Source: a virus
Direction: 5' to 3' (one strand)
Virus record (IMG/VR): IMGVR_UViG_3300050343_000199
Coordinates: 128,819 to 192,818 of that record
Length of the DNA stretch: 64,000 nt
The notes beneath the pieces were generated by a model, which saw only the letters and a program-made list of their open reading frames with translations, was not told where the DNA came from and searched no databases. The number at the start of each line of letters is the position of its first letter. Position 1 is the first letter of the stretch. Below are positions 1-64,000 of this stretch, piece by piece. Both the position numbers and the translations under genes were made by a program.

Positions 1-643
1 AGATTCTTTGGAAGTCAAGAATACCATTACGTTCATTTGTTTTCTGCAAATCAGATTGGTTTACATCTCCACAGAAACAGATCTTACTGTCCTGTCCGAT
101 ACGTGTCATGATACTATCAAGTTCATGGAAGTTTAGATTCTGACACTCATCAACAATAACGATTGCATTATCTAGAGTAGTACCACGGAGGAATGAAGTA
201 GACCAGAATGAAATTGTTTCCTGTGCTTTAAGATTTTCATAAAGCATTTCAAAACTATTATCATCTGGCATCTCAAACATATGCTTTACCATATTCTTGT
301 ATGGAATTTGATAAAGAGATGCTTTGTCATCATGAGTTCCAGGGAGGAATCCAATTTCTCTAGTTGCTACAAGAGAACGAACAATATATACTTTTTCAAA
401 AGGAGAATTCTCATTTAGAATATCTTTGAGTGCTAGGTACAAGGCAATGAAAGTTTTACCTGTTCCTGCTGCACCATATGCAAACATGTTCTTTCCTTCT
501 GCCCACTCGGTGAAGAAAACTTCTTGGTTATCTGTTAGGGATTCAATCTCAAGAAGATATGCTTCGTTGATTGGCTTCCTGCGCTTAAGTTGTTTCTTAG
601 ACATCCCTTGTCCGGGTGTCCGATTTGATCTTCCTCTAGCCAT
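1..643 (-). CDS. phoH: PhoH-family ATPase (3' end runs off the window)
   Basis: Hand translation from ATG 643 (MARGRSNR...) to ...WSTSFLRGTTLDNAIVIVDECQNLNFHELDSIMTRIGQDSKICFCGDVNQSDL, typical PhoH motifs; not in ORF track because it is open-ended. Confidence 0.93.
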   Translation of the reverse strand, partial: MARGRSNRTPGQGMSKKQLKRRKPINEAYLLEIESLTDNQEVFFTEWAEGKNMFAYGAAGTGKTFIALYLALKDILNENSPFEKVYIVRSLVATREIGFLPGTHDDKASLYQIPYKNMVKHMFEMPDDNSFEMLYENLKAQETISFWSTSFLRGTTLDNAIVIVDECQNLNFHELDSIMTRIGQDSKICFCGDVNQSDLQKTNERNGILDFQRI

Positions 644-646
644 AAT

Positions 647-910
647 TTACCATTGATACCCATCTTTGTGTTTGGTGGACATACCGTAACCGGGTGCCTC
701 TTTTACTTTAGACATGACATCTTTCCAACCGGGGTGAGACTTAGACATTTTATCACGCCAGTCACCGGCTTCACCAGCACTAGCACAACCTTTTGACCAA
801 TCTTTATCCCAATCAGGGTTCTCTTCTTTCCATACCATGTAATCTTTCATAGACATATGAAGTTCTTTTTCTTCACCTGTCGTGAGATTTTTAACTGGAT
901 AAGTCGGCAT
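647..910 (-). CDS. Conserved cyanophage hypothetical protein (MPTYPVKN...)
   Basis: ORF track 647..940; likely start at internal ATG 910; tightly packed upstream of phoH. Confidence 0.75.
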   Translation of the reverse strand: MPTYPVKNLTTGEEKELHMSMKDYMVWKEENPDWDKDWSKGCASAGEAGDWRDKMSKSHPGWKDVMSKVKEAPGYGMSTKHKDGYQW

Positions 911-1118
911 CTTCCCCCTCCTTCTTTTTATTAAATCCAAATGGACCCGCTAGTTTTTCTTCTAGTGCTACCTTTAATGCAACACCACCAATCGCTTCCA
1001 TAACTTTAAGGACTTGCTCAGGTTTGGCATCCTCCCCCAGTTCCTTAGCGATGTACCAATACTTAGGCCAGAATGTTTCGCCTGCTTTTTGATAGTCTTC
1101 AAGTGTTAATAGTTTCAT
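891..1118 (-). CDS. Conserved cyanophage hypothetical protein
   Basis: ORF track; MKLLTLEDYQKAGETFWPKYWY; start overlaps the thyX stop. Confidence 0.75.
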   Translation of the reverse strand: MKLLTLEDYQKAGETFWPKYWYIAKELGEDAKPEQVLKVMEAIGGVALKVALEEKLAGPFGFNKKKEGEDADLSS

Positions 1119-1753
1119 GTCCACTCCAGTGCTTCAGCACAAATAGGTAATTCTTTCACAAAGACATCGCGACATTGTAATGCGATATCCATATGTTCTT
1201 TCTGCGTTCCATTAGCAGAACGCAATTGGATATAATGAATCCATGAGCGGACTGAGCCCGTCATATAGATTTTGGTTGGTACGGCAAGAGGAAGTACAAA
1301 ACGAGCACACTCCTTTGCAATATTTCTATCAAGCATTTCTTGATAGAGTTTCATTCCCTCATCAAAATGAGCTTTCATTTTAATTTGAAACTCTTGACGG
1401 GTAAACGCATCAATATCATCAATAGAATTCTGACGATTCTTGGTGTCTTGACGCCGAAGTTCTGGAAGAGGAATTGTATCTGCAAGCATAGAACTGTCAG
1501 CATACCGTTGAGAAAACTCTTGATATGTGAAACTCCTATGACGAAGGATTTGAGCCGCTAGACCCCGCGTGGTTTCAATCTCAAGCGTCATGTGTGCCTG
1601 CTCAAAGACGCTCCAATGGTTGTGTTTGATGCAATAGGATAGCAGACCAGCGACCTTAGGGTTCTCCTGGTTGTTCGGGTTGCTCACCCTCGCTACGTAT
1701 CCCATCATCTTCTCCGCATCGGGAGTCACTGTTATGAGTTTCACTGAATTCAT
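1115..1753 (-). CDS. thyX: FAD-dependent thymidylate synthase ThyX
   Basis: RHRSFTYQEFSQRY signature; HWSVFEQ; ARFVLP. Confidence 0.97.
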   Translation of the reverse strand: MNSVKLITVTPDAEKMMGYVARVSNPNNQENPKVAGLLSYCIKHNHWSVFEQAHMTLEIETTRGLAAQILRHRSFTYQEFSQRYADSSMLADTIPLPELRRQDTKNRQNSIDDIDAFTRQEFQIKMKAHFDEGMKLYQEMLDRNIAKECARFVLPLAVPTKIYMTGSVRSWIHYIQLRSANGTQKEHMDIALQCRDVFVKELPICAEALEWT

Positions 1754-1928
1754 TACTAAAACCTTTCTCCTGTTTGCGACGTTGTTGTTTGAGTTTCAAT
1801 GCTATCTTAGCACGAGTTAATTGAATTACCATGTAAGAAATCTCTTCTGCTGTATACAGATTTGGATTTGTCTTTGCTTCTTTGATTGCTTTTTTTGCTA
1901 ATCTAATTTGATCTTTTAGTCGGGTCAT
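1656..1928 (-). CDS. Small basic hypothetical protein; 3' end overlaps thyX
   Basis: ORF track 1656..1958, probable start MTRLKDQ at 1928. Confidence 0.6.
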   Translation of the reverse strand: MTRLKDQIRLAKKAIKEAKTNPNLYTAEEISYMVIQLTRAKIALKLKQQRRKQEKGFSNEFSETHNSDSRCGEDDGIRSEGEQPEQPGEP

Positions 1929-2139
1929 AGTACGCTTTGTAGTAGGCAACAATGCCATCTGTTCTTAGGTTTCCTTGAGATACCCAGTCATGAACACATT
2001 CATAAATGCTCTGGTTAGAATATCTAGGTGATCCATCAGAGCATATTTCAGATCCAAACTTCTTTAGTAGAATGTTTAGTCCCTGTGTTCTGATATCCAT
2101 GCGTTCATCACTGTAGCGCCAATCAGTTGCGATGTCCAT
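1903..2139 (-). CDS. Conserved cyanophage hypothetical protein
   Basis: ORF track, 78 aa, operon-like packing. Confidence 0.7.
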   Translation of the reverse strand: MDIATDWRYSDERMDIRTQGLNILLKKFGSEICSDGSPRYSNQSIYECVHDWVSQGNLRTDGIVAYYKAYYDPTKRSN

Positions 2140-2170
2140 AGTTAAATCACAGATGCATACATTATAACAT

Positions 2171-2196
2171 AAAAAAAGAGGGGTCGCAACCCCTCG
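2171..2196 (-). terminator. Rho-independent terminator
   Basis: GAGGGG-ttgcga-CCCCTC hairpin followed by T7 on the minus strand. Confidence 0.8.
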
Positions 2197-2202
2197 TAAA
2201 AA

Positions 2203-2367
2203 TTAATCTAAAATACTCCTGCATATTCGTTTGCATTGACGTTGATCTAAAGAATCACATTCAATTAGACACTCATAGTAATCATTTAATTTATAATTGT
2301 CCTCTTCCTGTGAATTTTCAAAACTCGTCCACTCATTTAACTGAGAACGGGATAAAAGATTGTGCAT
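2203..2367 (-). CDS. Small Cys-containing hypothetical protein (ECLIEC...QCKRIC)
   Basis: ORF track; SD GAGGTG before ATG 2367. Confidence 0.7.
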   Translation of the reverse strand: MHNLLSRSQLNEWTSFENSQEEDNYKLNDYYECLIECDSLDQRQCKRICRSILD

Positions 2368-2511
2368 TGAACACCTCGTAACATAGAACACATAATAAAG
2401 TGAGGGCGTGGGTTCATTGGTTCTCCTCTAATTCTACCACTATTTAATAGAATTATATTGAAATCAACACCTGTTGTAAAGAATATTATTGCCTACTAGT
2501 TTATACTCATA

Positions 2512-2537
2512 AAAAAAGAGAGGGGTTAACCCTCTCC
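2512..2537 (-). terminator. Rho-independent terminator closing the DUF4278 transcript
   Basis: GAGAGGG-ttaacc-CCTCTC hairpin plus T7 on the minus strand. Confidence 0.8.
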
Positions 2538-2551
2538 CTAAAGTAAGTTGT

Positions 2552-2719
2552 TCACTTGGTGTAAAGTTTACCACGATAACAGAATGTACCATGGGTCTCT
2601 TTGGATTCTACACAACGTGTATTATACTCAACACCACGATATGAGGTGTGAGTAATTTGTGCGTCGTGAAGTGCAGATGCTTTGTTGATCTGCTTACGAA
2701 TCAGATTAAGTGTGTTCAT
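2552..2719 (-). CDS. DUF4278-like small protein, 55 aa (not in ORF track)
   Basis: Hand translation MNTLNLIRKQINKASALHDAQITHTSYRGVEYNTRCVESKETHGTFCYRGKLYTK; two YRG motifs; SD AGGAG at 2728-2732. Confidence 0.85.
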   Translation of the reverse strand: MNTLNLIRKQINKASALHDAQITHTSYRGVEYNTRCVESKETHGTFCYRGKLYTK

Positions 2720-2751
2720 TGTAGTTACTCCTAAAGTAGTTGGAATTTAAT

Positions 2752-2935
2752 CCGTTCCTTTAGTCGTTTGCGTCCCATGGATAGCAATCGGGGGTTGATT
2801 CCTTCATAACTTCAATCAATTCCACCTTCATTTCAGGAGGAATATTCTCATTTGTTTTCATCCGAAACATAATTGAATCGGCTTGAGCACATGAGAGTGT
2901 TGTATAGAATAATAATTCTAGCATGGGATGAACGG
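2752..2935 (-). ncRNA. Glutamine-riboswitch-like aptamer 2 (glnA/Downstream-peptide family) with a 142-nt P2 loop
   Basis: 5' half CCGTTCA-TCCCATG (2935-2922); 3' half CATGGGA-CGCAAACGACTAAAG-GAACGG (2779-2752); P1 6 bp and P2 7 bp perfectly complementary; lies directly upstream of the DUF4278-like gene. Confidence 0.75.
2760..2924 (-). CDS. 54-aa ORF nested inside aptamer 2 (not in ORF track)
   Basis: Codon-by-codon translation MLELLFYTTLSCAQADSIMFRMKTNENIPPEMKVELIEVMKESTPDCYPWDAND*; possible SD GGAG at 2939-2936. Confidence 0.75.
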   Translation of the reverse strand: MLELLFYTTLSCAQADSIMFRMKTNENIPPEMKVELIEVMKESTPDCYPWDAND

Positions 2936-2937
2936 CT

Positions 2938-2982
2938 CCGTTCCGCGACTTACTTGCGTCCCACCCAAGAGTGGGATGAACG
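2938..2982 (-). ncRNA. Glutamine-riboswitch-like aptamer 1
   Basis: CGTTCA-TCCCAC-TCTTGG-GTGGGA-CGCAAGTAAGTCGCG-GAACGG; P1 CGTTC/GAACG, P2 TCCCAC/GTGGGA; begins at the predicted TSS. Confidence 0.75.
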
Positions 2983-2990
2983 ATGGTATT

Positions 2991-3019
2991 AGTATACCAT
3001 ACTATGTATATGATGTCAA
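2991..3019 (-). promoter_or_regulatory. Sigma70-type promoter for the riboswitch cassette
   Basis: TTGACA (3019-3014), 17 nt, TATACT (2996-2991). Confidence 0.88.
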
Positions 3020-3021
3020 CT

Positions 3022-3035
3022 GTATCTGTTGATAC
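3022..3035. promoter_or_regulatory. NtcA-type binding site
   Basis: GTA-N8-TAC (GTATCAACAGATAC on minus), 2 nt upstream of the -35 box. Confidence 0.65.
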
Positions 3036-3038
3036 TGT

Positions 3039-3287
3039 TTACTTTTTGGGTGCTTTCCAAAGGCGAGGACTTATCCTACCTTCTGCCTGTGACATATTTT
3101 TAAAATCTGTCTTATAATTATCCCAATAGTCATCAAAAATATCTACTTGCTTTGCAGCAGTAACAATATCAAACTGAGAAATACCTGCTTGAGAATACTC
3201 AATTAAAAAAGCATTAGTAGGAAGACTTTTGTCTTGTGCTAATGATGGATCACAATTTTTATGTAAAATCGTACATCCTTTTCCCAT
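3039..3287 (-). CDS. Conserved cyanophage hypothetical protein
   Basis: ORF track 3039..3305; probable start ATG 3287 abutting the previous stop. Confidence 0.7.
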   Translation of the reverse strand: MGKGCTILHKNCDPSLAQDKSLPTNAFLIEYSQAGISQFDIVTAAKQVDIFDDYWDNYKTDFKNMSQAEGRISPRLWKAPKK

Positions 3288-3718
3288 TATGATCGTCCTC
3301 CCCATTGAATCTCTGGAAATGCTTGTTCAACACACTGCTTAGTGATCTTCCAACGCTTCCCAAGTTTTTTATCCTTTGCTAGAACCAAAACTCCTGCTTC
3401 TCCTTGACTGAGACCTTCCAGCATTTGGATAAACATAGTTTCACGTTTTGTTTTAGCAATATTAGACCCACCTTTAAAGAAGTGATGTAATAAACGTGCT
3501 TCTTTTTCTAAGATTGTATGCTCAGTTCCATCAGGAGATTCATTCTTTTTGTATGGAGGATCTCCTTCTGGAAGCAATGAGATAATACTCTCATCAAAAT
3601 TAATAATCAAAAGAGATCGCAACGGTTGTGTGTTGTATTCTCTAAGAAGTTTAATCTTTTCGGGTTTCGTTTTTGCGTTTGATACTTTCTGTAGTATCTC
3701 ATGCATCAAAAGTTTCAT
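3287..3718 (-). CDS. Conserved T4-like cyanophage hypothetical protein (MKLLMHEILQKVSNAKTK)
   Basis: ORF track, 143 aa; recognisable core cyanomyophage protein. Confidence 0.8.
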   Translation of the reverse strand: MKLLMHEILQKVSNAKTKPEKIKLLREYNTQPLRSLLIINFDESIISLLPEGDPPYKKNESPDGTEHTILEKEARLLHHFFKGGSNIAKTKRETMFIQMLEGLSQGEAGVLVLAKDKKLGKRWKITKQCVEQAFPEIQWGGRS

Positions 3719-3932
3719 CTGGTTCTTCCTCTATAAATCTCACGGATAAAAGTTCTTCGTTAATAATCATACCATCACCATCATACATTTCTGGATGCAT
3801 TGCCTGCATCTCTTCTTTAGAATAGAAGTAGTCATGCATGAACTGCTTTCCTACCCACCCTACGACAAGTCCGACACATAAGAACAAAAAAGATGCGGTT
3901 GCCGAGAAAAATAGGATTGTTGCCGTTTCCAT
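3699..3932 (-). CDS. Small membrane protein
   Basis: N-terminal hydrophobic helix, acidic tail. Confidence 0.75.
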   Translation of the reverse strand: METATILFFSATASFLFLCVGLVVGWVGKQFMHDYFYSKEEMQAMHPEMYDGDGMIINEELLSVRFIEEEPDETFDA

Positions 3933-3951
3933 TGTTCAACTCCTTAGTGGT

Positions 3952-4134
3952 TTAGTTACGTTCCCACCTCAGTTCAACGTTAAAATATAACTTACGTTTG
4001 AGGAGGGTGATCGTTTTCGTTAACCCAAACCCACCCTTGGGTTTAAGTGATGAATCTTTCGGTTTAGCCCTCCTTAACATGAGCTCTATGCCTTTATTTA
4101 TGTGAAGATCATCACCCTTTCTTGGTTGAGACAT
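3952..4134 (-). CDS. Small basic hypothetical protein
   Basis: ORF track 3952..4149; operon packing. Confidence 0.65.
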   Translation of the reverse strand: MSQPRKGDDLHINKGIELMLRRAKPKDSSLKPKGGFGLTKTITLLKRKLYFNVELRWERN

Positions 4135-4363
4135 ATCCATTCTTAACAAGGTACTTTGCTACGTTAACTAATCCACCATGTTCTACTCCATCAATAATAA
4201 CATGAGGAAACCCTAGGGCGTTAGGATACTTCATCCTAAAATCACTTCTCTCAGAAGGAGAATCAACTAAAGATGTCTCGTATTCTAATTCAGCTCTCTT
4301 AAACAATTCTTTTAGTTGATCGCAATAAAAACATCCTTTAGATGTGTACGCTTTGATCTCCAT
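4112..4363 (-). CDS. Glutaredoxin
   Basis: YTSKGCFYCDQLK (CxxC), FPHVIIDG...GG. Confidence 0.9.
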   Translation of the reverse strand: MEIKAYTSKGCFYCDQLKELFKRAELEYETSLVDSPSERSDFRMKYPNALGFPHVIIDGVEHGGLVNVAKYLVKNGYVSTKKG

Positions 4364-4387
4364 AAGATATGAGCATTAAACTAATTA

Positions 4388-4416
4388 AGTATACCATAAA
4401 AACTTTTTTGTGTCAA
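4388..4416 (-). promoter_or_regulatory. Sigma70-type promoter
   Basis: TTGACA (4416-4411), 17 nt, TATACT (4393-4388). Confidence 0.85.
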
Positions 4417-4469
4417 ATTTTGCCAGAGAAATTTTTACGAGTTTAAGGAAATCAAATACTAAAAAAGGG

Positions 4470-4492
4470 TCAAAGGACCCTTGATGTATTAT
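4470..4492 (-). terminator. Rho-independent terminator
   Basis: AAGGGTC-cttt-GACCCTT plus T run on the minus strand. Confidence 0.7.
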
Positions 4493-4698
4493 TCAGTTTG
4501 TTTGTAAAGTTCTTCCAGTTTTTCTCTAGACAAATCTACATACAACACCTTTTCACCTAGTTGAGGTGCTTCAGGATGTCTCCGAGATCTAGCACCCCAG
4601 TAAATAGATTTAAGATTGTAGTACATAAGAGCAAAAGCACCACCAGTAATGAGAGCGAAGCATACAAAGTAAAGTGTGACTTCAAAACTATTCATCAT
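4489..4698 (-). CDS. Small membrane protein
   Basis: ORF track; TM helix then RRHPEAP. Confidence 0.7.
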   Translation of the reverse strand: MMNSFEVTLYFVCFALITGGAFALMYYNLKSIYWGARSRRHPEAPQLGEKVLYVDLSREKLEELYKQTE

Positions 4699-4916
4699 GC
4701 CTCCTGAAGAGATTGAACTGTGTTGTGAAGTTCTCCAATGTCACGGAGACCTTCAACGCTGAACCATGGGGCATTCGCCCAACTAAATCCTTCACCCATG
4801 GTGCTATCAGGTGCTGTGATATACCAATGACATGCTGTGTCTGGTACATCTACTGCACACTTGGACCAATCATCCTGCCACTGTGGGACTTGCACCCACA
4901 TCAATGCAGCAAACAT
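4695..4916 (-). CDS. Conserved hypothetical protein downstream of psbD
   Basis: ORF track; MFAALMWVQVPQWQDDWSKCAVDVPD. Confidence 0.7.
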   Translation of the reverse strand: MFAALMWVQVPQWQDDWSKCAVDVPDTACHWYITAPDSTMGEGFSWANAPWFSVEGLRDIGELHNTVQSLQEA

Positions 4917-4937
4917 AAAAGTGAAGAGTGATTTAGA

Positions 4938-5993
4938 TCACAGTGCGTTACCTCTTGGTAAAACTTCTTCAGGGAATACGAATGACTCATGTGGTTGATC
5001 AACTGGTGCCAACCATGCACGTAGTCCTTCATTCAATAGGATGTTCTTGGTGTAGAAGGTCTCAAATTCTGGATCTTCTGCTGCTCTGATCTCTTGACTC
5101 ACGAAATCGTAAGCACGAAGATTGAGAGCAAGACCAATAATGCCAATAGAGGATGTCCATAGACCCATAACAGGCACAAACAACATGAAGAAATGAAGCC
5201 ACCGCTTGTTAGAAAACGCAATGCCGAAGATCTGCGACCAGAAGCGGTTTGCAGTGACCATAGAGTAAGTTTCCTCCTCTTGTGTTGAATCAAACGCCTT
5301 AAAGGTGTTTGCTTGATCTCCGTCTTCATACAGTGTATTCTCTACAGTTACGCCATGGATTGCAGATAGCAATGCTCCACCTAGGATACCAGCAACACCC
5401 ATCATATGGAATGGGTTGAGCGTCCAGTTATGGAAGCCCTGTAGGAAGAGTAGGAACCTAAATATCGCTGCAACACCAAACGACGGTGCAAAGAACCAAC
5501 TGGACTGTCCGAGAGGATAGATGAGAAACACACTGACAAAAACAGCGATAGGCCCAGAGAACGCAATAGCATTGTACGGTCGGATACCAATGAGACGTGC
5601 CAGTTCAAACTGACGGAGCATGAAACCAATTAGGGCGAAGGCACCGTGGAGAGCCACGAAATTCCATAGTCCCCCAAGTTGGATCCACCTGACGAAATCC
5701 CCTTGAGCTTCAGGACCCCAAAGTAGAAGAAGAGAATGACCCATAGCATCAGCAGGCGTTGAGACAGCCGCTGTAAGGAAATTAGCACCCTCAAGGTACG
5801 AACTTGCAAGTCCGTGGGTGTACCAACTCGTAGCAAATGTTGTGCCCGTAAGCCAGCCACCAATTGCAAGATAAGCAGTGGGAAGAAGAAGTAATCCAGA
5901 CCAACCCACAAAGACAAAGCGATCCCGTTTAAGCCAGTCATCCAGGATATCAAACCATCCCCTCCGTTGTTGTTGTAATGTTGACGCTACCAT
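4938..5993 (-). CDS. psbD: Photosystem II D2 protein
   Basis: [16 protein letters not shown] ... [10 protein letters not shown]; 351 aa, uninterrupted. Confidence 0.99.
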
Positions 5994-6079
5994 TTTTTGT
6001 TTCCTTTATTTAAAAATGTTCAGACACATTAGAATAGTAGCACACAGAGTATGGGAACTACTAGAGTAAGAATGCCTAT

Positions 6080-6108
6080 AAAAAACCCCCCCACATATGT
6101 GAGGGGGT
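6080..6108 (-). terminator. Terminator between psbA and psbD
   Basis: CCCCCTCAC-atat-GTGGGGGGG plus T run on the minus strand. Confidence 0.7.
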
Positions 6109-6128
6109 GGAGACTACCAGAGGTTGTA

Positions 6129-7208
6129 TCATCCAATGGTAGGTGCCTGAAGTGCAACAGGAGTTGACTCAACAGCTGCTAGGTCAAGTGGGAAGTTGTG
6201 TGCGTTACGCTCATGCATAACTTCCATACCCAAACCTGCGCGGTTCAATACGTCTGCCCAGGTGTTGAGCACACGACCCTGACCATCAAGGATGGACTGG
6301 TTGAAGTTGAAACCGTTGAGGTTGAACGCCATCGTGGAGACACCAAGTGCGGTGAACCAGATGCCAACAACTGGCCATGCAGCAAGGAAGAAGTGCAATG
6401 AACGTGAGTTGTTGAATGATGCGTATTGGAAGATCAAGCGACCGAAGTACCCGTGGGCAGCAACGATGTTGTATGTCTCTTCTTCTTGACCGAACTTGTA
6501 ACCGTAGTTCTGTGACTCTGTTTCAGTTGTTTCACGAACAAGTGAGGAAGTAACGAGACTTCCATGCATAGCAGAGAAAAGAGATCCACCGAATACCCCA
6601 GCAACACCGAGCATATGGAACGGGTGCATAAGGATGTTGTGTTCTGCTTGGAATACAAGCATGTAGTTAAAAGTACCAGAGATACCAAGAGGCATAGCAT
6701 CGGAGAAAGAACCTTGACCGAAAGGATAGACGAGGAATACTGCACTCGCAGCAGCGACTGGTGCCGAGTAGGCAACACAGATCCATGGACGCATACCTAA
6801 ACGGTATGACAGTTCCCATTCACGTCCCATATATGCAAAGATACCAATGAGGAAGTGAAAGATAACCAGTTGGAAAGGACCACCATTGTAAAGCCATTCA
6901 TCCAAAGATGCTGCTTCCCAGATGGGGTAGAAGTGAAGACCGATTGCGTTTGAAGAAGGAACAACTGCACCAGAGATGATGTTGTTACCATACATGAGTG
7001 AACCAGCTACGGGTTCACGGATACCGTCAATGTCCACGGGGGGAGCAGCGACGAAAGCGACGATGAAACAGATAGTTGCAGCAAGCAACGTAGGAATCAT
7101 CAGTACGCCGAACCAACCAACATACAGACGGTTGTTGGTAGAAGTTACCCACTCGCAGAAGTTATCCCACGAAGAGGCAGATTGTTGCCTTGAAAGAGTT
7201 GAAGCCAT
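6129..7208 (-). CDS. psbA: Photosystem II D1 protein
   Basis: [15 protein letters not shown] ... [13 protein letters not shown]; 359 aa, no intron. Confidence 0.99.
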
Positions 7209-7320
7209 TGTTTTGAAAAAAGTAAGATCATCAGGGAGATGATGGTTTTACTATTCCTCTGCGCCCTAGGCAGAGGTATGAAAGACGTGTTTATACACCC
7301 TATAGGTCTTGGTTTGAGGA
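7209..7320 (-). ncRNA. Structured psbA 5' leader (PhotoRC-II-like motif)
   Basis: Several hairpins (CTCTG/CAGAG, CATCA-tctccc-TGATG) in the psbA 5' UTR; family name recalled, needs an Rfam search. Confidence 0.6.
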
Positions 7321-7372
7321 GTGTTACGAACCGTTAAGAAATATGTTGATTCCTTAACTAACCGATGTATTT

Positions 7373-7401
7373 AGTATAGCAGGTGGTCGGTTTCCCGTCA
7401 A
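7373..7401 (-). promoter_or_regulatory. Sigma70-type psbA promoter
   Basis: TTGACG (7401-7396), 17 nt, TATACT (7378-7373). Confidence 0.8.
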
Positions 7402-7531
7402 CCCTTAAAAGATGAGTACTTGTACTTATTTCTAAGGGGGTGCTTGGGGACCTTGTGCTTTGGGTTTCTTTTCAAATCCTTTTTAAGATCCGCAAGAAAC
7501 CTAAGGTGCTGCTTGGTGTTGGTGGATGGTA

Positions 7532-7708
7532 TCAGAATGATGCGTCCTCAACACTGTATTCAGTATAGCATGATTCTATCTCCCAGTGCTCCCAATCCAC
7601 CTCTTTTTTTGCCAGCATTTGTTCCAGTTCTTCGGTTGTCACACTGTGCTTGATGACTTCCGTTGACTTAACATTTTTTTTATAAATGTGAAATACTCTG
7701 TCGTTCAT
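7532..7708 (-). CDS. Small hypothetical protein, 58 aa (not in ORF track)
   Basis: Hand translation MNDRVFHIYKKNVKSTEVIKHSVTTEELEQMLAKKEVDWEHWEIESCYTEYSVEDASF*. Confidence 0.65.
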   Translation of the reverse strand: MNDRVFHIYKKNVKSTEVIKHSVTTEELEQMLAKKEVDWEHWEIESCYTEYSVEDASF

Positions 7709-7725
7709 GTAATTTATTGAAAAGA

Positions 7726-7760
7726 AAAAAGGGACCTTCTGTTATGTGGCAGAGGTCCCT
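7726..7760 (-). terminator. Terminator after the hli operon
   Basis: GGGACC-TCTG...CAGA-AGGTCCC plus T run on the minus strand. Confidence 0.65.
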
Positions 7761-7784
7761 TGCGGCGACGATATATTCTATTTA

Positions 7785-7928
7785 TTAGTTGGTAGGAACC
7801 ATAATAGGTGTCATCATTCCGCCATCACCTCCACCATCACCATCATCATCAGATTGTCTTATAATCAATAGCATAAAATTTGCTACCATAAATCCAACTA
7901 TTAATGCTAGGAAGTTAGAGGTGTCCAT
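7785..7928 (-). CDS. Small membrane protein with D/G-rich tail, 47 aa
   Basis: Hand translation MDTSNFLALIVGFMVANFMLLIIRQSDDDGDGGGDGGMMTPIMVPTN*. Confidence 0.7.
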   Translation of the reverse strand: MDTSNFLALIVGFMVANFMLLIIRQSDDDGDGGGDGGMMTPIMVPTN

Positions 7929-8035
7929 CACCAAATACCTGGGATGAGTTGTCCTGTAGTTGCATAGCTACCGATAGCAGCGATGACTCCGAGCATTGCT
8001 GCCCAACCGTTGATGCGTTCTGCGTTTTCGTTCAT
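7928..8035 (-). CDS. hli: High-light-inducible protein, 35 aa (not in ORF track)
   Basis: MNENAERINGWAAMLGVIAAIGSYATTGQLIPGIW; AExxNGxxAM chlorophyll-binding motif. Confidence 0.92.
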   Translation of the reverse strand: MNENAERINGWAAMLGVIAAIGSYATTGQLIPGIW

Positions 8036-8247
8036 GAGTTTTCTCCTAGTGTAAGATAAAATTTGGTTTGGTCTGATGGTGAGTTCTCGTAGATGGAACT
8101 ATCACCATACTCTTTGTGGTCTTTGTATCCAACCATACGACCTTTCGTATTTTGGATCGCTCCCATCATAGCAATGATCAGGAAGATTGCAGGTGGTCCA
8201 ATGATAAGGGCACCTCCAATCACATAATAAGTCAGTAGTTCAATCAT
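8032..8247 (-). CDS. Small membrane protein
   Basis: ORF track; N-terminal TM helix; between the two hli genes. Confidence 0.7.
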   Translation of the reverse strand: MIELLTYYVIGGALIIGPPAIFLIIAMMGAIQNTKGRMVGYKDHKEYGDSSIYENSPSDQTKFYLTLGENS

Positions 8248-8465
8248 CAGAATCCGAACGCTCCAAAGAAAAATACGCTACCACTGAAAGCATAAGAGAC
8301 AACAGCAGCAACAAATCCAACCATAGCAGTCCGTCCATTTAATTTCTCTGCTTTCTCTGCATATGTCTCGTAACCGTAACGTTCTGCGTCGGTCTGGGAG
8401 ATGTACATTTGTGGTTCTCTGGCGAACATGTTTGTCCGTCCACCATCTTCAGTTGTTACAGTCAT
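8247..8465 (-). CDS. hli: High-light-inducible protein
   Basis: NMFAREP ... AEKLNGRTAMVGFVAAVVSY. Confidence 0.92.
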   Translation of the reverse strand: MTVTTEDGGRTNMFAREPQMYISQTDAERYGYETYAEKAEKLNGRTAMVGFVAAVVSYAFSGSVFFFGAFGF

Positions 8466-8492
8466 GATACGTTTCGTAATGAATCTTTACAT

Positions 8493-8521
8493 AGTATATA
8501 GTAAGTCAGAGCTTATGTCAA
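8493..8521 (-). promoter_or_regulatory. Sigma70-type promoter of the hli operon
   Basis: TTGACA (8521-8516), 17 nt, TATACT (8498-8493). Confidence 0.85.
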
Positions 8522-8589
8522 GCATAAAGTGTGCCATTTTGAACAGTGGCACACCGCTAAATAAAATATATACCGCTTTGGTAAATCGT

Positions 8590-9084
8590 ATGAAAAGGTT
8601 TTTACCTATCATAATGTTACTGATGACGGCACCAGCAGCGAATGCAGGTGCTCTTACACATAGATTATCTTCCAGTGTTCAACTAACCGTTGATGCTGCT
8701 GCTACTAACGTTACAAGATTAGGAAGTACATACTCTGTTTCTGGTAGTGGTGTAGATACTACTGACGGAACCACAGTTAACACAATTTCTACTGGTGCAA
8801 TTACTAGTGGAATAATGTCTCCTGGTACTATTGCTGCCACTCAAGATAACCCAGGAAGTGCTTTTAGTTATTCACAGTCTTACACACAAGGTGATGCAAT
8901 TCCAACGAGTGCAGTCACTGTTGGTGATGTAGCAAACTTCGGCAATATTACATCTACAACTGCAGGATCTGCTGGTTCTCTAGCTGGTACTCTTAGTACT
9001 GCTGGTGCTCTCACGATAACAGCTGGTGGAGCTGGTACAAATGCTACGGGACAATTTGTCTCTGAACTCACGATTCTACACTAA
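8590..9084 (+). CDS. Secreted Thr/Ser/Gly-rich protein
   Basis: Signal peptide MKRFLPIIMLLMTAPAANA; late-promoter-like CTAAATA at 8557-8563. Confidence 0.8.
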   Translation: MKRFLPIIMLLMTAPAANAGALTHRLSSSVQLTVDAAATNVTRLGSTYSVSGSGVDTTDGTTVNTISTGAITSGIMSPGTIAATQDNPGSAFSYSQSYTQGDAIPTSAVTVGDVANFGNITSTTAGSAGSLAGTLSTAGALTITAGGAGTNATGQFVSELTILH

Positions 9085-9104
9085 ATAAATGGGGATCAGA
9101 GATC

Positions 9105-9575
9105 ATGACTTCTGGAAGGATAACACTCTGGTATGTCCTAAGTGCGGTGGTTGCAAGTGTCATACCTGCAACTGCCCTGGCGGTCCCCGTGGTCCCAAAC
9201 TTCAGCCAGGGCTCCATGACGAGCCACACAGAAACAACGTCAAAGGTGACTGAGACGATTAACTCTATAGATTATGCAACAGGATGGCAATATTCAGTAT
9301 CGGGCACAAACGTGACCAATGGGGGACAATCTCTAAGTCCCAACCCAACAACAAACTCAGTGATAGTGAATCCATTAGGAGGAACAGAGGGGCAAGTAAC
9401 AAGCGCGAACTCTGGTCTAAATTTAAATGGACAGAGTTTCACGATCGCAGAACCAGGAGCAGCATTCCAGTTCACTCAGACCTACATGGGACCGGGTGTA
9501 ACGAATCAAACTGTGATTCAAAGAACAACAGAGGTTACCAGCGTAACCGACACCACAAGTATCTTTACCCAGTAG
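9105..9575 (+). CDS. Secreted Thr-rich protein
   Basis: Signal peptide ending ATALA, then VPVVPNF. Confidence 0.8.
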   Translation: MTSGRITLWYVLSAVVASVIPATALAVPVVPNFSQGSMTSHTETTSKVTETINSIDYATGWQYSVSGTNVTNGGQSLSPNPTTNSVIVNPLGGTEGQVTSANSGLNLNGQSFTIAEPGAAFQFTQTYMGPGVTNQTVIQRTTEVTSVTDTTSIFTQ

Positions 9576-10573
9576 TATTATGTCTAACTCAACTTGCGAC
9601 TGTCCCTGCCACACTGGCGGCAGATGTCGGGGGTGTAAGTGCAACAGCAAATCCGATAGCTAATAGTTCAGGCTCAGTTACGAACCAAGCTATTCAGGTA
9701 TTACAAGGACCATATATCACTAACCAATATGGTGGTGGTATCGCATGTCAAGGACCTACTGCTAACATAACACCATTCATTACTCATGCTCGTAATGAGA
9801 AGGATCCATTTGAGACACACTACATGGAACCTCAATACGACAACAGAGATTTTGAAGGTCAGATGGTAGAGACTCAAAAAAATGTGAAGAACTGGCCATG
9901 GGAATCTTGGTATGATGATAGAACATATACCAACTCAGATGGTGAGACTGTTCGTGCATTTGAAGATGGTGCAGACATGACTATCACTACCATGGAAATG
10001 ATGGGTGATGGTGTGCCTGATAATCCAGGTCACGAACTCTGGAGGAAACCAGTAAGAACTGGAGACACTAGAAATTATAGCACAAGCGTTGGATTATCTG
10101 CAACAATCTCTTTCCCACTTGATGGTGGAATGCAAGAGCGTTGTAAGCAAGCAGCAGATACTCAGATTCAAATGCAGCAACAGATGATTGCTAATAAAAG
10201 ATTAGATTTTGAGATTGCGAGACTTAAGAATTGCGGTCAGTTAATGCAGGCAGGTATCAGTTTCCACCCACGTAGCCCATACTTTAAAATATGTGCAGAC
10301 GTGGTAGTTAACAATGTTAATACCGTCAAGCAACATCGTCACTCTATCCCTTCGGTTTCAGTGCCGAACGTAAGATCTTTATCGCCCGGTTCCGATCCCG
10401 TTGCTCCGCCTTCCTCTCAGTCGCAGACAATACAGGGGGCTTCTTACCCCGTAAGGCAGCAATCTTCTTCACAACCTTCTTCGTCACAGGTTTCACCACT
10501 TTTAACAAAAGATCAGCAAGAGGCTTTGCAAGCAGTGCAGAGGTCGTCGCAACTACAGCAATTGAGGCGGTAA
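9284..10573 (+). CDS. Secreted/outer-membrane hypothetical protein; true start unclear (signal-like region begins near 9550)
   Basis: ORF track, 429 aa; RHHKYLYPVVLCLTQLATVPATLA signal-like segment has no nearby in-frame ATG/GTG/TTG. Confidence 0.7.
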   Translation: MAIFSIGHKRDQWGTISKSQPNNKLSDSESIRRNRGASNKRELWSKFKWTEFHDRRTRSSIPVHSDLHGTGCNESNCDSKNNRGYQRNRHHKYLYPVVLCLTQLATVPATLAADVGGVSATANPIANSSGSVTNQAIQVLQGPYITNQYGGGIACQGPTANITPFITHARNEKDPFETHYMEPQYDNRDFEGQMVETQKNVKNWPWESWYDDRTYTNSDGETVRAFEDGADMTITTMEMMGDGVPDNPGHELWRKPVRTGDTRNYSTSVGLSATISFPLDGGMQERCKQAADTQIQMQQQMIANKRLDFEIARLKNCGQLMQAGISFHPRSPYFKICADVVVNNVNTVKQHRHSIPSVSVPNVRSLSPGSDPVAPPSSQSQTIQGASYPVRQQSSSQPSSSQVSPLLTKDQQEALQAVQRSSQLQQLRR

Positions 10574-11150
10574 CAGTTATCATACCTGCTGATGGTATGT
10601 TCTGTACAATCTGATCAGGTATTGTAAGGTTTTCAAATACAGGGAGACATTCTTTTCCGACTGTCTCATACCCAGTAATCTTTTTATTACCCTCTAGGAT
10701 TTTTCCTACAGGGTTTTTTAATTCTTGTGCTCTACTAGGACACTCTGCTAATGCAGCATCAGTTTTAGGAGCTGGTGGTGTAGCAGGAGTCTCTGGTGTT
10801 TTTGTATCTGGTGGAATGATTGGTGGAGGTGGTGGACCCTCATTTGTTATAGTTAACCTACGTGGATCATAATCTATTGGATTATAACTAGGTGTTCCTG
10901 CATCACAGAATACTTGTACACCATCTCTATCTTCTTCTTTGAGTGTTTGATTCTCACTACTATCCCTATGGGACTCAACACACCCTGGTATATTAATAAT
11001 AGGAATACCCACCTGTGTAGTTACGGGTGGGTAAATTGGTAGTGCCTGTGGAGGATTAGTCATCCAATCAGGCATTACATTAATATTCAAATCACGAATA
11101 TCACCAACACGAATATCATTATTCGGTATATTAATATTAGGTATGTCCAT
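10344..11150 (-). CDS. Pro-rich protein with C-terminal membrane anchor and basic tail
   Basis: ORF track; PPPPP linker, TM ITVTASIAVVATTSALL. Confidence 0.8.
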   Translation of the reverse strand: MDIPNINIPNNDIRVGDIRDLNINVMPDWMTNPPQALPIYPPVTTQVGIPIINIPGCVESHRDSSENQTLKEEDRDGVQVFCDAGTPSYNPIDYDPRRLTITNEGPPPPPIIPPDTKTPETPATPPAPKTDAALAECPSRAQELKNPVGKILEGNKKITGYETVGKECLPVFENLTIPDQIVQNIPSAGMITVTASIAVVATTSALLAKPLADLLLKVVKPVTKKVVKKIAALRGKKPPVLSATERKAEQRDRNRAIKILRSALKPKG

Positions 11151-11782
11151 CAGCAATCATTAAATACACTACCAACTGTAGAACCAAGTGAGGATCCTGC
11201 CTTTTGTCCTAGTAGAAGTGCCCATCCACCTGCTAACCATCCAACGTATGGGATGCCAACAGCAGCAGGAACAGCAACACCAGCAGCGATAGCACTACCT
11301 GCCATTGCACCTTGACTCCGTGCGCCAGCGTCCGCCACTAAACACTCTGCTTCTTTTGCAGTCAACTTTCCCTCATCATCTGTTGCACCTCCCATATTTC
11401 TGGTGCCTTCCATAGTGAACTGATCGCTACGATACTCACGACGGTTCTCGTATTTCTTACCACCAAAGAATCCACTTTGATTTTTTTGAAGTTCTAAGGA
11501 TCTATCGGACTGGAGAACTTTAGGATCGTTTGCACGATACTCAATCTCATATCCATCCTTACCAGCTTTAATGGTATATGATGAATAATCTCCACGAGGG
11601 ATATTGATTGTGGGTACGTTTGGAACTTGTGGTTCTTCTGGTCTATGGATTACATAACCCAACAAACCAACATGTGCTAAAGCAAAGAGTCCACCTAGTG
11701 TCAGTGCAATACCTTTGATAGGAGACTTATTTGGTGCCCCAACTTTTTCAGTTCCATCTACTCTAAATGTTTCGTTAGTCAT
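11150..11782 (-). CDS. Membrane protein with C-terminal glycine-zipper-like region
   Basis: GAMAGSAIAAGVAVPAAVGIPYVGWLAGGWALLLGQKAGSSLG. Confidence 0.8.
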   Translation of the reverse strand: MTNETFRVDGTEKVGAPNKSPIKGIALTLGGLFALAHVGLLGYVIHRPEEPQVPNVPTINIPRGDYSSYTIKAGKDGYEIEYRANDPKVLQSDRSLELQKNQSGFFGGKKYENRREYRSDQFTMEGTRNMGGATDDEGKLTAKEAECLVADAGARSQGAMAGSAIAAGVAVPAAVGIPYVGWLAGGWALLLGQKAGSSLGSTVGSVFNDC

Positions 11783-11784
11783 AG

Positions 11785-12048
11785 TTAGAATGGCAAGGAA
11801 GGAATAGCACCACCAGTAGCAGCAGGCATACCTATAGCACCACCAGTAGCACCAGGGAGTTCTGGCATTGCAGAGTCCATCATTCCAGGAAGTTGTCCAG
11901 CAATTGCTTCTGCTGCTGCAGATGCAACTTGAGATTTAATATTCTCAACAATAGAATCTTTATTGAGATATAGTGCGGTGCCTCCACCGATGATACCTGC
12001 AGTTCCTACAAATGATAGTACTGCTAAAACATTAATTACTTTTTGCAT
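11785..12048 (-). CDS. Small membrane-anchored protein
   Basis: MQKVINVLAVLSFVGTAGIIGGG N-terminal TM. Confidence 0.8.
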   Translation of the reverse strand: MQKVINVLAVLSFVGTAGIIGGGTALYLNKDSIVENIKSQVASAAAEAIAGQLPGMMDSAMPELPGATGGAIGMPAATGGAIPSLPF

Positions 12049-12059
12049 TTTATTCTCCG

Positions 12060-12485
12060 TTACATTTTATATTTTTCATCAGTAGAAATTTTGACTGGTG
12101 CCTGTTCAATACGAATAGTTTGTCCAGGTGCAGTTTGTGCTGCTTTCTCAATCAATCTTTCCATCTGTTCTTTGGTGATACCACCACCACCATTACTACT
12201 ACCACCTTCTCCTGCTTTCTTCGCTGCCTGGACACCAAAAGTAGCTAAAACTCCAGTGAAGACGCTGGCGATAAAAGTTGGATCTAGTTTTTGTTCAGGA
12301 ATTCCAAGTGCTGGTGGAAGTTTGATGTATGCCAGCGTGAGTATTCCGCCAGACCAAACAAGGATGCCGAGCCTAACAAAAGTAGACAGAATAGCAAGCT
12401 GCTCTTCTTTATCATCTGCTGCCTCCTTAATTTTACCGAGAAGACCTTTCTTTTTAGGTTCTTCCTTCTTTACTTCTTCTGACAT
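12060..12485 (-). CDS. Two-TM membrane protein
   Basis: Two hydrophobic segments flanked by charged termini. Confidence 0.8.
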   Translation of the reverse strand: MSEEVKKEEPKKKGLLGKIKEAADDKEEQLAILSTFVRLGILVWSGGILTLAYIKLPPALGIPEQKLDPTFIASVFTGVLATFGVQAAKKAGEGGSSNGGGGITKEQMERLIEKAAQTAPGQTIRIEQAPVKISTDEKYKM

Positions 12486-12509
12486 ACATCAACAGCAAGG
12501 CTCTTTTAT

Positions 12510-14903
12510 TTATTGTTTATAAAGTCCATTAACTCTTGGGTAAATTTGTCTATTGTAATTAAGATTATTATCTTCCCTATCTGTAGTGCGTCTACCATTC
12601 AAAGTAGATTGTTTAAACCCAGAAATATATCCAGTAGTTGGTCTTGGATTGCTACAAAATACTTCTCGGTTAGGACTACCTTTTGAACAAGTGTAATCAT
12701 CATATCCACCTTGCTGTCCTATATTACTTACAGCATTTATAACAATACTTCCTTCCATATTACTGTGACTACCACACTGATACTTAACTGTCTGTCCAGA
12801 GTATGTACTTCCCGGTGTCCAAATAACTTGAGTGGCATTGTTAGCAAATCCTTGACCAGTTACACCAGGAATGTTATTACCACTTGAATCTCTAATGTAA
12901 AGAGGGTGAGTCCAAGATGCTCCTGCAGTTAAATTAATAGTTCCTTGCATACCAGGGTGAGCACCACACTGATACTTGTATGTTCCAGAGGAATATCCAC
13001 TTGTGTCCCATAGAATTTGGTTCCCTTGAGAATTAGCTCCCTGACCAGTGACCCCGGTCGTAAGATTATTTCCGCTACTATCTCTAAGATATATTGGGTG
13101 AGTGGTCATGTTTGCAGCTAACTCCATATCAAGTGAGTCACCTACGGTGAGGTTTATGGTAGGGTTCCAACTCTGAGATCCATTAGTATCAGTCATTTGA
13201 TAACCATTACTAGTTTGACCAGCATCTACCTGATAGTAAACATACCCGCCAGCGGAGGGAAGAGTGATAGTCAAAGTATCGTTAGGATCAATAGTTATAG
13301 TCGGATCAAGTCCATTAATATTACCATTACTATCTGTTCCGGTTAGGTAGTAATCTTGAGATGTAGTTTGAGCTCTATCAATAGAGATGTTGTAGCTGTT
13401 ACCAGTAGCACCAAGAATATCAAAGTCCATCAAGTCATCACGAGAAAAATTTCTAATGAATTGAATTGCATCATCATTAGTAAATCTTTCTCTACCCGTA
13501 GCAGCACAGGCAAGGATACCACATACCTGAGGCGATGCCATACTAGTACCACTAATCGTTAGCATGTTATCAATACCAGCAGGATATCCTGGTCTTGTAA
13601 TAGGTCCCTTATTCTTTCCCTTGGCTCCATCACCACCAATAGAAAGAATATTTGAACCAGGAGCAAAGACATCAATCCTTTCTCCAAAGTTTGTAAACGA
13701 TGACCGGCGATGATCGCTAGTAGTATTAATTGAACCTACACAAATGAAACCCTTTGCATGGCAAGGGGAGCTCCCTCTATGCATATTACGGATATACCCA
13801 CTTATCTTAATTTTATTATTATAATCTTGATGACCTTCACGGACAGAATATGTATTTGCATTACCGGCAGCACCAACCATAACAACACCTTCTTCCATAG
13901 CATCAATAGCATCTAGATCTAGAGCTTCATATCTAGAAGGATATCCATTTGGATTATATCTAGCACCAAAGTCAGCTTGGATTCCATCATTAGTCCACCC
14001 TGAAGGACCGGGATTATTAGCATCATATGTCGTTCCTCGGTAAGTAATATACTCTACATCACCAGAATTCCAATCACCAGTATAAGCATATCCCCAACTA
14101 TTATTACATATAGTAGGGTTTCTTCTACCCGTTACAGGATTGATCGGTTTAGTTCTATGAAACTCTCTTACATAATCAAAAATTCTCAGAGCTCCATGTG
14201 ATCCTCCAAAGGTAAGCGCATAAATGTTTGCTTCTTTTGCCCACCCATAATACTTTCCAGCAACAGTACCTGCAACATGACACCCATGATCATCGGCATT
14301 ACTAATAGGAGGGTGTGAATAATTACCACCATAACCTAGATTAGAATGTTCTACATACCAATCGTACTGAACAAATCTACTTTGTCCTGGAGTAACCGCT
14401 TCGCTTTCCCATTCATCAGAATCAAATCCAACTTCACCATCAACAATAACTACATCAACATGACGACCATCATTAAAAATATTTACATCTTTACCTACTG
14501 TTCTTTGATTGGTTCCCCAAACACCTTTCATTCTCTCAGCAATAGTTCCAGCTGAATGAAGATGTCCCCACTGACGATCATTTTGTTGAGCAACATTAGT
14601 AGTACTATACTTTGTAAAGTCACCAACGATATCATATGGACTTTGATTAGTATATCCACAAAGTGTTGGTTCTAAACCAAGTTCTTCCGGGGATAATTCA
14701 CAAGCAATAACTCTCTCATCTTGAGAAACTAATACAGATTCTTCTTCTGTTAATTTGTAGTGTGTATTCCTACTAACTGATCTACGATCTAAAAGTTCTA
14801 CTGCTCTATCTGGAATGTATAGCGCACCACCTTCTGTCTCCATGTCATTATAGAGACTCTGTAGATCTTCATACGATCTACATGAGACAATATATTCTTT
14901 CAT
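12510..14903 (-). CDS. Subtilisin-like S8 peptidase with two cupredoxin-like repeats, probable virion protein
   Basis: Triad motifs VDVVIVDG, DDHGCHVAGT, GTSMASP; two HP(I/L)Y...YQCGxHxxMxG repeats. Confidence 0.9.
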   Translation of the reverse strand: MKEYIVSCRSYEDLQSLYNDMETEGGALYIPDRAVELLDRRSVSRNTHYKLTEEESVLVSQDERVIACELSPEELGLEPTLCGYTNQSPYDIVGDFTKYSTTNVAQQNDRQWGHLHSAGTIAERMKGVWGTNQRTVGKDVNIFNDGRHVDVVIVDGEVGFDSDEWESEAVTPGQSRFVQYDWYVEHSNLGYGGNYSHPPISNADDHGCHVAGTVAGKYYGWAKEANIYALTFGGSHGALRIFDYVREFHRTKPINPVTGRRNPTICNNSWGYAYTGDWNSGDVEYITYRGTTYDANNPGPSGWTNDGIQADFGARYNPNGYPSRYEALDLDAIDAMEEGVVMVGAAGNANTYSVREGHQDYNNKIKISGYIRNMHRGSSPCHAKGFICVGSINTTSDHRRSSFTNFGERIDVFAPGSNILSIGGDGAKGKNKGPITRPGYPAGIDNMLTISGTSMASPQVCGILACAATGRERFTNDDAIQFIRNFSRDDLMDFDILGATGNSYNISIDRAQTTSQDYYLTGTDSNGNINGLDPTITIDPNDTLTITLPSAGGYVYYQVDAGQTSNGYQMTDTNGSQSWNPTINLTVGDSLDMELAANMTTHPIYLRDSSGNNLTTGVTGQGANSQGNQILWDTSGYSSGTYKYQCGAHPGMQGTINLTAGASWTHPLYIRDSSGNNIPGVTGQGFANNATQVIWTPGSTYSGQTVKYQCGSHSNMEGSIVINAVSNIGQQGGYDDYTCSKGSPNREVFCSNPRPTTGYISGFKQSTLNGRRTTDREDNNLNYNRQIYPRVNGLYKQ

Positions 14904-14904
14904 A

Positions 14905-15924
14905 TCAGACCTCTAGTTGTACAAAGTGTAGAGTTACTGTAATATTTTGAGTGCCACCACTTTTATTTACAACCTTAACATAAGCAGTTGTTGATGGTGT
15001 TCCATCATCATTCCAACCAATAGTACCTGGAGTAATAGGTTGCGTACCACCATCGGTCGTAATAATCTCAGCAATTACACCAGATCCTGGTTGAGGATCC
15101 GTAACTTCATTTCTGGATATATCATTACTTCTAGCAGTAGATGATGTATAAAGTGTTACCCATGCAGCATGTGATGTTTGAATCTTAAGTAATGCGTATG
15201 TTTTTGCTGCAGTAATATCAAGATAGTAACTCTGTCCATCAGCAGCAGCATTATAAGTTGCTTGAGCAGTTGTTCTACTAGTAAGACCTGATCCACCACC
15301 ACCAGATGGTGCTGCTGGTTCCCATTTAGATCCATCCCAAGTTAATACATCATTAGCACTAGGTGCTGTAGTTGTAGTGTCTACATCAGATAATGCATCA
15401 ATTGAAATACCATTCAAATCTGATGCAGTGACTGCAGTTAAATATCCGGATAAATCCGGAGGAGTGTATGAAAACACTCCACTACTATTATTATAAGAAA
15501 GAGATGCAGCACCAACAGAATTTGATGTGACAGAGAGATCTGACAATGCGATACCGCCACCTCCACCGCCGCCACCTGACTGGTCAACTGGTGCAAATGC
15601 CTGTAGTGATTGGTCCCATGCGAGAACTTTACCTCCACCACTACTACCATTAAGAGTGACACTATTAAAAGTAACGTCAATAAGTTCGGAAATACTCTCG
15701 TTATTGAGATTCATTACTGCACTAAGAACTCCAGTGCCATTAATGCTTAAATTATTTCCAATTTTAATTCCGCCAAGTGAATTGACAGATGCAATACCTA
15801 ATGTATATACGCCAGTAACACCCTGACATTTCCAGGTTGATCCAGTATTATCCCACTGCCACTGAATACCTTCAGCGGTATGGATATCACCATTGTTTGG
15901 TGATGTTGGAAAATTAATTGCCAT
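14905..15924 (-). CDS. Tail-fibre-like virion structural protein
   Basis: MAINFPTSP N-terminus, Gly-rich linkers, LSDVDT/DVLTWDGSKWEP fibre motif. Confidence 0.75.
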   Translation of the reverse strand: MAINFPTSPNNGDIHTAEGIQWQWDNTGSTWKCQGVTGVYTLGIASVNSLGGIKIGNNLSINGTGVLSAVMNLNNESISELIDVTFNSVTLNGSSGGGKVLAWDQSLQAFAPVDQSGGGGGGGGIALSDLSVTSNSVGAASLSYNNSSGVFSYTPPDLSGYLTAVTASDLNGISIDALSDVDTTTTAPSANDVLTWDGSKWEPAAPSGGGGSGLTSRTTAQATYNAAADGQSYYLDITAAKTYALLKIQTSHAAWVTLYTSSTARSNDISRNEVTDPQPGSGVIAEIITTDGGTQPITPGTIGWNDDGTPSTTAYVKVVNKSGGTQNITVTLHFVQLEV

Positions 15925-15954
15925 GCTTAGAGTACTCCTTCCTTCTTATTTAGA

Positions 15955-17991
15955 TCAAACAATTTCAACAACTGCTTTCCAACCAGACAGGTAAACCATC
16001 TTGACATTGAAAACCTGAAGGGTATTTCCTGCAGTAGTTCCAACAACACGAAGTTGAGTTGTTGAGATAGAACTGCCTGCAAAATCTTTAATTAAAATAG
16101 AACTAACAGTGCCTGCGGTAGTTCCTTGATCAACATAAACAGTAAACTCAATAGTATATCCATCTTCAAATTTAGATTCTGCAACTTGAATTTGGAAGTT
16201 TCCATTTGGTGTTTTTAAAACATAAGCAGGAGATCTAAGATCAACTGTAATCGTATCTGAACTATCAGTTATAGGTGATTGAGTAAATCCTGATTGTCCA
16301 AGTTCAACAGATTCTTCATAGTCAGACTCTTCAAAGTTTGAATCACCTGGTGATGGGAATAATTCTCCTGCAGTAGTTACTACGTTAGTATCAATTCCAA
16401 CAGCTATAGCATATTGATACCATTGAGACAGAGTAACTAGCGAAAGATCTGCTTTGTCTGGTTCATATACATTAGCATTAAACCAGTTAAGTGCGTGAGC
16501 AGGTGCCTGAGTATTGGTTGAAATTAATCCAGCACTAATCAACTGAGATACAATTAAACTGGGTACAAATCCATCTCTCTTCTTACGTTTTCTAATCTGA
16601 GTTTTTCCACTTGATGTAGTAACTTTACTCTCATCACCTAACCACATTGAGTTATCAGACAAGAACAAGTGACGAATTTTATACTCAGCAGATCCTAAAT
16701 CATATGCAGCATTAGAAGATGGTAAGATATGACCATTGATTTCAATGCCAGCAGCAGTTTTAATAATACTTCCAGTATTAGGATTGATTATAATACTATC
16801 AGGACTGTTACCAAATGGTCCAGTATTATGTGCTCCAATTGCAATACTAGATGATTGATTAGAAATATTAGTAGGTGCTAATGGTGGAGATGCATCAATC
16901 CACTGGTTGCTACTACCGTCAGCATAATAGACTTTAAGTCTACCTTCATTTGATTTCCACCAAAGATCTCCATCAACTGGAGACGTTGGTGCATCATCAG
17001 ATGTAGTAACAGTAGCACCACCACCGCTTCCACCACCTACAGAATTAATTCTAAATCCAGACGATGTTACCTGATCAATAGTAATTCCAGTACCTGCGTT
17101 TACATTGATATCATCAATCGTACCGTTACTTGAAGTCAGTCTTAACGCAGCACCAGTTGCAATTGAAGCAGCAGACTGAGAATATGTTGTGTCAACATCA
17201 ACAGGGATATCAGTTAGTTTTGCCAACTCAACCCAGTTTCCACTATGGGCAAAGTATGCACCACCAGTAGAATGAACATGTGCGAACATGCCATGATAAG
17301 TACTTGGACTAGGAAGATCAGCAGTAGTATCAAAATGAAATCTAATTCTATTACTTTGACTACTGATATCAATGATTCCTTGACCATTAATATTATGTCC
17401 TTGGATGTCTAGATTGCCACCTAGTTGAGGTGTAGTATCTTCTTTGAGTTCAGTGATGCCAGCAGAACCTGAAGATGCTATCCATCTTGCCTGCGCTGCA
17501 TCCCACTTAATATATGTACCATCAAGAATTGGACTAGGAAGATTAACGTCAGATAGATCCGTAACCGTAGATGGAATCTGAGGTTTACCAATAAGATCAC
17601 TATACAAACCAGAAAACAAAGCTGGTTTGTTTAAAATAACACCAAGACCAGAAGTCTCATTCCAATCAGATTGAACTTGATTAGGAGGAATAATAGGTTT
17701 ATTAATTAAATCACCGTAGTCTCCGCTTTGTCCTACTGCAGAGATTGTAGGTTTATTAAGAATTTGTGTAACACCAGATGATGATGACCAGTCTGCATTA
17801 ACTTGAGCAGCAGGGATAGAAACATCATCCCAACTAACACCATTACCGGTTGATCTAAGAAACTGACCGACATTACCTGAAGCACCATTTACTTCTAAGG
17901 GTTTGCCAGTAGGAAAATTCAAACCTTCCTTTGCTTCAACAGGACCATTATCATTGTAGTTAGCAATTTGATTTGCTAGTAATTTAGACAT
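15955..17991 (-). CDS. Long tail-fibre-like virion structural protein
   Basis: QVxxDW...ILNKP and SGDYGDLINKP repeats; GDLWWKSNEGRLKVYY module. Confidence 0.75.
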   Translation of the reverse strand: MSKLLANQIANYNDNGPVEAKEGLNFPTGKPLEVNGASGNVGQFLRSTGNGVSWDDVSIPAAQVNADWSSSSGVTQILNKPTISAVGQSGDYGDLINKPIIPPNQVQSDWNETSGLGVILNKPALFSGLYSDLIGKPQIPSTVTDLSDVNLPSPILDGTYIKWDAAQARWIASSGSAGITELKEDTTPQLGGNLDIQGHNINGQGIIDISSQSNRIRFHFDTTADLPSPSTYHGMFAHVHSTGGAYFAHSGNWVELAKLTDIPVDVDTTYSQSAASIATGAALRLTSSNGTIDDINVNAGTGITIDQVTSSGFRINSVGGGSGGGATVTTSDDAPTSPVDGDLWWKSNEGRLKVYYADGSSNQWIDASPPLAPTNISNQSSSIAIGAHNTGPFGNSPDSIIINPNTGSIIKTAAGIEINGHILPSSNAAYDLGSAEYKIRHLFLSDNSMWLGDESKVTTSSGKTQIRKRKKRDGFVPSLIVSQLISAGLISTNTQAPAHALNWFNANVYEPDKADLSLVTLSQWYQYAIAVGIDTNVVTTAGELFPSPGDSNFEESDYEESVELGQSGFTQSPITDSSDTITVDLRSPAYVLKTPNGNFQIQVAESKFEDGYTIEFTVYVDQGTTAGTVSSILIKDFAGSSISTTQLRVVGTTAGNTLQVFNVKMVYLSGWKAVVEIV

Positions 17992-18029
17992 ACTTCTAGT
18001 CTCTCAGAATGCTGCTATTATCTATCAAA

Positions 18030-18037
18030 TATTTATA
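18030..18037 (-). promoter_or_regulatory. T4-type late promoter
   Basis: Exact TATAAATA upstream of the virion gene block. Confidence 0.75.
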
Positions 18038-18040
18038 AAG

Positions 18041-18112
18041 AGCGGGAGATCGGATTTGAACCGACGACATCTAACTTGGAAGGATAGCGTTCTACCACTG
18101 AACTACACCCGC
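18041..18112 (-). tRNA. tRNA-Gly(TCC)
   Basis: GCGGGTG/CTCCCGC acceptor stem, loop CT-TCC-AA, GGTTCAAATCC T arm; no encoded CCA. Confidence 0.92.
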
Positions 18113-18119
18113 AAAAAAG

Positions 18120-18340
18120 GAGGGAGGTCAATCCCTCACTAGACTCATGCACGCCACTTGTTTTATTATTTCAGATGCTAAACAAGAAAACAACCACACG
18201 GAAGGGGATTTACCACCAATATATTTTTACTGGAACATATAAACCAGGCGGCAAAATCTTCACCCGCACCAGGGCAAGTTTAGAGTCCATCCGAGACTGG
18301 ACCAGAAGACGAATCTACCCAGCTCCACCAGGGCGAGTTT
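18120..18340 (-). ncRNA. Structured intergenic RNA upstream of tRNA-Gly (possibly manA-like motif)
   Basis: About 220 nt without a long ORF; stem CTTGTTT/AAACAAG, 15-nt direct repeat, terminal GAGGGA/TCCCTC hairpin plus T run; family name tentative. Confidence 0.5.
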
Positions 18341-18723
18341 TATGAGTCATCCCGAGACTCTTTGTAATCACCAAAAGAAATTACATCTTGCCCGAAAGAA
18401 CTAGGATAATCTACAGGACCAGCAGCATGAGGAGCATCGGCAGCAGAAGAAAACGAAATGTTATCTAGGGCATCCATGTCACCACCAGGACGAATGAGAT
18501 AATCTGACGAAAGATTGAAGTTATATTCAAGTCTATCTTCTTCCCACTGCGATGTATTGTCAGTAAAACTAATAGTATTATTAATTTTATTTTTTAGATT
18601 ACGAACCGTATTAAGAAGATCAAATAGTTCAGACAGATATGAATCATCACCCTCAGCAAGAGCATTGATTAGTGCCTGACGAACAGATTCTTCTGCAGTT
18701 TCAAGATGTGATTGCATTGACAT
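18340..18723 (-). CDS. Conserved hypothetical protein
   Basis: ORF track; MSMQSHLETAEESVRQALINALAEG. Confidence 0.75.
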   Translation of the reverse strand: MSMQSHLETAEESVRQALINALAEGDDSYLSELFDLLNTVRNLKNKINNTISFTDNTSQWEEDRLEYNFNLSSDYLIRPGGDMDALDNISFSSAADAPHAAGPVDYPSSFGQDVISFGDYKESRDDS

Positions 18724-18976
18724 AAGGATTTCTCACAGAATTAAATTTACGATATGCACATACATCTGGATCAGGGTCTAACCATTTGGTGTACTCTGGA
18801 TCTTCAAGGCATGTGTCAAGTTGCATTTGGTTATCAAGATAGTACATGTCTTGATAACGTTTAGTCCATTCATTTATTTTTTGAATGCGATAGTCAGGTC
18901 TACCGTTGATCTCCAAAAGACCGCACTGGACGTAGCGGTAAGGAGACCGCTCAAGAATGACTGTCGGTTTGTTCAT
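18701..18976 (-). CDS. Conserved cyanophage hypothetical protein
   Basis: ORF track; RYQDMYYLDNQMQLDTCLEDPEYTKWLDPD. Confidence 0.8.
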   Translation of the reverse strand: MNKPTVILERSPYRYVQCGLLEINGRPDYRIQKINEWTKRYQDMYYLDNQMQLDTCLEDPEYTKWLDPDPDVCAYRKFNSVRNPYVNAITS

Positions 18977-19179
18977 GAAGCATCATTGTGTTCGTTATAA
19001 CTATTGTACCACTCATCATCATCCATTTGCGCTGCTGCTTGGTCCAGTTCTTCAGCTGGCATAGCAATGACTGCTGTGCCATCAGATTTACGAACTATAA
19101 ACTGTTCTTTTTTAGATTCAATACGATCCATGTAAGAATCAAAGTTTTTTTCAAACTCTTCTAGTGTTACTTCAATCAT
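18973..19179 (-). CDS. Phd/YefM-antitoxin-like small protein
   Basis: MIEVTLEEFEKNFDSYMDRIE...EQFIVRKSDGTAVIAMPAEE matches the N-terminal pattern of that fold. Confidence 0.55.
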   Translation of the reverse strand: MIEVTLEEFEKNFDSYMDRIESKKEQFIVRKSDGTAVIAMPAEELDQAAAQMDDDEWYNSYNEHNDAS

Positions 19180-19418
19180 ACTACACAACAAATAGATTGT
19201 TCTTGCATATACTTAATTGACTCTTGACATCCACCAAGTTTGATGCCATCAAGGACAATCTGAGGGAACGTAGAGTTGTCTCCAAACTCCTCATAAAATT
19301 CTTCATAAGAAAAATCTCGGTCTAACTCATAGACAACGTACTTTAATTCAGACAAGTCCATTACTTGTTTAATTTTAGCACAGAACTTACATCCTTTTTT
19401 AGAGTAGATAGTAAACAT
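19176..19418 (-). CDS. Glutaredoxin (second copy)
   Basis: YSKKGCKFC; TFPQIVLDGIKLGG. Confidence 0.92.
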   Translation of the reverse strand: MFTIYSKKGCKFCAKIKQVMDLSELKYVVYELDRDFSYEEFYEEFGDNSTFPQIVLDGIKLGGCQESIKYMQEQSICCVV

Positions 19419-20077
19419 TATACTACAGATAGGGTTGCCATGGTTTCATCATAATCTTTCTGAAAAAGTTCTAATCCTTTATCAGTTAGGACATGATTGT
19501 ACATCTTATCAAAAATACCTGACGGCATAGTAACAATATGAGCACCATTATAAAATGCACGGGATACTTTATACACATCACGAAGAGATGCAGCAAGAAC
19601 CTGAGTACGAACACCCTGTACCTGGTAGATACTAGTAATAGAACGTACCAATTCTAATCCAGAGATAGAATTGTCATCATATCTACCAACAAAAGGAGAC
19701 ACATAAGTTGCACCTGCTTTAGCAGCAAGAATTGCCTGAGCAGCACTGAAAATCAATGTAACATTGGTACGAATACCAACATCACTAAGAGATTTACAGA
19801 CCTGAAGACCATCTGGAGTACAAGGAAGTTTAATTGTAGCAACTTCCTTGTACTCCTGATGTAAATTAATTGCTTCACTGTACATCTCACCAACAGTACC
19901 GACAACCTCCATACTGATATCTACAATACCTAAATCTGCTAGTCCACGGTAAACATCATGTGGATCTTTACCGCTTTTTCTAATTAGAGTTGGGTTGGTA
20001 GTTACACCATCAATAAGTCCAGTCGCAAAACGACTGGCAATAGAATCTACGTCTGCTGTATCAAGAAAAATTTTCAT
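19418..20077 (-). CDS. talC: Transaldolase (TalC type)
   Basis: MKIFLDTAD, GVTTNPTLI, ATIKLP, YVSPFVGR, LAASLR. Confidence 0.96.
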   Translation of the reverse strand: MKIFLDTADVDSIASRFATGLIDGVTTNPTLIRKSGKDPHDVYRGLADLGIVDISMEVVGTVGEMYSEAINLHQEYKEVATIKLPCTPDGLQVCKSLSDVGIRTNVTLIFSAAQAILAAKAGATYVSPFVGRYDDNSISGLELVRSITSIYQVQGVRTQVLAASLRDVYKVSRAFYNGAHIVTMPSGIFDKMYNHVLTDKGLELFQKDYDETMATLSVV

Positions 20078-20103
20078 TTAATTATATTGGTGAGTGTACC
20101 AAG

Positions 20104-20188
20104 CGGAAAGGGTGGGATTTGAACCCACGGATGCTCTCACATCGTCAGTTTTCAAGACTGATGCATTCAACCGCTCTGCCACCTTTCC
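20104..20188 (-). tRNA. tRNA-Ser(TGA)
   Basis: GGAAAGG/CCTTTCC acceptor stem, TCAGT-CT-TGA-AA-ACTGA, long variable arm. Confidence 0.93.
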
Positions 20189-20381
20189 GAGATTCCAGTT
20201 TAACGAACTGTTCTTTAAGATTATAGAACAACTTGTGGTCATTTGTCAAGACATAATATCCGTCAATGTCCTTACCATCACACGTAAATCCATAACCGAT
20301 TACCTGTTCACACACATCGTCAATGGTAAAACATTTATCTGTATGAAGGTAATCGTGATAGCGTTCATCCAGATTAATCAT
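20145..20381 (-). CDS. Hypothetical protein whose 3' end runs into tRNA-Ser
   Basis: ORF track, 78 aa; start abuts the upstream stop. Confidence 0.65.
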   Translation of the reverse strand: MINLDERYHDYLHTDKCFTIDDVCEQVIGYGFTCDGKDIDGYYVLTNDHKLFYNLKEQFVKLESRKGGRAVECISLEN

Positions 20382-20629
20382 TACCGTTCCTCAAAATTAA
20401 TTTTACGGACACGTCTTTTCTTACGTGCCTCCTGGTATTCTAAATCAGAATTTGTCAGGATACCATTATATTTAACAGAACTGTTATGATTCGTTAGAAC
20501 TACTTGACTTAAATCAACAGCACCAACGTGGTCATCCACAACCCTCATTTGGTTAGGACAACCACAGAACTGAACTTTACTTGTACTCGTCAGTTCAATA
20601 TTACATAGTTTGCATCTTGCAGATAACAT
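20381..20629 (-). CDS. Small Zn-finger-like protein
   Basis: CKLC ... CGCPN. Confidence 0.75.
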   Translation of the reverse strand: MLSARCKLCNIELTSTSKVQFCGCPNQMRVVDDHVGAVDLSQVVLTNHNSSVKYNGILTNSDLEYQEARKKRRVRKINFEER

Positions 20630-20656
20630 TATTCAGCATTTAACCTCTTTAATTAA

Positions 20657-20728
20657 TGGGTGAAGAGGGACTTGAACCCCCGACCGCCTCCGTGTAAAGG
20701 AGATGCTCTACCACTGAGCTATTCACCC
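20657..20728 (-). tRNA. tRNA-Val(TAC)
   Basis: GGGTGAA/TTCACCC acceptor stem, loop TT-TAC-AC. Confidence 0.94.
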
Positions 20729-20731
20729 TAA

Positions 20732-20814
20732 TGTCGGTAAGAGGACTTGAACCTCCACGTCATAAAGACACCAGAACCTAAACCTGGCGCGTCTACCAAT
20801 TCCGCCATACCGAC
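20732..20814 (-). tRNA. tRNA-Leu(TAG)
   Basis: GTCGGTA/TACCGAC acceptor stem, CCAGG-TT-TAG-GT-TCTGG, variable arm. Confidence 0.93.
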
Positions 20815-20817
20815 AAG

Positions 20818-20891
20818 CGACTCAGATAGGATTTGAACCTATGACCGACTGCTTAGAAGGCAGTTGCTCTATCCAGCTGAGCTACTGAGTC
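20818..20891 (-). tRNA. tRNA-Arg(TCT)
   Basis: GACTCAG/CTGAGTC acceptor stem, ACTGC-CT-TCT-AA-GCAGT. Confidence 0.94.
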
Positions 20892-20906
20892 ATAAAAGTT
20901 AGTTGC

Positions 20907-21155
20907 CTAACTTATACCAGACATCCAACCAGTAGGGTTAAGTTGTGTGGTTGTTTTACCATGACCAGTGGCAATATCATACATCACTTGATGTATATTT
21001 TTTACTTCTGTATAGTTATCAGCAAGTAAAAGGTTTTCTGCTACTGCTTGATCGTAAGCAAGTTTATATTCCTTCTGATTAAGAGAAAAAGTAGCCGGTC
21101 CAAACCATGGATCGTCTTCAAGATATTTTGGTGCTGGATATGTCATGTTTGCCAA
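20907..21155 (-). CDS. Conserved hypothetical protein
   Basis: ORF track; YLEDDPWFGPA. Confidence 0.7.
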   Translation of the reverse strand: MANMTYPAPKYLEDDPWFGPATFSLNQKEYKLAYDQAVAENLLLADNYTEVKNIHQVMYDIATGHGKTTTQLNPTGWMSGIS

Positions 21156-21532
21156 TGATAGTGGTAAAAGTTTCCTTTACGATCACACATAGGATCTTCT
21201 GTAACTACACGATAAGGCAACATACGTTGTCCTTTGAAACTGGTCCTGTCTCCAATAATTGAATACGCTTCCAGAAGATTATCTGTGTTTTTTAACCTAG
21301 CAACAACACTTGACTTTGCTGCTGGACGGCGATAAAGAAACCCTTCATATTGTCCAGGAGCATAAACTACATCGGCAACATTGTTAGGAAATACAGGAGA
21401 GTTGACCCTGTTAAGGATAGAAACCGCAACGCAGTATTCATCTTTAGTTCCAGTTGCTGCCTCAACTTGCACTGCTCGTGCAAGGTGGTCATAGTCAGCA
21501 GGCGTCAACGCCAGAATCGTTTCCAAAATCAA
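21143..21532 (-). CDS. Cell-wall hydrolase (SleB/Hydrolase_2 family)
   Basis: LARAVQVEA ... VAVSILNRV ... DVVYAPGQYEG. Confidence 0.85.
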   Translation of the reverse strand: MILETILALTPADYDHLARAVQVEAATGTKDEYCVAVSILNRVNSPVFPNNVADVVYAPGQYEGFLYRRPAAKSSVVARLKNTDNLLEAYSIIGDRTSFKGQRMLPYRVVTEDPMCDRKGNFYHYHWQT

Positions 21533-21974
21533 AATAATCTTTCCTGTAGTAACGTCCGAGTATGTTGCTATTATAGTAGGCGGGGGTGTGGTCTGTCAAG
21601 CTCTCGGTAAGAACGTTGTTGACGAAGAGTTGACGGGTCTCCTCATAGTTGACTCGTCCTGGTGTGGTGTGTAAGGAGAGGATCTCTCTAGCAAAAGACT
21701 CCCGTCCATACTGTTTAATATCCTCTGTAAGCTCTGGACAACTTCCATAGTACTTTTTCCAGTTACTCTCACTTGTAACTCTTCGCCGCTTTCCAGTATT
21801 AGAACTAGTTCTAGGCTTTCGTTTTTGCCAGAAGTATTTTCTACCGATGTAGGAACGGTTGGTGGTGCTACAGGTAATCTTGTAAACAAAACCATAGTTG
21901 TCCCCAATAAGAGACCCGTCAAAGACGCTGCCACAATAGATCCAGGGATTCGGATACTCTTTATTTTCTTCCAC
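21495..21974 (-). CDS. GIY-YIG-type endonuclease
   Basis: YGFVYKIT...RSYIGRKYF, ESNWKKYYGS, YYNSNI; GTG start. Confidence 0.85.
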   Translation of the reverse strand: MEENKEYPNPWIYCGSVFDGSLIGDNYGFVYKITCSTTNRSYIGRKYFWQKRKPRTSSNTGKRRRVTSESNWKKYYGSCPELTEDIKQYGRESFAREILSLHTTPGRVNYEETRQLFVNNVLTESLTDHTPAYYNSNILGRYYRKDYFDFGNDSGVDAC

Positions 21975-21982
21975 ATACTCAT
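21596..21982 (-). CDS. Overprinted ORF with N-terminal membrane anchor/signal, 128 aa
   Basis: SD GGAGGT 6 nt before ATG 21982; MWKKIKSIR followed by a hydrophobic stretch; late-promoter-like ATAAATA at 21997-22003. Confidence 0.55.
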   Translation of the reverse strand: MSMWKKIKSIRIPGSIVAASLTGLLLGTTMVLFTRLPVAPPTVPTSVENTSGKNESLELVLILESGEELQVRVTGKSTMEVVQSLQRILNSMDGSLLLERSSPYTPHQDESTMRRPVNSSSTTFLPRA

Positions 21983-22003
21983 GATATAACCTCCATTATT
22001 TAT

Positions 22004-22195
22004 TCAGTCCCATGGGTCGCGTATTTGTATTTTATTGCCTGCATTCTCCACGCTTGAGCGAGACTTGACGGACCCTTTGAGAGGAGATCTCTCTCCTCTT
22101 GATTGGGTAGGTTTGTCTGTAGGAGGTCTTCCCTCCAACCAGGTAAAGAATATCTTATCACAACTGAAAACCAGCGAACGTATCTTTTTGAACAT
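22004..22195 (-). CDS. Small hypothetical protein downstream of nrdB
   Basis: ORF track 22004..22213; fills the gap, ends IRDPWD. Confidence 0.5.
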   Translation of the reverse strand: MFKKIRSLVFSCDKIFFTWLEGRPPTDKPTQSRGERSPLKGSVKSRSSVENAGNKIQIRDPWD

Positions 22196-23345
22196 CTTGC
22201 GTGATCCCCCCAATGATATAAGATTCTACTTCTGTTTCTTGAGGTGCTACCTGCAGTCCTTTAGACGACAACCAATGCTCAGTCCATGGTAGAGGATTGT
22301 TTGTGATTGGAGTATCAAAGATTGCTTTAAGTCCAATAGATTTTAGACGGCGATTAGCAGTCCACTCAACATACTTAGAAAGCAACTTATCATTCAAACC
22401 AATGATAGAACCATCCTTGAACAGATATTCCGCCCAAAGTTTTTCTTCTTCTACGCACTGCTTAAACATATTGTAGACATTTACTTGCTCTTCCTTAGCA
22501 ATCTGTGCCATCTCAGGATCATCACCATCACGCCACTTGTTCAGAACATTCTGAGAGATGGTCATGTGTTGGGATTCGTCTCTTGCAATGAGTCCGATGA
22601 TTTTGGCAGATCCTTCCAGGAGTTTAAGTTCTCCAAAGGCGAAAGAACATGCAAACGAGACATAGAATCTAATGCCTTCCAGGATATAGACATTAGCCAT
22701 TGCTCGGTAGAGTTTTCTTTTGAGGTCATAAAGTGTATCTTGTGCGGTTTGACAATCATCCAATGCATGCTGCCATTGATTACCAGCACCCCATTCTTGT
22801 GCTGCTTGTATAAACTCATCGTATGCACGGGTAACTGATTGTGCTCGTGAGAGGATCTTCTCATCGTCTAGAATGTGGTCAAAGACATCAGAAGGATCAG
22901 CATATACATTCTTGATAATGTGGGTGTAGGAGCGACTATGGATCATCTCCATGGTCTGCCAGATATTCATGGCACCCTCAAGCTCGGGTAGGCTGCAATA
23001 AGGCATGAAAGCCATGCCAGGACCACGACCTTGTACGGAGTCCAAGAGGATCTGGTACTTAAGGTTTGACGTGAAGATATGTTTTTGTGCTTCATTTAAA
23101 ACTTGATAATCAGCGCGATCTTTTTGCAGCGATACCTCTTCAGGACGCCAGAAAAAACCTAGTTGTGTTTGAGTCAACCTATCAAACACAGGATACTTAA
23201 ACTTATCATACCTCTGAACTCCAAGAGGGGGTCCAAAGAACATCTTTTGCTTGGTACTATCTACTTGACTGGTATTGAATACCGTCATGCCATCTACTTG
23301 ACTACGCATCTGACTACTACCAACTCTAAATTTTGCAACTGTCAC
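22158..23345 (-). CDS. nrdB: Ribonucleotide reductase class Ia beta subunit
   Basis: FFWRPEEVSL, EMIHSRSYTH, LEGIRFYVSF, RDESQH. Confidence 0.97.
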   Translation of the reverse strand: MTVAKFRVGSSQMRSQVDGMTVFNTSQVDSTKQKMFFGPPLGVQRYDKFKYPVFDRLTQTQLGFFWRPEEVSLQKDRADYQVLNEAQKHIFTSNLKYQILLDSVQGRGPGMAFMPYCSLPELEGAMNIWQTMEMIHSRSYTHIIKNVYADPSDVFDHILDDEKILSRAQSVTRAYDEFIQAAQEWGAGNQWQHALDDCQTAQDTLYDLKRKLYRAMANVYILEGIRFYVSFACSFAFGELKLLEGSAKIIGLIARDESQHMTISQNVLNKWRDGDDPEMAQIAKEEQVNVYNMFKQCVEEEKLWAEYLFKDGSIIGLNDKLLSKYVEWTANRRLKSIGLKAIFDTPITNNPLPWTEHWLSSKGLQVAPQETEVESYIIGGITQDVQKDTFAGFQL

Positions 23346-25638
23346 AATCGTCCTCCTCTGTTGTAAAGATATCTTCTAGTAAATCCTGAATCCCTTGTTT
23401 CTTGTCCTCTAATTCTGGCATATCGTTTTTGTTATCATATGTGTTTTGATAATAAGAAGTTTTCCATCCGTACTTGTAAGTTTTTAAAAGGTCACCCGCC
23501 ATAACAGAAACTGGAACCTCATTGTTCTCATAGTTCTCTGGATTATAACTCCAGTTGCCAGAGATTGCCTGGTCAAAGAACTTTTGCATAGCAGAAACAA
23601 TTTTAATATAACCATCGTTATCTTTCATGTCCCATAAAAGAGTGTAGTTAGTTTTATGAGTACTGAACTGAGGAACGATTTGTTTGAGTGGTCCTTTCTT
23701 GGACTTTTTAGTGGACAAGTAAGCTCTTGGTGGTTCAATTCCATTGGTGGCATTTGACACAACGGAACTGCTTTCCGATGGCATCTGTGCGGACAGAGTG
23801 CTGTGTCTGAGTCCGAACTCTTTGATGTCATCCCTAAGACTATCCCAATCATGACTTAACTCCGTCCCACAAAATTCGTCAATGTCCTTCTTGTATGTGT
23901 CAATGGGAAGGATACCGTCTGCATACTTAGTGCGATTGAAATACTCACATGCCCCCTTTTCTTTTGCGATGGTGTTACTTGCTTTAAGAAGATAGTATTG
24001 AAAAGATTCAGACAAGTCATGGACTAATCTCCATGCTGCTGGATCGTCATACTTGAAACCATTTTTTGCTAGAAAATGTGCAAGTCCAATGTAACCAATA
24101 CCAAGAGAACGACGTGCAAGAGTAGAACGTTCTGCTGCTTTGACTGGATAGTTTTGATAGTCAATCAATTCCTCCAAACCTCTCACTGAAAGATCACAAA
24201 GTTCTTCCAGCTCTTCATTGGATTTAATTTTACCTACGTTGATAGCAGACAAGATGCACAGAGCAATCTCACCATCACCATCAATATGCTCCAGAGGAGT
24301 AGTTGGTAAAGTAATCTCCTGACAAAGGTTACTCATGTAAACTTTATCTTTAAAGGAAGAGTGTGAGTTACAGTGGTCAATATTCATGATGTAAATACGA
24401 CCGGTCTCTGCTCTCTCTTTCAGAAGATCCAGAATTAATTCCTGTGCCCCGATAGTTTTTCTTGGAACAGACTGATCTGATTCATAGTCCACATAGCGAG
24501 CGTCAAATGCGTCAGTACCAAAAGCATCATAGAGACCTGGTACGTCATGCGGTGAGAAGAGGCTAATCTCTCCATTCGCAATGAAACGTTCGTAGAAAAG
24601 TTTTGAAATTTGGATTGAGTAGTCAAGTTTCCTCACTCGGTTGTCTTCTGTACCCTTATTGTTCTTAAGAACTAGGATGTCTTCTATTTCTTGGTGCCAG
24701 ATTGGGAAGTGGACGGTTGCTGATCCGCCACGAATCCCATTTTGTGTGCAACATCGTACAGTTGATTCAAATTTTTTAAGGAAAGGAACAACACCCGTGT
24801 GCTGTACTTCTCCGCCTCGGATCTTAGCGTTGATTCCACGGATGCGACCTGCGTTGATACCAATTCCCGCCCTCTGTGCAACATACCTGCCGATAGCCAT
24901 ATCAGAGCTAAAGATGCTATTGAGGGAGTCATCGCTGTCAACAAGCACACAGCTAGCAAATTGTCTAAGTGTTGTCCTGACACCCGCCATGATGGGGGTG
25001 GGGATGTTGATTTTGTGCTTGCTGATTGCGTCGTAGTATCTTTTGACATATGAAAGACGGTCTTCTTTATATTCTTGAAACAGAGTCAGAGCAATCATCA
25101 TATACATGTACTGGGGAGTTTCAAAAACATTCCCTGTACTTCTATCTTGGACAAGATACTTATCAGCAACCTGTCGTAGACCTGCATAGGTAAACAACAT
25201 GTCACGATCATGATCAATCCAACTATTAATCCGTGACCACTCTTCCATAGTGTATTTACTCATGATGTGATTGTCATACACACCTTGGTCCACACATCCT
25301 AGTGCATGATCATAAATTGATGGGTATCCATTGACCCAATCAGGTCCAAACACTTGCTTACGCAAACTATACAATAGTAAACGTGCTGCTACAAATTGAT
25401 AGTTGGGAGAATCTAAAGAAATTAAATCGCTAGCAGAACGTACCAGAATTTGCTGGATTTCTTCTGTAGTAATTCCATCATAGAATTGGATACCGGAACT
25501 CATCTCAACCTGAGAGGCACTCACAGCACTCCCCAGACCCTCACATGCCTCCTCAACCACCTTATGAATCTTATCTAAATTCAAGGGTTCTACAGACCCA
25601 TTACGCTTACGAACTTTTGTTCCGTGACCGTTGCTCAT
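23326..25638 (-). CDS. nrdA: Ribonucleotide reductase class Ia alpha subunit
   Basis: ATP cone, TPIMAGVRT, QFASCVL, SNLCQEI, YKYGWKTSYY. Confidence 0.98.
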   Translation of the reverse strand: MSNGHGTKVRKRNGSVEPLNLDKIHKVVEEACEGLGSAVSASQVEMSSGIQFYDGITTEEIQQILVRSASDLISLDSPNYQFVAARLLLYSLRKQVFGPDWVNGYPSIYDHALGCVDQGVYDNHIMSKYTMEEWSRINSWIDHDRDMLFTYAGLRQVADKYLVQDRSTGNVFETPQYMYMMIALTLFQEYKEDRLSYVKRYYDAISKHKINIPTPIMAGVRTTLRQFASCVLVDSDDSLNSIFSSDMAIGRYVAQRAGIGINAGRIRGINAKIRGGEVQHTGVVPFLKKFESTVRCCTQNGIRGGSATVHFPIWHQEIEDILVLKNNKGTEDNRVRKLDYSIQISKLFYERFIANGEISLFSPHDVPGLYDAFGTDAFDARYVDYESDQSVPRKTIGAQELILDLLKERAETGRIYIMNIDHCNSHSSFKDKVYMSNLCQEITLPTTPLEHIDGDGEIALCILSAINVGKIKSNEELEELCDLSVRGLEELIDYQNYPVKAAERSTLARRSLGIGYIGLAHFLAKNGFKYDDPAAWRLVHDLSESFQYYLLKASNTIAKEKGACEYFNRTKYADGILPIDTYKKDIDEFCGTELSHDWDSLRDDIKEFGLRHSTLSAQMPSESSSVVSNATNGIEPPRAYLSTKKSKKGPLKQIVPQFSTHKTNYTLLWDMKDNDGYIKIVSAMQKFFDQAISGNWSYNPENYENNEVPVSVMAGDLLKTYKYGWKTSYYQNTYDNKNDMPELEDKKQGIQDLLEDIFTTEEDDCDSCKI

Positions 25639-26624
25639 ACTTTTTTCCAAGTGTTAAATTTAAGTGTTGCTTCTAATCCCTGATATACATTTTCATGTAT
25701 TAAATTTTGGACATCATGTCCTGCAAGATGCATATCGTTGATGTCCTTCTCCTGTATTTTATTAGGCCAGACAACTACCTTATCTCCTCGGTCAATGACT
25801 TTGGAGATTCGGTTGACGATCTCTCTATTGCGTGGTTCGTTATCAAAAATCCAAATATAATTGCTCCAACCAAACGTGCGAATATCAGCATCGGACCCAG
25901 CCATAGCAACTGAGTTTTTAATGAACGTCGCATCAAATGGTCCTTCTACAATATAGATCGGTTGTTCTTTGTTAATTCTATCCAGTCCAAAGATTTTAGG
26001 GTGTTCATCATCCAGCATGATCGTGATGTATCTTAGTTTTGCCTTAGGGGCTAGCGATCTGCCTTGGTATCCGAATAAGTTTCCTTGTGTATCTTTAAAT
26101 GGGATTATAATGCGTGGACTATCTTGCCTGAGGGTATCAAATGTCTTCTTTTGTTTATTTGTCCACTCTTTAAATTTTGGACAGTAATAAAAGTATTCAA
26201 GATCTTTGATGCCTCTTTGTTCTAGATAGACTCTCGCCGGGTGAGAAATATTTAGGTCAGAAATCTTCTCAAGATCTGTATTTCTTTTGACAAATTTTGG
26301 TTCAGTAAAATTAAATTTTGGATTGGGTGTAGTAGTTCCCTTGCCAGTCCTACCTTCTTTAAATTTCTCCATGACATATTGATCATGGAGAAAATTATCT
26401 TGATCCTTAAGAAAATTTGAAAGTGTTCTACCAACACCACAATTGTGGCATTTGAACACAAAATTATTCTTAATCTTAAACAAATATCCCCTCGCTTTGT
26501 TGCGTCTCTTTTGCGAGTCGCCACAGTAAGGACACCTGAAATTGTACAGGTCTGCCTTCTTGCGACTGAAAAGTGTCAAGCGAGGGGATATTAAATTTAT
26601 GTACTTGACATCAAGAAAACTCAC
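25635..26624 (-). CDS. gp61: DNA primase
   Basis: FRCPYCGDS...FKCHNCG Zn finger, YQGRSL, VEGPFDA TOPRIM. Confidence 0.95.
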   Translation of the reverse strand: MSFLDVKYINLISPRLTLFSRKKADLYNFRCPYCGDSQKRRNKARGYLFKIKNNFVFKCHNCGVGRTLSNFLKDQDNFLHDQYVMEKFKEGRTGKGTTTPNPKFNFTEPKFVKRNTDLEKISDLNISHPARVYLEQRGIKDLEYFYYCPKFKEWTNKQKKTFDTLRQDSPRIIIPFKDTQGNLFGYQGRSLAPKAKLRYITIMLDDEHPKIFGLDRINKEQPIYIVEGPFDATFIKNSVAMAGSDADIRTFGWSNYIWIFDNEPRNREIVNRISKVIDRGDKVVVWPNKIQEKDINDMHLAGHDVQNLIHENVYQGLEATLKFNTWKKV

Positions 26625-27060
26625 TAGGAGACATCACCACTGATCCTATAATACCAGATCCGATAGTGTGCGTCAACCTTGATTGTGACGATTCTGAAAG
26701 TGGTTTCAGTATTCTCTGACCTACTGGAGAAACCAAGAAACTAATAATAGCAAGTCCACCAAAGATAGACCACATCTTCTTTTCCATAAGGCGAAGACGT
26801 TCATCAATTAATCTAATGTCTCTCTCACATCCCTTTTTAATGTCTATGGTAGAGCGATTAACTTCTCTATGTAAACTCTCTACCTTTTCAAAAAGTACAG
26901 CGTCAATTCTATCTTGCTTATCCAGTTTTTCATTATGAACAGCAAGAAGTTTCCCCATTTGTATGGAGTTTTCCTGCAAAGACTCTACAACCTTTTCCAA
27001 TCTTTCTAAGATAGCAGTATTGATATCGCGGGAATCTCCCATACTAGTATCCTCAGACAT
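26611..27060 (-). CDS. Coiled-coil protein with C-terminal TM helix
   Basis: ORF track; KMWSIFGGLAIISFLVSP. Confidence 0.75.
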   Translation of the reverse strand: MSEDTSMGDSRDINTAILERLEKVVESLQENSIQMGKLLAVHNEKLDKQDRIDAVLFEKVESLHREVNRSTIDIKKGCERDIRLIDERLRLMEKKMWSIFGGLAIISFLVSPVGQRILKPLSESSQSRLTHTIGSGIIGSVVMSPSEFS

Positions 27061-27754
27061 TACGGATAGCAAAGTCAAGAGCAGACTGATATGTAGTGGC
27101 GTCTTTATTCACCATGTATTGAAACTGTTGCTTGTGAGCATCATCCAACTGCGCGTAGCAAGCAGCAATACGTTTTGCTGAGAAATTATCAAGGTTCTGT
27201 GTAGATCCATCACCAAATTGTACCTTAGCAAAAGATGCTTCTCCTTGAGGATTAAGTTCTGATGTTGCAACATCTAATGCAACTTGAATTACGTCTTGAT
27301 TTTCCATAATGTTATCACCTTTTAATTCTACAGAGTTATTCATTCTAGAAAGTTTCTTCGTTTGTGAAGATGCTTTCTTTTTAAAGTCTTGAAGACGTGC
27401 TTTCATAAGAGTGTCCATCTCTTTCGTCTTAGACTGCATTTTTTTCTTAGCGTCATCACGCTTTTTCTGGACATCTTTTTGACGACCCAATTTTTTCATT
27501 TGGCCGATCTGTTTCTGTGCCCTCTCAGTTTCGGTAGGAGCAGCTTCAGAAATAGTGTTGATTTCTAATTCTTCTTTCATTTTTCTACGATTAATACGGG
27601 ACATTAAAGCACGGGCACCATTTGTACGCCCATCAACTTTATCTTGATTTGCTTTTTTATACTTACGATGCTGTTTAGGATTAACAAACACAAAAGCAGG
27701 TGGTAAAGATAAATTACCCCCGTCTCCTGCTACCATTTCTGAGATGTTTTTCAT
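27053..27754 (-). CDS. Conserved hypothetical protein, charged coiled-coil
   Basis: ORF track 27053..27778; probable start MKNISE. Confidence 0.75.
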   Translation of the reverse strand: MKNISEMVAGDGGNLSLPPAFVFVNPKQHRKYKKANQDKVDGRTNGARALMSRINRRKMKEELEINTISEAAPTETERAQKQIGQMKKLGRQKDVQKKRDDAKKKMQSKTKEMDTLMKARLQDFKKKASSQTKKLSRMNNSVELKGDNIMENQDVIQVALDVATSELNPQGEASFAKVQFGDGSTQNLDNFSAKRIAACYAQLDDAHKQQFQYMVNKDATTYQSALDFAIRNV

Positions 27755-28107
27755 ATCAGATTCAGTTCCTTTAAACAATATGTATCTATGTCATTATTTA
27801 GTGATGGAGGAAGTCTATCTAAAAATAAAAGGAACGATTTTAATACACTCCAATATTCTTTTTCAATTTTAAAAAGCAACAACGGAGTTGCTGCTTCCCC
27901 AAAGATATTATACAAACAAATGATATGGTTTAATATCAAATGTTTTTTAAACTCCTTCGTAGTTTGGTATCTACGAAGGAGTCTTTTAATATATTTGAAT
28001 TTTTTAATATCCTCCTCAAAATCAGCATATGTAACTGACTGAGGATTGTCATAATTTTTAATTGCAAAAAGTACCCAATTATCTTGGGTCAACTCATCAA
28101 ATTTCAT
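27751..28107 (-). CDS. Conserved T4-like hypothetical protein
   Basis: MKFDELTQDNWVLFAIKNYDNP ... HLILNHII. Confidence 0.8.
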   Translation of the reverse strand: MKFDELTQDNWVLFAIKNYDNPQSVTYADFEEDIKKFKYIKRLLRRYQTTKEFKKHLILNHIICLYNIFGEAATPLLLFKIEKEYWSVLKSFLLFLDRLPPSLNNDIDTYCLKELNLI

Positions 28108-28114
28108 TTAATAA

Positions 28115-28744
28115 TCAATTGAATGTGAGTGTGACAGCATCGGAAGTAACGTCTCCAGACTGTCCTGCTGTAGAAAGAACAACACGATACTGATAGTTAC
28201 CCATTCCACCTGATGTACTAGTGGAAAGTAATTCTTGACCAGTGAATCCACTACCTTGATACTGATATGTTCCACCGGATCCGTTTGATGCTCCAGAGGA
28301 GATGGGAGTGAAAGTACTTCCACCATTGTCAGATACCTGCCATTGAGCAGTGATAGATCCGCCAGTAGCACCTTCAATAGAAGCTGATACTGTGAATGTT
28401 GCGGGAGCTCCTGCTGCAACTACACCAGTAAGAGCAGGTTGAGAAGAAATAACAACCGTGCGATCTGCTGCTACAGCATCATCTGATTGTGACTCAGAAG
28501 AATTCGCTTCTGCATCAGCAAGTGTTACCAACATCTCTGCTTTGTGACGTGTAGCGCCAGAGCTATCAGTAAATGTATAGTATGACCACCAACCAGGAGC
28601 GTTCAATCCTCGTGCTTTATTTTCTGCAAGTGCTGCTTCCGTTTCGTCAACGAAAATTGTTTGCTTTGCTTGACTTGATGCAGCGATGCCTCTACCAGCC
28701 TTGGTGACATTTGCATTGCTGTCAGTTTTTCCGTATAGAGACAT
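28115..28744 (-). CDS. Probable virion protein with C-terminal Ig-like domain
   Basis: ISSQP...ATFTVSA...QWQVSDNGG...YQYRVVLS...VTSDAVTLT. Confidence 0.75.
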   Translation of the reverse strand: MSLYGKTDSNANVTKAGRGIAASSQAKQTIFVDETEAALAENKARGLNAPGWWSYYTFTDSSGATRHKAEMLVTLADAEANSSESQSDDAVAADRTVVISSQPALTGVVAAGAPATFTVSASIEGATGGSITAQWQVSDNGGSTFTPISSGASNGSGGTYQYQGSGFTGQELLSTSTSGGMGNYQYRVVLSTAGQSGDVTSDAVTLTFN

Positions 28745-28776
28745 GGTTTCTCCGTAAAATGACTTAATCTAAATTA

Positions 28777-28784
28777 TATTTATA
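28777..28784 (-). promoter_or_regulatory. T4-type late promoter
   Basis: Exact TATAAATA just downstream of a GGGGGGA/TCCCCCC hairpin. Confidence 0.7.
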
Positions 28785-28815
28785 AAGATGGGGGGACTTG
28801 AATCCCCCCACTATA

Positions 28816-29019
28816 TCACGCTTCTTCGCGTGTCTTGATTGCTTTGGTGACAACTTCAAGAAGTTGATCATCCATATCGGTCTTTGTCAACTTAACTGCT
28901 TTAGCAAGAATAACAAGACAGATCTCAACCATCTTCTCACCGAGTTCTTCATTCTCAGGAATTTTATTAATGGCATCGGTGATAATTTTTGACGCCAAGG
29001 GAAGTAAAAATGTAAGCAT
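28816..29019 (-). CDS. Small conserved hypothetical protein
   Basis: ORF track; KAVKLTKTDMDDQLL. Confidence 0.75.
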   Translation of the reverse strand: MLTFLLPLASKIITDAINKIPENEELGEKMVEICLVILAKAVKLTKTDMDDQLLEVVTKAIKTREEA

Positions 29020-29046
29020 AATCTTATTGCGTGTTGCAAATACTAT

Positions 29047-29175
29047 TTATTTAACACTCATCTTCTGACCGTTATCATCCTTAATCTGTGGCATTACTTC
29101 CACAGTTTTTTTCTTGGACTTACGTTCTTTCTCCTTACTCTCACACTCCTCACGAAGTAGTTTAAAATTTTTCAT
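29047..29175 (-). CDS. Small charged protein, 42 aa (not in ORF track)
   Basis: Hand translation MKNFKLLREECESKEKERKSKKKTVEVMPQIKDDNGQKMSVK*. Confidence 0.65.
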   Translation of the reverse strand: MKNFKLLREECESKEKERKSKKKTVEVMPQIKDDNGQKMSVK

Positions 29176-29738
29176 TTTTTCTTACTCATTCCAATGATCT
29201 TACTAACTTTCTTACGACGTGCTAGAAGATACTTATCTGACTTATCTTTGTCTCCATCGTTATCAACGTCACCGTCTTCCTTGCCTACGGGATCAAGTTT
29301 TTTTTCTTTGATCTCTTCACCAGTGGGTTCAAACCCTGCCTTGACACAGTTGTTAACTTCCTTACCACCTTTCTTCTTGGTGCCTTGCTTCTTATATCCT
29401 TTCCAGCAAGAGGTGTTGCCGTTGTCATCAACGCCATCCATCTTTACTTTCTCAATGATGATTACTTCACCATCAACTTCAATCTCTTCACGCTCAAGAA
29501 CGATTTCTTCTGCAACCGACTTCTCTTTCTTATCAATCTTCTTTTTCTTCTTGGTAATTTCCTCTACTTCAGCACCATGTGACTGAGGATCCATACCCTC
29601 AAATGCTTCAGGAGTATATTCAGGAATATGACTACCCTGGAAACAATCACCGTCCATCCAATTCGTATACATCTCCATCAAAGATGCAGAATATGCATCA
29701 TTATGTGCAACTTTGTTAACAGGTCTCTGCTTATCCAT
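29172..29738 (-). CDS. Highly charged protein, probable internal head/scaffold-like
   Basis: CWKGYKKQGTKKKGGKEVNNCV and KLDPVGKEDGDVDNDGD modules; TATAAATA at 29767-29774. Confidence 0.75.
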   Translation of the reverse strand: MDKQRPVNKVAHNDAYSASLMEMYTNWMDGDCFQGSHIPEYTPEAFEGMDPQSHGAEVEEITKKKKKIDKKEKSVAEEIVLEREEIEVDGEVIIIEKVKMDGVDDNGNTSCWKGYKKQGTKKKGGKEVNNCVKAGFEPTGEEIKEKKLDPVGKEDGDVDNDGDKDKSDKYLLARRKKVSKIIGMSKKK

Positions 29739-29758
29739 GTTTAAAATTGAAGATCTTC

Positions 29759-29971
29759 TTATGGTTTATTTATAGTGCGAATATCCTTCACCCACTCCCG
29801 AAACATTCTCCCATCTTCAGTCACCACAATGGCATAGTTGACACCAGTGCGATGAACTGTTCCTTTATCTCCAGTTCTAGCAGACATAACAATATCACCC
29901 TCAGAAATCACATCATTCTGACGATGTGCTTGACGGAGTGCTTGTTCTCTAAGTTTCTTAAAGTTTTTCAT
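29759..29971 (-). CDS. Small hypothetical protein (SH3-like beta fold plausible)
   Basis: ORF track; start coupled to the upstream stop. Confidence 0.7.
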   Translation of the reverse strand: MKNFKKLREQALRQAHRQNDVISEGDIVMSARTGDKGTVHRTGVNYAIVVTEDGRMFREWVKDIRTINKP

Positions 29972-30531
29972 TTAAAATTAGCGGGCAAATTTGCCTGTAT
30001 CTCTTGCATAAGAGCACGGCAATCATTATCATTCAGTGCTCTGGGTATACCAGAACGAAAAGTTTTAAAGTCACCAGCAAATGCTGCGCGTCTCATTTTT
30101 GTTCCTGAAATAGCGAAGGTATCGCCATCAGCATCTCTACTTCCAGAAGATTGAATATCAATTTTTCTGAATGAGAAATCCTTTCCGTTATATTTATGGA
30201 GGAACTGCATGGCGCTCACTCTATCAGAACCCACAAGGAATACTACCTCATTATACCCTGCCAGCATAAGATCTTGCAAGATAGCGACAGGTTGTTTAGG
30301 TCCAGAATGAATCTTCCCCCTATGCTCTGGGAACATCTTCTCCATGTAATATAATTTTCTATCAGGTGGTAATGGATTGCTACCTTTCTTGTCTACAGTT
30401 TGTGAAATATAAATGCGATAGTCATGAGAACCTGCTGCTCTTTTTACACCAGCAAAGTTTTCTTTATGACCTGTAGTAGGTGGTTGAAACCTACCAAAAG
30501 TAAAGTAGCAAGTATTACAATTTAACGCCAT
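29968..30531 (-). CDS. Cytidylyltransferase-like (HxGH) nucleotidyltransferase
   Basis: FTFGRFQPPTTGH, VGSDR, ISGTKMR. Confidence 0.9.
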   Translation of the reverse strand: MALNCNTCYFTFGRFQPPTTGHKENFAGVKRAAGSHDYRIYISQTVDKKGSNPLPPDRKLYYMEKMFPEHRGKIHSGPKQPVAILQDLMLAGYNEVVFLVGSDRVSAMQFLHKYNGKDFSFRKIDIQSSGSRDADGDTFAISGTKMRRAAFAGDFKTFRSGIPRALNDNDCRALMQEIQANLPANFK

Positions 30532-31715
30532 TGCTTCTGTAGGGTGAAGTTATTGTATGCAAACTCCATACGATTGACAAACTTAATCATATCACCATCC
30601 TTATGAAGAACATATCCTTCTGGAGTTGTGACCTTATATCCTTTCTCTGTCTGGACATAGGTCCGGAACTCTTCAAGGTGGTCAAGCTTATCTATAACCA
30701 TTTGCTTGACTGTCTGTAATTCTTTATACAAAGAGAGCATTGATTTAAACTTGTACACATTATCTACAACATAGTTCTGACTGTTATATACAAGATTTCT
30801 TTTTGCTGTTAGGTTTGCAACTGTCTTAATTTTTGCAAGTTCTTTTTCCATCTTATCGCCATAGAAATTAAGCATGTCATACATTGCTTCATCTACATTT
30901 CCAATACCACGAGCATTCTTAATTTCATTATTAAAGAACTGTTTTAGATAAGATGCAATATGAAACTTCTTATCTCCAGTAGTACCAGTAAGAACTACCA
31001 GTTCATCTAGAAAATCTCCACAGATCTGACACATGCGTTCAATCTTAGTAATATAACTATCAAATTTTTTCATTTCAGTTGGACTAAATCCAACTTTATT
31101 CATGGGAGTATCATTTTTTATGACTAATGCATCAGTAGATCCATTAACATCAGCTCCAGCAAGTGCTTGCATAGATTGAAAGTCATCACCTCTGTAATGT
31201 GTATGAAATACTACTCCAATTTTTGACCTACCTGCTGCTTGTCCGATAGGATGATCTACTGGAATGCCATATGTAATAGTATTAGGTCTAAATGTATACA
31301 GTTTTTCACCATTAATAGTTTCAGTTTTTACTGTTGAGTCAGTAAACATTAAATCTCCCTGCACTATCCCCTTTATACCTAAGGCAGCAAAATATTTCAA
31401 AGAGAATTTTAATTTCTCTGCTAAATCTCCTTCATAATACATGTCAACATCAACATCCGTATAGCAAATCTTTGGTGTTTTGGCGAATACTGATTTAGTT
31501 CCAACAAAAAACATCCCACTATTAGGATCAGTACCACAAATAATAGACGGAGCACCATCCCATTTGGTTTGCATAAAACCACCACTCTCTTCTTGCCCTA
31601 ACATCTTGCGAAGTTCTTTAAGGAAAGACACAGCAGCTTTACAACCCTCAACTCCATAGTTAAGCATCTCATCTTCCAGATGTTCTAGATGTTTTAGTTG
31701 TTTAATGTTTGCCAT
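30522..31715 (-). CDS. Conserved cyanomyophage protein with ligase-like KxDG motif (DUF6267-like)
   Basis: QTKWDGAP, VQGDLMF, TPEGYVL, IKFVNR. Confidence 0.8.
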   Translation of the reverse strand: MANIKQLKHLEHLEDEMLNYGVEGCKAAVSFLKELRKMLGQEESGGFMQTKWDGAPSIICGTDPNSGMFFVGTKSVFAKTPKICYTDVDVDMYYEGDLAEKLKFSLKYFAALGIKGIVQGDLMFTDSTVKTETINGEKLYTFRPNTITYGIPVDHPIGQAAGRSKIGVVFHTHYRGDDFQSMQALAGADVNGSTDALVIKNDTPMNKVGFSPTEMKKFDSYITKIERMCQICGDFLDELVVLTGTTGDKKFHIASYLKQFFNNEIKNARGIGNVDEAMYDMLNFYGDKMEKELAKIKTVANLTAKRNLVYNSQNYVVDNVYKFKSMLSLYKELQTVKQMVIDKLDHLEEFRTYVQTEKGYKVTTPEGYVLHKDGDMIKFVNRMEFAYNNFTLQKQWR

Positions 31716-32866
31716 TAGTCGTTAAATACCGTCTCAATACTTTCACCCTTCATCTTATATCCTGACTGTAACTTATCTGGATATACACGATCTGGATCTG
31801 CAGCAGATCCTTTATCGGAAGTGTTTCTAATATTAAATGACATATCTAAGAGAGGTGTTTTTAAATTAATGTTTACTCTCTTTGCACCACCAGTTTCACC
31901 ACCATATGATACGGATACATTACTAGCAGTAGATGCTTTATTTAAAAATGCCTCATCAATTTCTAGATGTTTTATCTTACCTTTGTTTAGATGGACATAA
32001 TGAAATCCATACCCTAACGATCCCTTAATAAGTTCTTTTAGTAATCCCCTATCATATGTTGGAGAAGAATCAAGCACCTTAAAAGATCTATTGCCTGATT
32101 GATACTCATTAAAAGTTTGACATAATAATTGCTCATTCAATCCAAACGTTTTCATCAAAGCTTTTCCAGCAACAGTTTCAATTTTAGATGCCTTTACTTG
32201 ATCAACTGGAAATACCTCTTTCTTTAATCCAAGATTAGATAAGTTAGTAGTGCCACTCATCTTCAGTGAAAGATAATACTTATGTAAAGGTTTTCCTTTA
32301 CACTTAGATTCTAATGTTAAGTCAGTAACTGTTGCACCAATATTATATCCCGTTGATGGTGAAGCATTTCCAATTTGCCAATGTCCATTGACAATTTTCA
32401 TAGGTCTAGGTTTATTTTCTGCACCTTCTGCTATTACTCTCACCGCAATACAATCTTCAAGATGATAATGTTTTACTAGACCGTAAATAAAATCTTTGTA
32501 TTTGTTATTTGCTAAGTCATCTGGATTTTCAATCCAGTCATTGATACCTGATTCTAATTGCCCTTCAAATAAATTTCCCCTATTACCTGTACCACGATTA
32601 CCTCTACTACCATCACCAAAATCAAAACTAAGAGAAGTTAATTTTAGTTTTCTTTTTAGTTCTGCTTTAGTAAATTCTGTTTGCAATGCTCTAGCAATTT
32701 TTACTGCTTTTTTATTAGTCGGATTAAAAGCAATAGGGTTTTCCATGCCATATGTATTGACAAGATAATTCCATAACCTCAATGCTTCTGCAGCTGCAGC
32801 ATTATCCATATGCTTTACAGCAGAACCTGCATCTGAGAAAGTAGATGGTATAAGATTGTATGCCAT
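31715..32866 (-). CDS. Putative PD-(D/E)xK-type endonuclease
   Basis: AT-rich ORF; VTDLTL...YLSLKMSG candidate catalytic motif; GNRGNLFE. Confidence 0.55.
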   Translation of the reverse strand: MAYNLIPSTFSDAGSAVKHMDNAAAAEALRLWNYLVNTYGMENPIAFNPTNKKAVKIARALQTEFTKAELKRKLKLTSLSFDFGDGSRGNRGTGNRGNLFEGQLESGINDWIENPDDLANNKYKDFIYGLVKHYHLEDCIAVRVIAEGAENKPRPMKIVNGHWQIGNASPSTGYNIGATVTDLTLESKCKGKPLHKYYLSLKMSGTTNLSNLGLKKEVFPVDQVKASKIETVAGKALMKTFGLNEQLLCQTFNEYQSGNRSFKVLDSSPTYDRGLLKELIKGSLGYGFHYVHLNKGKIKHLEIDEAFLNKASTASNVSVSYGGETGGAKRVNINLKTPLLDMSFNIRNTSDKGSAADPDRVYPDKLQSGYKMKGESIETVFND

Positions 32867-32872
32867 AAAAAA

Positions 32873-32900
32873 CCTCCCGTCTAACTATTTAGATGGGAGG
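32873..32900 (-). promoter_or_regulatory. Hairpin sequestering the SD, with a late promoter inside it
   Basis: CCTCCC-ATCTAA-ATAG-TTAGAC-GGGAGG-TTTTTT-ATG; CTAAATA at 32892-32886. Confidence 0.65.
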
Positions 32901-33085
32901 TTCTTAAGATAATCTTGTTCACTTTGATAAGGGTGCGTTTGTCCTGACCATATTTTATATCCTTCTTGAAGTTCTGGCAAGAGCCACTGGTCCACCCGAA
33001 CACATTGATCCCAGTTGGCAGGATGAGAACAACTCACAACTACCACAGTGAAGAATGCTCTCAGGTGAATCCAGAAGGTAAGCAT
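32885..33085 (-). CDS. Small hypothetical protein
   Basis: ORF track; SCSHPANWDQCVRVDQWL. Confidence 0.65.
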   Translation of the reverse strand: MLTFWIHLRAFFTVVVVSCSHPANWDQCVRVDQWLLPELQEGYKIWSGQTHPYQSEQDYLKNLPSK

Positions 33086-33087
33086 TA

Positions 33088-33302
33088 TTACTCAGTAAAA
33101 TGTTTATCCAGAACTTCAATACGTTCTTCTTCGTGTGCAATGATATCAAGTTGTTCTTGAATTGCACCGAGAACATCAGGGTGTTCACCAATACCTACAG
33201 GATTGTGTAGGTATACTTCTACATTCATTTTTGCTTTCTGAATGTTACCCTCGGCATTGCTACGTAGAGCAGCGAGAGTATTTTCTCTTAGATTACAAGA
33301 CA

Positions 33303-33303
<1 letters not shown>
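33088..33303 (-). CDS. Conserved hypothetical protein
   Basis: NVEVYLHNPVGIGEHPDV. Confidence 0.8.
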
Positions 33304-33623
<320 letters not shown>

Positions 33624-34028
33624 TTAACGATCGTTAGCAGCCCTTACCTCAGATCTGTTGATTTCAAAACTTCCACCAGGATAACGCTTCTCCAATTTCT
33701 TTACGTTGCGTTCAATTACCTCGTCAAAGGATATATCAAGTGCCATTGTTGCTTGAGCCACATACCACATAACATCACCCAACTCAATAATAAGATGCTC
33801 GCGGTTATCTTCGTTCCACGGTTTTCCTTGGAAGACCATTTTTTTAATGATCTCAAGGAACTCACCGCCCTCAGCATTAATTCCAACGCCAGCAGTAAGC
33901 AGTCTCTCAATATTGGCACCTTGTCTATCCAGATCACCAATACGGTCAGCGAAATCAACAAAGTTTGTAGAGCATTCTGAAGTAACTGCTGCCACAAATT
34001 CTTCATAGCGATTAAAGTTAATAGTCAT
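33624..34028 (-). CDS. mazG: MazG-like nucleoside triphosphate pyrophosphohydrolase
   Basis: GINAEGGEFLEIIKK ... ELGDVMWY ... KLEKRYP. Confidence 0.93.
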   Translation of the reverse strand: MTINFNRYEEFVAAVTSECSTNFVDFADRIGDLDRQGANIERLLTAGVGINAEGGEFLEIIKKMVFQGKPWNEDNREHLIIELGDVMWYVAQATMALDISFDEVIERNVKKLEKRYPGGSFEINRSEVRAANDR

Positions 34029-34034
34029 AATAAT

Positions 34035-35609
34035 TTAGGAGTAAATATTTTCTTTTAAAAATTCGTAAGAGGTTGGGAGTGTTAGAATGTTTTCCTCCAT
34101 TATTTTAGCATACTTTTTATAGTCTTGGTATACTTTTTCAATATCAGATTCAAAATTATCTTTGGATCCATTTCTCAAATAATGATAAAGATGATCTGCA
34201 TAAGGAACATGCCCCATACCAGCCATAATATATGCGATACCATGTTTTTCAGGATCCCATCTATGTGCTAAAGAGTGCATTTGATGTACATTTTCATAAA
34301 AAGATGTTGATCCATTTTCATATGAGAAATGCATTTTTCTATCAGTAAACAATCTAGGATCAGAAAGTTTAAACCAATCTTTAAGTTCCGTTTGGTATTT
34401 CCAATAAGGAGTATCGGATCTTTGAGAAAGTTTATAGTGAAGAGAAACAAAATGCATGTATCCAGACACAACTAACTGAGCTGTATAGTTGTAAGAGTCT
34501 CTATCAAAACCAGTAATATTACACTTACGTCTATCAAGAGTTTCAACCAGTTGATCAATCATCTCATGAGTAGAAACAAGTCCTGTGGATTCTAGTGGTT
34601 CAATAAAACCATACGAAAGACCTACACCAACTACATTTTTAACCCAACCTCTTTCTCTTACACCATGTCGGATATTGATTTTACGAATTTCAATATCTTC
34701 ATTACCTACATGTTGTTTGAACTCTTTTTCTGCATCATCATCACTGATAAAATCACTAGAGTAAACATATCCAGATCCCATGCGATTCCACAGAGGAATA
34801 TTCCATGACCATCCACTGTTTAATGCTGTGCAATTAGTAACGTTTCGGATCTCTGTCGTTTTATCTTTATAAGGTAGATGAGTTGCAATAGCTCTATTAT
34901 TATCCAACCATGGTTTGAAAGAAATAAATTCAGATCCCATTTCTTTTTCTAGAAGTAGAGATTTGAATCCGGTACAATCAACATACAGATCTGCAGAGTA
35001 CTCAGTTCCAGAATTTCCAACCAGAGAAGTAATGTATCCTTCTTCATCTTTTTTTACAGCAACAACATCATCAATGTAATGGTTTGCTTTCTTACAGAAT
35101 CTAGTTTTAAGAAATTTTCCAAAGAGACTAGCATCAAAATGATATGCAGTATCATTTTTTAAACTAAATGACATGTTAAAATCATTTCCATCCGTCATCC
35201 TATTGTGCTTCGCTAACCAATACGCATGGTTTAAAAATTCGCAAAAAGAATCTGGTCCTAATTTATATTTGGCACGAATAACTGACCAACTACCAAATGA
35301 TTCTTCTGTGTGAGATCCAGCAAAAGGATATTCAAATACTTCACCTTTACCATCTCTAAAGTTAGTAAATCTAATTGAAGTTTTATAAGTGGCATTGCAA
35401 TGAGGCATCCATTCTTTATCTTCAAGTTCAAGAAGATTTAAATAAGTATTAAACTTAGTAATAGTAGATTCTCCTACTCCAACTGGATTAGAATTCTCTC
35501 CTTCAAGCACAGATATTTTAATATCTTTACCAAATTTTTTAGATAAAGCAGCAGCAGTCATCCAACCAGAAGATCCGCCACCGACAACCATAATACTTTT
35601 AATCTTCAT
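34035..35609 (-). CDS. Flavin-dependent (tryptophan-type) halogenase
   Basis: GGGSSG, VGVGES, CNATYK, WSWNIPL, FIEPLESTG. Confidence 0.92.
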   Translation of the reverse strand: MKIKSIMVVGGGSSGWMTAAALSKKFGKDIKISVLEGENSNPVGVGESTITKFNTYLNLLELEDKEWMPHCNATYKTSIRFTNFRDGKGEVFEYPFAGSHTEESFGSWSVIRAKYKLGPDSFCEFLNHAYWLAKHNRMTDGNDFNMSFSLKNDTAYHFDASLFGKFLKTRFCKKANHYIDDVVAVKKDEEGYITSLVGNSGTEYSADLYVDCTGFKSLLLEKEMGSEFISFKPWLDNNRAIATHLPYKDKTTEIRNVTNCTALNSGWSWNIPLWNRMGSGYVYSSDFISDDDAEKEFKQHVGNEDIEIRKINIRHGVRERGWVKNVVGVGLSYGFIEPLESTGLVSTHEMIDQLVETLDRRKCNITGFDRDSYNYTAQLVVSGYMHFVSLHYKLSQRSDTPYWKYQTELKDWFKLSDPRLFTDRKMHFSYENGSTSFYENVHQMHSLAHRWDPEKHGIAYIMAGMGHVPYADHLYHYLRNGSKDNFESDIEKVYQDYKKYAKIMEENILTLPTSYEFLKENIYS

Positions 35610-36994
35610 ACATTCCACTCAGCAAATTTAGATAGTCGGTTTTGTGTGTCTGCAAATTGGGAGAACTCTTCACCAGGGTCCTCTTGATTAATGTTGATGG
35701 CAGAAGCATCTTCCGCTACATCATACAACCTCATCTTGGATCTGTCAATTCCCACCATGAATTTTCGTGAGGCAGCAGTTTCGTTGTATCTGTTCTTAAG
35801 TTGTTTGACCATGATGCGACCCTGTTGTTCAAGTTCATCAGTGCTGATGAGAGCAAACATAAAATCAGCAGTGGCAGGCAAACCAAAAGACTCAGAAGTA
35901 TCGGTAAGGTCAGGGTCAGAATTGCCATAACCACTACGAGTAGTTTGAGTAGCTGTGACAATAGGAACATTACATTCCACAGCAAGACCCCGAAGCTCCT
36001 CAGCAATCGCTTTGACATACGTGTAAGAATTGACAATCGCACCTTTATACCTCGCTGATGCACAGATGTTCAGATAATCAATATAGATTATATCTGGTTT
36101 GAAATCTCTTTTAAGAGACAGATCACTTATAAGTGATTTAAAGTGTCCAGCATGTGCTGATGCTGTAGGATACTCTTTGATAATAAGTTTGCCTCTAGTT
36201 TTCCTAGAGATCTCCTGAACTTTAGAATTGAAGATAACTTCAGGTAGTTCAGCAATATCTTTGATAGAAACATTTAAAAGATTCGCGTCAATTCGTTCAG
36301 CAATTTTCTCCTCTGCCATTTCACATGTAATGTAGAGTACGTTCCTGCCCTGAGTGAGCGCGGCACCAGCGCAATGGCACATGAATAGAGATTTCCCGAC
36401 ACCTGTACCAGCAAGAGCGACACTGAGAGTCTTGTTAGAGATACCACCTTTCGTGATGTAGTTAAACTTTTCCAGATCAAAGGGAACCTTTTCTTCTTTG
36501 CGGTGGTAGAATTCATAACGGTCTTTTGCTTGTTCAATGTAGTCGTGTCCTATGTGTTCGTCAAACGATACTGCGAGAGCCTCTTGTAAGATACCTGGGA
36601 TCGCATCCTTTGATATTTTTTTATCGCCTCCGTCTGCGATTTTGATAGAGGACATAAGGGCGAGATAGATTGCTCGGTCTTGACACCATTTTTCGGTTGC
36701 ATCAAGGAGCCATTCGTAGTCAACCCATTCATCGGTGAGTCCTCGTATCGCCTGTAACGTATCTTTAAACGATTCGTCAGTAAGATCGTTACGATTCTGG
36801 ACATTAATCGCCAAGACCTCTTGAGTAGGAACTTTATCGTACTTACTAGCGAAGTCCGAAATCTCCTCAAAGATAACTTTTTCATGATACTCTTCAAAAT
36901 AATCTGCTTTTAAGAAAGGAACCACCTTACGATAATACTCTTCAGTGAAGATGAGATTACGTAAGATAGTTTCTTGGATGCGCTCAGTTGCCAT
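35606..36994 (-). CDS. gp41: Replicative helicase
   Basis: LAGTGVGKS Walker A, YIDYLNI, TATQTTR, KQLKNRY. Confidence 0.96.
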
Positions 36995-37997
36995 AGGAGA
37001 ATTCTTTCTGTGCTGCTTCTTCAAGTCTATTCATTACTTCTTCTGTAAAATACTTATCAGGATCTGCAAGAATTGATTTAGGATAAACAGAACTACCGTC
37101 AATCTTAATACGATTACCAACTTTCTCAAAGACTCCGTACTTTTCACCCAACTCTAGTAGTCCGTAATACTTATCAAGTCCCCGCTCATCATAAAATAAA
37201 CGGGTCTCAACTTTACTTCCTTCTTTTGTTAAGCGAGACTTCTTTGCCTCACATTTAATAATGTTACCTACAAGTTCTGTACCGTCTTTCTCCTTTTTCT
37301 TACCCAAATAGATGATAGTAGAAGCAGCATACTTAAGACCTGTACCGCCTCCCATCTCCTTCATTGGCACGTAAGACCCAATCACATCATAGGTGTGGTT
37401 AGTGACGATCATAGGCACCTGTGCTTGCCCTAGTTTGAGGGTAAGTACCCGAAAGGCACCTTTGATCAACTGACTCTTAGTCATGTCCCTGACCTGTTTG
37501 TCATTGGCAACATCTTCCATCTCTTTAGATGTAGAAAGCATACCCAGAGAGTCAAGAACAAAGAGCATAGGCACTCTTTCATCCTTAGGTTCTTTTACAT
37601 ACTTGTCTAAAATACGACAAGCTTGTGTTCTAAACTCCTCAATGGTAGCAACAGGCATGATAATCATTCGCTTACTGTCAATGCCCCGTTCCTCAATCAT
37701 GTTACGAGAGATGGCAGATTCAGATTCAAAATAAATGACTCCGCCTGTAGGATTAGCAGCAAGGAAATTACGAACGACACTAAGAGCAAAAAAAGTCTTC
37801 CCCGTGCTTGATTCTCCCGCAAGAGCGGTGACTTTGTTTGAAGGCAAACCTCCAAAAAGAGAACCACTAACCAGGGCGTTAAAAATATAAGACCCAGTAT
37901 CAACGTAACCGGTAATATCACCAGCAGCAACCCCTTCACTAACAACGCTAGCAAATTCATTTCCACTATCTTTAATTACAGAATCTAAAAATCCCAT
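36984..37997 (-). CDS. uvsX: RecA-like recombinase
   Basis: [28 protein letters not shown]. Confidence 0.96.
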
Positions 37998-38161
37998 TGT
38001 GTTGCCTCATCCTCGTAAAAGTTTACATAATTATAAGATTGCCGCATGAGTTTAGCAAACCCAAGAGCAACTTTGTAGTCCTCAAAACATTTAATGTCTT
38101 CTGGTCCTACTTGTCCCACGACATGGTTAGTCCATGTGACAACATAGATTTTCTTGCTCAC
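37985..38161 (-). CDS. Small hypothetical protein, 58 aa (GTG start, not in ORF track)
   Basis: Hand translation [58 protein letters not shown]. Confidence 0.65.
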
Positions 38162-40647
38162 TCAAAGAAACTCCCAATGGACACGGACTTTTTATGAGAC
38201 CATCCTATACATTGTAGCACATTTTTGAGCGGTTCCAAGAACGACTTTTCAAACTGTGTCTGATAATCCACGTAGTTTTCCAACCCGAATTCTTTCGGCA
38301 AATCTCCAAAGAAACTAACCACATTTTCGTGCAGAGGGTTGGGTGTCTTAAGATACATGAACTTGATCTTTTCACCTTCTTGAATCAGAGGATGCTTGTT
38401 TTCAATATCATGTTTCTTGACATAATAATTATACAACAATGCACCCCTCACCGCAATGGGTGTTCCTTTCTGATAAATCTCATTCGGGTGGCGATATTTT
38501 GCCAAGTTGTTAACTCCTCTGGGGAAGGCAACTTCGTTATAGGGTCGTTCCCTAGTTTCTGTTCGGACAACATTGATAAAATTGATAAGTTCATCATTTG
38601 TTTTGCCGATAATAATCTTGAACGCTGCATACAACTTGTCTCTAAAATACGCCGGAGTAGAACTCCTTGCCGTTTCAAGACCCATGATTTTCATCTTGGG
38701 TTCTTTGTATCTAACTCCCTCGCTGTCCCATACGTTGAGAATGTAACGCTTCTTTGCAGTCCAAATGCCACGGTCAGCGATGTTCTCTCGCTTCATTTGC
38801 ATCTTCTGATCATATGCCGAAACATAATCTGCAAGTTCTTGATATGAACTCTCAATAAAAGGTTCCAATTTCTCCTCACAGATCTTATCAAGTATCGCAA
38901 CAATTGCTGCTTTATTATCAGACTTAGCACTAAAAAATTTAGTAACAAGAGGTCCAAGATTAAGATAAATTGAGTCGGTATCGGATGCGATGACATAATC
39001 TACACCCTTAGTTTGCAAAAGAGTATTTAGATATCCATTCATCTTGTTCTCAATCCACCTGATAGAGACCTGACCTGAAAGGGTGATAGCCTCAGCATTA
39101 GCAAGACGATAGTATCTAAAGTGTTCGTTGCCAATAGCACCATAAGCAGAGTTCAAAGAGATCTTCTTTGCCATCTGGATGTTATTGCAACGGGCGATCT
39201 CTTTCATGAGTTCAACAGTAGGAGTTTTCTCATACTGTTGCTTTGCCTTGATCATCCTCTTCTTAAAGATAACACTAGAGTCATACATCTTCTGCATCAT
39301 CTGTGGGAGAAACCCATGCTTATCTTTACGTGTACTGTGCTCCATTAGCACACACAGCATACTCCCCATCAATCTCTAGTTCTTTATTAAGTATCTTATC
39401 AACAGTTGCCGTTGAATGTCTCTTGTCAAGGAGGGTCTCGGGCGAGATGTTGTATTGCATAATAAGATGAGGATACAGAGAGTTGAGGTCAAAAGACACA
39501 ACCCAATCATAGAATCCAGGCTTCGGTTCTTTAACATATGCCCCCGCATACTTAGCATCTTTAGTTGCTTCCTTCTTAGGAGGGATAGCAATCTTTCGTT
39601 TCAAAAGTTCCACATAGATGTAATTATCCCACATACGAACCTGTGAGAACACGTCCTCATAGTTTACCTTAGCATCGTATGCCATGGTATATGCGAGTTC
39701 AATCAACTTCATCTTATCATCTAGTTGATCTACCAGACGAACGTCATGAATGTTATACTCAATAAACTTCTGCCAATCTCCTTCGTAGAACTCTTTGAAT
39801 GTATCAAACTCAGAGTGATCTAGTTTTTTAGATCCAAGTTCCACAAATGCAATGTGGTCCAGGCGATATGATTCTTGGTTGGTGTAAGTAAATTTTCTAT
39901 AGAGATCATAATAATCTAGCGTAGCAATTCCCCGAAGATCATAAGCAATTTGCTTTCTTCCTTTAATAAAATTTCTCTACAAGAAATAAGTTTCCAAGGA
40001 CTAAGAGTTTTAGTATAACTTTCTCCAAGAATTCTATCAATACGCCTAGCAATATATGGAATATCAAATAACTGAACATTCCAACCCGTGATAACATCAG
40101 GGCAATTTTGATTCCAATGATATAGGAATGCCTGAAGCATGGTTTCTTCAGATGCAAAATGCATATAGTCAACCATAGGATCTTTATTGTCAAATGGACG
40201 AGCTCCAAAGACAATAATGCGACCAGTATAAGAGTCCTTAATACTGATCGCTAAGATTTCTTGATCTGCAGTTTCAATGTTGGGGAATCCATTTTCTGCT
40301 GCAGTTTCAATATCAATTGTGAACACCCGAATTTTAGAAACGTCATAACGAATCTCTTCCTCGGGATGTTGTTCAGCAATATACTGATACAAGTACCTAC
40401 TGTTACCGTAGATAGGAAATTCTTCAACCTCCCTATACCGTTTGATAAACTCCTTGGCTTCATTGATAGAACCCATGGGTAAAGGTTCTACACAACCTCC
40501 CTCTAAGGTTCTCCACTCAGAATAATTCTTGGTAGGAATATAGAGGGTAGGATTGAACGGCACCCTGTGAGAAAAAGGAACACCTCCCTCATATCCACGG
40601 ACTAGCAGACGATTGCCTGCTTGCTCAACATTTGTATAAAACTTCAT
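38158..40647 (-). CDS. gp43: Family B DNA polymerase, interrupted here by two single-base frameshifts (about 39970 and about 39331)
   Basis: DIET exonuclease I (ORF 39916..40647), SFDLNSLYP (ORF 39326..39844), KISLNSAYG and SDTDS (ORF 38158..39372). Confidence 0.95.
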
Positions 40648-40919
40648 TCAGTAAGCAGTTCGGTTTTTCCGTTACGGTACAAGGCAATGATGTCATTGCT
40701 TGGGTCCACAAAGGTTATTATATCAGAAGAACGGATCACTGCCACCTTTTCGGAAGCAAATGGGAGCCAGTCTGTCAACTGGTCTCCCTGTATGGACATA
40801 GGATCATGCAAGATACAATCTGGATCTCCCATGATCACGTCTTCAATCTCTTCAATCTTCGCTATCAGCCACTGGTCCTTCAGTAGCAGCACTTTGAGTT
40901 GGTTCGCCAATGATATCAT
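40644..40919 (-). CDS. Conserved hypothetical protein
   Basis: ORF track; GDPDCILHDP; upstream of gp43. Confidence 0.7.
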   Translation of the reverse strand: MISLANQLKVLLLKDQWLIAKIEEIEDVIMGDPDCILHDPMSIQGDQLTDWLPFASEKVAVIRSSDIITFVDPSNDIIALYRNGKTELLTE

Positions 40920-41253
40920 CTCCATTATTAGGTAAGAAAGAGCAGTCAACGCCTGCTTCTTTCAGTTTAGTTACGTAGTTGTCAAGAATTTCTTGAGAAG
41001 GTGGCATTGCAGTAATAACGGCAGTAGGTGCTACCCGATGATCTTCGTAAGGGGTGAAGGGATTCCACCTACGATATGTTACATTGAACGAATCCCCTTG
41101 ACTAGGGTCTTGGGACAGTGTAAGAGTAAGAGGATAAAGCATCTGATAAGCAACAAACTTATCTTCCTCTCTAATTTGAGTGAAATTACAAATTACATGT
41201 TCTCCAGTCATTAAATGAATGATCCGGACGTTGTGCTCAATTGGAGTTGCCAT
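40852..41253 (-). CDS. Conserved hypothetical protein (Sm-like beta fold plausible)
   Basis: IIHLMTGEHVIC ... RRWNPF. Confidence 0.75.
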   Translation of the reverse strand: MATPIEHNVRIIHLMTGEHVICNFTQIREEDKFVAYQMLYPLTLTLSQDPSQGDSFNVTYRRWNPFTPYEDHRVAPTAVITAMPPSQEILDNYVTKLKEAGVDCSFLPNNGDDIIGEPTQSAATEGPVADSED

Positions 41254-41318
41254 AGTTTAAATCTTTTTTATATTATACCAAGTAAAAAGGAGACCGTCAA
41301 GTCTCCTTTACAATTTAT

Positions 41319-41723
41319 TTAGAACCAAGTTTTTCGCTTTTGATTCTCGGGGAGTTCTTTCCGAAGAAGAATTGTTAATAGACCATTTTCAAATTCAACT
41401 TCTTCAATCTCTACATCGTCTGCCATCTGCCAGTTTCTTGCAAATGTTTTGTAAGAAATTCCACGATGAGTATATTCTCGTTCAGTTTCTTCACGACTTT
41501 TATTAGCAGAAACTGTTAGAACATTTCGTTCTGTCTCCACTTTGATATCTCCTGATGAAAATCCTGCAAGAGCGATTTCCAAAGTGGTTCTACCATCAGG
41601 TCCAGTAACGATGTTGTATGGAGGGTAATTCTTTCCACCTCCAGCAAGAGCTTCAAGTCTGTGGAATGTTTCATTAAATCCAAGTGAATAGGGAGTATAA
41701 GTTTCCCAGTTAATATCTACCAT
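41319..41723 (-). CDS. hsp20: Small heat-shock protein
   Basis: NYPPYNI, LEIALAGF, HRGISYKTF, FENGLLTI. Confidence 0.95.
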   Translation of the reverse strand: MVDINWETYTPYSLGFNETFHRLEALAGGGKNYPPYNIVTGPDGRTTLEIALAGFSSGDIKVETERNVLTVSANKSREETEREYTHRGISYKTFARNWQMADDVEIEEVEFENGLLTILLRKELPENQKRKTWF

Positions 41724-41835
41724 GTCCTTAAATAAGCGACGTTTACATGTGACCCTTTCGGCATCACACAGTTATTTAAACATACCCAATAAAATTTTAA
41801 TAAGGGGTTTTCTTTATTAAAAATTACGGATTACT

Positions 41836-42261
41836 CTACTCTTCAGTAGATTTTTTGCGACCGATATTGTATTTGGACTCAAGTACCCATTCTTCTTTAT
41901 CACGAAAAGCAAGAACTTTAATTTGGTTAAGTGGTGCTAGATCCTGAATTTTTTCAGCATCAACAATAGTAATTAAACCCCAATCAGAAAGGAGTTGTGA
42001 AATTCTATTACGCCTTTGCAAATCATTCACAGAAAAGTTAGTGTTCTTACCATCCAGGGCGAACAACTCTTTAAAATGAACAATATAATACTTTCCTTGC
42101 TTATGAAGGATGTGACAAGATTGGTAGATCTTTCTTTCTTTACGTGAAGCAACACCAATTCTAGTCAGAGTTTCTCTCACTTTCAAAAAGTCATCGGGTT
42201 CACTAAGAAGAACCTCTACCATATCACTTTGCTTCCACTGAACTTCAGTTTCACCGCTCAT
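41836..42261 (-). CDS. regA: Translational repressor RegA
   Basis: DDFLKVRETLTRIG, QSCHILHKQGKYYIVHFKELF. Confidence 0.96.
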   Translation of the reverse strand: MSGETEVQWKQSDMVEVLLSEPDDFLKVRETLTRIGVASRKERKIYQSCHILHKQGKYYIVHFKELFALDGKNTNFSVNDLQRRNRISQLLSDWGLITIVDAEKIQDLAPLNQIKVLAFRDKEEWVLESKYNIGRKKSTEE

Positions 42262-42643
42262 GTTTACCACCTTTGCACAATGCTTTTTTAATATTATCTA
42301 ACTGATCCTTGGTGAGAATCCTAAGAGCTTGGAGTGCTTTATCGTCATTATAACCATAATACTCTTTAACTAATTCAAGATAATCAATAGAATCTTTTCT
42401 TGCCCAAGGAGAGAAACGCTTCCTTGGCTTCACACTATTTATAAAAAAGTCATATTGCATCTTCTTTGGTAGATGCGGGTTCTTATTCATCTCATTGGAA
42501 TAGAGCACAGTATCAGTGAAAGAACTGAGGCACCTGTTAATAATATAAGGAGGATACCCTCGCTCAGAATCAACGTCATCATCTAGAATACTTTTCTTTG
42601 ATTGGTTAATTGAATAAAGATAGTCTTTCAGTTGATATGTCAT
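42251..42643 (-). CDS. gp62: Clamp loader small subunit
   Basis: YPPYIINRCLS, KRFSPW, VKEYYGY; downstream of gp44. Confidence 0.92.
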   Translation of the reverse strand: MTYQLKDYLYSINQSKKSILDDDVDSERGYPPYIINRCLSSFTDTVLYSNEMNKNPHLPKKMQYDFFINSVKPRKRFSPWARKDSIDYLELVKEYYGYNDDKALQALRILTKDQLDNIKKALCKGGKHER

Positions 42644-43479
42644 AATTCATAGTTGGTTAAAACGAGTTCCTTACGAGCTGCTTGATCAGTATTATAACTT
42701 CCTACGCTCCTCATGGTATAGGTGTGTGCAAATTCAGCAGCTGTCCACCCATGAAAACGATCACGGATTAGTTGAGATGAATTGTAAGATACAAGTTGAG
42801 GACCAACAAACCGATCACAGACAGCAGAAAACCCATCATGATCAAACCCTTTATGCATGTTCCCCTTCTTACCATAGAGATTAGAACCAATCTCATAAGG
42901 AGGATCTAGATAAGTAAAGATGTCTTTGTTATCAGTAAAGAGTTCTTGATAGCGAAGATTAGTAATCTTCCATTTCTTGATCATCAAGGAATAGTCTGGG
43001 AGTTTATCAATGCCTCGCATTGAGAAATTACTTTCTGAAGCCTGCTTTGAGAAGGAGCTGGATTCAGTGAGACCAGAAAAAGAGCACTTGTTAACAATGT
43101 AAAAACTAACAGCACGAGATAGGTTGGATGTTTGATCATCGTTTACTTTCTCCTTAGCGTCTAGAAATAATAGTTTTGCTGATACTGGTTCTGGATGACG
43201 ATTCTTAAGTTGCACAAGTTGATCACGCATCTCTCTACCATTTTCCTGGAGTTCTCTCCAGAAGTTATAGAGTGGTTCGTATAGATCATTCACCCAGATA
43301 TCTAGGTTTGGGTAACGTTTGCCAATTTCAATAGCAACAGACCCACCACCCAAGAATGGTTCACGATACTCGCTTGCCTGGGAAAGGTCTGGGAGGAACC
43401 GGAACAGGTTTGCCAGCGCCCTGCTTTTGCCCCCTGGGTAGCGAAGGGGTGTCTTCAGAGATTTCAAAGTTTGGGGCAT
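42640..43479 (-). CDS. dam: DNA adenine methyltransferase (Dam/D12 family)
   Basis: LRYPGGKS, EPFLGGGS, YLDPPY. Confidence 0.93.
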   Translation of the reverse strand: MPQTLKSLKTPLRYPGGKSRALANLFRFLPDLSQASEYREPFLGGGSVAIEIGKRYPNLDIWVNDLYEPLYNFWRELQENGREMRDQLVQLKNRHPEPVSAKLLFLDAKEKVNDDQTSNLSRAVSFYIVNKCSFSGLTESSSFSKQASESNFSMRGIDKLPDYSLMIKKWKITNLRYQELFTDNKDIFTYLDPPYEIGSNLYGKKGNMHKGFDHDGFSAVCDRFVGPQLVSYNSSQLIRDRFHGWTAAEFAHTYTMRSVGSYNTDQAARKELVLTNYEL

Positions 43480-43627
43480 TGTATTTTAGGTATTCAAAAA
43501 ACGTCATTTTTAATTCCTTCTCAGTCATACCGCAGTGCTTTGCTGCAGCAGGTAGGTTCATTGTAGCATAGAAAAGACCCTCGTGGGATTCTTTTACATT
43601 CTGCGGTGTGGTTTTATTCGGTTTCAT
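43361..43627 (-). CDS. Small hypothetical protein (HTH-like), overlapping the dam start
   Basis: MNLPAAAKHCGMTEKELKMTF. Confidence 0.65.
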   Translation of the reverse strand: MKPNKTTPQNVKESHEGLFYATMNLPAAAKHCGMTEKELKMTFFEYLKYNAPNFEISEDTPSLPRGQKQGAGKPVPVPPRPFPGKRVS

Positions 43628-44568
43628 TTGAATTCACAACTCATCATGATCTCAGTAAGACATGCCAACAGGTTGATCTCTTGATCGGGAACAATAGTAA
43701 TGTCTTTCATATACTTGGCAATGATGAGAACAGCTTCAGGAATAGAAGCAGGTTTCAACACACCATACAAACTGTCATAGATCTTACGCATCACCATACT
43801 AGGATCGTTATCCAGATGCTGAACTACCCAGTTCTTTACATTAGTAAAGTCTTTTTTCTTCAAGGACGAAAGGAGAGTGTCCAGATTGACATCAGCAACA
43901 TCCACAAGAATAGCAGACGTAATAGCACCAGTAGCGGCATAGCGTTGGCACTCATTAATAAGACGCCTCCAGTCAGGATAATAACGCTTAGTAATTTTAG
44001 CGAGAACTTTATCTTCATACTCAACATTCTCGTTAGTCAGAATAGTTTGGAGACGAGTAAAAAACTCACCTTGAAGTTGAGTAGACTGCTCAGGTTTGAT
44101 CCTAAAATCTACTACCGTACAACGTGAGTGCAACGGTTCAATAATTTTATTGATAAAGTTGCAAGTAAAGATGAAACGACAGTTGCTATGAAACTCTTCT
44201 ACAGCAGTCCTGAGGGACAGTTGCACGTCGCTAGTGGTGTTGTCTGCTTCGTCAATGATGACCACCTTGTGGGATGCTCCAGAGGTCAGAGAGACCGTAG
44301 TGGCAAACTGCCTCACACGGTTCCTCACAGTGTCTAGGAAGCGTCCTTCATCGGATCCATTGATCACGATGTAAGAGGCACCAATCTCCTCACACAGCGC
44401 CTTAGCGATGGTTGTCTTACCCACACCAGCAGTGCCACTCAGCAGCAGGTTGGGTAGTTCTCCCTGGTTGACAAAACCCTGAAACACTTCCTTGATACTA
44501 GCGGGAAGGATACAATCTTCAACAATACTTGGACGGTATTTCTCCACCCACAAAAACTCTTTACTCAT
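43624..44568 (-). CDS. gp44: Clamp loader large subunit
   Basis: LWVEKYRP, GTAGVGKT, IIDEAD, SRC. Confidence 0.97.
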   Translation of the reverse strand: MSKEFLWVEKYRPSIVEDCILPASIKEVFQGFVNQGELPNLLLSGTAGVGKTTIAKALCEEIGASYIVINGSDEGRFLDTVRNRVRQFATTVSLTSGASHKVVIIDEADNTTSDVQLSLRTAVEEFHSNCRFIFTCNFINKIIEPLHSRCTVVDFRIKPEQSTQLQGEFFTRLQTILTNENVEYEDKVLAKITKRYYPDWRRLINECQRYAATGAITSAILVDVADVNLDTLLSSLKKKDFTNVKNWVVQHLDNDPSMVMRKIYDSLYGVLKPASIPEAVLIIAKYMKDITIVPDQEINLLACLTEIMMSCEFK

Positions 44569-44900
44569 TCTAATGGTCGCATAAATGATTTAGATATGAT
44601 GTCATTGGCACTGAACATCATTTGCATATACTCCATACCTTTTTTTGGTTTGGTATGCTCACCACAGGTAAAGATATCGCAAACTGCCATACCTTTCTCT
44701 GGCCATGTGTGAATACTAATATGACTCTCTGCTAGCATCGCCACACAAGTTACACCTTGAGGATCAAACTTATGTGAGTTGATTGATAACAGAGTTGATT
44801 TACACTTTTTAGAAGCAGTGTAAATAATATCTCTGATAAACTCTTCGTCATTTAAAAGATCACGGTTACAATCTTTCAGAGTAAACAGAAGGTGCTTCAC
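44565..44900 (-). CDS. speD: Pyruvoyl-dependent S-adenosylmethionine decarboxylase family proenzyme
   Basis: LAESHISIHTWPE, DIFTCG. Confidence 0.92.
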   Translation of the reverse strand: MKHLLFTLKDCNRDLLNDEEFIRDIIYTASKKCKSTLLSINSHKFDPQGVTCVAMLAESHISIHTWPEKGMAVCDIFTCGEHTKPKKGMEYMQMMFSANDIISKSFMRPLE

Positions 44901-45571
44901 GCTGGCTCAAGGGCAATGTAGTAAGTCAAGTCAGTATTTACATTGGTCCACTCTGAAATAAGGTGTTGAGAGACTTTAACAGTGTAGTCGCCAGGAAGAA
45001 GACGAATGTTCTCAATTTTAAGATCAAGAGTATAGGTGCCAGTAGAGCAACCTGCCACAGTGATATCATAAGTATTACTGGTATCATTCTCTTTGTCCCG
45101 GAGGATAAGTTTAATCTCATCATGACCTTCAATTGATTGGAAGGTTAGATCAGGTAGACTATAAACAGCAGATGCTTTTTGTAGCGCAACAAGATCTTCA
45201 CCAGTTAGATTAAACTGAAGATCAGCACCAGGAAATTTTACATTTTTTTCCGGAGCACCTTTGAGCGTAATTTCAGGATCAGAAAAATAATACTTAACAG
45301 ACTGACGACCGCCACGGATGTTGACAAAATCGCCAGATGCGAATTCAAGCTGAGGATCGTGAAACAAAGAGATCCCAGAAAGAAACTGACTGAGATCATA
45401 AATTGCGAAGTCCACAGGAAATACTTCTTCACCAGTGAACTTTGCCAGAATGTTCTCTGCATTAGAGATGGTTCGTACAGTGCTTCCCTTACGGAAGACG
45501 ATTGAGGAATTGATTGTACTGAAGTTTTTGAGAACATCTAGAGTTTTTTTAGATAGGATGACTTTACTCAT
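44897..45571 (-). CDS. gp45: Sliding clamp
   Basis: LKNFSTINSSI, FAIYDLSQFL, YYIALE. Confidence 0.96.
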   Translation of the reverse strand: MSKVILSKKTLDVLKNFSTINSSIVFRKGSTVRTISNAENILAKFTGEEVFPVDFAIYDLSQFLSGISLFHDPQLEFASGDFVNIRGGRQSVKYYFSDPEITLKGAPEKNVKFPGADLQFNLTGEDLVALQKASAVYSLPDLTFQSIEGHDEIKLILRDKENDTSNTYDITVAGCSTGTYTLDLKIENIRLLPGDYTVKVSQHLISEWTNVNTDLTYYIALEPA

Positions 45572-45861
45572 TGATTGTAAGATTCGGTAATAGCAGTTTT
45601 GTCAGAGAAGTGGAGCAGCAGCAATGCGTAGTGAAGGATCTTAATGATATCACGACGGGCAGTTCCTTTTTTATCGTAACGAGAAGCATACTTTAGGATG
45701 TTGCTTCGGCAGAATGCCTCAGCATCACCCACTGCTTCAATCAAATCTAACGTTTGAATCTCGTCGTTGCCAGCAGAATAGTGTTGTCCATAGGTTCCAG
45801 AAATGTAATCACTTAACTCTTTTAGAAGAGCATCTTCATTGTATTTTTTCACGGTATGCAT
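45568..45861 (-). CDS. DUF3310-like (T7 gp1.7-related) protein
   Basis: GQHYS...IQTLDLIE...FCRSNILKYASRYDKKG...DIIKILHY. Confidence 0.75.
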   Translation of the reverse strand: MHTVKKYNEDALLKELSDYISGTYGQHYSAGNDEIQTLDLIEAVGDAEAFCRSNILKYASRYDKKGTARRDIIKILHYALLLLHFSDKTAITESYNQ

Positions 45862-46016
45862 ACGTAATCAATATCTTTATAATAGCACTCTTGACTTTCT
45901 CCGTCAAGGTTAATGACAGTAATAATATCACCTGCCACATTAGAAACTCTAGCAGCGCCTTGACCACTGATGTGGATGACACTGCCAATAAAGTTACAAT
46001 CTCCCAGTTCAGGCAT
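45849..46016 (-). CDS. Small hypothetical protein
   Basis: Probable start MPELGDCNF overlapping the cobS stop. Confidence 0.6.
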   Translation of the reverse strand: MPELGDCNFIGSVIHISGQGAARVSNVAGDIITVINLDGESQECYYKDIDYVCIP

Positions 46017-47097
46017 CTTCAGTTTCTCCATCAATTTCAACTCCAGCATCAATTTTATCATACAATTCAATAAAGGATTGTTTGGTTTCTTCATCAAAAC
46101 GATTGACACAAACCTTGATCGCCTTCATACGATCACCCCAGATAGCATATGCTCGTACAATATGAACCAAACGACGGGTGCTGATCACTTCATCAATACC
46201 CCCGTCCTTGAAGGTGCGACGGATAATGTCTGCCCAGTTAGCAAGGTTAACACAAAATTCTTCATCATGCTTACCAACAGCAGCAGTAATACGAAGAAGA
46301 ATTTTAGTTTCTACAGCAGGAGTAGGATACTCCTGCTCAAAGGTCAAGGCAAAACGCTCAAGGAAGGCTTCGTTGAGAACGTTAGTTCCAATAAAGCGAC
46401 CGTCATCGCTGCCTTTACCTTTAGTATTTGCAGTTGCAATAACATTGAATCCAGATTTAGGGTTTACGTAACGACCAGTTTTCTTTAGGAAGACACCCTT
46501 ACCTTCCAAAACAGATTGAAGGCATAAGATTTTATTAGATGCTAGGTCAACTTCGTCTAGAAGCAACACAGCTCCGCGTTCCAAAGCCTCAATGACTGGT
46601 CCGTTGTGCCAAACAGTTTCACCATTAACAAGACGAAACCCACCAATAAGATCATCTTCGTCAGTTTCAATGGTGATGTTCACACGAATGAGTTCCCTAT
46701 TTAGGGAAGCACATGCTTGCTCTACCGAAAGAGTTTTACCATTACCAGACATACCAGTGATAAACACCGGATAAAATAATTTGGAACTGATAACTTTTTT
46801 CACATCAGTAAAGTTACCAAAAGGAACGAAGTTCTCATCCTTCATAGGAATAAGATTTTGTTCTACTGCAGGCATAGCAGCAGGTGCTTCGTAAGTTTGT
46901 TCTAGATGTTCCTGTACTGTAAGGTTCCAAGTGCCACGTTTAACATAGAAGTCCCGTAGACGCTTGGTAGCAGTAGCATAGGTTACACCAAAATAATCAC
47001 ATGCAGAAGTGACATGTTGTGCATTAATATCATTGCCATAATTTTCTGACAGATAAGAAGCAAGTTGTGATGTAGTAAGATCTGACTTTGCAGGCAT
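46009..47097 (-). CDS. cobS: CobS-like (MoxR-type) AAA+ ATPase
   Basis: GMSGNGKT, DLIGGF, LLLDEVD, ATANTKG, NEAFLERF, STRRL. Confidence 0.92.
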   Translation of the reverse strand: MPAKSDLTTSQLASYLSENYGNDINAQHVTSACDYFGVTYATATKRLRDFYVKRGTWNLTVQEHLEQTYEAPAAMPAVEQNLIPMKDENFVPFGNFTDVKKVISSKLFYPVFITGMSGNGKTLSVEQACASLNRELIRVNITIETDEDDLIGGFRLVNGETVWHNGPVIEALERGAVLLLDEVDLASNKILCLQSVLEGKGVFLKKTGRYVNPKSGFNVIATANTKGKGSDDGRFIGTNVLNEAFLERFALTFEQEYPTPAVETKILLRITAAVGKHDEEFCVNLANWADIIRRTFKDGGIDEVISTRRLVHIVRAYAIWGDRMKAIKVCVNRFDEETKQSFIELYDKIDAGVEIDGETEDA

Positions 47098-47119
47098 GAT
47101 GCGTTTTGTTTATGTAGTT

Positions 47120-47160
47120 ATTATAGGGCAGAGTGAGGTAGAGTCATGGGCAGAGTGGAC
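47120..47160 (-). promoter_or_regulatory. cobS promoter with TATAAT and phased direct repeats
   Basis: TATAAT at 47125-47120; GGGCAGAGTG twice (47126, 47148); GTCCAC 29 nt upstream of the -10. Confidence 0.65.
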
Positions 47161-47166
47161 GGTTCG

Positions 47167-49266
47167 TCAAGCGACATACTCCACAAAAGAACTGAGAAGT
47201 TTTTTATTTGCAGATTTACCACCAAGCATTTTTTTAAATGCCTTAGTAATATCTCCTTTTTTTGCGCCACTCTCAACATTAAACTCAGCAGTCTCGTTCA
47301 ATGAATTATTAGAGATGGCATAAAGAGCAGTGAATGCTTTAGGGTTTTTAATAATAGCAGACTTTTCTTTCTTCCACTGTTTTTGAATATCAGAGTAACC
47401 TTCATAAGAAGCATAACGTCCAACAAAATTTTGCAACTGAGAACCTCCAAGAATACGAAACCCAATCACATTTACACCTGGGTTACGATCACGAACTTGC
47501 TGAATAAAAATGTTAGTTACATTACTGTAGTCAAACTGCTCATAGGTAATTCCAGTTTTACGATCCCGAAGTACTTGATAATAATCAATACGGCGAGGAG
47601 CAACACGATACTCATCTTTATGATCCATATAAATTTCATGACCATATGCAGCAGAGCAACTCTCACCATCAGAAAGAACACAAACGTTGACTTTTTGGAG
47701 ATCATTGTTACTTTTGAATTCAGGAATAATATAGTTCAACATAACGATTGCTTCGTTTAATGGAGTACCAGACAGACCGACACCTAAAGTAGTTGAGTAT
47801 CCACTATACGCTTTGTAGTAATGAGCCTCACGAAATAAATTCTTACACATACGCTCATACTGACGAGAGTTAGAACGAGAGGAAACGAAGTTCATCAGAT
47901 GAAAATGTTCATCGTTTATATACACTGTATTTTTTTGAATATTTCCATAAGTCATACTATAGTAACTAGTATCATTTTTCATGGAACGTTGAGCACATAC
48001 CCATTCATTAGTGAAAGCATATACTTCAAATGGAATCTGAACCTTCTTACAAAATGCAGTCAGGTTAAGAACTTGCTTAACAGTAGCAAGGATTTCATTA
48101 CTCATAGAACCAGACCAGTCAAGCAAGAATATCAAACCATGATTCTTGCCATCAGGAATTACAGTTACTTTTTTGAAAAGATCTTCGTTGTACTTATAAG
48201 TGTGAAGTCTAGAAGTATCAAGTACACCAGTCTTAGATTGACCAGCACGAGCATAAGCGTCAGCTGACTTACGGCATTCAAATTCTTTTACTAAGTAGTT
48301 TACTTCTTTTTGTGATTGCTTACGAAATTTATAATACTCACTATCAACATACTCATAGTTTTCTTCTTCTCCTGCATTTTTATCAATCCAATTATGCAAT
48401 ATAGTCCAATCAACAATATGATTATTCAAATTCATTGCTTCTGGAATTTCAACATACACAGGGGAACGACCCTGACGAGAAGAAAGATTTTCTGCTGAGT
48501 TGTCAAAGGAACGTTGAGTTTGAGAAGTCTCTCCACCGGTATCTCCACCTGAAAAATCTTCTTCTCCTTCTTCATAATCTTCTTCGTAATCATTATCTTG
48601 CTGAGGCATTGAAGAATTTTCAAACTGATCTTCACTAACCTGAGTATTTTCTTCTTCTTTACTATTTTCGTTTTCACGTTGATGTGCTACCTCAAGCATT
48701 TCTTCATGCGTCATAGGTGTTTCAGTTTGATTACTAAACTGATATACATCAAAAGCAATCTGCAATACTTCAGCAAAAGTTTCTGCTTTTTCTGTACGCT
48801 CAACAAAAACTAATTCGGATGCACCAAACGGAATGAATGCACTTGCACCAATTTTAAAATGTAAATTGATACGATCAATCAAACTAAAGTTATCAAGATT
48901 TTGATCAACAATTTCAAAAAAATCTAAATTATTTAATTCCTTATATCCACCATTAAAAGATTTACGTAAACCAGGAAACTTACGTTTCATTAATTTCTCA
49001 ATACGAGCATCTTCTATAACATTAACAAAATCTTTAGGGCAATCTACAGCATCACGCCAGTCTTTGTTGGGTGTGAACAAAGCATGTCCAACCTCATGAC
49101 CCACCAGCATGTCATAGACAATCCCAGATGCTTTGTCCCACATAGGAAGGGTAAGCAAGCGACGGTCAACATCAAAGGATGCTGTAGCAGTCTTACGGTG
49201 CTCTACAATAAGGTTCTCAGTTGCAAGCAGTCGTGCTAGGTTGCCTTTGATTTCTTGAGTTTGCAT
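47167..49266 (-). CDS. CobT-like protein: N-terminal HExxH domain, acidic linker, VWA domain
   Basis: GHEVGHAL, NVIEDARIE, LLDWSGSM MIDAS, SGTPLNEA, LSDGE. Confidence 0.88.
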   Translation of the reverse strand: MQTQEIKGNLARLLATENLIVEHRKTATASFDVDRRLLTLPMWDKASGIVYDMLVGHEVGHALFTPNKDWRDAVDCPKDFVNVIEDARIEKLMKRKFPGLRKSFNGGYKELNNLDFFEIVDQNLDNFSLIDRINLHFKIGASAFIPFGASELVFVERTEKAETFAEVLQIAFDVYQFSNQTETPMTHEEMLEVAHQRENENSKEEENTQVSEDQFENSSMPQQDNDYEEDYEEGEEDFSGGDTGGETSQTQRSFDNSAENLSSRQGRSPVYVEIPEAMNLNNHIVDWTILHNWIDKNAGEEENYEYVDSEYYKFRKQSQKEVNYLVKEFECRKSADAYARAGQSKTGVLDTSRLHTYKYNEDLFKKVTVIPDGKNHGLIFLLDWSGSMSNEILATVKQVLNLTAFCKKVQIPFEVYAFTNEWVCAQRSMKNDTSYYSMTYGNIQKNTVYINDEHFHLMNFVSSRSNSRQYERMCKNLFREAHYYKAYSGYSTTLGVGLSGTPLNEAIVMLNYIIPEFKSNNDLQKVNVCVLSDGESCSAAYGHEIYMDHKDEYRVAPRRIDYYQVLRDRKTGITYEQFDYSNVTNIFIQQVRDRNPGVNVIGFRILGGSQLQNFVGRYASYEGYSDIQKQWKKEKSAIIKNPKAFTALYAISNNSLNETAEFNVESGAKKGDITKAFKKMLGGKSANKKLLSSFVEYVA

Positions 49267-49308
49267 CTGTCTCTTTTGCTGATGGACTCATCATACAAAA
49301 AAGAATGG

Positions 49309-51054
49309 TCATCCAACCATTCCATGTGTCACTTCATTAACTGTCTCAGTCAAGACTGAATAGTTTTTAACCTTATCAACTGTAATAGTTCTGTCAAATT
49401 TATCATCCAAACCTTGTTTGTGACTGATAACAAACACCTTGGTGCTTTCATCAAAGTTACGAAGGATCCATCCTAGATCAGATGTTCCTGATTGGTCAAG
49501 AGATCCATCAAAGATCTCGTCCAGAATCAAGAGGTTAGTATCCACAGAATTCTTAAGTTTAGCAATACTACGCCAAGTAAGCAACAGAGCGATATCAATA
49601 CGAGCTTTCTCTCCTTCGCTAAAACTTTCATAGGAAAAAACATCGCGGAATCTGGACTTAATTATCTCCTCAAAATTTTCGTTTAGGGTAAAATTGACAT
49701 AGAACTCCATCCTTTGTAAGAAATCGTTAATTAACTTATTCATAGTAGGAAGATATGTTTTAACAATTCGGGATTTAATACCGTTATCTTTTAGCAATTG
49801 ACTTGCTGTTGTTAATACATCGCGATCTTTTTTTAATTCAGTGATACTACCACTAAAAGATTTTTTACTTGTAAGAAGTGCTTCTAATTTAACAAACTCA
49901 GATTTTTTATCAATGTTATCACCTTGCAATTCCTGCACTTCATCTTGAAGTGCTTCTATTTGTTTACGAATAGTCATCAACTGAAAATTGGTTTGTGAAA
50001 TTGTAACATTAATATTGTTAACTTCAGAAGACAGCTCAGTAAATTTATTAAATTTAACTTCCTCTTCTCCTATAGCAGAGAGGATATCATTATATCCCAC
50101 AAGCATTTCATCAACCTTAGTCTTTCCAGACTCTAACTTTTCATCACGAAAATTTTCGGAAAGTTCTTGAGTACATGTAGGACACACATGATTGTTCTCA
50201 AAAAACTCATGTTCTTTCTTACATGTGTTCAATTTACCCTGAACTTTAATAAGAAAAGTGTTTAACTTCTTTAATTTCTCACTGGAAGTTTTACACCCCT
50301 CCATTTCTTTATTAAGATTACCGATTTGATTAGTCAGAATAACTACATCTTCAGCACCTTGTAGTTCAGTTTTTTTATACTCATTAATCTTTTCTTCTTT
50401 TTTATTAATTTCTTCTTGAGTACGTTTTTCTAACGTATGCATATGCTGCTTCTGAATTTCAATCTTATCTTTCAACAAATCAAGTTGGTAATCCAGTTCG
50501 CGAATCTCTTCTATATTTTCTCGGGACTTATCCCGAAGAAGAACATTCATTGTTGAGAATACTTGAATGTCTAAGATGTCTTCAATAATATCACGTCTCT
50601 GTGCAACTGGAAGACGCATGAAAGGAACAAACGTAGAAGAACCAAGCACCACAATCTGAGTAAATGACTTGTAGTTCATCTTAAGAACGTTCAACTCAAA
50701 ATTTTTCTGCTGTTCGGCAAGTGAACTTTCTTGATTCCACAATTTACCGTTTGCATAGATCTCAAACTTGTTTGGTTTAATACCGCGTACAACTTTATAC
50801 TGTTGCTTCCCGATACGGAATTCAATTTCAACCAAACAATCTTTTTCGTTTATACTATTAACCATTGCTGGTTTAGGAATTTTACGAAATGGTTTTCCAA
50901 ACAAAGAAAAGGTAAGAGCATCTAGAATAGTGCTCTTACCTGCTCCATTTGTTCCGACAATTAAATTTGTCCTTGCAGTTTCTAAATTTACTTCACTATA
51001 AACATTACCCGTAGACAAAAAATTCTTCCAACGGAGTTTTTCAAAAATAATCAT
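49309..51054 (-). CDS. gp46: Recombination endonuclease subunit (Rad50-like)
   Basis: GTNGAGKS, CPTC hook, FSEGEKARI, LILDEIFD. Confidence 0.97.
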   Translation of the reverse strand: MIIFEKLRWKNFLSTGNVYSEVNLETARTNLIVGTNGAGKSTILDALTFSLFGKPFRKIPKPAMVNSINEKDCLVEIEFRIGKQQYKVVRGIKPNKFEIYANGKLWNQESSLAEQQKNFELNVLKMNYKSFTQIVVLGSSTFVPFMRLPVAQRRDIIEDILDIQVFSTMNVLLRDKSRENIEEIRELDYQLDLLKDKIEIQKQHMHTLEKRTQEEINKKEEKINEYKKTELQGAEDVVILTNQIGNLNKEMEGCKTSSEKLKKLNTFLIKVQGKLNTCKKEHEFFENNHVCPTCTQELSENFRDEKLESGKTKVDEMLVGYNDILSAIGEEEVKFNKFTELSSEVNNINVTISQTNFQLMTIRKQIEALQDEVQELQGDNIDKKSEFVKLEALLTSKKSFSGSITELKKDRDVLTTASQLLKDNGIKSRIVKTYLPTMNKLINDFLQRMEFYVNFTLNENFEEIIKSRFRDVFSYESFSEGEKARIDIALLLTWRSIAKLKNSVDTNLLILDEIFDGSLDQSGTSDLGWILRNFDESTKVFVISHKQGLDDKFDRTITVDKVKNYSVLTETVNEVTHGMVG

Positions 51055-51314
51055 TCTTTATCAGGTGGGGGAATAATAAGGTCGTCTGCTGTAATAATAG
51101 AATACTTTTGTCCTTGAGATCTGCATGCAGTGATAATCAAATCAGGTTCAACTTCAAGAATTTCTAAGTCAGGATTGCTATTGGTTTCTTCTAGCAAAAA
51201 AAGATAACGCAATGCATCATCTTCTTGTTCAAATAATGGAATAATACGATCTTCGGAATCATTGAATACAGAATAAATTCCGGATGGTTCATCTTGCAAT
51301 GTGATTATGTACAT
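51051..51314 (-). CDS. Small acidic conserved protein
   Basis: PLFEQEDDALRYL; between gp47 and gp46. Confidence 0.7.
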   Translation of the reverse strand: MYIITLQDEPSGIYSVFNDSEDRIIPLFEQEDDALRYLFLLEETNSNPDLEILEVEPDLIITACRSQGQKYSIITADDLIIPPPDKE

Positions 51315-51317
51315 GCA

Positions 51318-52358
51318 TTAAACAGTCTCACATGATTCTATGTAGAGAGATTGCATTAATTTTTTGAGGTCGGTTTTGTCTACCGCAAGTTCAATCTCAT
51401 CAATGTACTCACTTAAAAGAGTGAGTGTATCTTTTACATTTAATTCTACATCATTTAGATCTTCTGTGTCAACTAAAGTTTCAACAATTTTAACATCATG
51501 AACACCTACGTTGTAAAGACGATCAACCAATGTTTCAAACATTTGGTAGTTTCGTTTTTCATTGACAACGATCTTAATGAACTTGTCTTTATAACTAGAC
51601 ACATCCTGTTTGTTGTAGTCTGTACTGGTGTCATCGTAGAAGATCTTATCAAAGATCTCGTAGGGATTTCTGACAAACTTAAGTTTATCACTTTCAGTAT
51701 CGTAGATATGGAATCCGCGAGTGTCCTTATAATCATTCCAGAACATCTGATAAGGGTTGCCTAGGTATTGAACGTTGCCATGTTTTGATTTGTGATGAAA
51801 GTGTCCAGACCAAACACGTTTAAAGTTTTTAAAATCCGAGACTTTAAATCCACCGTCAAACTTCATACCAGGAGTAACTTCAAATCCATCACACTCAAGG
51901 TGACCACATACATTATCAGCATTACTTTCGCTGATCATTTTTAAACTTACTTCTTTATTCCCAGCATTAATCCACGGCAACATTAAAAATGTTTTGCTGC
52001 CTAGTTTAATTTCTTTTGGATCTACATAAATTTTAATATTATTATACTGTTCTAATAAAAGTTCAGGGGAATTAATCTGATTTGTATTTTTGTAATACGT
52101 ACAATGATTTCCCAAGATCATATGAACTTTATAATTTTTTAATCGCTTGAAGTAATTTTCATTAACACGGTTAAAAGTATTAAAATCCATAGACTTTCGG
52201 TTATCAAAAGTGTCACCCAAATCAATAATGGTATTGACACCTTCTTTCTCAAGAGTAGGAAAAAAGATCTCGTCATAGAATCTTTGAAAGTAATTCCAGA
52301 ACGCTAAAGAACCTTTGCGTCCATCAAGATGTTGGTCTGTAATGAGTGCAACTTTCAT
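51318..52358 (-). CDS. gp47: Recombination endonuclease subunit (Mre11-like)
   Basis: ITDQH, LGDTFDNR, GNHCTYY, SGHFH. Confidence 0.96.
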   Translation of the reverse strand: MKVALITDQHLDGRKGSLAFWNYFQRFYDEIFFPTLEKEGVNTIIDLGDTFDNRKSMDFNTFNRVNENYFKRLKNYKVHMILGNHCTYYKNTNQINSPELLLEQYNNIKIYVDPKEIKLGSKTFLMLPWINAGNKEVSLKMISESNADNVCGHLECDGFEVTPGMKFDGGFKVSDFKNFKRVWSGHFHHKSKHGNVQYLGNPYQMFWNDYKDTRGFHIYDTESDKLKFVRNPYEIFDKIFYDDTSTDYNKQDVSSYKDKFIKIVVNEKRNYQMFETLVDRLYNVGVHDVKIVETLVDTEDLNDVELNVKDTLTLLSEYIDEIELAVDKTDLKKLMQSLYIESCETV

Positions 52359-52591
52359 AACTTACCGCTCACTGTCCCATCGTATCGTGCTGAGTATTTG
52401 CAGTTAGCCCAGTTAGTAGCGACACCTTCCAAGTGGAATGGCGTTCCTTCCATGACAGATTCCCTCGTACCGCCTGTGACGATTCCCTCGCCATCCTCAC
52501 CAAAGCTAGTCCACGTTCCAAACCGTCTCTTCTCAATGCGGAATTTTCCATAGGGTGTTTCATACCACTCATGCTCATTGGAATTGCTCAT
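52355..52591 (-). CDS. Conserved hypothetical protein
   Basis: ORF track; RIEKRRFGTWTSF ... YDGTVSGKL. Confidence 0.7.
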   Translation of the reverse strand: MSNSNEHEWYETPYGKFRIEKRRFGTWTSFGEDGEGIVTGGTRESVMEGTPFHLEGVATNWANCKYSARYDGTVSGKL

Positions 52592-52742
52592 CGGTTGCTT
52601 GCTTCCTTAAGGTATTATTATAGATCACAACTCTGCCGTGACGGTGAGTAAAGACCAGTTCGTCATCTGGACCCCAACACAGCTCTTCATATAGAGCATT
52701 CAATTTATACATGTCTTCATACAGTTGATTTGGATTTGGCAT
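52575..52742 (-). CDS. Small hypothetical protein, 55 aa (not in ORF track)
   Basis: Hand translation MPNPNQLYEDMYKLNALYEELCWGPDDELVFTHRHGRVVIYNNTLRKQATDEQFQ*. Confidence 0.7.
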   Translation of the reverse strand: MPNPNQLYEDMYKLNALYEELCWGPDDELVFTHRHGRVVIYNNTLRKQATDEQFQ

Positions 52743-53230
52743 CAGCGATTCATTTTAATTTCAATATTTTCTTTAATACTACCCATGTCAGAATAAGAAG
52801 CGTTCATGCCTGCCATACTACCATCGTATGTGTCTGTATGCATTACTTCATCGTATCCTGAACGTTCAAGAATTTTATTTTTAATTTCTAATTGTTTCTT
52901 TTCTTTTTGAATTCTTCTTAAAAATGCATAGTAAATAATTTGCGTAAAATAAGCAAACGGGTTAGAAGATTTCTCTGGATTAAAGTTGTCAATGTACTGC
53001 AGGCAGTTCTCAATGCCATCACAGATCATATCCTCACGAAACATGTAGTTGACAAAGTTTGGTTTGTATGATAGATGTGTAGCGATCTTAAGGAAACACT
53101 CACCAATATAATTTGGAACACGAGGACGTGGTTGATCGTTTTCTTTTGCTGCGATCACTTTGTTCCGGTAGACAGAGACCGCCTCTAGAAATTCTTTATT
53201 ATTGACGTAATACTCTGTCTTTTTTTTCAT
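52742..53230 (-). CDS. gp55: Late sigma factor
   Basis: YYVNNKEFL, FVNYMFREDMICDGIENC, NPFAYFTQI. Confidence 0.97.
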   Translation of the reverse strand: MKKKTEYYVNNKEFLEAVSVYRNKVIAAKENDQPRPRVPNYIGECFLKIATHLSYKPNFVNYMFREDMICDGIENCLQYIDNFNPEKSSNPFAYFTQIIYYAFLRRIQKEKKQLEIKNKILERSGYDEVMHTDTYDGSMAGMNASYSDMGSIKENIEIKMNR

Positions 53231-53257
53231 GAGAACTTTTCCTTTTCGGATACTCTT

Positions 53258-53318
53258 AGTTTAGTTCATCTTATGAATATTGTCAAGGCTTGACAAATCC
53301 CGAGAACCTGAGTAGGAT
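53258..53318. promoter_or_regulatory. Back-to-back sigma70 promoters
   Basis: Minus: TTGACA (53286-53281), 17 nt, TAAACT. Plus: TTGACA (53290-53295), 17 nt, TAGGAT (53313-53318). Confidence 0.7.
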
Positions 53319-53350
53319 AACTATGTCAGAGTTCAGAAGGGTTGTAGCTC

Positions 53351-53761
53351 TTAGCTTTTATTAAATAGATCTTCTAAAGATTTTTTAGTTTCTTTAATAG
53401 AACCTAGGTTTCCCATTGTACGAGAAAACTTATGAGGTTCATATGAATCTTTAAATGAACTAACTTGATTAATATGTCTTGCTACTGTATCAGAGTAAAA
53501 TTTTTCAATACGTTTATCTTCAACTTGTGTCATGGTTATAATATGTTGTTTAGGTAAAACAAACATATGATCAAAAGTTGAATGAATCCATTCTGTTAAA
53601 GAGAATCCATTAATTTTTAAATGATTTCTTTGTTGATCAACAAAGGTTACCTCCATAGGATTTTCTAATACAAGACTATCATCATCAGGCATATAAGAAA
53701 CTTTTGAAATTATTTCTTCACCTGTAATTAACTTCATAGTTGCTAAAAATTCTTCTTCCAT
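53351..53761 (-). CDS. Conserved T4-like hypothetical protein
   Basis: ATMKLITGEEII ... LENPM. Confidence 0.8.
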   Translation of the reverse strand: MEEEFLATMKLITGEEIISKVSYMPDDDSLVLENPMEVTFVDQQRNHLKINGFSLTEWIHSTFDHMFVLPKQHIITMTQVEDKRIEKFYSDTVARHINQVSSFKDSYEPHKFSRTMGNLGSIKETKKSLEDLFNKS

Positions 53762-53763
53762 AT

Positions 53764-55233
53764 TTAACTTGATCTAAGGTTTACTTTTATAACCTCATAC
53801 TTAAAGTTTTCATCATTATAAATGTTGACTCTCTCATTCAAATGTCTAAGGGTATAGTTCTGACCGCCAATGTCATCAGCGATATCGTATAAGGTTGCGA
53901 TGTCTTTGCCTTCGCCTTTCCTTAACACACGTCCAATTGATTGGAGATTACGGATGCGTGACTTACTAGGGGATGCAAAAATAATATTGTGTAATCTTTT
54001 AATATTAATACCTGTAGAGAATGTACCGTATGAAGCAAGGATTACGGCGTTGTTTTCAGTCTCTGTAATCTGACGAACTGATTCTCTGTCTTCAACATCA
54101 GTGCCACCGTGAACAAAAAATAATTTTCGTTCGGGGTCTATGTTACTATTTATCAATTCCAAAAGTGGTTCACCGTGCTTCTCAATATAGTTGAATAGCA
54201 CAAGAGTGTTCCCTTCAATATCTTTTACTAAATTTTTAATTAGATTATTTCTACCACGATGCTCTACAATGTAGTCCATTTCATCATGATATGATTCAAA
54301 ATGTTGCGGAGCATGTTTACAAAGTAAAATTTTTATTCTAAACTTGCTAAGATAACCTGACTTAATTAGATCATCTGTTTTAGTGACTTGTTCGCAATCA
54401 CCAAACAATCCTTCTAACACCCACTTGTGTGTCTTGGTGCCGTCCAGGGTGCCGGTAAAACCAAACCTATACTTTGCATTATGTAACTTGGTCATGATTC
54501 CTGTGAGGGACTTTGACTTAAATAGGTGTGCCTCATCACCGATAACACAGTCAATATCATCAAAGTATCTTTTTGGAAACTTGTAGATGGATTGCCAAGT
54601 GGAAATAATAATTGGTTTGTCTGTATTTTTATCCTTGCCTGAATATATCTTATGCACATGATCGTCAGCATTCCATCCATAGTCATTAAAGTCGTTGACC
54701 ATCTGTTCTACCAAGGACGTAGTAGGGACGATGATGAGCGTTTTCTTGTTGGTAGCAGTATAGTATCTGACGAGGGAATAGATCATCAAAGATTTACCAG
54801 ACCCCGTAGGAGAAAGTAATAACTTCCTATTATTTTTAATTGCTTCATATACAGCACGATACTGATACACTCTAGGTTTAATTTCAGATCGTGTAATTTT
54901 ATTCATGTAAGTTTCAATGCCTGCGTATGAAACAAAGTCATTAGTTTCTCTGACTTCTCCATACCAGTCATTAGTTTCATACTCAACTTTATATTGTCGT
55001 TCATCTGCCCAGACCTGCAGGTGCTTCATCAGACCACCATAAAGGTCGCCTGTACCAGGAGAGTACAGACGAATGGTTCCATCCCAGTATTTGTATCTGG
55101 GGTTCTTCTTCAGGAACTTTGCTTCAGGAACTTCAAAAGAAAAGTAATCTGAGAGCTCCTGATGCACATGGGGTTCTTCAGAATGGATAGTAATATATAC
55201 TTCGTTTTTCTTTTTAATAATTAAATTAGACAT
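53764..55233 (-). CDS. uvsW: SF2 RNA-DNA/DNA-DNA helicase
   Basis: SPTGSGKS, GDEAH, FTGT, QSIGRVLR. Confidence 0.96.
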   Translation of the reverse strand: MSNLIIKKKNEVYITIHSEEPHVHQELSDYFSFEVPEAKFLKKNPRYKYWDGTIRLYSPGTGDLYGGLMKHLQVWADERQYKVEYETNDWYGEVRETNDFVSYAGIETYMNKITRSEIKPRVYQYRAVYEAIKNNRKLLLSPTGSGKSLMIYSLVRYYTATNKKTLIIVPTTSLVEQMVNDFNDYGWNADDHVHKIYSGKDKNTDKPIIISTWQSIYKFPKRYFDDIDCVIGDEAHLFKSKSLTGIMTKLHNAKYRFGFTGTLDGTKTHKWVLEGLFGDCEQVTKTDDLIKSGYLSKFRIKILLCKHAPQHFESYHDEMDYIVEHRGRNNLIKNLVKDIEGNTLVLFNYIEKHGEPLLELINSNIDPERKLFFVHGGTDVEDRESVRQITETENNAVILASYGTFSTGINIKRLHNIIFASPSKSRIRNLQSIGRVLRKGEGKDIATLYDIADDIGGQNYTLRHLNERVNIYNDENFKYEVIKVNLRSS

Positions 55234-55798
55234 AAGGTCCGCCACCAAACCAAGAGACAATAGATTTTCTAACTCCTGATGTTATTGGATTAATTTTGTG
55301 CCAAGTATCCGATGGAAAAAATATAACTGTTCCTTTAGGTTCTTTAAATTTTACACTTCTTTCTTTTTCTAAAGGTCCAAAGAGTTCTAGTTCTAATTCA
55401 CCACCTTCATATTCTTCAGGATCATTTAAAAATAATGTAAGACTTATTTTTCTAATAGGAGTGTCTGGACACAAACCCATCTGCTGCATCTGAGATTTTA
55501 AAAGTCCTTGTGCATCAACATGCCAATCATAATAATCTCCTTCGTTATACAGAGTATATTGAATACCTTCACCTCCTAAAATTTGGAGATTCCATTCTGC
55601 ATCTACATTTACTTGATGGCAAAGAGTTAGCAACAGAGATCTAACTTCGTAATTTTCAATCCAATTAATTTTACATTTTCTTAAATCTTGATTACTTGCC
55701 TCACCTTTTTCAAGATTATTTTCTGCGATTGCATTTTCAATTATTGAAAGATCATGATCATTTAATTTAAATTTAGCGAGAGGATTACCGAATTTCAT
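55226..55798 (-). CDS. 2OG-Fe(II) oxygenase
   Basis: YDWHVD, YEGGEL, FPSDTWHKINPITSGVRKSIV. Confidence 0.92.
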   Translation of the reverse strand: MKFGNPLAKFKLNDHDLSIIENAIAENNLEKGEASNQDLRKCKINWIENYEVRSLLLTLCHQVNVDAEWNLQILGGEGIQYTLYNEGDYYDWHVDAQGLLKSQMQQMGLCPDTPIRKISLTLFLNDPEEYEGGELELELFGPLEKERSVKFKEPKGTVIFFPSDTWHKINPITSGVRKSIVSWFGGGPYV

Positions 55799-56271
55799 TA
55801 TTGTCCATTGACGAATTTTTCCCACTCAATTGCACTCTTGACCTGGAAACCTCTATTAGAAATTTGACGCATGACTTGATCTATCCAGTAAAGCATCTGG
55901 TCTAGATATTTAATTTTTGCCTCAAGGTTGATGATGTCTTCATCCGCCTCCAGGTAAGTTCTCATTTTTTCTGAAGTCTTAATGCTTGATCCGAAAGGTT
56001 TAGCAGCATATGTTTTAGCATCTGCTTCGCCTGAGTAATACTCACGCTTATTTTTTACCAGTTTGCGAATCTCAAATTCTAGCGAGGTCTTGATCTGCTG
56101 AATGTCAGTGTAGTGGTTTAAGTATTTATTATGCTGGAAAGGGATAGATAATGCGAGTTGTCCCAGATCTGTGGTATACTGTTTGTTCTTAAACTGAAAG
56201 TCAACTGCAGAATCTTCCGACCAGTCTTCTCTTAGTTTTTCAAATTTATTACGAAGGGTTTCAAAATTCAT
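55798..56271 (-). CDS. uvsY: Recombination mediator
   Basis: YYSGEA...KPF...YLEADED...RGFQVKSAIEW. Confidence 0.9.
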   Translation of the reverse strand: MNFETLRNKFEKLREDWSEDSAVDFQFKNKQYTTDLGQLALSIPFQHNKYLNHYTDIQQIKTSLEFEIRKLVKNKREYYSGEADAKTYAAKPFGSSIKTSEKMRTYLEADEDIINLEAKIKYLDQMLYWIDQVMRQISNRGFQVKSAIEWEKFVNGQ

Positions 56272-56780
56272 AAAGGTTGTAAATTCTCATTGCAAATAGT
56301 GTATTTCTCATACTTAAACGTTACGTCTGCAAGTAGATACTCCACATCTCCTACTGTAGCATCAAATTGAACTCCAGACAATGACACTGGAAAAATATTT
56401 TTAAAATCAATAATGTGATTTACATTATTATATGAAGTTAAAATGTGTAGTCGTGCTGATGAGTATTCATCTGGACCAGACGATTTTCCATTTGCCAATC
56501 CAAATTCAGTAATCCAATCATGTACTGTACGGTAATTAATTAATTCTTCATCAATAATAAACCGAACATTTAAATCTCCATAACTAACTCCGCCACTTGG
56601 AGCAATTGCTACACCTCTATATGGTGTAGGAACTTCAACAAATGGCATTGAAATATCTGGAATGCTTGCTGTCTGGCAGAAAAAATCTACACCACGAAAA
56701 ATTTCAAGATCCAGTTTAAACCCAACTGGAGATAAAAAGTTGCGGTTACCGATTTGTTCTTTGTACCATTCTGCAGGCAT
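56268..56780 (-). CDS. gp3: Tail tube terminator / sheath stabiliser
   Basis: NFLSPVGF, FFCQTASIP, FIIDEELINY, TFKY. Confidence 0.88.
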   Translation of the reverse strand: MPAEWYKEQIGNRNFLSPVGFKLDLEIFRGVDFFCQTASIPDISMPFVEVPTPYRGVAIAPSGGVSYGDLNVRFIIDEELINYRTVHDWITEFGLANGKSSGPDEYSSARLHILTSYNNVNHIIDFKNIFPVSLSGVQFDATVGDVEYLLADVTFKYEKYTICNENLQPL

Positions 56781-56805
56781 GTCAACTTCCCAAGCTACTT
56801 AGTAT

Positions 56806-56970
56806 TTATGGGTTGTCTGCATCAAGACCTAAACTAATTAAATATTCTGTCCACCAATCCGGATCTCTTTTCTGTCTCCATTCCGGAACTGGTAAACCAC
56901 GAAGCGAATAGTATTCATTAATCGCTTCATTGATAATCTGTGCGATCTCCAAATTCTTCTTCCTTTTCAT
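56806..56970 (-). CDS. Small hypothetical protein (start uncertain)
   Basis: ORF track 56806..57033; GLPVPEWRQKRDPDWW. Confidence 0.55.
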   Translation of the reverse strand: MKRKKNLEIAQIINEAINEYYSLRGLPVPEWRQKRDPDWWTEYLISLGLDADNP

Positions 56971-57139
56971 CAACGTCTGCATATGGATTGTCCAAGAATG
57001 GTCCTCGTTTTCGTGAAGGTTCTTTTCTGACATAATCCGATTCAGTGTTTACAGCGGACATCCAAACAACAAATTTCATTATAATAAAGATTGTTGCTAG
57101 TGGAGACAAACATAATAATAATACTAATGATTGATTCAT
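56927..57139 (-). CDS. Small membrane protein
   Basis: N-terminal TM helix; NPYADVDE. Confidence 0.7.
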   Translation of the reverse strand: MNQSLVLLLCLSPLATIFIIMKFVVWMSAVNTESDYVRKEPSRKRGPFLDNPYADVDEKEEEFGDRTDYQ

Positions 57140-57303
57140 TGACTATATTCGTTTATGATATCTAATATCTTATCTAGGGAATCATGAGCACCGTCATACC
57201 ATTGACCTGTCATACCAGAATTCGTTTCTTTATTGTACAGATCTGTTTTTAATTTATATACCTTTGCAAGCATATCTGTTTTATGTAAGCTACCACGAGG
57301 CAT
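57136..57303 (-). CDS. Small hypothetical protein, 55 aa (not in ORF track)
   Basis: Hand translation MPRGSLHKTDMLAKVYKLKTDLYNKETNSGMTGQWYDGAHDSLDKILDIINEYSQ*. Confidence 0.7.
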   Translation of the reverse strand: MPRGSLHKTDMLAKVYKLKTDLYNKETNSGMTGQWYDGAHDSLDKILDIINEYSQ

Positions 57304-57336
57304 AATAATTAAACGATACTACTTCTATTTAAGCAT

Positions 57337-57362
57337 AAAAAAAGGGACCCCGCAGGGTCCCT
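57337..57362 (-). terminator. Terminator after gp23
   Basis: AGGGACCC-tgc-GGGGTCCCT plus T run on the minus strand. Confidence 0.85.
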
Positions 57363-57382
57363 GTGTTGATATCGTAACGATA

Positions 57383-58768
57383 TCACATGAGGTTCTGAAC
57401 CAATACACGACGGTAGTACTGGTTACGTGAAGCGGTAAGTGCTTCAGCATCAGGTGTACCGTTAGCCTGGGTGACGAATGGGTTAGCGACCATGCCGTAG
57501 CGGGTCTTAAATCCAATCTTGGGCTGGAAGGTGTCAGGACCGATTGAGCGGACCATCTGGAGGGGTACGTATGGGCAGTAGAACAGACCCGAATCATAAG
57601 GGGAAGTACCCTTATAACCAACTACGTAGTAGTGGGAGTTAGAAACGTTAGCAGAGTAAGGATCAACGAAGACCTTAATGCGACCGTTCATGGTTCCAAC
57701 TAGAAGGTTACCGGTGTCATCAACTTCACCGATGGAAGGACCACCAGCACCAGTTAGACCTGAGGTGTAGTCTAGAGTACCAGACATCGCGAGAGCAGAA
57801 GCAACATCAGCAGAAGTGATGATGAAGTTGCCCTTTCCTCTACGAGTCTCTTGTGCGATTGCGTTGGCATCGCGCTCAATTTGGAACATAAGTCCCTTGA
57901 ATTTTTCAACTGACCATCTGCCGTTGGAGTCAACGTCTAGGTCAAATTTACCAGCGTTGGCAGTGTTGTTCTGAGCACCAGGCTTAGCGATGGTGTACAC
58001 AGTACGAACAACTTCACGGTTGATCTCAGCAAGGATCTCGCTAGACAGAATGTTAGCAAGTTCCTGTTCAGCATCAAGACCATGAATTGCCTTAAGGTCT
58101 TGTGCCAATTCCAAGGTGTATTCTGCTTTGAGAGCTCTGGACTGTGCAGTCACAGAAGTCTTCTCAATGCTGAATGACATCTCGCGGAATAGTTTTCCGC
58201 TTTCTCCTAGTGCCTCAGCGTCCTCACGTGCCATGGGCTTAACGCCACGGTCATAAGTACCTGAATCGTTAAGAAGACCGGGGTTGCTGCCTGCAACGGG
58301 GTTAGCGGTGTCGTATGCGTTTGCGGTTGCATCGTATCCTGCAGAGAAGTCGCTGTCGGGTTCGTTGTACAGTGCTTCAACACCGTCACGACCTTCATAC
58401 TGACTCTTCATTGCGAAGATTAGTCCGGTAGGACCAGACATGGGTTGAACGCCACAAATGTCATAGGCAATGAGGTTAGGCATTGCACGACGGATGAGGC
58501 TGATCATTACAGGATCAAATCCAGCAAGACCACCAGTTTGGGTGGATAGACCTGAACCAGATAGTGCGTTACCACCGATAGCACCAGCAGAATTACCTGC
58601 TGATCCACCAGCTTCGTTAAGCATACCGCGCTCTTCGCGCATGAATCTTTCTTGGTTTTCTAACAGAACAGCGGTAACACTCTTTCTATAGTTGTCAGTG
58701 ATGGCTGAAGAGCCTTCATGACCTAGAACAGGTGCCCACTTTTCGGTTAGAGCTTGTGCATTAAACAT
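57383..58768 (-). CDS. gp23: Major capsid protein
   Basis: IRRAMPNLIA, QPMSGPTGLIFA, SRALKAEYT, FQPKIGFKTRYG. Confidence 0.99.
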   Translation of the reverse strand: MFNAQALTEKWAPVLGHEGSSAITDNYRKSVTAVLLENQERFMREERGMLNEAGGSAGNSAGAIGGNALSGSGLSTQTGGLAGFDPVMISLIRRAMPNLIAYDICGVQPMSGPTGLIFAMKSQYEGRDGVEALYNEPDSDFSAGYDATANAYDTANPVAGSNPGLLNDSGTYDRGVKPMAREDAEALGESGKLFREMSFSIEKTSVTAQSRALKAEYTLELAQDLKAIHGLDAEQELANILSSEILAEINREVVRTVYTIAKPGAQNNTANAGKFDLDVDSNGRWSVEKFKGLMFQIERDANAIAQETRRGKGNFIITSADVASALAMSGTLDYTSGLTGAGGPSIGEVDDTGNLLVGTMNGRIKVFVDPYSANVSNSHYYVVGYKGTSPYDSGLFYCPYVPLQMVRSIGPDTFQPKIGFKTRYGMVANPFVTQANGTPDAEALTASRNQYYRRVLVQNLM

Positions 58769-58804
58769 TTTTAGCTCCGAATTAAAAAATAGGTTTTATA
58801 ATAA

Positions 58805-59965
58805 TCACTTCCAGCGATTGAGGGCAGTAAGGTATTGTGCCATTGCTGGTGTTACCTCTACGCCTACTCCTTCAACTGGAGTTTCATCAGCAACTTCTGC
58901 TGTGGGAGTAGAAACTGAATTCTTGAAGTATGACTCTTTGATAGTTTTAACTTTCTTAGAGAAATCTTCTTCAGTTACATACTCTAGACCCTCAGCAAGT
59001 GCTGCGAGTTTTTCTTTTTGAGTATCTGCAAGTCCTTCTGACACATTGGACAGAACATTGAGTTTGGCAGACTCGTTAAGACGATTCTGTAGTTTCACAT
59101 TTGCCTTGACCTGTTCGTCTAGGCGCTCTTCCATTTCACGAATAGATTCAGCCATACCTTCTACCACGTCAACCTTGTCGTCGGGGATAGCGATATAGTG
59201 TTCTTCAAAGAGACCTTTGAGACCTGCGATGAAGTCTTCAGTGATCTCATTTTTGATGCCACGATCAACAGCTACTTGATTTTCTTCTAGCCATTGTGTG
59301 ACTGCGTAGTTTACAGTTCCGTTAACTTCCTCAGAGAGTTCTGCATTAGCAGATTCTACTTGCTTCTCTAATTCTTTACCGAAATGCTCTACAAGCTTGT
59401 CATACTCTTCAGAAATTTTCGCTTTGACAGCAGCTTCAAAAATAGTTTTTGCTTTCTCAGCGAACTCTTCCGAGAGTTCTGTGCCTTCTAAGAGGGCACT
59501 AATGTCTGATGACATATCCAGCTCTTCAAATGCTGGTTTGATAGGATAAGATACGTTTGGACCTTTCTTAGTTCCATAAGCAATTTCCGCGCCAAGTGTA
59601 TTGGCACCTGCTTCATCACCAGGTTTACCTGATGGTGAAGTAACACTACCGTCTTGTGAGACGGGTGCTGCTGCTTTAGCACCAGGATTTTCTTCGCCTT
59701 CTTCTTTATTAGAATGAAGTGGTTCAGACTGCGAACCACCAAGATCAGTTTGTGACTGATTAGGTGCAACTGATGTAGGTACTGTAGGCATTGGATCTTT
59801 ACCACTGCCGTTTTGTTGAGGATCACCCGAAATTGCTGAGGGGTCTGAGCCTGTACCAGGAATTACTGAAGCAGTTACACGAGGCATAGGATCTGCCCCG
59901 GCTTCCATAACGACTTGCTGACCGCTCAGAAACTCCTCAAACTTTTCGTTTAACATGTCTGACAT
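58805..59965 (-). CDS. gp22: Prohead core scaffold protein
   Basis: EFAEKAKTIFEAAV, LKGLFEEHYI; between gp21 and gp23; ATAAATA at 60004-60010. Confidence 0.92.
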   Translation of the reverse strand: MSDMLNEKFEEFLSGQQVVMEAGADPMPRVTASVIPGTGSDPSAISGDPQQNGSGKDPMPTVPTSVAPNQSQTDLGGSQSEPLHSNKEEGEENPGAKAAAPVSQDGSVTSPSGKPGDEAGANTLGAEIAYGTKKGPNVSYPIKPAFEELDMSSDISALLEGTELSEEFAEKAKTIFEAAVKAKISEEYDKLVEHFGKELEKQVESANAELSEEVNGTVNYAVTQWLEENQVAVDRGIKNEITEDFIAGLKGLFEEHYIAIPDDKVDVVEGMAESIREMEERLDEQVKANVKLQNRLNESAKLNVLSNVSEGLADTQKEKLAALAEGLEYVTEEDFSKKVKTIKESYFKNSVSTPTAEVADETPVEGVGVEVTPAMAQYLTALNRWK

Positions 59966-60013
59966 TTTGAGTCCTTCCGTAAATCTTATGATTATCTATA
60001 GTTTATTTATTAA

Positions 60014-60658
60014 TTATAAACCTGCGAGGAAGTTTTGGAACACTTGAAGCGTTCTCTCCTCTAGGTTTTGGCGAGTAGATTCGCCTATGTGACGTTGATA
60101 TTTAGCAACCTGGGACTCCTTAAGAATTCCATTATCCCAAACCCACTCCTTGCCTTCCATGATACCATTGACAAAAGCATCTGGTGCAGAAGGATCTGCC
60201 ACGATATCGGCAGCTGTAGCAAGCATAAAGTCATCCATGACATACGCGGTACTTTCACGCTTATCAATACTTCCCATTCCGCGTGAAGATACACCAAGTT
60301 GTACACCTTCACCCAAGAGAGATTTAGCAATCTTCCCCATAGGAGTATCTAAGATTTGCGCTTTTCCCATAAAGTTATTACCTTCTGCTCTAAGCGAAGT
60401 AATTCTGTGGGAAACTCTATCAAGGTTGACAGTTGGACCATCAGGATGACCCAACTCACCAAGAGCACGATTAGTTTTAACATACTCTTCGTTATAACGT
60501 CCGACTTCACGTTCTAAAACTTGAAATGGATAAACACGACCGTTCCTATTCTTCAGTTCTGACTGAAGAAAAACACCTTCAATGTATAATTTTTTATCAT
60601 CACCAATTCCTTCGGTGATAACACGTACATCTTCAATCTGTTCCGTTATCAGTTTCAT
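60014..60658 (-). CDS. gp21: Prohead protease
   Basis: NRNGRVY, ALGELGHP, GVSSRGMGS. Confidence 0.97.
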   Translation of the reverse strand: MKLITEQIEDVRVITEGIGDDKKLYIEGVFLQSELKNRNGRVYPFQVLEREVGRYNEEYVKTNRALGELGHPDGPTVNLDRVSHRITSLRAEGNNFMGKAQILDTPMGKIAKSLLGEGVQLGVSSRGMGSIDKRESTAYVMDDFMLATAADIVADPSAPDAFVNGIMEGKEWVWDNGILKESQVAKYQRHIGESTRQNLEERTLQVFQNFLAGL

Positions 60659-60854
60659 TAGTTTCCGTCTCTACTGGTTCGTCAAAGTAAGTCTTGGCAA
60701 CACTTTGTTTGTATGTTGATAAAGTTTCTGATGCTTTTGCATATAGCAAATCTTGAATAGCATCAATTGCTTTTGACCTTTCATTGTCTGCAATAGCAGT
60801 TACAATGTTAACAACTTCCGCTTCCGGATTAACCGGATTAATATTATTTTCCAT
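60633..60854 (-). CDS. Small prohead core protein (gp67/68 position)
   Basis: Acidic 73 aa between gp20 and gp21. Confidence 0.7.
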   Translation of the reverse strand: MENNINPVNPEAEVVNIVTAIADNERSKAIDAIQDLLYAKASETLSTYKQSVAKTYFDEPVETETNETDNGTD

Positions 60855-60864
60855 GACTTATTGT

Positions 60865-62562
60865 TTATTTAGTATTAGTAGAAGGTTGAGACTTTGCTAT
60901 CTGTAATTGTTTTTGATGGGCATCATCTGCTTTTTCTTGTTCTCTTTCATGTGAATCATCAGCTTGTTGCGCTGCAATTTCTGGTTGGAATGCTTGGTTC
61001 TGACGATCCATCATATCAAAAGTGTTGATATCTGCTGGATTCATTGCTAAACCAGAATCAATTTCTGATCGCATTTGTCTATCAATTTCTTTGTATTCTT
61101 TTTCGTTTTGTTGTAGAACCTGTCTTCTTACATACTCAAGAGAAAAATACTTGCCAACAAAAGGATCCATTTGAGTTGCAAGATTGATGCGTTGCATCAT
61201 TAGTTCTTGTTCTTTTAACTCATTGAAATGATTATCAAATAAGAAGTCATATTGAATATGCTCCTTCATTTCATCCCAATCTTCAGGAGAAATTACTCCT
61301 TTGAGAATAAGTTGTGTCTTGAGGATATCGTGAAAGAGTTCTCCGAAACGTTTACGTAGACGACCAATAAATTTAGTAAATTTAAGTTCATCACGAAGTA
61401 CTTCAGTACTCTTGCCAAGATTAAATCCTTTACTCTCATCTGTAAGACGAGAGGGTGGGAGATTCAGAGAGTTGTATAGTTTCTTTTTAAAATACTCAAC
61501 GTCCTTAAGCTCGCCTAGGTTCTGACCACCAGGTAGAGTTGTGATTTCTGTACCACGACCGCCTTCACGACGGGGTAACCAGAAATCCTCAAGCATACTC
61601 ATATGCTTTTTGTCGTCACGAATCTCGCCAGTGCTAGCATCGTATACAAGCTTGTTACGATAACGTGCCATGACATCACGTAGGTACTGTTCCGCTTTTA
61701 CTTTAGGAAGGTTGCCAACGTCAATATAAAAGATTCTACGTTCTGGTGCGCGTGACAATCTGTAAATAACTAGAGCATCTTCAATCATCCTTAGTTGATT
61801 GAGTGATTTAATTCCCTTGTGTAGGAAACTCAAGTGCATTCTTTTATTTAAATCTTGAACACCAGAAGAACAAAATGCAATAGAATCTGCAGCAATTTTA
61901 ATTCCTTGGGCGTTTGACATATCACCAATTGGACCAAGAGCGCCGCCCTTTAAATATCCTTTGGGATTGTATAAAAAATAATCAACGTAATGACCCCACT
62001 CATATTCTAGGGCAGTACCTTTTATTGCTCGGTTTAATCTTGGATCCGATGAACCCGAATCTAATTTTTGTCTGACCTTACGCATTTTAAGCGGGTCAAT
62101 ATAACGTAATTCAAGAATTCCTTTTTTTGGATTATCTAAATCAATTACTTTATGGTAAAATAATTTACCATCAATATACCAACTACGAACTATTTCGTGA
62201 GCACGGTTATCAAAATTCAACATTTGTTTGATTTTATCAAACTCATCACGAATTTTTTTCTTAACTCCAGAACCAATTTCTAGATTATTTAAATCAACTT
62301 CAACACAACTATCGTTGGCATCACTAACTACAAATTCATTTACAATTTCATCCACAGCAGAATCTACTTCTGGATGTAGAGACATGTCTCTATAACGTTT
62401 GATCAGTTCAAACTCATTCCTTGCAGTAGCGTCTGTGTCTACATATGTTCCAAAATAACCGCCTGCTGCAATAGAGACTGGCTCGTCAGCAGAAGGAGGG
62501 ACAGGGGATTGACCCTTCTGACCCTCCTTACGATTAATTTGAAAGCCAAATAACTGACTCAT
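60865..62562 (-). CDS. gp20: Portal vertex protein
   Basis: MSQLFGF, RAPERRIFYIDVG, EDFWLPRREGGRGTEI. Confidence 0.98.
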   Translation of the reverse strand: MSQLFGFQINRKEGQKGQSPVPPSADEPVSIAAGGYFGTYVDTDATARNEFELIKRYRDMSLHPEVDSAVDEIVNEFVVSDANDSCVEVDLNNLEIGSGVKKKIRDEFDKIKQMLNFDNRAHEIVRSWYIDGKLFYHKVIDLDNPKKGILELRYIDPLKMRKVRQKLDSGSSDPRLNRAIKGTALEYEWGHYVDYFLYNPKGYLKGGALGPIGDMSNAQGIKIAADSIAFCSSGVQDLNKRMHLSFLHKGIKSLNQLRMIEDALVIYRLSRAPERRIFYIDVGNLPKVKAEQYLRDVMARYRNKLVYDASTGEIRDDKKHMSMLEDFWLPRREGGRGTEITTLPGGQNLGELKDVEYFKKKLYNSLNLPPSRLTDESKGFNLGKSTEVLRDELKFTKFIGRLRKRFGELFHDILKTQLILKGVISPEDWDEMKEHIQYDFLFDNHFNELKEQELMMQRINLATQMDPFVGKYFSLEYVRRQVLQQNEKEYKEIDRQMRSEIDSGLAMNPADINTFDMMDRQNQAFQPEIAAQQADDSHEREQEKADDAHQKQLQIAKSQPSTNTK

Positions 62563-62593
62563 AATAATTGTTCAACTGTACGCTTCCTATTAT

Positions 62594-63157
62594 TTAGGCA
62601 ACCGTAATACCTGCTTCTCCGGCATTCTCAACTGTCCAGTATGAATACTGGAATTCAACTGAGAATTCTTCAATTTGATCATTGCTATCATAAGCAAGAT
62701 CAATTGCAGAAGATGCTGTTGGAAATGCATACCAAAGTTTGTAAGTTCTTAGAACCTTACCTTCAGTTTTCTCATCTTTTTCCATTTGATGAACGAAGAG
62801 ATGCTTACCATAAACGGTAGGATCAATGACTTCGTTTACATTGGATTCGTGACTGTTCATTTGTCTCATCCAATCCTCAAAGAAGGCACGAATTTTCATG
62901 TCTTCATCATTAATAAAGGTAGCACTCCAATTGTCAAACGTGCGGTCTCCCGCAATTTTAACTGTGCGCCCACGGAAAGGAACTTCAATTACACCTACAT
63001 TGGATGCTGGTAGAGCAGCAGACTTGCACATATATGATGCAAGGTTCTGCTTTGCTGAATCATCTCCAGGGAATGCAATATCCACCCTGAACATATTGGG
63101 TCTTACACCCTGTTTTACTTTGTTTAAAAAACCAGAGACTGAATTAGTTACTGACAT
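62594..63157 (-). CDS. gp19: Tail tube protein
   Basis: RPNMF, PFRGRTVKIAGDRTF, DQIEEFSVEFQY. Confidence 0.96.
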   Translation of the reverse strand: MSVTNSVSGFLNKVKQGVRPNMFRVDIAFPGDDSAKQNLASYMCKSAALPASNVGVIEVPFRGRTVKIAGDRTFDNWSATFINDEDMKIRAFFEDWMRQMNSHESNVNEVIDPTVYGKHLFVHQMEKDEKTEGKVLRTYKLWYAFPTASSAIDLAYDSNDQIEEFSVEFQYSYWTVENAGEAGITVA

Positions 63158-63194
63158 TTTTCTAGTTACTCCTTACTGTTGTATTTAATGATGA

Positions 63195-64000
63195 TCAGCG
63201 TCCAACTACTTCGCTGAAGGAAACTCCAGTTCGTGTTGCAGTAAATGTTACTGAAACGTAGTTGATGGAGCGAGCGGGTTTGATGAAGATTTCTGCAACA
63301 AATTCGTTGCGGTCAATAACATCAGGGGTGTTATTGGTTTCATCACAAACAACTAGGAAATCAGTGATTCCCTGAGCAGCAACGATGTTATCTAGATAAC
63401 CACCGATTGCACCAGCAAATGAGGTGCGAGTAGTTGTATCGTTGATTTCAAAAAGAACACTCTTAGAAAGTTGTTCAACTCTTTTCTCAACGTTAAGGAA
63501 GAGACGGCGAACATTAATTCTATCAAATGCTGATGGCGCAGCAAGAGCAGTTTTATCACCAAACAATACAGCACCGCTACCTGGGAAGGTTACGACTGGA
63601 TTAATTCTGTTCTGATAAAGTTCGTCTCTATCTGCTTTGTTTGGATTGAATGCCAGTTTAATTACGTTGCGAAGACCGCCACGGTTCATGCCAGCAGGAG
63701 AAATCCAATCAGCAACTGTTTCTGAAGTATTAACACAAAGACCAGCAATGTCTCCATTGCAAGGAACATAGCGATACTTATCATTAAAACGATCATACAT
63801 GTACTTGTAACCGCTATCAAGAACAGCGTATGAAGTAGATGTAATTGTATTGAAGAAATTAACTGTGTTAGTTCTTTGATCTGAAGATGACAACGCAGTT
63901 CCACCACTACCAATTTGATTTCCTTTATGAGGAGAAACAAATGCGATGCAATCTTTACGGAGGGCAGCAACTGCTACACATTTCTGTGCTTTAGCAAGTG
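63195..64000 (-). CDS. gp18: Tail sheath protein (5' end beyond the window)
   Basis: WISPAGMNRG, LYQNRINPV, FDRINVRRLF, IKPARSINY. Confidence 0.96.
   Translation of the reverse strand, partial: LAKAQKCVAVAALRKDCIAFVSPHKGNQIGSGGTALSSSDQRTNTVNFFNTITSTSYAVLDSGYKYMYDRFNDKYRYVPCNGDIAGLCVNTSETVADWISPAGMNRGGLRNVIKLAFNPNKADRDELYQNRINPVVTFPGSGAVLFGDKTALAAPSAFDRINVRRLFLNVEKRVEQLSKSVLFEINDTTTRTSFAGAIGGYLDNIVAAQGITDFLVVCDETNNTPDVIDRNEFVAEIFIKPARSINYVSVTFTATRTGVSFSEVVGR

Follow-up and report, generated by a model that had tools for sequence, protein, structure and literature searches.

Two classes of glutamine riboswitch are the closest described systems to the RNA analyzed here: glutamine-I (glnA RNA, RF01739), known from the gifB (IF17) leader of Synechocystis (Klahn et al. 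2018, PMC6212724), and glutamine-II (Downstream-peptide motif, RF01704) of marine picocyanobacteria (Huang et al. 2019, PMC6698751). Tandem and triple glutamine riboswitches are also known (PMC2864571, PMC10265488). Phage glutamine riboswitches have been described and are regarded as rare (PMC5473149, PMC9964418, PMC9004378), and only two glutamine aptamers have been reported in cyanophages (PMC5473149).

An aptamer is usually regarded as a compact non-coding domain that precedes the gene under its control; in the layout described in this study, aptamer helices span one or two whole genes. The window, that is, the whole 64,000-nt stretch of DNA that was analyzed, is part of the 192,818-bp record of a T4-like cyanophage. 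Based on sequence comparisons, we put the probability at approximately 0.6 that positions 2986-2720 of its minus strand are the leader of a small early phage operon and form one composite glutamine riboswitch with two interlocked cores. The earlier note on this DNA had supposed that a gene nested in a riboswitch loop was undescribed, and we likewise found no publication, in the searchable literature, that describes interlocked cores or an aptamer with a gene inside it.

A gene nested in a split aptamer

As read directly from the sequence, with coordinates re-derived by script, the 5' half of the split aptamer consists of CCGTTCA (2935-2929) and TCCCATG (2928-2922), and the 3' half consists of CATGGGA (2779-2773), a 15-nt junction (2772-2758), and GAACGG (2757-2752). 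The halves form two perfect pairings of 6 and 7 bp, and the strands of the 7-bp helix lie 142 nt apart. A 54-codon ORF (2924-2760) fills this gap; its ATG (2924-2922) lies in the 5' helix strand, and its last codons, WDAND plus the stop, are the junction sequence of the aptamer. At the corresponding position, the neighboring complete aptamer (2982-2939) carries a loop of 6 nt. These elements had all been noticed in the earlier note, which gave their coordinates, pairings, and codons correctly, and its central claim, a protein-coding gene within a helix of a glutamine-riboswitch-type aptamer, is supported by the coding signal, by covariation, and by the conserved layout described below. The parts of the locus are listed in Table 1.

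The nested ORF is coding, as indicated by several properties of its family. Its indels among seven genera are 3 or 6 nt long, that is, multiples of three, and the median dN/dS is 0.37, at a dS of approximately 1.07, which is near saturation. The protein has two conserved Cys, and AlphaFold2 confidently predicts a helical hairpin (mean pLDDT 80). The family (PHROG 504) was found in 305 phage records; for the function of the protein, Pfam, NCBIfam, and the ESM Atlas gave unnamed clusters only. A possible RBS, GGAG, is located in the loop region of the inner hairpin, 10-11 nt before the ATG. Many relatives pair no more than the A of the ATG; the burial of the start codon is thus partial, and occlusion may be weak.

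The position of the promoter places the RNA start a few nucleotides ahead of the first aptamer strand, and the terminator at 2539-2515 ends a transcription unit of approximately 470 nt. The pattern GTA-N8-TAC (NtcA-box pattern) occurs at 3022-3035 of the minus strand, 2 nt upstream of the -35 hexamer; it is present ahead of the promoter in some related loci (L023, L027, S-P4, and S-H38), not in all. Directly upstream of the operon on the minus strand is an 88-aa PHROG 485 ORF (3305-3039), and two places upstream is the gene of a DUF6433 protein (3287-3718, minus; 166.7 bits). Elsewhere in the window, the minus strand carries a PhotoRC-II RNA (7243-7336, 71 bits), a wcaG RNA (18205-18300, 44.7 bits), and five tRNA genes within 18041-20891, which together are typical of T4-like cyanophages.

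Table 1. Features of the leader and operon, in window coordinates, in 5' to 3' order of the minus strand
Feature	Position	Strand	Basis
Sigma-70-type promoter	2991..3019	minus	Promoter scan, 11/12 matches; same position in related loci
Promoter boxes: -35 TTGACA, 17-nt spacer, -10 TATACT with TG ahead	3019-3014 (-35); 2996-2991 (-10)	minus	
Outer P1 5' strand CGTTC	2978..2982	minus	Invariant; partner 2757-2753
P2 hairpin of first core: 6-bp stem, 6-nt loop	2959..2976	minus	RF01739 alignment
Junction CGCA + AGTA (5' strand of loop-E motif)	2951..2958	minus	RF01739 consensus; invariant in alignment A2
P3 5' strand AGTCG	2946..2950	minus	Partner 2766-2762, covarying
Inner hairpin GAACG / loop GAGC / CGTTC	2930..2943	minus	100% paired
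P2' 5' strand TCCCATG, nested ATG within	2922..2928	minus	Sequence; covaries with 2779-2773
Nested ORF, 54 aa, PHROG 504, 'T4-GC 430'	2760..2924	minus	ORF list; PHROG E 6e-29
P2' 3' strand CATGGGA, within last codons of nested ORF	2773..2779	minus	Sequence, covariation
Second-core junction CGCAAA	2767..2772	minus	Conserved in alignment A2
P3 3' strand CGACT	2762..2766	minus	Last base is first base of stop TAA (2762-2760)
Loop-E region 3' strand AAAG	2758..2761	minus	GAAG in most relatives and RF01739 consensus
Outer P1 3' strand GAACG	2753..2757	minus	Invariant
Alternative hairpin: CTAAAG 2763-2758 with CTTTAG 2736-2731	2731..2763	minus	Covariation; minimum-free-energy fold
Downstream gene, 55 aa, DUF4278-like, two YRG motifs, PHROG 545, 'T4-GC 937'	2552..2719	minus	
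Intrinsic terminator, 10-bp stem then T run	2515..2539	minus	Terminator scan

The layout recurs among cyanophages

We gathered 200 metagenomic viral loci and parsed their units by script, which gave 213 distinct split units. The layout is found in cyanophages of at least 15 genera, and both half-aptamers, including their non-coding bases, do not vary among 7 phage genera. In 206 of the 213 units, an ORF occupies the same register, with the ATG 4-5 nt past the CGTTCA motif of the P1 strand. In these 206 units, the stop codon falls in the junction (173), in the 3' helix strand (29), or elsewhere (4). Three apparent CGTTGA first strands proved to be parsing artefacts inside P2 loops. When the genomes of 185,579 species were scanned, the split-unit pattern occurred in 4 contigs, all in metagenome bins, which we judge to be phage-like from contig size and titles. 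The search pattern is narrow, and hosts may nonetheless carry the unit.

By blastp, the enclosed proteins fall into four clusters: two large families of 169 and 27 distinct proteins, an unrelated family of 2, and a singleton that resembles gp196. The same position is held by three ORF families, of which two are distantly related and one is unrelated. Together with the unsplit homologue and the compensatory helix changes described below, this indicates that selection acts on the arrangement. A profile comparison of families 429 and 430 gave a probability of 56% and an E of 1e-4 over the Cys-to-Cys segment, which hints at a common origin of these two families. The enclosed ORFs of L021, L089 (S-H68), L091 (S-CAM9), and L093 (S-T4) have signal-peptide-like N-termini. 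The sequences suggest that some enclosed ORFs might encode exported small Cys-pair proteins.

Tandem arrangements were compared in 112 distinct pairs, comprising 83 complete-plus-split, 28 split-plus-split, and 1 complete-plus-complete pair. In ACG-2014f, the same RNA is present with its second helix closed by a 4-nt loop and no ORF. In Syn9, S-TIM5, and P-SSM4, both aptamers are split by ORFs; the first encloses a 66-codon gene of the gp196 family, whose stop codon is inside the 3' strand of the helix. S-CAM9 and S-T4 have a compensated helix around an ORF that the deposited records leave unannotated. S-H68 and three metagenomic contigs carry a split unit without any first core, and the second core can therefore evidently persist alone. 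Furthermore, L214 (9009-9201, plus strand) and L155 (minus strand, approximately 2549-2742) each carry a glutamine-II-type aptamer that stands alone and has an unrelated 54-codon ORF enclosed by its first stem. This ORF has no Cys and no hydrophobic N-terminus, and a YRG peptide gene follows it. One of these two contigs encodes what we take, by eye, to be a T7 endonuclease I-like protein, which suggests that this contig may be from a podovirus.

The P2 loop of the first aptamer can also be enlarged. L028, L068, L049, and L117 have a conserved insertion of approximately 40 nt at this place, and different insertions of 20-25 nt are present in L003, L147, L183, and S-SSM7. This loop tolerates non-coding inserts as well as genes.

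Compensatory changes in the helix around the gene

The earlier note had looked to P1/P2 covariation in homologs as a check on its proposed pairing. The ORF-bearing P2 helix (P2') does covary, whereas the P1 helices drawn side by side show no covariation. Across the 206 units, the first five pairs of P2' are almost always formed. At position 3, the pair is C-G in 189 units, U-A in 11, and G-U in 6, with no mismatches; at position 4, it is C-G in 160, G-U in 17, U-A in 12, and A-U in 1, with 16 mismatches that are mostly A.A. In P-SSM4, the helix is compensated, with another codon in place of Trp.

Where the first aptamer is split, the stop codon is part of the 3' helix strand, and the choice of stop codon goes with the sequence of the non-coding 5' strand approximately 200 nt upstream. 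TAA occurs with TCTTA in 5 of 5 cases, and TGA occurs with TCTCA in 6 of 6. In the TAG class, the 5' strand is fully complementary in 2 of 11 cases, and most members of the class are mismatched (A.A or C.A) or bulged at position 4.

The first-core P2 is highly variable in relatives, with compensatory changes. The helix of complete aptamers occurs in 63 variants among 91 units, whereas the copy around the gene hardly varies, as would follow if codons fix its partner strand.

Similarity to both glutamine riboswitch classes

At gathering thresholds, Rfam gave nothing in the riboswitch region, and RF01739 had no match above its cut-off of 35 bits in the genome to which the window belongs. The glutamine-riboswitch-like character claimed from the letters was nevertheless visible to Rfam in part: the complete first core matched RF01739 at 29.1 bits (E 4e-4), below the cut-off, whereas the split copy was unmatched at E ≤10. 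The latter is as expected because the covariance model heavily penalizes a 142-nt insertion. The unsplit homologue of ACG-2014f reached 41.1 bits, above 35. This match is composite; it joins the 5' strand and P2 of the first core, the stem between the junctions (P3), and the last strand of the second core.

Of the features of RF01739, P1 of CGUUC/GAACG and a P2 hairpin beginning one base after P1 are both present, and a P3 flanked by the loop-E strands AGUA and GAA is present for the interlocked composite only. In the window, the 3' strand of loop E is AAA, compared with GAA in the consensus. We assigned AGUA/GAA to loop E according to the usual form of the motif and to PMC6698751.

Against RF01704 (gathering score 33 bits), only the first core of the window matched, at 25.0 bits. 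The second core of ACG-2014f (32.1 bits) and the 3' part of L214 (27.4 bits) also scored below 33. The elements of this class are nonetheless recognizable, namely a stem-loop, a CGCA junction, and a second hairpin with GGAACG in its loop for a pseudoknot with CGUUC. Here, the first stem of this type is the ORF-enclosing helix, and the second hairpin covaries.

Two cores that are probably interlocked

The earlier note had read two adjacent copies of one aptamer. Both cores are indeed present, but the covariation and the Rfam match of ACG-2014f favor an interlocked fold over independent neighbors. The interlocked model was evaluated on 83 distinct sequences and 500 shuffles. In this model, the outer P1 (2982-2978 with 2757-2753) is paired in 81 of 81 sequences (100%). 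For P3 (2950-2946 with 2766-2762), 96.6% of the cells in the 83 sequences are paired, and four of the five pairs have changed on both sides; the compensated variants each occur in a single sequence, and G-U variants occur as well. Of the 83 sequences, 79 have G-C and 4 have C-G as the outer pair of the inner hairpin. None of the 500 shuffles reached the observed values on all five measures of the interlocked structure.

The main alternative is that two independent aptamers lie side by side. The second would then fold alone, with P1 formed by 2934-2930 and 2757-2753 and P2 around the ORF; it would form a glutamine-II-like pseudoknot, and the hairpin adjacent to the RBS would be part of the aptamer and not its competitor. 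Such an arrangement would account for the lone split units without a first aptamer in one diversified lineage and for the lone glutamine-II-type split aptamer with an unrelated ORF in other contigs. It is also in line with the unsplit second aptamer of ACG-2014f, only just below the RF01704 threshold, and with the P1-equivalent strand that the glutamine-II family carries in a hairpin loop (RF01704 consensus; PMC6698751). Its constrained energy (-67.5 kcal/mol) is near that of the interlocked fold. However, each side-by-side P1 contains 4 broken cells and shows no covariation. In particular, four sequences have exchanged G-C for C-G between core 1 (3' strand) and core 2 (5' strand); the inner hairpin and the outer P1 stay intact with this swap, but the two side-by-side P1 helices each lose their innermost pair. 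Moreover, the compensatory changes of P3 join two junctions that the side-by-side model leaves unpaired, the loop-E strands are divided (AGUA in the first junction only, GAA in the second only), and the composite outscores either aptamer alone in Rfam. We therefore regard two independent aptamers as unlikely.

Collectively, the composite score of ACG-2014f, the compensation in P3, and the four-sequence swap favor, on sequence grounds, the interlocked fold over a side-by-side arrangement. P3 contains a C.A mismatch in the P-SSM2/P-SSM4-type clade (13 of the 83 sequences), where each junction could instead form its own 2-bp mini-hairpin. Based on this clade, the single-sequence P3 variants, and the lone units, both folds may be visited as alternative states. 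A partner exchange of P1 between two cores is physically plausible because the glutamine-II aptamer crystallizes as a strand-swapped dimer via the same 5-bp helix (PMC6698751, PMC7357161); this aptamer can also be assembled from two RNA pieces (PMC6698751). A circularly permuted aptamer, in which the 3' half of core 1 is combined with the 5' half of core 2, was rejected because its two P2 strands mismatch when the P2 of core 1 varies.

A downstream gene behind a competing hairpin

The gene after the leader had been called DUF4278-like. Pfam DUF4278 (PF14105) matches its product with an E of 4e-4, and two YRG motifs are present, but the score of 21.1 bits is below the cut-off of 25.3 bits. The two motifs and the riboswitch context fit the DUF4278/IF17-like family (PMC2864571 supplement, PMC6212724). 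For this peptide, there was no NCBIfam match and no PDB relative. Its PHROG 545 match has an E of 4e-35, and the family was found in 371 phage records; where genes of PHROG 504 and PHROG 545 both occur, they are approximately 200 nt apart.

The alternative hairpin overlaps the 3' strand of P3 and loop E as well as the first bases of the RBS AGGAG (2732-2728), and it holds the 3' strand of P1 in its loop. The hairpin and the sensor fold exclude each other because they share the nucleotides of P3 and loop E. The middle pair of the hairpin is A-U in 32 sequences, G-C in 30, and G-U in 15. The varying base is the middle base of the nested stop codon, and TGA and TAA therefore alternate with the partner base. 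The G/A position of the loop-E 3' strand covaries in this way with its hairpin partner. By nearest-neighbour energies, the hairpin state (-75.4 kcal/mol) is more stable than the interlocked (-68.5 kcal/mol) and side-by-side (-67.5 kcal/mol) folds. The composite fold, approximately 7 kcal/mol weaker than the hairpin state, would thus need tertiary and ligand energy, as is usual for riboswitches.

Two further observations concern this region. An insertion of approximately 40 nt is found in the loop of the hairpin before the downstream gene in L091, L092, L093, L039, L042, and L083 (syn9, S-CAM9, S-T4, and others); it has its own small, apparently covarying stem and may be an extra module. On the minus strand, the downstream gene begins with ATGAAC (2714-2719), which can pair with GTTCAT in the first aptamer strand (2976-2981). 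This pairing appears in the minimum-free-energy fold and may be due to chance because it is absent in clades whose downstream gene starts differently.

How the element might work

From these comparisons, we infer that glutamine is bound, in which direction control runs, and that translation is coupled to folding. In the composite fold, the outer P1 would join the very first strand (2982-2978) to the last (2757-2753), and the first core would keep its ordinary P2. The junctions of the two cores would pair as a shared P3, flanked by the halves of loop E, one in each junction, and the loop of P3 would house the inner hairpin (2943-2930) and P2' (2928-2922 with 2779-2773) around the 54-codon gene. 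Upon glutamine binding, this fold would take up the strand that otherwise pairs beside the RBS of the DUF4278-like gene, and the gene would be turned on. The simplest reading, by analogy with cyanobacterial riboswitches (PMC6212724, PMC6698751), is a glutamine ON switch in which the RBS is freed.

The earlier note had further proposed that ligand binding and translation of the nested ORF are mutually coupled. The composite fold would pull the start region of the nested gene into helices, which would lower its translation. Conversely, a ribosome on the nested gene would open P2' and, at the stop codon, also P3, loop E, and the outer P1. Because the ribosome must open the sensor helices, translation and sensing would exclude each other on one RNA. 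The effect of nested translation may be a reciprocal switch, a kinetic delay, or translational coupling. In addition, ribosomes that reach the end of the nested ORF would open the hairpin as well; through such coupling, they could activate the downstream gene and make a reciprocal switch less clear-cut.

Translational coupling might even be the whole of the matter. In such a scheme, the first aptamer controls the nested ORF, the ribosomes on that ORF open the hairpin, and the second half-sites sense nothing. In 173 of the 206 units (those of the +10 or +13 class), the nested stop codon does lie in the 5' strand of the hairpin, with the next start codon 41 nt further on, and GGAG is present 10-11 nt ahead of the nested ATG. 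However, the scheme leaves unexplained the frozen non-coding 5' strand before the ATG, which covaries with the 3' strand approximately 150 nt away, as well as the whole ORF-less RNA of ACG-2014f and the covariation of the junctions. We thus consider it improbable. Finally, a relic, in which a small gene landed in a hairpin loop and inactivated the aptamer, so that the conservation of the flanks is only coding or recent, might be suspected from the split element without an Rfam match and from the frequent mobility of small phage genes, but is highly improbable given that the halves are invariant while the enclosed proteins diverge to <30% identity, that the non-coding parts of both halves are conserved, that compensatory changes are present, and that both aptamers, and three ORF families of which two are distantly related, keep the same register.

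The composite riboswitch of interlocked cores accordingly remains our main reading. Its full form would be a riboswitch wrapped around genes, with strand-exchanged, helix-sharing cores, that yields the enclosed Cys-pair helical protein at low glutamine and an IF17-like peptide at high glutamine; we propose this version tentatively, with somewhat less than even confidence.

Discussion

If true, the proposed element would be the first natural case of genes within an aptamer and a new mode of joining two aptamers. With start and stop codons built into the helix strands, ribosome traffic would be an input to the sensor, and the sensor would be an input to the translation of the enclosed gene. Hundreds of cyanophage genomes carry the split unit. 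Since this layout is missed by models or scored below threshold, phage riboswitches might look rare in model-based surveys. The element offers an experimental handle on how abundant ocean viruses read the nitrogen status of the host early in infection, and it places two widespread cyanophage protein families, both of unknown function, in a regulatory context. Moreover, other 'tandem' glutamine riboswitches are worth re-examining for strand exchange and shared helices.

Compared with glutamine-I, as in the gifB leader of Synechocystis (PMC6212724), the locus has the same P1/P2 core sequences, CGCA junction, loop-E strands, and P3. The gifB RNA is likewise the 5' leader of a DUF4278-type gene, and its control is the same as that proposed here, in which glutamine frees an RBS hidden by alternative pairing (Klahn et al. 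2018, PMC6212724). In contrast, the loop of P3 is not short in the phage RNA but holds a second core and a complete gene, and the canonical elements are spread over approximately 230 nt and two 'aptamers'. The phage element is accordingly missed by searches with the standard model or scored in part below threshold.

The second core resembles glutamine-II in its stem-loop and CGCA junction, in the hairpin loop bearing a GGAACG strand, and in the YRG-motif peptide gene that follows (Huang et al. 2019, PMC6698751). It differs in that the first stem-loop encloses an ORF of approximately 150-200 nt, in its scores just under the threshold (32.1 and 27.4 versus 33 bits), and in that the core is probably interlocked with a type-I core in most phages. 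Two sensor cores per leader, which may cooperate, are likewise found in tandem and triple glnA RNAs (Weinberg et al. 2010, PMC2864571) and in tandem glycine riboswitches. However, those cores are described as complete neighbors, whereas the phage cores probably share a helix and exchange P1 strands, and one or both enclose genes. The 2010 alignment files (PMC2864571) contain such loci, including P-SSM2, with the split unit in the unaligned 3' flank.

Genes have also been placed near or within structured RNAs in other systems. The B12 and Mbox leaders of Mycobacterium tuberculosis likewise contain a small translated ORF that takes part in controlling the downstream gene (PMC11260477, PMC12810186). 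Their ORF, however, lies in the expression platform downstream of the aptamer and not inside an aptamer helix. Group I introns carry homing-endonuclease ORFs in their peripheral loops. As in the phage leader, a coding ORF is thereby set in a loop of a structured RNA, and translation and folding must be reconciled. In contrast to the element described here, these introns are self-splicing, mobile, and not ligand sensors, and the start and stop codons of their ORFs do not form part of the helix strands.
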